Positions 1-49,294 of a stretch of 49,294 nt of DNA are shown one piece after another (positions within the stretch are counted from its first letter, which is position 1; each line of letters opens with the position of its first letter). Origin of the DNA: Girardia tigrina (lineage: Eukaryota). A program made the translations under genes and the position numbers. The notes under the pieces are model-generated. The model was not told the origin of the DNA, searched no databases, and saw only the letters and a list, made by a program, of their open reading frames with translations. The stretch spans positions 64,625 through 113,918 of the forward strand of contig MQRK01218860.1 in assembly GCA_001938485.1 (NCBI GenBank). Reading direction: 5' to 3'.

Positions 1-482
1 AAAATTTATCAGAACCGCTGGAGGATACCGGAACAGCTGAAATTTGTGAAAAAGTTCGTTATGATAAACTAAAGCTGGGATGGAAAAAACTTAAAGAATT
101 GGAAAATGTTATTGAATATTTGATGTTCATCAAGTTTAGAATGCAATTTAATAATTTTTTAAGGAAGGAAGTTAAATTTGGGAAAACAATAACTGATTAT
201 TTTAAAAAAATTGGAATAAATTTTATTTAGTTTTTCGATGTTTTTTAATTTTTGGGTGGTTTTTGGTTTTTGGGGCAAAATTTGATATTTTTTGTCCCAA
301 AAGCGAGGGTGGACTATATAGGTAATTTTACTTCTCACTAAGCAATTCTAAAAGTAAAATTATTTAATTTTTAATTCAACCCTTTGTGAATTCGGTCATT
401 AAATATATCAAGCTTGGATTCAAATAATTAATGAATTGCAGGTTTTCATCGACGATAAAGTAAACATTTTTTTTAAACATAG

Positions 483-724
483 GAAGTCGTGAAAACAGCG
501 CTAAGCAAAGTCGTAAGAGTCATAAAAACATGCAATCAGCTTTGCAAGATCTGGACGCCGAACTGCAGTCCATGAGTGAAGGAGGAAATCTTAATCCTTC
601 TAACATCACGTATTCGGATCCGCTTGGTCCCGAAGCTGAAAGACCGAAAACGGCCAGTCGAGGTCGAAATATACACGATGAGTTCGCCGATGCAGAACTC
701 GATGATAATATGTTACCGGACTGA
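483..724 (+). CDS. ift88: Terminal coding exon of intraflagellar transport protein 88
   Basis: Acceptor ...catAG at 481-482, then an open frame SRENSAKQ...TYSDPLGPEAERPKTASRGRNIHDEFADAELDDNMLPD*. This matches the IFT88 C-terminus recalled from vertebrates (YVDPLGPQIERPKTAAKKRIDEDDFADEELGDDLLPE). Upstream exons lie outside the window. Confidence 0.9.
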
Positions 725-748
725 TTGACGATTTGTCTCATGAACATT

Positions 749-758
749 AATAAATAAA
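749..758 (+). promoter_or_regulatory. Candidate polyadenylation signal(s) AATAAA for IFT88
   Basis: aataaataaa about 25 nt after the stop codon, followed by T-rich sequence. Such hexamers are common in this AT-rich DNA. Confidence 0.4.
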
Positions 759-1529
759 TTTTTGATTTCATTAAGTGATTCATTCAGTTATTTATTTTTT
801 TGGTTTTTTTTCGGTCTTTTATTAAATGTTTTTTTTGTTCGAAAATCAGAAACAAATAACAATGTCGATGTTTAATAACGGCAATTAATCAATTTTCAGT
901 TCTGTGACAGAAATAATTAATGGATTCTCTTTTATTTCCATAAATATTATTCATCAATCTTTGTGGCCGTTTTCAGAGCTCTTAATGTACTAATAGGTTC
1001 TGTGAAAGAGTGAGCGACAATAAATCATTGGCATTGTTCCCTGTAAATTGAGATCGATTGAGTCGTCTGTGACATATCGTGGTACCATCTGTTGAACTGA
1101 TCCGTTCTTGGAGCTACTTCCATCAGCCCTTCCTTGACATCCACTCGTTATTCTGCTACATGACACAAATATTCTTTGTACTTATTATCTTTCTTTTCGT
1201 CCTTTGAAAGAACTATTGTAGATCTCTCAGTGACACTATCATTAAAAAACACTCATAAATTCACCCATCCATCGATTAACGTGGCTGGTACATTCCCAGA
1301 ATAATAGCGTAAATCGAAACGCAGAATCTAAACAAAAATTTGAGGATTTGTTCTCGAAAACTTAAAATCGTGGTCATCGAAACTTGGAACTCATTGAAAA
1401 CAGAAAACGCATTCAAAAATCAGCGTAAATTTTTACAGACTATTACGAACATGAAGTTTTAATGATAAGATACACAAACTACAAATATCCTTATATTCCT
1501 GGCTTGTTCTCTCTCGCTGTCAACTTCAT

Positions 1530-2260
1530 TTAGGTAATTAATTGCTGGTTTTTATTTTTCGTATTTTTTTCATAAGTTAATTATACTGAACACAATAGTT
1601 GTTTACTTCTGGGAAATTTAACAGCACGCTAAAATTTGGATCAATACTTAAAATTGAGTTTATACATTTTCTAGAAAAATGAAGAGCGTCCCCGAATGTC
1701 TTTGTAGTGAACGCATTTTCCTCAGTAGCTTCGATAACAAAATCGGTTTCCGGATCAGTTCAATTACTAAACTTATTACATTCTTCTTCATCTGTTTCCT
1801 GTTCTGTAAAATATTCTCTTACATCGTCACCATTCAAACCAGTAAAACCATCTAATTCTTGTGACATATCTTTAATACCGAAAATTTCGCATCCACGGTT
1901 GGAATTAGATTACCTCAATCATTGTTTCTTCAAACTAGCGTTTAGGGTAAATCTTTTTTTTCAAATTTCAATAACTTTATCTACTTTATCCAATATGTAA
2001 TCTTAAGTTCGCCTGATATAATAAGTTTTGAAAGTGGTTATTTTACCTTGATTTAAAGACTCTATTAAAAACAAAGTGTTAAATGTGATGCCTTAATTTT
2101 TGTGGATGATCTGCAGCATTATCTAAAAGTAGTAGCACGTTGGATGGCAGTTGTTTGTCATGTAATTTTAAGCTTTTTGGACAAAACATTTGTGAAATTA
2201 ATCAGCCAACAACGACGCAGGCATCTAAGCTCTTTAATGAGCTCTTTAATGAGATTATGT
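1530..2260 (-). mobile_element. Degenerate Tigger/pogo-type (DDE_1) transposase relic
   Basis: Minus-strand fragments FHKCFVQ..., KQLPSNVLLLLDNAADHP, LIESLNQGKITTFKTYYIRRT and an acidic tail (GFTGLNGDDVREYF...ETDEEE) resemble the Tigger motifs LLLDNAPGHP / QPLDQG..TFK.YY.RRT. Many stops and frameshifts. Confidence 0.75.
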
Positions 2261-2389
2261 ATCGAGTACGTTTTTCTAATTTTTCGAATCCCCTTTTGTT
2301 GACCTAAAAATCTAATTTTAATGCAATTTTCCTAGTTTTATTTCATAATGTGTCGTAATGTTACAGCAATATATATCAGTTAGTCGGTT

Positions 2390-2810
2390 TTAGGAAAGAC
2401 GTTTCGAATTGGTTCCGAATTGTGGCGCTATCACCTCCGAACGTGTTTCTAACAAGTTGAAGTATAAGTATCCGGCTCTTATCAGCCGAAAGAACGTCTT
2501 GATGCAGCAATATAATGCTAAGCCGGACACATCTAAGAAAATCATGGACAAATTCCAAGAAATGGATGGAGCCTAGGTTCTGCAGCATTCATCCTACAGT
2601 CCAGACTACAACTCATCTGATTATGGTCTCTTCTATTCAATGCAACATTTGATGAAAGGTTGCAAAATTCAATCAAAGGATGAAGTCAAAGAAGCATTCT
2701 ACCTATTCCTCGATTCAAAGAAGCTAAAATGGTACTACTAGCAGATCTTTTAGCTAGCATATCGATGGCAAATGGTTGTGGATAATGATGGCATGTACTT
2801 TGATGAATAA
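2390..2810 (+). mobile_element. Degenerate mariner transposase C-terminal relic
   Basis: VLMQQYNAKPDT...VLQHSSYSPDYNSSDYGLFYSMQH...RWQMVVDNDGMYFDE* with internal stops; contains the YSPD motif. Confidence 0.85.
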
Positions 2811-3906
2811 TTTTTGTCATGTAAATTATGAACTGTTAATTTAAACTTTCATCTCGCCAGAATAATTTATTATTTTTTTAATTTAAAAGGTAAAATATTT
2901 TAATGTTAATATGCCTTTTAAATATTTTAAAATTAAAAATGATGTAATAAAACAACTATTAAAAAATCAAATACGTATTTAAAAATAAAATATTTTTTTA
3001 ATGTGTTCTTTTAAATATCTTAAAAAAATAAAAATAATATAATAAAAGAAAATCATAAAAAAATTAAGTATCTATTTAAGAATAAAAAATATTTTTTTTA
3101 ATGTATCTATTAAATATCTTAAAATTAAAAATGATAAGAAAACCATTAAATGTTAAATATTTATTTATAAATAAAAATATTTTTACAATTTATATATTTT
3201 AATAAAAGTTATGAAACAATTTTAAATAAATTTTAAAATAAATTTTTAGTTTTAATGTGAAAAGTTTTTTAATAAATTTACAAGATTTTAAAAATTGAAT
3301 CGAAAAGAATTTAATAGATTAATTTGTGACGAGATAATTAAATTAACAGATAAATTTGTTTAAATATGTGAATTGTTATATAAATAAATTTTGGTGTTAA
3401 AATAATGAATTCAGATATTGATGTTGCAACCACTTCTCACATAAATAATATTTTGCAACAAAATATATTTTTTCTATGGTGTATTTAGACTTTTAGGCCA
3501 ACCTAATAGTTCACGAAGTTTAAGGATCACGTTCCGTTGTAATTTAATTATTTCCTTAGTAATTAGACTAACAATTAATTATTTCTAAATTAAATTGAAG
3601 TGCTTAAATGAGAAATAGAGCATTTACAAAATACATTTTGAACAAATAGATATAACAATGAAAGTATATAAAATTCTTAACATTTATTATGATCATGATT
3701 ATATATCTTGTCCATTTGGTTTACATGAATATGGAAACGAACATGTATTTATAGTAATTTTTCGTGTACACCATATTAATTTTCTTACGAAAACTTCTAA
3801 CACAACACTTTGTTTCTAAAGAAAAGAAAAAAATCAAAAAGTTTCACAAAATGCAAGTTACATTATGTCATGACATGAATGTATGAAATGTCAACACAAA
3901 TTTTAT

Positions 3907-4300
3907 TTAATAAAATGCACAAGCATTATAGCACGATTCTCGCTGATTGAACTGAGGAAATTCTGGTTTGCAATTATATGATAATTTCTTGCGTTTTCTT
4001 TCACGAACTCCTTGTCCGCAACGAGAGGAACACGATGACCATTCAGACCAATTCGAGTACTTGCATTTTGTGATTGTTTTTTGCATTGAACATTTCTCTA
4101 ACTGACAATTTCTTGAATCATTTAACTCTTCGTTGCATTCTCCTTCTTTCTCGATGACTGAACGAAATCTTGTTTGTAAAGTTCTGCAGTCATCTTCACA
4201 AGATGTCCATTCTGACCACTGGGAATATTGACAACTTGATTTAGCTGCTACAGGTTGAGTCGGCCAATTTGTCGATTGAGATTCCATACTTAAACAAACT
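3907..4300 (-). CDS. spon1-like: Spondin-like terminal exon: end of Kunitz 2 plus two TSP1 repeats
   Basis: Acceptor tcttcAG at 4302-4301. (K)VCLSMESQ...CQYSQWSEWTSCEDDC..RFRSV..C and CKYSNWSEWSSCSSRCGQGVRERKR..C; stop at 3907-3909. Confidence 0.92.
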
Positions 4301-4495
4301 CTGAAGAGGAAAAATATATGAATACAAATTGAAAAATATCATTCGAACAAAGAGAACTATATAAAAAACGAATATTTTAAATGATACAAATAATTTTAAT
4401 CCTTATTAAAAAACAGATATGTAAAAAAACGTCCGTCTGTGAATCCGCTCTCAGAAATAAAACGAAAGAATTAAAAATAATATACACAATATTTG

Positions 4496-5239
4496 TCTAA
4501 AAAGTGTGTTGGTTTGTTTGTTTGTTTGTCAGTCACGCTTTTCAATGTGAAATTGCGGACGAACCAGAGTGAATCCATTTAAGATCGTGGTTAATCTGAA
4601 TAGCCCGCATCAAAACAATTTTGTCAGTGTAGCGCCTTTGTCGAAAGACGCCCGGAAGCCGATGAAATCGATCGAAAACCGTTCAAGTCGTAAAATGGTT
4701 AAATTACCACCGATTTCGAATAATGACGATTTTGATGATTCCTACACGGATTTTCGTGAAAAGTTTTATGAAATTATCATTAAATACTATTTTATTAGAT
4801 AAATGATGAAGTTTATCACTTATTCACTAATTATTTTGCTAAAAATCGATTTTGTAGAAATTACAAATTTTCGTTATTAAGAAATAGTATCAACAAATAA
4901 AATGCAAAATGGCGGAGGAAGCGGACGTGGTCAATAGCCCGCATCAATACAATTTTGTCGGAGTATATATGCTGATAAAATGAGAAATATTGGATGAAAA
5001 GTTATTGAATCCGCGTAAAGTTGAGATAGCTCTGCGCAGTCCGCATCGAGAAGGTTCTGTCTGTACAGCGCCTTTGCCGAAAGGCCCTGGGAGCCGATTT
5101 AATTGACTGATTCTTAAATTAACTCAGAATTCAAAACAATTAATAATAAAGTATAATAATTACGATTTAAAAATTAAAACAGAAACTTTCAAAGTCGAAA
5201 ATTCAGCTCACCAGTCATGTATGACGGGTATTTTTCTAG
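4496..5239 (+). mobile_element. Non-autonomous Helitron-like element
   Basis: 5' TC followed by a (GTTT)n tract. The 3' end has the hairpin acc(a)gtcat-gt-atgac(g)ggt followed by ttttCTAG|T at 5236-5240. The 5' boundary is uncertain. Confidence 0.65.
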
Positions 5240-5835
5240 TGATTTAATAATTATCTTAGTATCAATAAACTGTTAAAACGGTAGGAATAAAAAGCTATCG
5301 TTAATGACGCAAAAAATGTTAAACTGATTGGAGAGATAATCTATTAAAATAGTTACTTCGATTACGAACTTTGATATTGATTGCTTGACGTTTTTTATTT
5401 GATTGAGAATGTTTTTCTTTATAAGTAAGCCAACTTGGTTTTCGATATTTCTATCAGTATCTGATTGAAAATAAACAAAGGCACTTTGAATTAGAATTTG
5501 GATTGTATAATTTTGCTTCTATTCTCAGTAATTTAGATTGCTCACGAAAATGATTGTTAATCTTTCTGAGATCGAACAGAATTGTCGTTTAGGGTTTCTT
5601 TGTTTTTAAATTTTTTAAACTTTCTTATTAATTATTTTTTTCCCTGTGAGCAAAATTATATTGCCCTGTTGGTACATAAAATACACAATAAAAAATTAAA
5701 AATTATATTTGCCTAACAGAGTTCGACCCGCATTAAGCATGGATATCAAAAATGATTGTTTGATTTACCAGTTAGATTTTAAATCGGTTTACTGGACATT
5801 AATTATTTTTAAATTTATTTTTTTGCATAATATAC

Positions 5836-6102
5836 ACTACTCATAATTTATAAATAGATCTTTATATGCTAATATTGTTCAGGAACTCCGATGGGACCGT
5901 TTTGTTCAAATTTGGAGTACTTAAAATGTTTTTTGATCAAATGTTCAGATTATCATTTATTGTCATTGAAAATGAGAAAATGTGCAAAGTTTGGAGAAAT
6001 TGATTGAGTAAAAGGTCTTCCGAAATAGGTTTCCAAAATCCATAAATACATACATATATAAATACATATAGAAAAAGAGAAAACAAGCTAATAAAAAGAA
6101 TG
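5836..6102. repeat. Dispersed repeat copy A (DINE-1/Helentron-associated-like, inferred)
   Basis: Aligns by eye to 19796-20069 (aatattgttc.ggaactccga...tcatttattgtcat...gattgagtaaaagg...(AT)n...agctaataaa). Confidence 0.7.
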
Positions 6103-7044
6103 TAATTATATAAAAATATCAATAGTTACTATCATCTAATTAATAAAATATTTGTTATATCTAAGGATTAAAATATGTAATTTAACAGTTCTATAATATA
6201 TTTTTAATTATTATGTTAGAAAATCTAATAAAAAATACAATTAATTTGTTGAAAAATTATTTCAAAACTAAAATCTATTTTTTTTATATGCGGGTTATAC
6301 ATCAGTGCGATTTATGCATCAAAAGCATTTTAAAAATTTAAAAAATGTTTAAAAATTCATACCTGTGGGTTATATACCAGTGCGGATTATCTGACGATAA
6401 ATACGGTATTATTTATATTATAGAACTTGGGGCCAATCGTTTGATGGCGGCGGATTAATGAATTGCTCATCAAACGGTACTGGGCCAGAGAGACCACTTT
6501 GTGACAATAAAAATCAAACAAGGTAACAAAGTACACATGTAGATCACTACAGTAATGATATCGGTAAGGTCTTTGAAATAGAAATATTGGGGTACATAGA
6601 TAAATTATTAATATTATCTGTTTATTAATATATATTTTAGCAACTTTAAATATTTATAATATTTGTGAAATATAAAAATTTGCTATATAAAAATATATAA
6701 ATTAAAATTTTAGAGAAAATAAAATAAAATATCATATTTGTTTTTCTCAAAAGACTCCACAAATTTGTCTGTTTGTTCTCGGGCAACAGAAACAATAAAG
6801 TCAATAGAACGAATCTCGACATTTATATTGAAACATTTAATTTGTAATAATATATTTGCAACGTTATTAATAAAACGCTTTTGTATAAATGAATATAATT
6901 GTTTTTTAAAATTTTATTGTCTCGGGATTTTATTAAATTATTAAACTATTTTTATCAATAGAAGTATTATATACATAAAAATATTCATACATCTTGATAG
7001 CATGAGCCAAACGCAAATCGTATTAATATTTTACAAATTTAATA

Positions 7045-8329
7045 TTAGGGTGAACCAAAAGTCTTTTCGTATTTTTTATTAAAAATTTAAACATAATTTT
7101 ACAACAAATAAAAAACATTTAAGTTTCAAAGTAAAGGCCATTTGAATCTATAGCTTGAACCCATCTATGGGCAAGTTGTGCGATCCCGCTGCGGTACCCA
7201 TCCTTGTTCTTAGAAGCGAAGAACTGGTGACACCCATTTTCGACCTCGGCCAGATTATTGAAGCTGCGACCACGAAGAAAGTGTGCCATAGAGCGGAAAA
7301 GGTGATAATCGGATGGCGCAAGATCCGGACTATACGCTGGGTGTGGAAGAAGTTCAAAGGCATCGAGATTTTTGATTTCTTCCTTTGTTTATTTGACGGT
7401 GTGCGGTTTTGCATTGTCCTGTTGTAGAAGAACTCGCTTTCGATTGATCAAAGCGGGGTATTTCTCGCCAAGTACCGCATACATTCGATCAAGTTGGGCG
7501 CAGTAAAGGTCAGCGTCGATGGTATGACTATTTGGAACCAGCTCGAAGTGAATCACGCCTTCGAAATTCCACCAAACACACAAAAGTGCCTTCTTTGAGA
7601 AACGATCTCGTTTCGCTACCGGTTTCCCCATTTGTCCGGGGTCAAACCATTGATTTTGTTGGTCTGGATTACTGAAGTAAACCCACTTTTCATCGCAAGT
7701 TACAATTCGACGGATGAAACGGTCATCGCGCGGATTTTCAAGCAATTTTTGACAAGTTTCGAAACGCTTTTCGGCTTGAATTTGTGTCAATTCATGAGGC
7801 ACTTCTCGACATCGTCTATTGACCTTGCCAAGAGTGTTAAGGTGTCGTACAATAGATATTTGAGGAATATCAAGTTCGGCCGACAATCTGCAAGTACTTA
7901 TTGACGGATTTGTCTCGACGGCTTCACGAATTACGCCGAAATCTACGGTGATAGGTCGGCCTGAACGTGCGTTGTCTCTGAGGTCAATATCGCCTTCGTT
8001 GAACCTTTTGAACCAATTTTGTGCAGTAAGATTTGAGACCACATTATCGTCTTCAACTTCGCATATTTTCTTTGTTGCTGCAGTTGCGTTTAAGCCCTGT
8101 TTCCAGTAATGGCGTAAAAGAACACGAATTTCAAAATTTTCTATGATTTTTCTAAAAGTCCATAAAAATTATATTAACGACTAATTAGAAGTTTTAATAT
8201 ATATTGTGATAGAGCAGTTCAAGAGCTTTAAAAACATAACACATGTATACAAAATATCTTTATTTGGTAATAAGAAACAATTGAACAAAAAGACGTAGAA
8301 ACTACGAAAAGACTTTTGGTTCACCATAA
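7045..8329 (-). mobile_element. Full-length mariner element (1285 bp), transposase inactivated
   Basis: 27-bp TIRs (tta(g/t)ggtgaaccaaaagtcttttcgta) with TA on both sides. Transposase runs from about 8160 to 7119 with HTH, VTCDEKW, QQDNAKPH and YSPDLAPSDYHLF. In-frame TAA at 7389-7391 and a damaged start. Confidence 0.95.
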
Positions 8330-9429
8330 TATATAAAATTTTAAAATAATAAACGTTTTAATATACATTTGGATAATCTAAAAAAGTTTCCGTTACTTAA
8401 AAAAAAGAAAAATATTTAAAAAGACAAACTGAAAACATTTTTTGTTTATTCATTTTGTATTTATTAAACATTTACGAGAAATTATTTACCTGTTTTGGCA
8501 ACAAATTCGACGAAATATTTCTCTATGTCAATAGAAAAACTCTAAGGGTGTATAATAATATTTAAAAAATAATAAAATAAAATTATTTTAAAATATCTTT
8601 CAAAAAAATAAACAACGATATCCGATATAACAATGAATATAACAGAGAAGGAAAAGGAAATATTGTAAAATAAATTAATCTTGTTAAAATAAAAAATGCA
8701 TCTATGAAAATTCATATCCATATTTCTATAATTATGTGAAATAAAAATGAATAATTTTAATGCAATATTTTTATTAATTTTAATATTATTATTATTATTA
8801 TTATTGTTTATTAATATGTGTTTGTATTCATTTTATCTTCTCGGTGCCAATTTTAATCAAAGCCTTTGAATCAATGAATTAATTCATCTTCCTGTTAGGC
8901 AATAATTATTGCAAAAAATCTTTTATATGTAAAATTCTTATTATTCTTTTTTGAAAATATTAAATCGAAATTTGTGTAATACAAGTTTAATTTTTTAAAA
9001 GTAATAAAAAATAATATTTAATTTTAAAAATCAAAAAATAGTCAAAAAAGTTATTAATAATTTCTTTCAAGTATGAAAAACGTATATTAATAAATCCATT
9101 CCAAAAATTATTCTCTCAATCCATTACTTAAAACGAAGACGATTTTATTAATTTCTAACTTAATCAAAAATTAATTTTATTTTAACTTTGAAAGACATTT
9201 TAGAAAATGAAAAAATAGTATCAATACACAAATGAAGAATATACAAAATAAAAAAGTATAAATAAGAACTTAATGTTCAATAGTGATCTTATGACATAAG
9301 ATAAAAAATATCTTATTTTTTGTTTGTGAGATATTACAAATTTAAATTAAAAAATTGAATTATTACGTCACATAAAATTTCTAATTTTTATTCTGACTAT
9401 TACTAGGTCAAGAAGAAGGTCTTCCTTTG

Positions 9430-9464
<35 letters not shown>

Positions 9465-10075
9465 GTATGAACATATCTATTTTTTTTATAAAAAAATACA
9501 ATTTAGAATCAATCTTGGTTTTCTTACAATATTAATTTGCTAAGATTAAAGGTCATCCAATATTAAAGAATCTAAAGTAAGAGTCTTTATAAAAAGAATT
9601 TCAAATAAGCCAAATCCTTTTTAAACCGAATTCTTTTTTATTCTTTAGTCGGCACTATTCATCACAATTTTGTTTTTCTCGTCGATCAAGAGTGTTATAA
9701 TAAGGGTTATACTTAAATTTAGACTTATGGTTAAGGTTACTTTAGAATTTAGAATAATTTCATTCTTTTTTAGAAATTAAAAACTTTTTTTACATAGTTC
9801 AATAATAAAGTAGGTGTGATGAATCAAAGCAAATAAAAGTTTGTTAAATTGTATGCAAATCGTTATTATATTTGTCAAATTGTTATTTTTTGAAAAAATT
9901 GTTTTGTTTGTAAATTTTTGACTGCAACATAATCCAATAATCTCATATAAAAGAGTAATTAACAAAAACTTTCCAAAAAACAAGTTCTAAAAAATAAAAA
10001 TTTATTATAGAAAAGAAATCGTAGAAGTATAAAGGTAACAAGCAACTCGGTACTTGGTCGATTTAGCCTTCGCTT

Positions 10076-10646
10076 TGGCCATAATTCACCAGCCACCCCT
10101 AAAAATACTTGTACGATCGGAAGCTTCCCTCAACCAGACGTCGAAGAATTGTTCGTGCGCTAGGCCATTTATCAATGTTAACTGGAAGATCAGCTTGTAT
10201 TCCGCGTGAACCAGCAAATTGATTGATTTTGCAGGATCTCAAAATGGCTCGATCTGTCACCTTGCTTGTAATACGCGGCCTTCCACTGCTTTTCGTATAG
10301 GCGCCGGTGGCTTGATGAAGACGGGGAGTGTCGGCTACTGCAGCGCGGCTAATATTGAATCGCAGAGCAATTGCACGGTTCGAGACTCTTGTGTCGTGTT
10401 AAGCAACGATATGTGCCCTTGGGTAAAAGTTGGGTAAAAGTTGGTTGCCAGTCATGTCGGAATAGTCAAAAATACTTGACACAAATACTTTAATATATCA
10501 TAATAGCATAGTGGGAATGATATTAAAGCTGTATTCTTATCGGATGTTGGTTAAGTACATTATTTATATGCACTTACACACACACGCACGTAGATATTAA
10601 TTTTCTTTAAAAGGCAAGGGTGGCCGGTGAATTATGGTCACGACTG
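10076..10646 (-). mobile_element. Internally deleted Tc1-like element
   Basis: TIR cagtcgtgaccataattcaccggccaccc with TA on the right; truncated copy on the left. Internal minus-strand HTH fragment SNRAIALRFNISRAAV...SGRPRITSKVTDRAILR...SARTILRRL. Confidence 0.8.
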
Positions 10647-11284
10647 TATATCCGATTATTGACAATAGATATAAGTTTTCTAATAAAATTTTAAAATAAT
10701 TATTTTTTTATAATAATTAATATTGTAATGAAATAAATGGGTTAAATCTAATATATTTTTTATAAATATGATTTTGAGTAATAGCAAAAACTTTTTTTGA
10801 TATAAATGGTGTTGATCGAAATTGAGTCAATCAAAAAGATCTGTACATGACACAAGTGATGCTGGAAGGATCAACTTTTAATAAGATCTCAATTCATTAA
10901 ATTAAAACTGACAAATAAAAATTTTACTTACTTAAACATTAAAAAAAGATATTTTAATATAAACCTTTAAAAGAATAAAAGTTTCCCTAATGCATTAATA
11001 TAAAATATTTTCAGAAATAATTCATTACATTACGAAAATGTTTTTATTTTTAACGCAATTTTTTCTTTACAATTTTTCCATGAAAAAGGTATTTTTATTT
11101 CTCTTAAGATTCCCAAAGAATTTCAATGCCTAAAAATGTACATCTTTCGTGGTCTCTTAGGTTTCTGAAATAGTTTTTAATCTAAAACTTGAATAACAAG
11201 CAGAGTTCGAAGCTCTGGGGACGGATAGAAATATGGACGCAAAATTATCCATTCTCGATTTACAATTTTTTAAAATATTCAAAT

Positions 11285-11560
11285 TTCGCCAAAAATTTCA
11301 TATGAAAATGCTAATGATGTGATAGAAGATTTCAGAAATAGATTAAAAAAGAATGGGTATAATGTAAATTATATCAATAAGTTAATTAAAGATTCTCTTG
11401 ATTCTATTTATCTAAATTCACAAAATAACACTTATGACAATCAAACAAATGCTACCTTAAAAATACCATCCTCTGAGGTAGCAAATGATTATAAAAAGTC
11501 ATTAATCTAAAGAAATTCCAAAAATTTTAAGTATAAATTAATTTTTAATATTAATATATC
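11285..11560 (+). mobile_element. Penelope-like element fragment (RT thumb/linker region)
   Basis: FRNRLKKNGYNVNYINKLIK...LKIPSSE parallels the PLE L..NGY..I and L.IPY motifs, and VLTVPYSEG in the element at 33140. Confidence 0.55.
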
Positions 11561-11589
11561 TGATAAAACATGAAATAAAAACCACGTGA

Positions 11590-12395
11590 AAACCAATGAA
11601 CATCAAGCCGTACCGATATCCATAAAACCTACCAGTCAAAAGTGGAAGAGGCCATAAGTAATTTAGAAGAAGTCAGAATAATCTGATTTTTGACTCACCG
11701 TTGAAAATACCACTAGTGTGGGCGTGGAAAATAATACGAGTTCGATCAGAATATGCACGAATATCAGAAAATTAAATCAGGTGTCACAGGCAAACACTCC
11801 TGATTCCTGGCTTGGCCGAGCTGATGGATAACTTGCACGGTACTCAATATTTTAGCACAATCGATCTTGGGTACACTTATTACAATGTAGAGTTAAAAAA
11901 GGAATCACAAGGTAAAACAATAATCTCTACAGAGACTAGTCAATTAGGTTTTCAAAGAATGCCGTTTGGTAAAGTCTCTGTTGTAGGGACGTTCCGAGTG
12001 TTGATATATTTAAAGGAAATAATTATAGTGACAGAAACCGAGAAGGAACATCACAAAATGTTGGACCAAGTTTTCAATGAATTGAAGAAGCTGGATTGAA
12101 AATAAAACCTTCGAGATGCAAATTCTTTACAAAAGAAGTGAGGTTTTTGGGACATTTAATGAACAAAAGAAGTATTACATGATACTGCCTAAGACGAAAT
12201 CTATTGCTGACTTCCAAAGGCCGAAATTTGTGAAGAAATTGAGGGGTTTCCTGACATTTGTAATTATTGTAGACAATTTATAAATAATTACTCTAAAAAA
12301 ACCAGGGCACTCGAAGGATTGTGCGGACAGTCAAATAGACAGGGATGAACACGAGTGAACAAGCGTTCGATGATTTAAATGCAGATACCGTGAAA
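11590..12395 (+). mobile_element. Ty3/Gypsy reverse transcriptase relic
   Basis: RICTNIRKLNQ, YFSTIDL..YY.VEL, FQRMPFG, degenerate IYLKEII (the YLDD position), EHHKMLDQVF, LKIKPSRCKFF..EVRFLGH. Frameshifted. Confidence 0.88.
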
Positions 12396-12399
12396 TCCC

Positions 12400-12730
12400 T
12401 TCTTTTACTACCAGAATGACACAGCATCTTGTGAGCGTCTTCCACGAATTCTGTCCTTATGGATATCGGAATCCAATATTTGTTATCTATTCTTGTTGCA
12501 ATATCGTCTTTCAGTATACATTTCTTTGTTCTTCCCATTCTAATATCTTCACTGATCTGATTTATTTCGTCATTATCTTTCTGCCACTTGAACTTTTTTG
12601 ATTCCTCGTCTAAAGCCAAGATTTGTGTTTTAATCTTTCCTTTCTTAGCTTCTTCGCGCATTGTTTGACACTGACTACATAATTCACAAGAATTTCTAGA
12701 CATTCCATTCCAGCAGTGTTTTCTGCTTTT
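12400..12730 (-). mobile_element. Gypsy RNaseH-integrase linker / integrase zinc-finger start, inverted relative to the adjacent RT
   Basis: SRNSCELCSQCQTM...KYWIPISIRTEFVEDAHKMLCHSG contains the integrase HHCC first half (H...CH.G). Confidence 0.7.
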
Positions 12731-12829
12731 TCGATATTTATGAGGTGTAACACCGCAAAATGTGTCTTGCGTAAAATATACGTCTCAGTATGTCTCAGTT
12801 ATTTGGTTATTTTTTACTAAGTGCTTAAA

Positions 12830-13000
12830 ATGGAGCATGCTTCGATGAACGGTGACAGAGTCAATGCATCGAAAATGACATCGAAGGACTATTACGGTGC
12901 TGTCCGGAAGCTGAATTATCTAAATTGGCTATACTCTAAGAAACATCACGTGAAAGACAAAGTCGTTCCGGAAATTGGTTGTGGCGACATTTTATGTGAA
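12830..13000 (+). pseudogene. prmt1-like: PRMT1-like (protein arginine methyltransferase) pseudogene fragment
   Basis: MTSKDYY-[gap]-AVRKLNYLNWLYSKKHHVKDKVVPEIGCGDILC versus recalled PRMT1 [57 protein letters not shown]. Confidence 0.75.
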
Positions 13001-13389
13001 CGAGACACGGATCTCGAGGGGCATCGAATGATGACTACTTTGATTGCTTCACTCCAGACCGAAAGAATGCTAGCCGTTACACTAAGCTACTTTTTTCTTG
13101 TTATCATTTTGTAATATTAAATATTTATTATTTCTGTTTGATTAGAGTTAATATACTCGTGTAACTATTAACTTTTCGTGATCAATAATATGACGTTGTT
13201 TTATAAAAGAATTTAATTAATCTCATTTAAGCGAATGAAAGGAATGACAAAACACCGACGAAAATTTAATAATGACAATTGTTATAAAAATATTATTTTA
13301 CAAAAGTAAGAAAATTCAAAAATTAATGAAGATAAATTAATAATTTCAGAACGTTATATATAATAAATTATAAATATAAGAATAAATTA

Positions 13390-13996
13390 TTATATCTTTT
13401 ATTCAATAAAAATCATTTTATATATTTTTAAATATTTTATGTATTATTTTTATTCAGTTTCTTTTATTAATAAAATAATTGAAATAAATGTCAGAATCAT
13501 AAATTCAGAAGGACAAATATATAATATTATTTTTTAATTTCATTTATTCCCACATTTTTGAACAAAATATGATAACATATATTTTTATAATAAAAATAAT
13601 TAAATTTGTTGTGAAGCAACAGTAAAAAATATTATTCCTATATTTAATATAGAAAAATAAGAGGAATATTATGTTATATTCTCCAAACAATTTTTACGGA
13701 ATTTTTAATTAAATCATTCGATAATAAATGAAAGAAAACGAAGATATTTTTTCATTAATGTTCTGAAATAATTATTTAATTATAATTTATTATTATTTAT
13801 CATACAAATCACGATGAAGATGCAATAATAATTATTTTTATTACTGTTTCTATAAATTATTATATCAATATTATATTTATTCAATAAATATCATTTTATA
13901 TATTTTTAAATATTTTTTGTATTATTTTTATTCAGTTTCTTTTATTAATAAAATAATTGAAATAAATTTCAGAACCATAAATTCCGAAGGACAAAT
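13390..13996. repeat. Local direct duplication of about 130 bp (13390-13519 and 13870-13996)
   Basis: Near-identical attcaataaa.atcattttatatatttttaaatatttt...ttcagtttcttttattaataaaataattgaaataaat...gaaggacaaat in both copies. Confidence 0.85.
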
Positions 13997-14224
13997 GATA
14001 AATGGGGCCCAAGTGACAATTTTAAATATGGATTTATGCAAACCATTTTTGACAAATGTGGAAGACGAAAAAAATAAAAACTTTATTTTAGAAGAAATTA
14101 TTTTTCATCTAATTTCGTAACTAAAAATCAGATTAAAATCACAAGCGATGCATATCACATTTATTTATATATATGATATATTTATACATAACGGAATTTG
14201 GTTTCTCATTTTAATTAAACATAC

Positions 14225-14548
14225 TTTTCACATTCTTCTTTTGTTTTAAAATTGTTTGCATTTCCTCGACAACCGGCAAAATGAAACTTGAAACACTTTC
14301 TAATTATTTTGTCATAAAACCAACGGGTGGATGGATTTTCGCTGTCGCACGCCATTCCCCACGTCATGAGAACATTGCATCTATTTGACGAAACCATTGG
14401 CGCTTTCGACCTTTCCGAGGAAATTTCACTGAATTGTGAACTACATAATCTATAACATTCTTCAGAAGTGTGGAAGTTGTTCAGTCCTCCATGACACCCT
14501 TTGTATACAAATGAGTTACATTTTCCGGTAGAGAAATCGTAATAATAT
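14225..14548 (-). CDS. spon1-like: Spondin-like exon: C-terminal part of Kunitz 1 and most of Kunitz 2
   Basis: ttttAG acceptor at 14550-14549, donor AA|GTATGT. YYYDFSTGKCNSFVYKGCHGGLNNFHTSEEC..LC and RC..C..RWFYD..KCFKFHFAGCRGNANNFKTKEECE carry Kunitz FxYxGCxGNxNNF signatures. Confidence 0.92.
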
Positions 14549-14976
14549 CTAAAAATAAAAGTATTCGCTTTAATTTTGGTTATTGTGGTAAAAAAAATAT
14601 ATTTAAAATAAATAATTTTAGAAGTCAAATAATTAAACAAATATACATATATACAGCTGGACAAATAATGGAAACACTTGATATTTTTGAATCATAATCT
14701 TTGAACATGTTATAAGCATTCTAAACTTGACATATTTTAATGTTCTCTAGTTTACTATTTTTATTGTTTGATATGTTTATTTAAGATAACTGTTTTTAGA
14801 GAAATGAAAAAATAGTTATGACCTTAAAAATTCACCAGACCTCTCGACTTTCAAAGAAACTCGATTTTTAGTTCATTTAAAGTAGACGCTAGTGTAACAG
14901 ATACTGCCAGAATGCCTGACGTTTCAAGAGGTGCTGACTCAAGACTGTGACTCATAAAATTAGTGTAAAGCTCAAC

Positions 14977-15207
14977 AGTGACCCGACAAATGCGCTAAAA
15001 AGGGATTGCATACATGATTTTGAAAATTTATTATTAATTAAATATTTTTAAAATTAAGGAAGTAATAATATAAAATTTTCAAAAACATTTATTAAATTTA
15101 GTTTTCAAAATAATAAAGATAACAGATGTTCATAAACATTTATGCAATTATCTTTTATCGCATTTTTATTACTGTTTCATTTGTCGGAGCGCATTTTTCG
15201 GGTTACC
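14977..15207. mobile_element. Mutator-type MITE (231 bp)
   Basis: About 20-bp TIRs (agtgacccgacaaatgcgct / agcgcatttttcgggttacc) and an exact 9-bp TSD AAGCTCAAC at 14968-14976 and 15208-15216. Confidence 0.85.
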
Positions 15208-17669
15208 AAGCTCAACGTGCACTTGAAGATTTCAGTTTCCACAAAACCTGTTTGCCTTGCTTCTGAGGCTTCACTATGCTGCACCTGAAGATAATAAGTT
15301 TAAGATTTGAGAGTAAATAAACAGGTTTCCTAAATATTTAAACATGCAATTCTCGAAGAAGAAAAATGTAAAAAATCCGTAAGAGTCATAAAAGCAAAAG
15401 TAATCAATATGAAACTATATATTTACGGTAACTTTTCGTCCGTGAATAAGAACGAAACTAATCACAAGTCCACAAGAGTAGCCCTCAATGATATTGAGCT
15501 CTTACGGAAATTCACACCAACAACATCTACAGTTGCTGAGCTGTAATTTACATAGTTCATGATTTCTTCATCAATGTCGATAATGACTGTAACATTTAAT
15601 CTGGTCATTGTTTAGTGAAAGTAAGTTTTAATTATTAGCAGTTTGCTGAATTATCTATTAGAAGACATTAGTAGTTAGCAAAGATTCTGGATGCGACGAT
15701 GATTTATGAATAGATCACTTGCAACCAAATTTTTGCAATTCCTCGGTAGGAAATCGTCTTAGAACCTCATCATTGTAAAATGCTTTTTAATTTTTGACAA
15801 ATAGTGAGTTTGGATTTACGGATGTCTGATAATTTAATGCTAAATTTTCAATTTTTTTCTTATTGACCTGAAGATCAGATGCTTACACTTGAGAAAATTG
15901 AAATCAAACTGAAATTCTTAAAAAATTCTGAATATGTTTATTGATTTCGCCTTTTAGATGAGTCCAGACCTTATTAAAAGTCGGGTCACTTTCATCTGGA
16001 ATCTTCTCATGTATTAGTTTGTGCTCTTCGATGCTAATGTTGGCATTCAGTTTACGCCAATCTTTTCTGTGTATTTTACATCTTTTAAATATTTGTTCCT
16101 TGTTTCTTTTGAAAATCGATTAAAACATCTGTTAGATATTGAAACAAATGTCCCAACCAAGACATAAGCCTTTTGATTGCCTCTAATGTTATTGGTACAA
16201 ATGCACAAGGAAAGGAAATTGTGATATCTGATCAATAAGGACATTGGCGTCATACCGCGTTTTTTGAGTTATACACAGATCAAGAAGATTATTTTTTGAG
16301 AATTGAATAGCAATAGTAAAATAATCTTTTGCTTGAGTTGAAGAACTTCTTTACAGAAACTTTTATCATAAACATAGTCTGAACCATGGGGAATAAATTT
16401 TTATTGCGAATTTTCGGGAAAAGATAAAAGCGATTCTCTTAGATCTTAAAAGTGTAGGGGTTTTAACCTCATTGCCATGTTTTTCTACCACTTTAAGTTC
16501 ATCTCGACTTAGTTTTCAATCTAGAGATAGAAATTTGAGCCGGAAAATTCAGAGTCAGAATATTTGTGAGAATGGTGTTGGTTGTATCACCGGTCACAGT
16601 AACCGCATTGAGTATTGAGCTGCTTGGATGATTTCAAATTTCAAAAAGATTTTTTCATTATTCCTGTACGACCTTCGGTATGATTTCCTTTCTGGTAAAG
16701 CAATTATTTAAGCAATAAGCGGAATATATTTGCAAAATTTTATCACTGTAATAGAAGTTAGGAAAAGAAAAAAGAAGAATCTAATATACAGTTAATTTAG
16801 AGATTTATGTGATGGAAAATTTAAAGATTGAAACAAATGATTTGACAGAGGAACCAAAAAGATTTTTACTAGAACTATCAAAATAAAGTTCCGACTTCAT
16901 ATTTAAGATCATTTCTGAGTTAGCTATTGTAAATAAATATATAAATTGTATATATTTGTTGGGTTCTTGATCAATATTAGAATTCATTAACACCAAAAAT
17001 TTATTAATAACACAATTAAAAATTATTCAAACATTTTTTAGTTAACATTTTTTTTAATAAAAAATTGTTTGTCGAGGAACTTTTTCGTTTTCTTTTTTAC
17101 CAGATTTTTTATATAAAAATATGAAATTATAAATATAAATAAACTAATAAGTTATTTAAAATTGAAAAATTTTTATTCTATTTATTCTGAAAATTTACAT
17201 TCCACTATTTGTAAATTAAAACCAACATAATTTTATAGTCATATTTTTACTAAATTAACCATAATGATTTTTTATTATTTTAGAATTAGTTTAATGTTAT
17301 TTCTTTTTTGTGAAACATTAATAAAGATTTTAATGTTTTTTTTATTATCAATATTTCAGTTTAAAAACATTTTTTACCTACAATTATTTTAAATACCATA
17401 CAAATTTTACATACAATTTAAATATAACAAAATAATTTACAATATTCAAATTTTTATTATTATTACGATACATTAATGATAAAAATCTTAATATTTATTT
17501 TTTAGAATAACTTTTAAAATTAGTACAACATAATTATCATTGTCTTTATATATTTCTTTTAAATCAATTATTTAAAAATCCATTATTTCCGAATTAATTT
17601 CATTTTAAGTTTTTTTACTCTATAATTAAAATTTGATTATTTTCAAAAATAACTTTTTTAAATTAATTA

Positions 17670-17709
<40 letters not shown>

Positions 17710-19795
17710 ATTTACTTAAAATTGCTTTAAAAACTTTTGATTTTAAATATTTAATTATTTTAGAAATTCTTTATAAAAATTAATTGTTTCAAAAATTTTG
17801 AAATTGAGCCCGACCTTCACAATATTTATTTCCCAAAAATTTGAATTGATTAAAAACTATATATTACTCAATTATTTATATTATTTCCTAACAATCAAAA
17901 TTAATCTAATTGGATTTATTTGCCGGATATAATGGATTTCAAAACAATAATAAACTGATAATCCGATGATTAAATCAAACTGTTAACCTATTTTGAAGAA
18001 GAACTACGAGCCATGTTCAATTTACGGAAGAACTCGTTGAAGATAAAATCGTGTTTGTTGAGTAACTAGCACGACTGATTCCATCATATCGTTCGTATCT
18101 TTCCTACGAAATCGACCTCAAATACGGCAACGAAATCAAGGCCGTCATTCCAAAAATGGAAATGCTTTGTGATTAATGAGATTCGATTATTAACGTGTTT
18201 TGAAAAGCCAACATTTAGTAAAAATATTGTTCACCTAATTTACAATTGGTGTGAGTGTTGATTGAATTATTTATTGTAGAAACATTTGATTTGAGATCAG
18301 AAACATTTTTTTCTTATTAATAAAGAAAATTCCTCCATCATATGCTTTTTATATAACGTATATATTCAATTTATATATGTTAAATAGTGAGTATTATTGG
18401 TAAACTTTTGGTAACACAACTCATAATGCACAATATTCAGTCATAAATATCTTTTTAGATAATATAAAAAGGAAAGAAATGCGAATATATTGATATAAAT
18501 AAATAATTGTAAATTTATATTTCAAAATATTAAAGTGTAATAACTACATCAATTAATTGTATGTAATTTCAAATGTCAAAAAGTTCATTTTTCAAATATT
18601 TTAAGCACGAACTAATTTTTAAATACCAAGCAATTTACCTCACGTAATAGAAAATAATATATTATTTTAAAACCAAAAAAATTATAAATTATTACAAAGC
18701 TTGAAAAACCAATTACCATACTAAAGAACTTATCTTAGTTTAGCAGTGGGGTCAGAAGATGGTTTAGGTACGGCCATAAGATGTGACAATCACTTACGTG
18801 ATTATTATTGTTTTTGTGGGTGTAAATGTATAAATAGATAAATACATAAATTGAGAGCGTTGGTGGACAAATGAGGATGATTGATATTTATATTTTTTCC
18901 AAAAAATAAAAATAATTTAAAATCGCATTAGTATGTATCTTTTGCATCTTTTAATATAACTGCATTTTATATAATCCTTAATTCTGAACATCACTTTTTC
19001 AAAAATGCTTGTTTGATTATTTTTAAAATATAATACTCATGTCACATAAAATATGAATGGGTGGTTCGTATTATACGGTTAAGTTGACGTTAGGGAAGAG
19101 AACTTCAACATGTTTTCACTAAATGTTTCAATTTGGTGTATAACCGATTAAGTAAGGAATTTGAGCTAGTGTATTTAAGAGCATTGAGAAAATTACTATT
19201 AGAACATTTATTAATATCACATTTAGAGTCATCACAACTCTCGAGAGATCTTTCACTGTTGGACATAATTCTAATTGGTTTTCTTTTTTCTTTTATTATA
19301 ATAATGATTATTCGAACATTTTTTAAAATATTTCTTAAATATTTATTATTGCTTAATTTCGAAAAGGATTTAATAAAATTACTAATTTTAACCATTTCAG
19401 TATAAGAACTCTAAAAAAATTAAAATATTTTATCAAATTGTAAAAAACGAAGTTAAATTTAAATTTCATTATATTAAGGTCTCATTTTAAAAACAATATA
19501 TTTTAAAATTTTCTAAACTTATAGAAATACCTTTCAATTAAATTTTTAAAAAAAATCCTGAAATTAAGATCTTAACTACGGGAGGTCTTAATTTTGGATA
19601 AAACTGGTAAATAAATACAAAATTGTACATTAACAAGGTTGTGCCTTAACAAACAAACTAGTAAATCAAAAAATTAAAATTTTTATATCCATTCTTTATG
19701 CAGACAAAACTCTACTTTGCCAACAAAATTTTTAAAATTTAAAAATTTAAGATGTAAAAAACTTTTAATTAAAAAAACAATTAAAATCAATATAA

Positions 19796-20008
19796 ACTAC
19801 TTATAATTTATAAATAGATATCTTGCAATTAATATTGTTCGGGAACTCCGAATTTTCCGTTTTTTCCCATTTTGGGATCTTAAAAAGGTTTTTTTCGATC
19901 AAATTTTCACATAATCATTTATTGTCATCGTGAATGAGTAAGTGCGCAAAGATGGGAGAAAATTGATTGAGTAAAAGGCCTTCAAAAATAGGTTTCTAAA
20001 TTCCATGG

Positions 20009-20051
<43 letters not shown>

Positions 20052-20069
20052 TAGCTAATAAACAGAATG
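19796..20069. repeat. Dispersed repeat copy B (same family as 5836-6102)
   Basis: Same motifs as copy A, with an expanded (AT)n at about 20012-20046. Confidence 0.7.
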
Positions 20070-20799
20070 GAAAAAGAGCATTCAAAGAAATGAAAGACAA
20101 AATCTCAGAGGATTTATTATTCTTGAAGACGTTATTTAACATATTTCATTGAACAAAATGAAGTTTCAACCAATTTTATATATACTTCAATATGTAAATA
20201 TATGTAAATGGAAAAATCAACTCCAAGAAACGCAGACAAAACTGAATGAAAGTAGTGAGCAGCTTTAATTGTTTAAATTGTTTCAGTTGCTGATACTGTA
20301 GTAAAACAAATTGATTCTTCTGTTTAAAACAATACTCATTGAAAAATTTACAATTTTGCCATTGTTAATTCCCGATTTACCTTAATTAATTCTATTTTTG
20401 TTCTTTGTCGCATCAACTTGGTGAGATCTATATTCATTTTACAACACTAAAGTTTTAATTAAGTAAGGAAAATCTATTTTTAATTCTATAATAATTTTGA
20501 TATTGAGAATCTTGTTGAGTTTGGATTTCTTTTAAAGATTTAATAATAATTTCTAAATATATTTTCCACATGGGTTGAAAGAAAAGTAGAAACTAAATCG
20601 TCTGAATGTTTGCTTGATGATGTTTTCTCATTATATATGTGATCACTTTTGAATTGAATCGGCCCTTGTGATGAACAGGGGCTCCAGTATGATATGTGAA
20701 AAAGTTTAGCAAGCTGGATGGACACAAATAAAGCGCCAAAACACAGTCCAAAACAAAACATTTTACCTAAAGAAACTGATAGTGAGTGATTGGTAACCT

Positions 20800-21025
20800 T
20801 CCTAGGTGTTATCCCTTATGACCCATGAAATTTAGTTTGACGATCACAGTAGATGTCTACTGAAACCAATTGGAAGATATGATGCGGAAACTCAAAAAAA
20901 CTGCCGCGATTGGTAAACAGGTCGACTCTGATCTCGCTCTACGACATTGCCAAATCACATAGTGCACTTAAGATCGTGACAAAAATACAAGAACTGGAAT
21001 TGGAACTTCTGCATCATCCTCCATA
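20800..21025 (+). mobile_element. Mariner transposase fragment
   Basis: TITVDVY*NQLEDMMRKLKK/PRLVNRSTLISLYDIAKSH...LELLHHPP*, a degenerate HDNARPH / HPPYSPD region. Confidence 0.7.
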
Positions 21026-23977
21026 AAAGTATGAAAGGTCAAAAGACAAAAGTAGAATGCGCGACATAAAGAAAATTAAAAATGTATTTTGACATTTCAG
21101 TTGTACTTCAGTAAAATATAAAAAAACGTTCGATGTATAATTAAAATTTTCGATTGAAAGAGAATCATGATGGTCAAGGATTGATTAATTTTAAAAACAA
21201 AGATTTTAGAGAGTCTTGAAATTCCAGAACAATTTGTTTAGAAGTAAAAGAGATCTGTTTAAATGAAAGACAAAATAAAGTTAAAACAATAAAAACTTAA
21301 TGATTAGGTTTTGTGTTTAATCTTAAAATTACCATAAAAGCAATATCATTTGTTCGGACTGACACTTTCCAAAAATAGAGAAGTTCTTTTCTCTTTACCT
21401 TTCGATTCTGTATATTCACCACTTCTGGGAGAGTTTGTTGGGTATGTGTATTATTATTAATATAATACTAAATCAAAGTTTCATTTGTTTTATTTATTTC
21501 ATTCATAACAATTCGTCGAACCAATTCAGTTTTATTTGAATCAAAACGGGTTTGACTTTCTGGAAAGACTCTCAATCTTTATAGGCTCTTTTCGTGTCGT
21601 AAGACGTGACATCTCTCCTGCGAAAACTTCTTGCATCCCTAATTTCACAGTAAGGATATGAAATTCTCTTTCTTTTAAGGTGCTTGTATAATTAACACTT
21701 TCAGAGAACTTTTTTCAACATTCCTTTAATACAATAAACATTAATACATAAACTTTAATACATGAACATTAAACTGAGTTAAAAATTTTCGACGATTTTA
21801 GACATTGTGACAATTTACAGTAGATTAAGTAAGGTTTCTATATTACTTTGCATCGCCTTCCAACATGATATTACAAAATAGTTGATAACAGAACGCGTTT
21901 CAGTTTTATCTATTTTTCAAAACTCACGAAACGAGCTTTACCCAAAGCGGCACTAAATCGATACATCTTGACAGAACAATACCGAATTTGATATTTTTAT
22001 ACAAAACAATTCATATTTTATTCGAACAGATATTGCCATTTGTGCTTCATTTCATGAACTATTTAAAGTACTCTCATATGTATAGATAAAACTTAGATAA
22101 AGCTCGTTTCATGAGTTTTATATATATATATATATATATAAGTAAAATCAATTTCACGTCATACTTTTTGGAATCAACTCTGACTTAAGCGTCCTTGCCT
22201 TAGTCTAATATTAATTCTAATATAGAATTTTCCAGAAATAGTTTAGAAGTTATACATGGATTGTAAATATTGATAAAATTATCTATCAAAATCAACCAAG
22301 GCTGATTATTGACTTTGTGAAATTATTTTACTTTTTTATATATATATAAATGAAATAAATAAATTAATATAATTTTATATCAGAAATTTGTTTAAAATTA
22401 TATAAATATTAACGGACCGATTAAAATGAATAATAAAACGTCAATCACAAAAAAAGAAATGAGTCAAATAGGTTGAATAACAATCTTGGAATAATTCACG
22501 TTAGTTGTGAATCTCTTTCTACCCCCTTCTGTGTCCAGGTATTGTAAAGTGTCGGTGTAGGGAAAGAGCATTATGGGGGTGGGTAAATAGATTGAGATCT
22601 TCTGCTGTAACAGATAGAGTGATGATTTGTTGACGTGTGCAAATTCATGATTTGTCCGGTTATTCCTGAATTGAACTGATAAAAATTCTGTTTCTTATTG
22701 CTTTCTTTAAAAAAGTTCTAGTGAAATTTATCAAAAGAAATATTTAAGAGGGGGCTGACATCTTACTAGAGGGAGGGCTTAGTCCCCTCTGGTGCCCCTG
22801 GCTACGCCCCGGATTATAGAGGTTCATTAGAATTGATATTATGTTTCGCAAATATTGAAATATTTAAATCTGGTCGTCCAAGAATCATAATTTGATTTTT
22901 GGCGATCTCAAATATGGAAAGGATATTTTCACATCAATATTTAAAGTTCTATTTATATTTATAAAATCTTTCATTTTAATTGTAAATTTTGTTCTTATAA
23001 AAGTCAATCTGTGATAAATCGGCGAGAAATATAATATAAATATTTGTACTTTCGGACTTTTCTAAGGGTGTATTTTTAGGGAATCATATAAATAGTATAA
23101 TGATAAAAGATACACGAAGAAATATAATATAAAATATTATATTTTTAAGAAAATTAATTTAAAATATAATATTTTTTAGTTAATGTTAAGATACTGTAAA
23201 TCATTACATTCGATTTTTTGTAAACCAAAGTCAGATTTATTTAATTATGTCGATCTTTAAGAAGGTAATGATACTTTTTAAACATATTATTTTTTTATTT
23301 TTCCTTCGCCATCGAAATACACGAGAGATATCAATAATTATAAAATGAATATAAAAGTTAAATATAATAGAAACATAAAATTTAACATAAGTTAAACATA
23401 ATAATAAAATATTCATAAAAAAACATCACAGCTCAAAACTAAAATTCATTATACACGAACAAGTAAAAGCTTACAAATAATTTATTTATTTAGTTAAAAC
23501 ATATTTGATTATTGTTATTATTAATTGTGTTGACGAAATAAAAACACGTTTTCCTCACTCATTAATGTATATTTTTCTATTTAGGATTAAAAAAACATTT
23601 TGGTATAACTTTTTTATATAAATATTGTCGATAAATGTATTTTCTAGAATAAAAAACAATCACAAATCTTAGTCTTTTTGCCAATTTCTTTAACAACGTT
23701 GAGTCAAAATGTATTCGAAAATAATATTAAATATTTGTCATTGTTTTTGAACAATTTTTGAGGAATAATTAGTCTAATACTCTTATTTTATTACTGAGAT
23801 TTACTATAAAATTTATAAATCTTGAGGGGGAAAATGTTCAATGAAAGGAAAAAGTAACTAATAAATTCTTTTTAATGAATTTCAATATTTTCTGTTAAAA
23901 AAATTTATTATATATTTAGTATTAATATTTTATATTTTTAGTATTTATATAAAAATAATTAAAATATAAAGAAAAAC

Positions 23978-24270
23978 CTTAATGAGGAAGGAGACCATGA
24001 GCATGAGTCTCCGATGTTAAGATACTCTTTGCAAACATCTTGGGAATTACACCGGGTAGCTGACAGGCTACAAGTATGTACGGATTTCATTTCCGGATAC
24101 TTCATACAATCATGTTTTTCTTGATCATTTATAAAAACTCGTTCTCTGTAAACCATTCCTGTTTGGAAACATGTTGCATTACAAGGGCTCCAACTTCCCC
24201 AGAGCCGAAAAGAGCATGTCTCCAACGAAGAAAGTATCGGACACTTTTGATAGCAATTTTCTACTTCCTT
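23978..24270 (-). CDS. spon1-like: Spondin-like exon: end of TSR1, TSR2, start of Kunitz 1
   Basis: ttttcAG acceptor at 24272-24271. KEVENCYQKC...CSFRLWGSWSPCNATCFQTGMVYRERVF...DVCKEYLNIGDSCSWSPSSL(R); donor AG|GT at 23977. Confidence 0.9.
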
Positions 24271-24453
24271 CTGAAAACATATTACATAAATATTTTAAAA
24301 TCACATTATGAAAAATAAAATAAAAAATTGTGAATTATACTTATAATGACTAATTTATATTTCATTAGGTCGAGATTTAAATAATTCAAAAATTTAATTT
24401 GTAATTTTATAATTATATTACCTTCATTATCTTAATATGAACATACAAATCTG

Positions 24454-24457
<4 letters not shown>

Positions 24458-24493
<36 letters not shown>

Positions 24494-24543
24494 NNNNNNN
24501 NNNNNNNNNNNNNNNNNNNNNNNNNNNNNNNNNNNNNNNNNNN

Positions 24544-24594
<51 letters not shown>
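24458..24594. repeat. (TA)n microsatellite spanning a 50-N assembly gap (24494-24543)
   Basis: Seen directly. Other (TA)n tracts occur at about 9433-9461, 17672-17701 and 22119-22140. Confidence 0.95.
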
Positions 24595-24597
<3 letters not shown>

Positions 24598-25658
24598 GCA
24601 GATATAGAAGCTATACATCATACAGAAGCTATAAAGCGAAATAAAATATTCTGACAACTCAAACTTAATGAACGACAGTTTATACACAACAGCCTTTTTA
24701 AGATTGTGAGAATATTTGGAATGTTGATGTTTTGTGTATTGTTTGAATGTTGTGTGTTGATTTGGAATTGTGTCTCTCCTAATCAGATGGATGATTAATA
24801 TTTTAATTCTTATAATTTGAAACTAATTTATTCAAATTTTTAATTTATTATGATTTGAAATTTCAAATGATTTTATTAATTTTATTTTTAAAATTTGTAA
24901 ATAATTAAGTCAAATTAATATTTTTAAATGATTAATAGTAATTTTATTTTAACCCATAACATTTGTAGTAAATATTTTAAATTAAATATATAGTTTCAAG
25001 TTAGTTCAGATTTTGAATGAGAAGTTTTAAACTTTTATGGTGTATTACCTTTGGTCTACACCAATGACTAATTTGAAATTCCGTACCATGTCATCTCATG
25101 TTGGATTGCAAATTGCCAAAAATTAGTAAGAGTTTGAAAAAAAATTGAAGTAAATAATTATTTAATATTAAGATATATAAAAAATAAATAATTGATATTG
25201 CAATTTAAAAAATTAATAAAATATATATCGAAAGCTAAATCAGCGTGATTAACAACGGGACAATTTGGACAGTAATTTCAATTGAAAGATTGTCATAAAG
25301 ATTATTCAAATTGTGATTGCAATAATTGATGTAACAAATGTGTGAGATCCCTTAACAAAGATGAATAAATTTTATTTTCTTCCTCCTAAGTAAATATAAA
25401 AGAATTTATCCTTCCCTCTCTCTTTTGTACATTTGACAAAATTTGTTGGTTTTCAAAAGATGAAACTGAATTTAGAACAGGAAAGGATAATTAACACTAC
25501 TTAAATACACACAGAAAAGAAGGTTTTAATAATCAAAGAGTTTTTTCCAAAACGAGAAAGGTTTATTTATAATTTTCTTTTCGCAAACGAAAAATCAGTA
25601 AATAATCAAGGTAGAATAAATATCAATTTAATTAAATTATTCATTTTATGTGATTATA

Positions 25659-26555
25659 CAGAGTGCCCTCTGGAAAACACAAGGATTTTATGAAACCAAA
25701 GAGTATTTAATTAAACACGTGATAAGGACAAACAATTATATTTACATAAATAAGCTTGCTTTTCAGAGGTGTTTAAAATGTCCTCCGTCATTGTTGCAAC
25801 ACTTTCGAAGTCTTGGAATCCAGGAAGCTATGGCCTTGAAAATTTCTTCCATGTTTTCCATTAGTTCCTCATCTGAGAACCATACGATTTTCCACTTTTC
25901 ATCAACTCTATATCGATTAATGAATTCTGTTGATTTTGAATCCCGGTTTTGTTATGATTGGCCGTCCGTTTTTGACATTTAATTTCGCGCTCACATTTCA
26001 AGTGACTTTGAAATATTTAACACTTTGAAATATGCAATTCAGATGCGATTTGTCGTTGACTGCTGTGCCGAAGGAGAGGACTATTCTCTGGACTGACTGC
26101 CATTCTGAGCACGGCTTTTTTAACTAGAGAGTGAAGTTTTCATTTTGTATCTGTTCTTATTTTACGCATTTTGGTAGCGACCACACCAATATTTTTCAAT
26201 TTATTACACACAGCATAAAACTGATTTTCAGTAATATCAGCAAAAATCTGGGGAAGAACGTCGGTGCACTTTTTAAGCCCCAAGTAAGATGTTCCTTCTT
26301 ATAAAGAGAAATAACACTGCGTTGAAAATCAGTTAATTGTGGAGGTATTTTCTAAAGAGAAAATAAATAATGAAATATGTTGTGTGCTATATAATTATAA
26401 GACAGAAATATCAACCAATTAAAAGCAGTCAATCCTTTATCACGTTCTTAATTAAATAAATAAAATAATTTGGTTTTATTTATGTAAATATAAATTTGTT
26501 TGCCTTTATCACGTATTTGATTAAATACACTTTGTTTTCCTACTGAGAACCGTGT
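25659..26555 (-). mobile_element. Internally deleted Tc1/mariner-superfamily element
   Basis: Imperfect long inverted ends (caaag.gtatttaat.aaa.acgtgataa..caaacaa.ttatatttacataaataa). Inside, KWKIVWFSDE is fused to a C-terminal ..SWIPRLRKCCNNDGGHFKHL*. Confidence 0.7.
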
Positions 26556-26632
26556 AGTATTGCTATATATTTTATAATATATAAATAGTATACCCTTATT
26601 TCAATATATTTAGTTAAGAATAATAAACTAAC

Positions 26633-26881
26633 TACTTTAGCAATGTCTGAACATTTTTCTGCTTTCCCCTTTATTAATGTTCGATATCGGACTCTTTCTC
26701 CTTTACCACAGGTCTTTGAACATGAACTCCATTCCTCCCAAGGACTGACGACACAATGTCGAGTTCTATCTGAATTGGAAGTTAAATATCCTAATTGTGG
26801 TTGTTTTGGGATATTTTCGTTCGAATAAGCCTCGTCTTGGACGGCAACGTTGACTGAACTGCAAAACCGATTATCTTGTTT
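26633..26881 (-). CDS. spon1-like: Spondin-like exon: linker plus TSR1
   Basis: ttctAG acceptor. KQDNRFCSS...CVVSPWEEWSSCSKTCGKGERVRYRTLIKGKAEKC. The donor is GTTAGT at 26632, or GTAGTT 3 nt earlier in the same phase. Confidence 0.88.
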
Positions 26882-26927
26882 CTAGAAAACATTGTTAATC
26901 TCACTAATTGTTAAGAACAGTAATTAC

Positions 26928-27255
26928 ATTATATTCTTGAATAAGCTTAAATGTTACAGTACCAATATTAATGATTTTTCCGTCCATTGAAGAAAATGGA
27001 TTATCTTTAGGCCACGTTGCAGTAATTGGACATATAGGCGACTGGTTTTGTTTTTCTTTCTTATAAGTATAAGTTTCTCCATTGTAAATTCCAGCATCCC
27101 ATGGATAAAGCGGAATAGTAATTTGATCAGTCCATTGACACCGACCACCACAAAGATCAAATCTGCTGAGACCAGTACACCAATCTGGACTAGGCTCAAG
27201 TCGGGAAAGAAAACTCACCAAATGATGAGTAGCATTGACAACTATGAGTGCTGAT
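26928..27255 (-). CDS. spon1-like: Spondin-like exon: C-terminal half of Spondin_N domain
   Basis: SALIVVNATHHLVSFLSRLEPSPDWCTGLSRFDLC...LYPWDAGIYNGETY contains the Spondin_N hallmarks PSPDW and PWDAG. Followed by a 46-nt GT-AG intron. Confidence 0.93.
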
Positions 27256-30059
27256 CTAAAAGGTGTTTGTTATACAGCAAATATATAAATGTAGTGTAAA
27301 AATTTTCCAATGTAGTTTCATTAAAATATAAATTATAAAATTGTGAAAAAATATTTTCTGATGGTGTTAAATGTATGTTGTATTTAATTTGTTGTTTTGA
27401 AATTTTCTTTTTTATCCAGTTAAAGGTGGATATTTTGAGTGTTGTTGATATTCAGAGTGCTAGGACAATATTTATTAAAATGTAAATGTAAAATTATAAA
27501 ATTAAAAAACAATCTTACAAAATAATGATAAAATTTTAATAAAAGAAATCATAATGAAAATATTGTTCCAATAATCAGTTTTGGAAAGACATTCTTGATT
27601 TATCAATCTAGGACAATGCATGTTTAGGAGAGTTTTGTTAATGACTGTCCCGAGGATAATTCATATTGTAATGTAAATACAAATGTTGGAAAAGATATTA
27701 ATTTCTCAAATCAAATAAATAATGTTTCTGTTCAATAAAGAAAACTCTTATTTTTATGGATAAAAATGTGAAAATAAATTCTTATTTCTATTAAAATGAG
27801 ATTCGTAAATATGTGATGGTATTTTTTACTTCAAAGTACCTGAACTTTTGTTGGGTATTAAATTATCTTTAATTTAAATATTTACGTTTCAAAACACAAA
27901 TCTTTATTCTTTAATCTGAAATCTTTAATCTTAAATCTTTAATTTAAAATCTCCAATTTGAAATCTTCAATTTGAAATCTTTAATCTGACTCCAATTACT
28001 CAGAAAGGACTTCCAACATAAATATATAGACAATGAACAAAAATTCTTTATGAAACTTTATTTCGAATAACAAATATTAACAAGTCAAAAATAATAATAA
28101 TAATAATTCAATTTTTGATGACAGAACATATAAAAAATATTGTATCACTTGTGTCGCATTAATACAATATTTTTTATTTCGTATTTTGTCAACTAATAAA
28201 CTCACTCAATTATACTTTGAAGTTGACTTGGTTTAGCAAAAAAGAAAACAAATAATATAACAATCAAAACGCAAAATATGTCAAAGTTTGATAATAAAAT
28301 AAATATATCTAACAATAAGAGAAATAAATGCAATTTACTTGAGATCAACAAAATAAGATTTTATTCATTCCTATAACAAGTACATCATAATAATCACGGT
28401 AATTAATTAATATTGTTATTCAAATTATTAATCGATATATCTTTTAATACAGATTTTGAAGAAGATAATGAAAGTTTGTTTTGTATGGGAATAATTTGAA
28501 ATCTTCTCTTAATGTCATTTGAATTGATTAAATAAAAAAAAATTTTATTTTATTTGATAAACTTCTTACGAACACCGGGTCCCTGTGTTGGACATGAAAT
28601 ACTCCTTTTGAAAACTTATTTTCTTCAAAGTTTTCGAGATGTGTTGAACTGATCTGTACACCACATACGGAAAATATTTCCTATAACTTTTTTAAGAATC
28701 TTAAAAAAATGCTTTCGTTAATTTAACTAGATTAACGCCAATCTGAAAGACCCAAGGTGCTAGTCAAAATAAATTCACTTTCATATTCGATGACCGATGA
28801 TATCCTTTCTCGGACACAAACAAATGAGATATAAGCTGAGATTAACCAAGTCAACCAAATTATACAAACTCTCCGATCGCGGCTTGGACAATTCAAATAG
28901 AATAAAAAAACAAAAGACAATCGTAAATGCATCTCACACCACACACAAGAATGTCTGTGTACAACTATAACTAAATAAAAGTCAAGTGTCTTGTACAAAA
29001 AACGAAAGTAAGCAAACCACATCCATACACAAAACACGCGAAAGTAGTGTTTCACAGAACGCAAACACAAAACAATATTTCGTACGAATTAATAGATTAC
29101 AGTAAAAACTGTGAATCTCCAAAACGAACGAATGTTTAAATTTAAATTAAACCTTTTCCTCCCATACGGGATACTTTTGGTTTAAAGAAAAATAATATTT
29201 TGAAAGAATAAAATAAAAATAAAATAAATTTTTGAATTCACGTTACTTGTTTCCTTACGCGAATTTTTGTTTAGGCAAATTTTTCGACAAATATTTTGGG
29301 CAGACTAAAACTAGATTTGCTGCTGTTTATATAATAGTTTTCATCGGCCTTGAAAATTGATGAAGTAAAACAAAGACTAAAATATTTTTAATTTTCAATT
29401 CCAACTTTTGTTAAACTAAATATTATTTTATTTAAAATTAATAATTTTACCAAAAGAATTATTTTAAATTTTTCTATATAAAATTTTATCAAAAGTGTTC
29501 ATATGTATTTTTCGAAACCCTAACACTTTTACATTACTCTTTGTGGAGCGTTTTAGAATCATGTTTCTTCTGTTGAACATCATAATAAAGACTTCCTTTC
29601 TATTTTTCTACTATTTGCTCGAAATGAGATAAAACTTTAGAAACTCGATGTTCGAAAATCGGATGTGATGATTCAGATGTGAAATTCTTTAAAAAAAATT
29701 AAAATTCTTTAAAATTCTGTAAACAAAAAAAATCTTTTCAAAAGCAACTGGTTGACATTTTGAAAGCAACATGTGTTATTTAAAAAGTAATTAATTTTTT
29801 ATACATATGTTTGTGCATTACTTTTCGCTTCATTATTTTCATTAAATATCTGATTTTTACATAGTTCAATGACTTTTGGGCTGCTCTGTATAACGAAGAA
29901 CTGTATAACGAAGCTTTTTACTCTATTCGCATTATTTTGATCAATCAGTTGCTATGACCAAAACATATGCAGCAACACTAAAAACCAAAAAAGAAATAAA
30001 TTTAATTATAAATTATATTGCTATCTGAAGTTAATTTATATGGATAGTATATCAAAATA

Positions 30060-31341
30060 CAGGGTAATCATAAAGTAACTACCGGGTTTTAAACTGCAAT
30101 AACTTTTTTTGGCAAAACATGACAAAATAGTTTTAAATAACAAAGAAGCATTTATTAAAATTTAATAATATTCAACAGAATAACCACCGACATCAATACA
30201 ATGTTTAAGGCGTCCATGAAAAGACTTAATGGCATTTTGGCACTTTTCACCATCTATTTTTGCCGCTTCTTGACAAATAAAATCTTTAAGTTGCTGAATT
30301 GTTTCTGGTTTTCTTTTATACGCTTCATTCTTCAAATACATCCACACACAAAAAATCGAGAGGTGTCAAATCAGGGGATTTGGTCGGCCATACATATGGA
30401 CCACATCGTCCCAGTAAACGTTGTGGAAACGCTTCATCCAGACATAGTCGCACAATCAGGGAATAATGGGCAGGTGCTCCATCTTGCTGGAACACAGCTT
30501 TCCGTTTGCATATTCTTGATAACGATGGCATAAAGCAACTTTTTAACAGGTAAAGCGCCGTTGTTATGTTTCCTTCTATAAAAAAGGGCCCATAAACACG
30601 AGTTGAAGACAACCCATCCAAAAATTTACTTTTTCACTAACCTGTGACCTCTGATATGTTTCGGTTGGTGTTTCAGTGCCCCAAATGCGACAGTTATGTC
30701 TGTTTACAATGCCGTTAAGATGGAAAGTTGACACATCAGAGAATATCAGGTTACTAAGAAAATTGTCATGTACATCTATCACACATAACACATCTAAGAG
30801 CGCAATCTTCTTCATGTAAAAGTTGCGTGTCTTGAATTCCGTAGGGGAACATTTTTAAGTCGTTTCGTAATACTTTTTGAACAGTTCCAAAAGAGCAATT
30901 CAGAGTTGACAACGATTTCCTGATAGAAGACTGGGGTTTTTGCTTAAAATGTTCTGCTAGCTCATTTTTCTTTTCATCATCAATTGGTGGTCTTCCAGAT
31001 TTTGGGGCATTTAGAACGCTTCCTGTTTCTTCAAACTTTTTGAAGATACTTCTAATACTTCTTTCGGTTGGAATATTTTTCCATTTAAGTCGTTGAAGTT
31101 CTCTTCTTACTAAAGTCACTGACTCATGCTTCGAAAATAAAATAACAATTTTTGCACGCTGATTTACATCCATTTTGAATCTTACGCTTAAAACAATAAC
31201 AATTAATACATTTAAACAAAATATACTTTAATTAAATTTTAAAGAATAAGCTTCAAGATGCCTTTATAATTAAAAAGAAATACAATATAATTCAAAAGTT
31301 ATTGCAGTTTTAAACCCGGTAGTTACTTTATGATCACCCCG
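30060..31341 (-). mobile_element. Full-length DD41D (rosa/Visitor-type) Tc1/mariner element (1282 bp), frameshifted
   Basis: About 48-bp TIRs with TA flanks. Transposase pieces 31173-30162: MDVNQRAK..KFEETGSV..SGRP, IFSD, FQQDGAPAH-41 aa-D (SPDLTPLDF). Confidence 0.93.
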
Positions 31342-31637
31342 TATATAATATAATCAATAAATTAAGACTTCGTCAAAGATTAAAATATCTTGATATTCGG
31401 CCATAGGACTACAATCCTTATGCTTTGGTGATAAATCATTTAGTTCAGCAAGTTAACCAACATTTTTTTCAACGCCACGTAACGCCTTCAGGTGCAAATT
31501 CAGGTAAATATATAGCTTTCTGTTGAAGATAATGGAAAACTAATATTCATTTTATCAATTATTTATTGTTTAAAGAATAATGTCGTTTTTTAACCTTAAT
31601 CTTTAAAGACAAATATCTCAGCGTAGAATCCACTTTA

Positions 31638-32490
31638 TTAATCAAAATAACAACCGTTAGTATCAACGCACTTTTGCCAGCGTTGCACAAGTTTATTTAT
31701 TCTGGTTGCATAAAATTCTGGCTTTCTGGAGGCGATGAAATCGTTGAAGTCAGTTTTAGGATCCCCTTGATTTTTGAAGTATTTCTCCTAGAGGAAAATG
31801 TCAAGATGTTTGAAAAAGTGATAATCAGTAGGCGCGAGGTCAGGTAAGTATGGTGTATGACTCAAAGTTTCGTATCCAAGTTCGTTCAACAGTTACATTG
31901 TCAGACGTGCGATGTGTTGCCGGGCGTTGTCATGGAGAAGAATAGGCCCCTTCCTATTGACTAATGCTGGATGTTGTTGTTGAAGTTTCCGGTTCATTTT
32001 AACGATTTCCTAACAGTATTTGTCTGTCGTAATTGTTTCTCCTGTATTTAGGAAGCTATGATTAATAAAACCGGCTGCAGACTACCAAACAGTCACCATC
32101 ATCTTTTTTCGGTACAATTTTGGCCTCGGAAAGGGTTGCGGAGCTTGATCGTGGTCCAACCATTGAGAAAAAAGTTTCCGATTGTCGGAAAGAATCAACT
32201 TTTCATCACACGTTACAATTCGGTCTAGAAACGGATCATTCTTGTTCCGCAGAAGAAGTGAAGACGATTCCTCAAAACAACGCATTTTTGATTGTCATTT
32301 AATTCGTATGGAATCCATTTATCTAGATTTTTCGACTTCCCAATGTAACGCAGAAGGTTTGAAATTGTTTCTATCGTGACACCAAGTTCCTCCGCAAGCT
32401 CTCGAACCGTTTTGCATGGATTCGCTTCTACTAAAGCCTTCAAATTTTCATTTTCAAAAGCGCCTCTGCTACCACCGTCCGCTCTTTATG
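31638..32490 (-). mobile_element. 5'-truncated mariner (cecropia/Hsmar1-like) transposase relic
   Basis: DPFLDRIVTCDEK, QWLDHDQAPQPFPRPKL..KKMMVTVW, GPILLHDNARQH, DYHFFKHLD, RWQKCVDTNGCYFD*. Confidence 0.9.
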
Positions 32491-32782
32491 GCTACTCGAG
32501 GATCCCGTGGAACATAAAGTGTAGCTGGGACAATGAATAATTAAACAGAGTAATAAAAAACACGAATTTTATTTCGAGTAGTAATTTATTTAGACAAGTC
32601 AAAATTGTGATAAATAGTCACGCATAATAATTTTATCGCAATTGATACCTTTAAACAATTCAAAAAATTACAAATATATAGAAAATGAACACACTTCAAT
32701 GTTGAAATTTATTCACAATTTTTCATTATTTTTTTATATTTGCTGTATTTATTTTATAAGTCAAAAAAATTTCGTCAGAATA

Positions 32783-32828
32783 TATTGTGATTAATTTTGA
32801 CGGATCGACCGTAATCATCAGACTGAAA
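32783..32828 (-). ncRNA. Mutated hammerhead copy in the inverted pLTR
   Basis: Minus strand reads CTGATGA-T-TACGG-tcgat-CCGTC-AAAA-TTAATC: G10.1>T (32813) and G12>A (32798). Confidence 0.75.
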
Positions 32829-33139
32829 TAACAATGATATACTCGCGTTTATATATCAAAGTAATGTTTATGTAATCATTATGTCATTTAAATCATGAAA
32901 ATACTTTCAATAAAGTTGAAGAGGATGGTGTTTGGACATTGATTTTAGGATCAAAAGATTTGATCAACAATGCTTCACACATCACCCTTTCCCAGTAATT
33001 ATCAAATTGTGAAAAATTAACTCGGGAAACTGTCGATAAATTAATTAAATCGGAAAATGAAAATGAAAAATCAAATACAATAAATAGCGACAAAAACAAA
33101 AATCAGATAAATAATAATTATGATAATATTGGTTTTGTT

Positions 33140-33595
33140 TTGACTGTTCCCTATTCTGAGGGTTTCAGGAAATTCAAAAACTCTATTTTGAAACATGATG
33201 AAAATAATTTATTAAATTTAAAAATTGTATCTAGATCATGTAAGATAGGAAGTTTGTTTAGTAGTAAATCTATCACTCCAACTGGGTTATGTTCCAATTT
33301 AGTTTATCAATATAAATGTAATGGGTGTGACGCCATATATATCGGAGAGACTTGTCGTCATCTCTGTAAACGGATTCAGGAACATAATCGCAGGGAAGGT
33401 GATAGCAATATTGCTCAACATAAGAAGAACTGTTTGATTAGTAAAGTTGATGTAAGTAATTTTAAGATTTTGTGTTCACAATTTGACAATTACTGGGAGA
33501 GGGTGATGTGTGAAGCATTGTTGATCAAATCTTTTGATCCTAAAATCAATATCCAAACACCATCCTCTTCAACTTTATTGAAAGTATTTTCATGA
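33140..33595 (+). CDS. Penelope-type GIY-YIG endonuclease domain (C-terminus of a truncated PLE ORF)
   Basis: NLVYQYKCNGCDAIYIGETCRHLCKRIQEH...IAQH...RVMCEALLI..P.IN carries the GIY-YIG/CxxC/R..EH/E..I..N motifs. Confidence 0.9.
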   Translation: MTVPYSEGFRKFKNSILKHDENNLLNLKIVSRSCKIGSLFSSKSITPTGLCSNLVYQYKCNGCDAIYIGETCRHLCKRIQEHNRREGDSNIAQHKKNCLISKVDVSNFKILCSQFDNYWERVMCEALLIKSFDPKINIQTPSSSTLLKVFS

Positions 33596-33659
33596 TTTAA
33601 ATGATATAATGATTACATAAACATTGCTTTGATATATAAACGTGAATATATCATTGTTA

Positions 33660-33705
33660 ATTCAGTCTGATGATGACGGTTGATCCGTCGAAATTAATCA
33701 CAATA
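33660..33705 (+). ncRNA. Minimal type I hammerhead ribozyme in the pLTR (intact core)
   Basis: CTGATGA (33667-73), T, GACGG-ttgat-CCGTC, GAAA (33690-93), T-TA-ATC. Palindromic mini stem III (ATTAAT); predicted cleavage after C33699. Confidence 0.82.
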
Positions 33706-36700
33706 TATTCTGACGAAGATTTTTTGACTTTTAAAAATTCATTATCGTCATTTTTTAAATATTTATTTTATAATTATTTTCTTTTTAATTGTTATTTGTT
33801 TATTCCAAATAATTTAATTGTTTTCGAATTCATCTAATGATTCACTAATTTTCTTGATTAAATTTTTTTTAATCTTCAAAGTTAGAATTTTTCAAATTAT
33901 CGGAATTCTCTAAGGCAGCGTCAGATTAAACTTTTTCCTAAATTTAAGGAACTTAAAGATTTGAATTACTCGTTTTTGTATTTATTTAATCGATCATTTT
34001 GGACGTAAAAAAGTAAGACCTTGCAAATGATCAGTCAATCCGTCCCTTCAATTTTTCGACTTCAATTATTATTAATAATAGTATTATTATTTTGATAATA
34101 ATTATTTATTATGTGACTTAAAATATAATATTCTAAATTTGCTTTTATATTTAATAAAAAAATTTCTACAAGATGACCCTAATATTTTATATTATTTTTT
34201 TATGGCTTCTTCTGTAAATAGAATTTATTTTTAATTAAACATAATCTAAGGAACAAATATTTTATACATATATTTAAATGAATGAAGTCTAAAGTAAATT
34301 AATTTTCTAAAATGTCAGTTATAAAGTTTTGTGATTCCTGTTTAAGTTGAATTAATATTTAATAAACAATTCCATCTGTAAATAATCCATGACTTAAACA
34401 TAAGCAAAACATCGGAAAAATAAATACATGATGATCAACAATCATGGATTTTACGAAACCAAATTATGATTAATTTATTTAAAAATATAAATAATAAAGA
34501 AATATTTTAATGAAGGATTTGTTTCATTTAATTTATTATTTAATTTAAATACTTCTTACAACTTTCCGGATTCGTTTATCGTTTTAATTCTGTGACCATA
34601 CTTTAAAAAGTATTAACAAAATATTATCAAACATCCAAAAAATATATAATGTTCCCAATGAATCTGACGGTCGTCATCAAGACGAAATTATCGAAAAAAG
34701 AGATGTCAGACCTTAGCAATAAATTATGAATAATTTATATCAAAAATAATTTCTTATTTCCTTCAAAGTTAAATGAAAATAAATTTAATTTAATATATAA
34801 ATTAAGAAACTAATTGTAATATATTTTAAATAATTTCGTTAATATTTTCGCAAATAAATATTTGAAAAACATTTGATAAATTATTTAAAATAAATTTTAG
34901 GATTATAAATCCATAAATGAGTTATAATAAAAGATAAATTATGTTGAGATCGTCCATAATTTTAAAGCAAATTAACTTTGATTAAATCAAGAAATTATTT
35001 GTTTATATTATTTTCAATGTCAAAAGTGTGAATCCTTGTACACTGGAGAGACAACTTGACGCAATCTTTGCACGAGGATCGTTGGACATAATCAATCGAG
35101 TAACAATAGTTCAATTTTCAAGGTAGACAAAGTAATAGTCATAAAAAAGATTATTTTAATAATTTAGATACAAATTAGAAAGGATTGTTATCGAATGAAT
35201 CTGTTTATAAAACATTATAAACCATGTAAAAAGATTTCAGGTGATTCTTCAATCACATTTTGCTTTTTGTTTCAGATTTCACATGTAATAGTTTTTTTAA
35301 ACTTTTCCCTTACGGTGACAAAAACGCCCGCACGGTCCGGTGTTGTGTAGTGACCAAACATTTTTTTTAATTAGCAAAAAATCAAAAAATTGATAATACT
35401 CTTCATCATGTATCAATAGAGATATTAAAGTTTAATTAAAGCAATGTGTACTGAGTACATATTTCAGGGAAGGGAATCTTAACTTTATAAATATTCCCTT
35501 TAATATTATTGCAACATCACAATTTGCGTGAAAACATTTATTAACTACACAAACAGACTCATTTTCAGTAGCACAATCTGTGGAAAGCATCGTTCTTCAA
35601 TTAAAATAGTTTTGTCTATTTCTTTAAATCTTAATGAATTTAATTTATCAAAATTTTATTGAGTAAAAATAAATTAAGTAAATTTTAAGATAAACATTAG
35701 TTCTTTAATTATATTCAAGTTAAGAAGTTAAGTTATTAAGTATTATTACAATTTCAAATTACAAAACTTTTAATTAATTAGTATTTATACATTAATCTCA
35801 TTAGATTTAAATAATTAATCAACAAAATATCAATCCCATCTGAGTAGGAGAGTCACCAGTCTAAATAGTATGCAAACAACAAAATCACTATTAAAAACGG
35901 TTTCAAAATAAACACTATTTTATGACATAATGGTGAAAACGTATTGTATTAAAAATAACTTTTCTTTTTGTTATTAATAAATAAGTTGTTCTTTATTTCA
36001 GATAAAAAATTAAAAGATAAATGTGGTTTTTGTATAAAATATAAATTTTTTCGAATTTATTTTCCTCCTTCTCTTGTAGTATTCCTTACTACAATTGTGT
36101 GTGATCAGTGAATTTAAGGGTATGTAAAACATAATGAATACAGAGCAATAACTCTATTATATGCTTTGATAAGTGCATTTTTTAACTGATTCCACAATGT
36201 GATTCAACTAAGTCGGACATTGAATTCTTAAAAATTTGGTCTCTAAAAACTATAGGAATTTCATAATTAGTGTTCTGTAAAAGCTTTGCATCGTGTCTTC
36301 AGTGTTTGAAGGATTTAAAGTTGTAAGTATATACAATAAGTTGAAATAGGTTGTTAATTTGAACAAATATTTTAGTAAATAATATATCTTTGAAAATCAT
36401 TAGGTTGACTTGTTTTTTATGCATCACTTTGGTAAAATAATTTTTTCAACTGTTTGCCTGTAGTGCACTACTTTGTTTCTGATACATGTAAACATGAACA
36501 CTGTAAGTTAATATAAGAAATAATTTAGAAATATAATTTTTTACAAATGTTTCTTTATGACAGTTTGCTTATATATGTTTTTGGTGGTATTATCTATAAA
36601 AGTTAAGAATTTTTGTTTTCGTACTTCATAAAACGAAAGAAGGATTCTCTCATATGAAGATATCATTCGTAGATTATGTTATAGTTGTTACCTTTATCTA

Positions 36701-37075
36701 GAGCACACAATGAAAAAACATGATTTTAAAAGTATAAAAGGTGTTTTGAAGAAAATTAGATTCCAAATCTGGCAATCATATAAAAATCATGTCCAAAAGT
36801 TAGAGAATTTGGTTAAGAAATTGGAAGGTCTAAAAAAGACAAAGTCTGAAAAACCAAATCAAGTATTCGACGAGAAAGCATTTGAAGGAACATTTACTAA
36901 TTTCTTTGATGTTTCCTGTTCATGATGTTTCGATGATGATCAAAATTCATGAAAACATGGAAAGAAGAATGAAAATGTTTGATCCATTACCGAAAGTAAA
37001 GGAGAAAACATAAGTACAGAAAAGAGAACATTATCATAAATGAAAAAGAAATAAAGAGCAGATTTACAAGAGTTC

Positions 37076-37530
37076 ATGTTAAATTTTAAGCAATATTTAT
37101 GTGGCAGGCGATTTACAGCAAGAACTGATTATAAAGCACTGCTACATATGAAGAGTACGTCCAAACCAATAACTCCTCAATTCCAGACATGGTTAGCAAA
37201 CATGGCGGATTTTTACTTTGATTTGAAGTATAGAAAAGGTGACGAACATATAAATGCAGATATATTATCACGGCTATATGACGACATATGTGCACAATGT
37301 GAAACAAAACACAAAGAACCAAAATCAACAAAAGCAAGAGTGAAATACATCAATACAGTGGTGATTCAGTCTACAATTCAATGGATAAAAGACGAACAAG
37401 AAAAGTGCTCAGAGCTGAACCAGCTGAAACAAATACAGGAGATGGCAGAAGGTGAAAAGAATGAAATCACCAAGGACTTATTACAACTAAAGGACCAATT
37501 AGTTTATCAGAATGGGTTATGGGGTAGGCA
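37076..37530 (+). mobile_element. Ty3/Gypsy RNase H / linker relic
   Basis: FKQYLCGRRFTARTDYKAL...W...FYFDLKYRKGDEHINADILSR followed by CAQC..KH. Confidence 0.88.
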
Positions 37531-37689
37531 AGAAAGACATGACAGAGATATTTCTTTGAAACCAAGTTTTTCCTCATATTCTTTACACTCTCAATGTATC
37601 CCGAGATTTGCAAAGTCAAAGAAAAAATAATTTTTCAACGTCAAATCAGGAACGTGACCGTCTTTGATGATAATTACTTTCTTTATTCA

Positions 37690-38300
37690 CGCATCAGATA
37701 AAGAAGGGCATAATACCATGTCACTCGGTGAATTATTCAAGCTCACGACAACAAAATGAAGCTAATGAGCACAACACTTCAAATTAGAGCTCTATCAATG
37801 TATACCATTAGTGTTTCAGTGGTACAACTCTTGTGACTCTTGGAAAACTCTGTAAAAAGGTTATATAAAGCATTCCTTGGGTAATAAAACATTGTAAAAA
37901 TCAGAAGTTTTGAAGATCGGCTTAAAATTTTTTTGAAAATTTTGAAAAGAAATAAATTTAATATTTTATTACTAAAGTCTTGTTCTTTCAAGTTCTGATG
38001 AAAAAAATTGCAAGTAAATTTAGAGTAAATATTCTCAGAATATCTTGTGTAATGATAATGCAAATCTTTCTTTATTGTTTTTTGCTACTATCCCTATACC
38101 ATCCAGGGTGTCGTCTATTGACCATTTTTTCAAAATATGTGGCCATGAGCTCTTTTTAAGGTATCTTTCCATTGTCATGATATGAAAATGCTTTATTTTC
38201 CATCTCGATTATTTTTCCTGGACATTATGTTTGGAAAATCGTTTCTTGAAAAACAGCTTTGATCTTTTTTTTATTTTGCTTGAATTTAAATTTGCTTTAT
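37690..38300 (-). mobile_element. Possible decayed hAT transposase
   Basis: Minus-strand IDRASN(L) followed by CCAH*LHFVV resembles hAT DGASNM...HCxAHxLNLV. Heavily decayed. Confidence 0.35.
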
Positions 38301-39021
38301 TTTATCTTTAAACTATAAAAATGATGTATATTGATGAACCTCACTGTCTTGTTTTTAGAGAATTAATATAATATCTTAGATTCACCCCAATTAAGAAAGT
38401 AAATGAAGGATGTAATTTGAGGGTCTCTGATCAATCTAAGGCTTTCAATTTTTTCGATTTAAATAAATTAAATAAGACATTTAATACTACTGGTTTACTA
38501 AATTTCTCGTGTTTGTTATAATAATAATATTTTAACAATAAAGAATAAATAAATAACTTCAATTCAATATGGTTCTATAGATCCATTTGGATTTGTGATT
38601 TTAAAACGGCTTACATTTTATTTTCACAAGTAGATTTCGTGTGTTACGTATTCCTAAAGGTACTAAAATTATATGGATCATTAATGGATGTTGAATAAAT
38701 GATGTTTAGATATCCATTTATTCAAGTGCATTCTCATTATTTTATTAAAAACTTCCAAATAATCAGTTCAATTCAATTTATTTACGACTCAAAAAATTAC
38801 GAAACTCAAACATTTAGATGCATCATATGTGTTATTAAAAAATATTTTGATTAGTACTAATTAAGTTAAAGAGCAAACAGTAGAGTGAACAAAAGAACAT
38901 ATTAACATGAAAGCCATGAAAGATCTCGTTCATACTTACAAGATTCTCTACCAAGAAATAATGTGAAGGTATTATATTTGAATGAATCTCGTTCTTCAAC
39001 CTTAATGAAACTGGAACAATC

Positions 39022-40430
39022 CAGGGCCATTTTTAAGAAATTTTCACTGGGGGGTACAAGTAATCTGGAATGGTCAAGTGCCGAAATATGGTAACTTCTT
39101 TTATCTCGAATGAAAATAGTTATTTTTTTGTTTTTTATAATGTTTTTTTCCTTTTCTTAATAGTTCTTTATCAAGTGTTCTCAGAAAGGAAAGAAAAAAA
39201 CATAAGTTATCCGTGCCATAACATTTTACGAACAGTCCAACACGAGTTATATAACACAACACTTCAACACATGTTACTTTTTAAAAAAAGAATTGGCAAC
39301 AAAGTATTTTTCTGAAGAAACATCCGAGTTTGGGTTTCTTTCTCGTCTTTCTTTCACTCACAAAAATTCTGCCATAGTACTGCGATGATCAAACTGACAG
39401 GTCCACTTTCAATTAATTTGCGAGCATCATGTGAGAGTTGGCTGTCTCAACTGAGGTTCTCATGCGATGGGCTGAAACGTTCAAGTTGTATAAAGAAACA
39501 AGCCTCTCAAGAAGCATGCTGTGTGTAGCGAGTATTATAGAAGACTATATTACTTCCAAAAATATGTCGCTGCAGCGCAGAAGGAAAATTTTCCACTTCA
39601 ATTAGGATAAAGCATTTATTGGCCATTGCTCAGCACAGTCATCTAGTAAATGCTGGATTTCTTATGAAAACAAACGTCGTGTTATTTTCAATCATGCCTT
39701 AATAAATGCTTCGAATTCTGATGTTTTCAAAAGTTTTAATATGTTTTTGACAACTTCTACTGAGTCTCTGTTTCCTAGGGCTGTAGTTTCTATTCCTCTC
39801 TACCAGGAAAGGAAGCCCTAGATAAAAGGTCTCATTGACGAAGTTCTTAATCTTTATTGCTTATTATCTCTTGTAGAATAACGTCGTCACGCTGTAGCTA
39901 CCTTTGCAAATCACGAAATATTTTCAAGACATTAACTATAAGACCGTTAAGCAAAACTTGATACTATTCATACGCCCATGTCTTCAAATATCCCTGCGCT
40001 TTTGCTCTCTCTGTTTTCGATTCCCATTTCAGTTCTGAAAACTTAGAAACTTCCTTGCAACTGTAAAGGTTATAAAGATTAACCGTAAAAAGGTTGAATA
40101 TGTGGTCCGCAAATTCAACTTCGTAATGAGCAGGTAAATTTTTTACCGTTGGTTGAAATTGAGGCAGGAGTTTTGTTGTTTTTTCAGACGTTTTGAAGAA
40201 GATAGCTAGAAACTTAGCATTTTTGATCCAGATACGCAGCTCCTTCAATGCTTTTAAAAGCTAGGTCACTTCTGTGAACAGCACACCAGAACTTCAATAG
40301 ATCACAATGCATCCAGTTCTTCATCAGCTTCAAGAGCCCCCTTGTTGATCCTATATTAGCGCTTTCGTTATCTGATGTAACACCAATCACCTTAGAATTT
40401 TGTGCAACCGTGATCTTAAGTGCATCCTAT
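39022..40430 (-). mobile_element. Decayed hAT-like transposon
   Basis: CAGGGCC terminus at 39022. Minus-strand pieces LPAHYEVEFADH.. and THSMLLERLVSLYNL..HRMRTSVETANS..M resemble the hAT catalytic/dimerisation C-terminus. Confidence 0.55.
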
Positions 40431-41989
40431 CCAGGGGCTCCCAACTGTTGAGGTTCGTTGAAGGCTTTGCACACATTTTTTACTTCACGATCTTTTTTTT
40501 CTATTCTAGCAGAGACTTACTTTAAAGGTTTGAATAATTTTAAAATTTGTTTAATTATTTTTTTGTAATTTTATGAAATATTTTTAAGTTAAAATAATAA
40601 TAAATGTTATTGAAAAGTTTCTAAATTTGTTCAAATAATCATTATTCAAATTCAGAAATAACTCTAATTAAATGGTGAAAGAACTTCTGGAAAGTGTCGT
40701 TCCTCAAAATGTGATAATAATGTTTGCATAGTAATTGTGTCGGTGCTCTTAACATTGATATTTTGAGTTAAAGTTATAAGGCGTCTAAATTTATATTTTG
40801 ATTACATTGTTTTAAGAAACATATATCCTTTTTATACAAGTTTATACAAAATATTTTATCAGATTTTTTTTGGCATTGTGTCAGGTTAACTTGGTTAATG
40901 AACCCAATATTTTATTTCATTCATACTTCTGATATCAAATAAACAAAATTTCGTTCGAAAATAAAATATTTCAACAGTCAAACAATTATATATAATCGAC
41001 AGTATCTCTGATCCCCAATCAAGATATGTCAATATAGCAAATACTCCAACGAGATTAAACATTAATACCTCAACCATGATTTTGATTATCCTAATGTCAC
41101 TTTCCATTAGCCATTCCACCCACCATGTACCGAATGAGTCTTCTCCTAACGATCCGATTAAATCATTAGGAGAATTTATTAAATTAGATGCAATTTACGT
41201 TAGAATTTCCCCAGTATTTACCATTATTTAAAATTAAAAATTTCCTGTATTGACCATCAATAAAGAACAATGATATTCAGTTTTAATTTTAGCAAAAAAA
41301 GAAGTAAAATTAAATCGACAATAACTTTCTGGGAGACGGGAACTGTTTTATTTTATCAGGAAGTTCAATTCTCTTTTCGTATTATACTCCTAATGAACTG
41401 AATGCCGTTCGACAAACATTTGTTCCATTTTAATCGGTCAAAACGACTTCGATTTGGCTTTTTTTCAAATTATAATTAATTAAATCAAGGTAAAAAAGAT
41501 GGAAAATGATATACTAATTCCTTTATATTTTAATTCCAAGTATTATGTCCTATTTGAGAGTTTTGGAATTTTAAATTTTAACATTTTACTTAAGAAATCT
41601 TCGAGAATAATTATATTTAAATTTTTCATTTTTTTCATTTTTCTAAAACCATATGAGCGTTTTGGGTAAACATAATGTTAAATCCCATTAAGTTCCCATG
41701 TTCCAATCTGGAAACATTTTTATTATGAATAAAAACTTATCAAGATGTTATCGGATTTTTTTATCTCTATTTTGGACATTGCAGAAGAGTTAAATTTCCA
41801 AATTACATCAATGAATTATAAAAAAATGGTACTTAATATGTCAAAACAAATGATCTATGAAAATTGCCAGTCTCAAGTATTTAAAAGCATAATTTCCATA
41901 GATGTTGATTTAATAACTATAGATGCCAAGTATTGAAGAATATGGCGAATCAAGCACCAAGTGGCACATATTAACCTGATTTGTCCCGG

Positions 41990-42555
41990 ATATTACCATA
42001 ACCGACGCAATGGTCGGTTCATTCGATCGCTCCGTGATAAACATTTGGAACGACAATTGGATGTTCTGACAATGGAACTTGGCGTTCTTGACGCACTGGT
42101 CGTGGCACACGATCTGGCAGTTGATGCACGAATTGACTGAGCCCATCGCGATCAGCGCTTGATTGCACGATTCGCAAAACTTCAATTTATTATCGGTGAC
42201 GCGATTGACAAAGTGATGTCCATCGGGTCGAAATTTGTGGATGCTCTGCAGCTTAATGGTTGTTGGAAACGAGCAATTGTGTCATTACGTTGAATTCGAT
42301 GCGATAATTGAAGAAAGTTGGCGAAGTGTAGTTGGATTTGTGCCGCGAGCGGCGCTCATTCTCACGGGACGCCGACGAAAAACATTTTTCGTGGTAGGTC
42401 GAAGTTGAGCGATGAATCGAAATACTTCGGATGGATTTTTGAGAAAATGTTTGTGATTTTCGATTTGATTTTGTTGAACTTTTTACCGTTGACTTCTGAG
42501 TTGATGGGATTCGTTTTGGTTTTAGATTTCGAGCGTTCCTTTTTCTCCATTGAAT
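41990..42555 (-). pseudogene. Nested gene fragment encoding a C1 (DAG/phorbol-ester-type) zinc finger; pseudogene or unrecognised nested gene
   Basis: HHFVNRVTDNKLKFCESCNQALIAMGSVNSCINCQIVCHDQCVKNAKFHC has the full H-C-C-C-C-H-C-C pattern in a GC/CpG-richer island. The upstream frame is interrupted. Confidence 0.7.
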
Positions 42556-44223
42556 TTATAATCAAAAATTGAGAAAAATTAATGACAAAATAAATGCTTT
42601 ATTTGAAAACAAATTAAATTTTGCATGATAACGATTGTAATTTTAAACAAAATTATTTTTTTCCGTTCTCTTGTCTTTCGGTTCACTCTCAAATTCAATT
42701 TAATAAAAACTTTTAGCGATTAAAAAATTTTGTAATTGTTAAAAAAAATTATTTTTTTAATAAGGAAAAGAAATTTTAATATGAAATAGGAAAGTTTTCT
42801 AAATTTAATAAAGTGAAATGTTAATATTAATAGTTTTGATTAAATTGAATTTTATAAATCTGTTAAATGAGAATTTCGATATTGTGAGGGATAATTTGGA
42901 ATGTTGTAAGTTTGTTGTTTGTATGCTGTTTAGATTTGTGACTCTCCTACTCAGATGGGATGGATATGTTATTGATTTATTATTTGAATCTAATGATATT
43001 AATTTTAAATACTAATTAATTAAAGTTTTATAATTATAAATTTTAATAATATTTTTATTAAACGATTTTTAACTTATTAAATTTAATATATATTAAAAAT
43101 TAATGTTAATTTTAAAAATTACGTAATGCATTTTCATACAATAAAATTTAAGAAATTAAAAATTAATATTAAAATCTTTCCCATTCATTGTTTTTATAGA
43201 TTTAAATGCTTAAACAAAAACTATATCAATCAAAGAAAGATGCTCTCTGAAAATTGTTGTGAAGAATCTGTTTGTGTTGTCAATAAATGTTTACACCAAC
43301 ATTCAAATTGTGATGTTGTTAATAGATGTGATGAAAATTCTTTTGTTAGAGTGAGAAGGTGTAGGGAAAAAAGGAAGTAAAATAAATGGTCACTACAATA
43401 ACATTTCGGAGATAAAGTGAACATCCCTTTCTATGGAATCGTCCATTTGATATGACGTTCTGATTTAAAGTAACGTTTTATAATCTAAAAAGGTTTTTGA
43501 CTTTTCGAATCTCTGATAATAATCCAGTTATAATTTTATAAGCTTAAGGTGAAATTACGATTTTTGCTTCATACAAAACAATTGTATTCAATGTTAATGC
43601 TTTGTCACGAGGCTTGTTTTATCTTGATGATAACATTGAAAACAGATAACCTACTGGTTTTATTTCTTACATAATCAGAAATTTACTTCACATACCATCA
43701 TTCTTCAAGTCAAAAAATTATCCTGAAAAATACAATTTTATGGAAGATGTTATAACATTAACAAGTTAGAAGATCATAAGTTTGCTAGTCCGATCAGATA
43801 AAGAATGAGAAGTATTGTCAGCTAAGAATACGATATTGGCTGGATTTCAGGATAATTTGTAAATGTCTCCATAGATTTAGTTTTGATAGAAATTTCAGGA
43901 TATTTCTATTCGAATTTATGAAGATAACATCTGAACTTTGTAGTTCATAAACCTGTGTATTCTTTACCTGAAACTGACATCATTGTTGTACAGAAAAAAA
44001 GAAACAAAGGTACCTTCCTTTCGAAAGACCTCTAATTTGGGTTGGAAGAAGGAGTTTTACGAAATCTTCATCTACTTCCACATAACAAAATCAATATATT
44101 TAGCATGGTCTTTGCCAACATTAGTAACTTATATGACAACCTACGGTGCATATGTAGACTAATACTAAACTCCATAGCTGTTATTTCTTATCTTAGGTAA
44201 CGAATTGAAAAGGTGTTTATTTA

Positions 44224-45505
44224 TTGGGTTGGCAAAAAAGTCATTGCATTTTTTAGTACGTCTTAATAAAAAGCTTGAAAATATAAAACGATGTGATAAA
44301 ATTTAAATGCAATTATATATTCTAAAATCTTAATTTTCAGACTATATTTATACAAAATATTAATTGATTTTGTTTTAATTTATTACTTTACCGTCAATTC
44401 GAAATGGAAAATCAAAATGAGCATATTCGTCATGTTTTGTTGCATTATTTTCGCAAAGGGAAAACCGCTGTGCAAGCTCATAAGAAGATATGTTTTGTAT
44501 ATGGTAGCGACTCCTTAAAACTTCGACAGTATCAATTCTGGTTTTCTAAATTTCGTTCTGAAAAATTTCATCTGAAAGATGCACCACGCTCCGGTCGACC
44601 AGTTGAAGTTGATGGCGACAAAATAACAGCACTGATCAAATCTATTCCACATATGACGACAAGAGAAGTTGCACAGACTCTGGAAATATCAAAATCAAGT
44701 GTTGGAAGTCATTTAAAGAAACTTGGATTCGTCAGTAAACTCGATATGTGGTTACCAGATGAACTGAAAGAAATTCACTTGGTGAAATGTATAGACATTT
44801 GCGATTTCCTTTTGAAGCGAGAACAAAGTGATCCATTTTTAAGCGCTTGATTACGCATGACGAAAGATGGATTGTTTACAACAATGTGGAACGCCGACGA
44901 TCATGGACAAAATGTGGTGAGCCTGCTAAAACGATCCCAAAAGCAGAAATTCACCAAAAGAAAGTTATGCTTTCCGTCTGGTGGGATTTTAAAGCAATTG
45001 TGTTTTTTGAACTTATTGCGAGAAATGAAGCCATCAATTCAGACAGATATTTTGGTCAGCTGGAGAAATTGGCTCATTCAATTCAACAGGAACGTCCTGA
45101 ATTGGCAAATCGAAAAGGAGTTGTAATTCAGCATGATAACGCAAGACCGCATACAAGTTTGACCACTCGCCAGAAACTCTTTTCACTGGGTTGGGAGGTT
45201 TTGCCGCACCCACCGTATTCTCCAGACTTGGCCCGATCGGATTTTCACTTATTTAGATCACTGCAGAATTCCTGAAACAGAAAAACATTCGCCAGTGATG
45301 ATGACATCAAATCGTTCCTAGACGGCTTTTTTGCTGACAAAGGCAAAGGTTTTTATGAATCAGAAATAATGAAGCTACCGAAAAGGTGGAAGAAAGTGAT
45401 TGAAAATAATGGACAGTATATCGTGTAAAAATATTTGTGCATCCATGTCATTTTTTGATAATAAATATTTTAGTAAAAAGCGCAATGACTTTTTGTCCAA
45501 CCCAA
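44224..45505 (+). mobile_element. Full-length mariner (mellifera-subfamily-like, DD34D; 1282 bp), inactivated
   Basis: TIRs ttgggttggcaaaaaagtcattgc / gcaatgactttttgtccaacccaa with TA flanks. ORF MENQNEHIRHVLLHYFRKGK.., HDERW, QHDNARPH-34-D (YSPDLARSD). Frameshift at about 44845 and stop at 45273-45275. Confidence 0.95.
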
Positions 45506-45725
45506 TAAAATATTTTGTTTTCGCAAGTTTTTTAGTTTTTTCGAAACATCTTTTTGTAACAATGTTTTATCTTGTCCATTTTTTAAAGATTTTTACAAAA
45601 AATGATAATTATAAAAATTTTATAAATATAACATTTTATAAAAAGTGTATTTAACACGTATGAAAAAATTATAATAAATATTTTATAACAATCAATAAAT
45701 ATTAATTATTATATAAATAAAAAAC

Positions 45726-45909
45726 CTTCTCTTAGTTTTTGAAGTTGTATCTATGGACCTTGCTAAAATAACTGTCAATATTCCTTTTCCAGAACTGTAG
45801 AATCGTTTCTGTAGGAGGTCATAGGTTCCGTTACCACAAACCCCTAAGACTCCGTCATCCGCCATTCCTCCGAGATTATATAAATTAAAATCATCCGAAT
45901 GTGAGGCTC
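45726..45909 (-). CDS. spon1-like: Spondin-like exon: N-terminal half of Spondin_N domain
   Basis: (G)ASHSDDFNLYNLGGMADDGVLGVCGNGTYDLLQKRFYSSGKGILTVILAR resembles F-spondin GxSHS...GGYASEGVKQVAE.G...VLTVIKA. The phase-2 end joins the 27255 exon in frame. Confidence 0.85.
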
Positions 45910-46559
45910 CTATTCAATTATTTATTTTAATTATCGGCAAATATTTTTTAAGCCAATGAATATATAAACTATGTAAACATAAATAATATAAAATATATAC
46001 TTAGTTTTTCTGACACAACCTTTGAAGAAAGAAGGCTTTATAAAGTTCACTGATTAAATACTGATGGTACATTCTATTTCAACCTAAACTCAAGTAAACA
46101 TTTATCGTAAAAGTATGTTTAACTTTGCATTTTATGTACTTGATTAATTTGTATGTCGTCTTTTTAAAGGAATAAAATGAATAAAGTTAAATACAAATTT
46201 ATTCAATCTATAAACATTAATTTAAAGCATAATTGATTTTAAATAATTATATATTTAGTAATACTTCGCCGTTGTAAAATTTGCGAAGTATTTTTTTAAT
46301 AAAAAATCACTTATGAAATAAAAATTTTAATATTATATATTATTAATATTATTTATATTAATTAAATAGAAAATGCTCCTTATGTTACAAAATAATAATT
46401 ACATTTGAGATTACTTTTTCCGATTATCACTGATTTTAGTGAACATTAAGTTTTATTCATTTTCCTGGAGTGATAACAATTTTGTATTGCCTGGATCAAC
46501 TAAAATTGCAATGGTTACAGGTCAGTTTTTTCTTGTAAGTTTAAGTCGTACCAGCACTA

Positions 46560-46854
46560 CCGTCTTACCTCGAAAAAACACCTAGGCGTTGTATTCGTGA
46601 TAAACGAAAAAATCATTATTTGTAAAAAATGAAAAAAAGTTTTCTCACATTTTTGAACCAAATTTTAAATTGATGAAATATGTTATTATTAAAATTAATT
46701 GTAAAAAAGTTGTTTTTTATGATTTACTCTACAAAAATTTTATTTGATATTTGAATTTCTCTCAGAAATTACGCACTGAGCGCTTTATTCGAATTGTGCG
46801 CCCAGTATGTGTACTATTCGTACAACGCCTATGCGTTTTTTCGAGGTAAGACAG
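46560..46854. mobile_element. TA-flanked MITE (295 bp, pogo/Tc1-like ends)
   Basis: About 34-bp TIRs c(c/t)gtcttacctcgaaaaaac..taggcgttgta, with TA on both sides. Confidence 0.85.
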
Positions 46855-46929
46855 TAGAGTACAAAAAGTTTTCTCAAACTTTTTTAGTCCTAGCACCCAT
46901 TTTCAAGATATTAACTGACCCCGACGCTA

Positions 46930-47180
46930 TTTGTTTTGTCTGCTAAATTCTATTATAAGACTGTTAACAATCATTGTTGTTTTGTGAAGCTGCATCAATA
47001 ATGGCACCGTCATAGAATAGTTCGCAATAGACATATTAAACACATTGAGGGCTGAGTTGGTTACTATTCAAATTATCCAATCAGATAAACTGGCTGGTAG
47101 CAAAGAAGTTATTTTAATTGTAAACAATTTTCACCTTTCTGCGGAACCCCTACAGTTCACAGTTTTAGAAACACTATAGT
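46930..47180 (+). mobile_element. Possible hAT (Charlie-like) 3' end relic
   Basis: Degenerate CEAAS..RNR..DKL C-terminus and a gcggaacccc...cagttttagaaacact terminal motif. Confidence 0.4.
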
Positions 47181-48375
47181 ACTAATCGAAAATGGTTACA
47201 TAAAATTTTAGTTTCACCTTTCAATTATCTAAGGATGAAAGAAGTACGATATTTCAACTTTTTCTTCGGAATAAGTTCAGTAAAACTCCTAAACAGAATC
47301 ATGAAGTCTGAAAGGAAATTTAAGATAAGTACAACGTGTTAAGGGTTTCGATTTCAAAACTCCGGCGAAATGCTTCTGATTAACTTTGAAAAATTGAAAA
47401 TAGAAAAACTATTAATTGAAAAATATTTAGAACATTCATCTAAATAGGAAATAGAAAAATCATTTTGAACAAAAATTTATGATAACATTTAACATATTAT
47501 TTCAGAATAGAGGAATTTTTAAAATAAATTATTTTAATACCTCAAAGTATATTTAACAAATAGGAGTACAAATTAAATTATTAATTAGAATTTTTACTAA
47601 TTTGATGAATTGGAATTATTTGTTAGATATTATTTTATATATTAATGGTATCATATAGCCCACTAATTAACCGTCTGAAATCAACCGGGGTTTTTTCTCT
47701 GCAATTATGTTATTCATAACGGTCGCATATAATTTAAAGTATGTTTTAAGTATGGCAACATGATTTAATAATGATTTATTCTTTGCAAGTTCAAGAACAC
47801 TACATATATTTTGAGGATATTTAGGCACGTTCTTTCTATTTTCGAAACTGTTTTCACTTTACATGTATACACATCATGCCAGGTTAATAGGTTATAGGGG
47901 TTTGAACTATTACCCAAATACATATTATTATGATATAATACGTACAACGTTTTATTGGTTGAATTATTTAGTTTATAAGTATGAACTTAAAATAAAATCC
48001 CTTGTTTCGAAACGATTATAATACTATAAGCAATATACAGTCAACATGTCAAATATGAAACGAATATTTGCATTTTCATTGTTAATTACAATAGATTAAA
48101 GGTCTTAATTATTCCAAAATGTCTTTATCAAGTGAAGAAAATGTTTCAAACATTATAAATAAAATAATTCAGTCTTTTTTACAATTAGCTCATTTCTGAA
48201 AGACCAGCAGTCGGCAATTGTCGATCTTCAGTCAATCTGCGGTGTTGCTTCTTGAAAATTATCGTTCGCACAATTATTTATTTTGGAATCAAAAAATTTA
48301 ATCTAACGGTACTTTTTATTTTCACTAAATCAGAATTTTAATCAAAATTTTTTTTACTTTGCTCTGTAGACTTAA

Positions 48376-48614
48376 CCCTTAAATGAATGATTTTTCTAAT
48401 ACTTAAAAAATATATTTTCGGTATCTTCGATATATCAACGCTAAGTTTACATCTGACAGTCTCGAAAAAACTAATGTGTTGCCACTCGAAAAAGTATATC
48501 GTGTAGACAGGGCTGATTTTACAACGACATGCAGTGAGCGAATATAAACGATTTTAAGGTCGTATGAATTATAAGGTCGTATATTGTAGTATTACAACGA
48601 TTTGCATTTCAGGG
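48376..48614. mobile_element. piggyBac-like MITE (239 bp)
   Basis: TTAA|CCCTTAAATG ... CATTTCAGGG|TTAA, with internal repeated tacaacga and aaggtcgtat motifs. Confidence 0.65.
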
Positions 48615-49247
48615 TTAACAAATTAGCGATGACATCTAGCACATAATTAGGAACAAAAAGAATTTCGATTATTGTAATAAATCTGAAATATAAATATGAA
48701 TACACTGTAAGCTAAAGTTGTACCTTTATTAAAAAGATTTTTTTGAGAAATAAGAAAAATTCGATCGTAAAAACTTCAAAATTTAATCTATGAAAAGGAT
48801 GTTATGAAAACGCTTATCGCCCTCCAATTTCGAGGAAATACCTGACAACCTTGGACAAGCCGCAATCACACTGAACGTTTTACCACTTGTAAAATCAAAT
48901 ATTTAATTAAATAAAGAAAATAATAAATATTTTTTGATTAAGAAAAAACACCTGAAAGAAATATAAAATATAGTTTTAAAATTTCCAAAAAAAATATTTT
49001 AATTTAATAAATGGATATTATAATGAATTATTTTAATTTTTAAAGAGGAAATAAATATTAACAACCAAGCATATTAAATTAATTAAATATTTGTAGATAA
49101 AAGTTGAAATAGGAATAATTAAAACTAAAAATTTTAGATATATTTATTTAATTAGTATATATATATATATAAATTAAGTTTCTTTAAATCAAATGACAAT
49201 TTAGTTATTAAACAAAAATAACACCATTTTAATTTTAAATTTTTATT

Positions 49248-49287
49248 CGAAAACATGTTTCGCCACTTTTGTGGCATCTTCAGTTCT
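49248..49287 (-). ncRNA. Minimal type I hammerhead ribozyme (second family)
   Basis: Minus strand gaa-CTGAAGA-T-GCCAC-aaaa-GTGGC-GAAA-C-AT-GTT-ttc: intact core, perfect stem II, palindromic ACATGT stem III, 3-bp stem I. Confidence 0.8.
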
Positions 49288-49294
49288 GTATTTA

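What the first reader, a model, noticed from the sequence alone, without database searches (positions are those of the whole stretch)
32751..33738. Penelope-like element folded into a hammerhead-bearing inverted repeat inside a host intron
Seen: a GIY-YIG domain flanked by ~260-bp inverted arms, each ending in a minimal hammerhead fold. Established: PLEs carry minimal type I hammerheads with palindromic stem III in their pLTRs, usually active as dimers, and 5'-truncated copies often gain an inverted pLTR. Inference: spondin pre-mRNA would form a long dsRNA stem, a potential ADAR or siRNA substrate. The unit also resembles a compact endonuclease-plus-ribozyme cassette lacking RT.
Basis: partly seen in the sequence, partly recalled or inferred. 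Interest (0 to 1): 0.7.

Follow-up and report, generated by a model that had tools for sequence, protein, structure and literature searches.

The report
Truncated Penelope retrotransposon with mirrored end
This 1-kb mirror-ended insert is the broken-off end of a jumping gene whose end sequence occurs more than a thousand times in this genome; it sits in a predicted intron of a spondin gene in a pattern already described for Penelope elements and is likely inert debris, not a mobile cassette of its own.

Summary
In detail: 262-nt inverted arms (32752-33013, 33475-33736; 14 mismatches) flank a GIY-YIG remnant, inside a predicted 18.5-kb spondin intron on the opposite strand. It is a 5'-truncated Penelope/Poseidon-type retrotransposon. 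Longer copies in the genome carry RT before the same endonuclease, and the hammerhead pattern occurs 1,692 times. The inverted end, one-sided 30-nt tail, target duplication and ORF start inside the hammerhead are all published PLE features. Three corrections. (1) It is not a mobile RT-less cassette: its junction occurs once, and 24 other inversion junctions all differ. (2) Only the right arm has an intact hammerhead core. The left arm, the one the host transcript would carry in sense, has G12A and G10.1U. (3) In the hairpin both motifs are predicted to be buried, and opposite strands cannot form the dimer. A 262-bp duplex in host pre-mRNA is plausible but untested, and the arms decay independently at the family rate. 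This scan noted the same architecture before in other genomes (22 findings, at least 10 genomes).

The parts
32752..33013 (-). Inverted 5'-truncated copy of the element's 3' end (inverted pLTR), without tail
   Evidence: 8 private changes against the family majority
32789..32821 (-). Left hammerhead motif, core-mutated (G12>A at 32798, G10.1>U at 32813); sense to the host gene
33010..33013 (.). 4-nt microhomology at the head-to-head junction; junction unique in the assembly
33010..33595 (+). 3' remnant of the PLE ORF: linker plus GIY-YIG endonuclease with CCHH motif and Y/R/E/N residues; no RT, no Met before the catalytic motif
33475..33736 (+). Right arm (element's own 3' end: endonuclease C-terminus, UTR, hammerhead, ORF start)
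   Evidence: 6 private changes
33633..33667 (+). Putative pLTR promoter: TATA box at 33633 and initiator-like TCAGT at 33662-33666 (inferred; initiator consensus recalled)
   Evidence: TATA[AT]A 25-49 nt before the core in 32 of 39 family copies, 10 of 22 sister-family copies
33665..33701 (+). Minimal type I hammerhead with intact core: 2-bp helix I, bulged U, 5-bp helix II, palindromic helix III hexamer, predicted cut after C33699
   Evidence: cross-family variation
33673..33766 (+). Start of the element's ORF (ATG inside the hammerhead core; a second in-frame ATG at 33670), 31 codons
   Evidence: continues into the N-terminal ORF in L043
33737..33766 (+). 30-nt one-sided tail
   Evidence: family matches end at 33766
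32746..32759 (.). Left copy of a 14-nt AT-only direct repeat overlapping the element end (likely target-site duplication)
   Evidence: read by eye; the same feature tested in 16 other units
33760..33773 (.). Right copy of the 14-nt direct repeat (likely target-site duplication, overlapping the tail end)
   Evidence: read by eye
27256..45725 (-). Predicted host intron (18,470 nt, GT..AG, phase 2) of an F-spondin-like gene
   Evidence: not confirmed by RNA
45726..45909 (-). Upstream host exon, first half of Spond_N
26994..27255 (-). Downstream host exon, second half of Spond_N (3' end not mapped)

Best explanation
This is one 5'-truncated copy of a high-copy Penelope/Poseidon-type retrotransposon with an inverted copy of its own 3' end, likely made in a single insertion event and likely inert since. 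Shown: the body is the 3' 757 nt of a family whose longer copies carry RT; the inverted arm joins it through 4 nt of microhomology; only one end has the 30-nt tail; the junction is unique; the arms have drifted independently. Inferred: an RT-endonuclease protein from another copy nicked both strands of an AT-rich site. Reverse transcription ran from each nick, one product starting at the tail end and the other 30 nt further in. Both stopped early and were joined head to head at the microhomology, leaving a 14-nt target duplication. The hammerhead belongs to the parent element, where it overlaps the predicted promoter and the start codon. Here it is predicted not to cut: the host-sense copy is core-mutated, both copies would be buried in the hairpin, and there is no same-strand partner within the unit. 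Host pre-mRNA would form a 262-bp duplex as a by-product.
For: Family: 40 of 40 scored contigs match the unit's DNA; 1,692 exact hammerhead-pattern matches against 0 for the control pattern. L045 has RVT_1 (E 1e-8) followed by GIY-YIG in one frame. Junction: 1 match in 1.43 Gb at up to 2 mismatches. 25 distinct head-to-head junctions among loci L001-L090 (28 rows, 3 duplicates dropped), all at different breakpoint pairs. 11 of 29 other copies sampled by their 3' end have such an inversion. In 16 other two-ended units the longest direct repeat shared by the outer ends averages 11.3 nt against 6.6 for swapped pairs; 10 of 16 reach 10 nt against 1 of 130 controls; 14 of 16 have a tail at one end only. 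Decay: loop 6/461, right arm 6/262, left arm 8/262 from the family majority, none shared, family median 2.0%. 30 of 33 (host strand) and 32 of 33 (element strand) motif positions pair with the other arm in the predicted fold. The same architecture is published (PMC3846280; PMC8557442; PMC11167929).
Against: The two-nick priming order is inferred; PMC3846280 instead proposes self-priming on an antisense template. The window's own target duplication was read by eye, is AT-only, and no empty allele was seen. The loci were chosen partly with a tail-bearing query, which biases the 14 of 16 count. No full-length intact copy was found among the 20 stretches fetched; the DKG motif was seen only in relatives. 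Inertness was not tested in RNA. The endonuclease frame is still open, though with about 2% decay that is common in this family.
Confidence: 0.9

Rival explanations
1. The 1-kb unit is a non-autonomous mobile cassette (endonuclease plus two ribozymes, no RT) that spreads as such.
For: The frame is open over 198 codons with catalytic residues intact. Inverted arms resemble terminal repeats. L069 has an arm starting at nearly the same place (33473). PLE ends can be mobilised in trans (PMC3846280; retrozymes).
Against: The junction occurs once. L069's body starts at 33089, not 33010, and no other of 24 junctions matches. There is no Met before the GIY-YIG motif. The left hammerhead is mutated.
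Confidence: 0.02
2. The insertion is dead as a transposon, but its hairpin matters to the host: the 262-bp duplex in spondin pre-mRNA is edited by ADAR or diced, and this affects splicing or helps silence the family.
For: 248 of 262 Watson-Crick pairs, longest perfect run 53 bp, MFE -458 kcal/mol on the host strand. It lies in a predicted intron. Penelope copies give small RNAs in a rotifer (PMC3846280).
Against: The arms decay independently at the family rate with no shared or compensatory change. Such inversions are common in this family. The unit is about 5.5 kb and 12 kb from the flanking splice sites. Formation of some duplex is likely; a selected effect has no support.
Confidence: 0.07
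3. The arms act as outward-facing promoters. The right arm would start an antisense RNA near 33664 with an intact, unburied hammerhead at its 5' end; the left arm would fire along the host intron.
For: A TATA box lies 31 nt before an initiator-like site in both arms and recurs at the same distance from the core in the sister family. pLTR promoters are described. Such an RNA would lack the other arm.
Against: No start-site data. Helix I would be 2 bp and the monomer is predicted not to fold. Minimal PLE hammerheads showed no monomer cleavage (PMC4209133), and the PAc ribozyme needed its protein (PMC11167929).
Confidence: 0.1

Closest known systems
Pen2a_Av and related Penelope insertions of Adineta vaga (PMC3846280, passages)
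   Same: [quoted passage not shown]
   Different: Here the body is cut to 757 nt with no RT; the junction is a 4-nt microhomology rather than a 15-bp overlap or palindrome; the family is far more numerous
PAc, Poseidon element of Anolis carolinensis (PMC11167929, parts 1-2 of 4)
   Same: ORF starts at helix II of the hammerhead; cut site 26 nt after the start codon there, 27 here; AT-rich target; tail bounded by two RT start sites; both target strands cut and extended in vitro
   Different: Tail ends lie 64 and 94 nt into the ORF here, against a start region at 111-118 there; no biochemistry here
Minimal type I hammerheads of metazoan PLEs, D. virilis-type variant (PMC4209133, parts 1-2 of 4)
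   Same: Bulged base between 9 and 10.1, G10.1-C11.1, short palindromic helix III, 2-bp helix I; pairs of motifs 100-700 bp apart on opposite strands were already reported in Schistosoma
   Different: Helix II is 5 bp without a bulge; the left copy has lost G12 and G10.1; motifs here are about 850 nt apart
Non-LTR retrozymes (bioRxiv 10.64898/2026.07.22.740005, passages)
   Same: Non-autonomous, hammerhead-bearing, related to PLE pLTRs
   Different: Retrozymes are non-coding units that recur as monomers and tandems; this unit carries ORF sequence, is inverted and occurs once

Membership tests
EN+ Penelope-like element, C-terminal endonuclease | Single ORF with RT followed by GIY-YIG | tested here: met
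   Met for the family (L045, RVT_1 then GIY-YIG, 92% identical to the window remnant). The window copy itself has lost RT.
EN+ Penelope-like element, C-terminal endonuclease | CCHH motif with two Cys between GIY and YIG; catalytic R, E, N | tested here: met
   C104, C107, H126, H138, Y100, Y111, R122, E169, N181 invariant in 9 aligned proteins; definition from PMC8557442
EN+ Penelope-like element, C-terminal endonuclease | pLTR with hammerhead; partial tandems or inverted 5'-truncated copy; one-sided 30-40-bp tail | tested here: met
EN+ Penelope-like element, C-terminal endonuclease | Target-site duplication around the whole unit | tested here: met
   10 of 16 other units share a 10-nt or longer repeat against 1 of 130 controls; the window's 14-nt repeat was read by eye only
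Penelope/Poseidon clade | No CX2-5CxxC zinc finger in the RT-EN linker (present in Neptune and Nematis); CCHH present (absent in Hydra) | tested here: met
   No such motif in the linker
Penelope/Poseidon clade | RT phylogeny with named reference elements; DKG motif | tested here: inconclusive
   No tree with named references was built. DKG is in relatives P0005 and P0015; GxKH is in L043, which is rearranged before the DKG region.
Minimal type I hammerhead (right arm) | Core CUGANGA, GAAA, UH with helix II and palindromic helix III | tested here: met
   Sequence; helix II probability 0.95; core intact in 79 of 95 distinct copies
Minimal type I hammerhead (right arm) | Covariation of helices | tested here: inconclusive
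   None informative within the family (the motif is also coding). The sister family swaps the 2.2-1.2 pair G-C to U-A. In 26 motifs of other families helix II averages 3.9 bp against 1.6 shuffled, but these are related sequences chosen by a pattern.
Minimal type I hammerhead (left arm) | G12 and G10.1-C11.1 present | tested here: not met
   G12>A and G10.1>U; family has G at both in 89 of 91 aligned pieces
Minimal type I hammerhead | Self-cleavage as monomer or dimer | not testable with these tools
   needs in vitro assay
Non-autonomous cassette or retrozyme | The same unit recurs with fixed internal junctions | tested here: not met
   1 match, the window's own; 24 other junctions differ

The most novel reading that the evidence does not exclude
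This copy and its many siblings record how Penelope inverted ends are built: a dimeric RT-endonuclease primes at both target nicks at once, one subunit using the tail-end start site and the other the inner start site, and the two cDNAs are joined by microhomology. This twin-priming route would explain the mirrored end, the one-sided tail and the target duplication together, and a family this large makes it countable.
Probability: 0.3. Interest if true: 0.45.

Novelty: new member of a known kind. Interest (0 to 1): 0.15.

Why it matters
As a locus it matters little: it is one decayed copy in a pattern already in print. Its use is as data. How PLE inverted ends form is not settled, and this genome holds 1,692 plus 3,006 pattern matches of two sister families with mappable junctions, tails and target duplications. 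If head-to-head inversions are as common as sampled (11 of 29), the family would be a large source of long intronic dsRNA in this animal, which matched RNA data could test.

Tried and rejected
Rfam scan at E<=10: no hammerhead model hit, 8 sub-threshold matches to snoRNA and other models judged chance. Plain folding gives no support for a monomer hammerhead. Run search with the host exon: no RNA holder listed on record, so no evidence on expression. Contigs of four runs (RNA is a guess) cover the element family; no listed joint or piece showed this window's junction, listings were cut, and contigs cannot show editing, so no conclusion. A 5'-UTR intron ending at the AG before the core, as in D. 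virilis, was considered: no such joint was listed, and the loose ends at 33666 turned out to be a sister family. Within-family substitution rates (core 14/1042, helix II 26/945, upstream 58/3283) do not separate selection from drift. A truncation hotspot near 33010-33026 was suspected, but those loci were ranked by match length and it was not tested further. The C1-domain ORF at 41913-42281 was checked as a possible nested host exon and is a dispersed repeat (148 matches). Assembly artefact: no N gap near the unit, and the arms differ at 14 sites. Paper search for Penelope virilis inverted copies and siRNA gave nothing I read. Repbase and Dfam could not be searched, so the family may already have a name.

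Full report
Observation. The arms are real: 32752-33013 and 33475-33736, 262 nt, 95% complementary, 461 nt apart, with 14 differences. The next longest inverted pair in 30000-37000 is 51 nt. A stop-free frame of 198 codons ends at 33595 and hits Pfam GIY-YIG above its cut-off. Its first Met lies after the catalytic motifs, so the unit cannot make the endonuclease on its own.

Host context. Two halves of a Spond_N domain lie on the minus strand at 45719-45925 and 26994-27254. They join without a stop across a GT..AG phase-2 intron of 18,470 nt, 27256-45725, which holds no N gap. This intron is predicted from sequence and was not confirmed with RNA. The element's ORF is antisense to the host gene, so host pre-mRNA would carry the left arm in sense.

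Family. The body matches other copies at 93-97%, and the protein search of the genome returned 152 matches from 150 scored candidates. The family's hammerhead pattern occurs 839 + 853 times against 0 for the control. In most copies the sequence continues upstream of 33010 into RT: L045 has RVT_1 then GIY-YIG in one frame. The CCHH motif and catalytic residues are present and the linker zinc finger is absent, which fits Penelope/Poseidon as defined in PMC8557442 (passages). No tree with named references was built, and no full-length intact copy was among the 20 stretches fetched.

Ends and junction. Family matches run to 33766, 30 nt past the right arm, while the left arm stops at the equivalent of 33736. 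The arm meets the body through 4 nt of microhomology. A 33-nt pattern over this junction has one match in 1.43 Gb at up to 2 mismatches, the window's own. Among loci L001-L090 there are 25 distinct head-to-head junctions (28 rows less 3 duplicates), all at different breakpoint pairs: 9 with 1-6 nt overlap, 3 flush, 13 with 1-37 nt between. Of 29 other copies fetched by their 3' end, 11 have such an inversion; several others end in gaps and could not be judged. In 16 other two-ended units the outer ends share a direct repeat of 11.3 nt on average against 6.6 for swapped pairs (10 of 16 against 1 of 130 at 10 nt or more), and 14 of 16 have a tail at one end only, with a selection bias towards tailed copies. 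The window has a 14-nt AT-only direct repeat at 32746-32759 and 33760-33773, read by eye. These results indicate that the inverted unit is made anew at each insertion.

Hammerhead. The right arm has the minimal type I core, a bulged U, a 5-bp helix II, a palindromic hexamer as helix III, C17 at 33699 and a 2-bp helix I. This matches the D. virilis-type variant in PMC4209133 (parts 1-2 of 4). Rfam does not detect it and the monomer fold is not favoured, as expected for a motif thought to work as a dimer. The ORF starts inside the core, the frame continues into the N-terminal region seen in L043, and the cut site is 27 nt from the ATG. PAc has the same layout with 26 nt (PMC11167929, parts 1-2 of 4). 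Because the motif is also coding and the copies are young, conservation within the family says little. Across families the evidence is better. The sister family changes only free positions and swaps one helix I pair on both sides. In 26 motifs of other families helix II averages 3.9 bp against 1.6 in shuffles and helix I 2.1 against 0.9 in swaps, though these are related sequences picked by a pattern. The left arm has G12>A and G10.1>U, where the family has G in 89 of 91 pieces at each. That G12 is the general base is recalled, not from a call.

Hairpin. On the host strand 248 of 262 pairs are Watson-Crick, 3 are G-U, the longest perfect run is 53 bp and the predicted energy is -458 kcal/mol. 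A read-through RNA of either strand is predicted to bury its hammerhead (30 and 32 of 33 positions). The two motifs lie on opposite strands and cannot form the dimer with each other. The arms carry 6 and 8 private changes and none in common, the loop 6 in 461, against a family median of 2.0%: this looks like neutral decay. No editing or small-RNA evidence was obtained. PMC8797187 on planarian ADARs was seen only in a search listing; the host group is my untested guess.

Mechanism. The inferred route is priming at both nicks of a staggered AT-rich cut, from two RT start sites 30 nt apart, followed by early termination and joining at microhomology. It builds on the in vitro result that PAc cuts and extends both strands and starts at two sites bounding the tail. 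PMC3846280 (passages) proposes self-priming on an antisense template instead. In one search for Penelope-like, twin priming, inverted and pLTR, none of the 10 listed papers (of 11) held both 'twin priming' and 'pLTR'; this is a narrow search of an incomplete library.

Comparison and verdict. PMC8557442 and PMC3846280 describe this architecture directly: inverted 5'-truncated copy, one-sided tail, target duplication, ORF start in the pLTR. PMC4209133 reports opposite-strand motif pairs 100-700 bp apart. No supplements were read; they may list this family or its hammerhead. Earlier notes of this scan report the same pattern in other genomes; two of them pointed me to PMC3846280. It works like, and is, a truncated EN+ PLE insertion. 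It is not a mobile cassette. Interest 0.15.

Noticed in passing
G000, loci L091-L120: A sister PLE family with 3,006 exact hammerhead-pattern matches; endonuclease hits in 14 of 30 loci. It keeps the core, helix II and the hexamer, and changes N7, loop II, H17 and one helix I pair on both sides.
   Followed up: partly
G000, loci L121-L150: 624 further minimal-hammerhead matches against 3 control, in several families with different helix II sequences; the centre of the helix III hexamer is self-complementary in 26 of 26 motifs. Only 4 of 30 loci had an endonuclease hit, so some may be other repeats.
   Followed up: partly
window 33699 and 33696: Position 17 is C in 75, A in 17, U in 2 and G in 1 of 95 copies. 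Run X8 shows a common A>G at 33696 that keeps the palindrome through G-U pairs. Both changes are also synonymous in the ORF.
   Followed up: partly
L038, L049, L063, L065: Inversions of internal segments with little overlap with the main copy, like the 5' inversions of L1 (L1 comparison recalled), beside the usual inverted-end type.
   Followed up: no
window 41913-42281 (-): C1-domain-like ORF (Pfam C1_1 E 3e-6) that is a decayed dispersed repeat, 148 matches in the genome; the carrier element was not identified.
   Followed up: partly
window 30057-31344: Tc1/mariner-type element with 51-nt inverted ends and a broken transposase.
   Followed up: no
window about 31600-32500, 44368-45275, 7148-8168: Further decayed mariner transposase copies; the first ends about 250 nt left of the PLE unit.
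   Followed up: no
window 36632-37630 and 11776-12784: Fragments of LTR retrotransposon-type ORFs (RT_RNaseH hit at 37055-37627; the others judged from translations).
   Followed up: no
window 3907-45909 (-): Host gene has Spond_N, several TSP1 repeats and two Kunitz domains; its 5' exons were not sought.
   Followed up: partly
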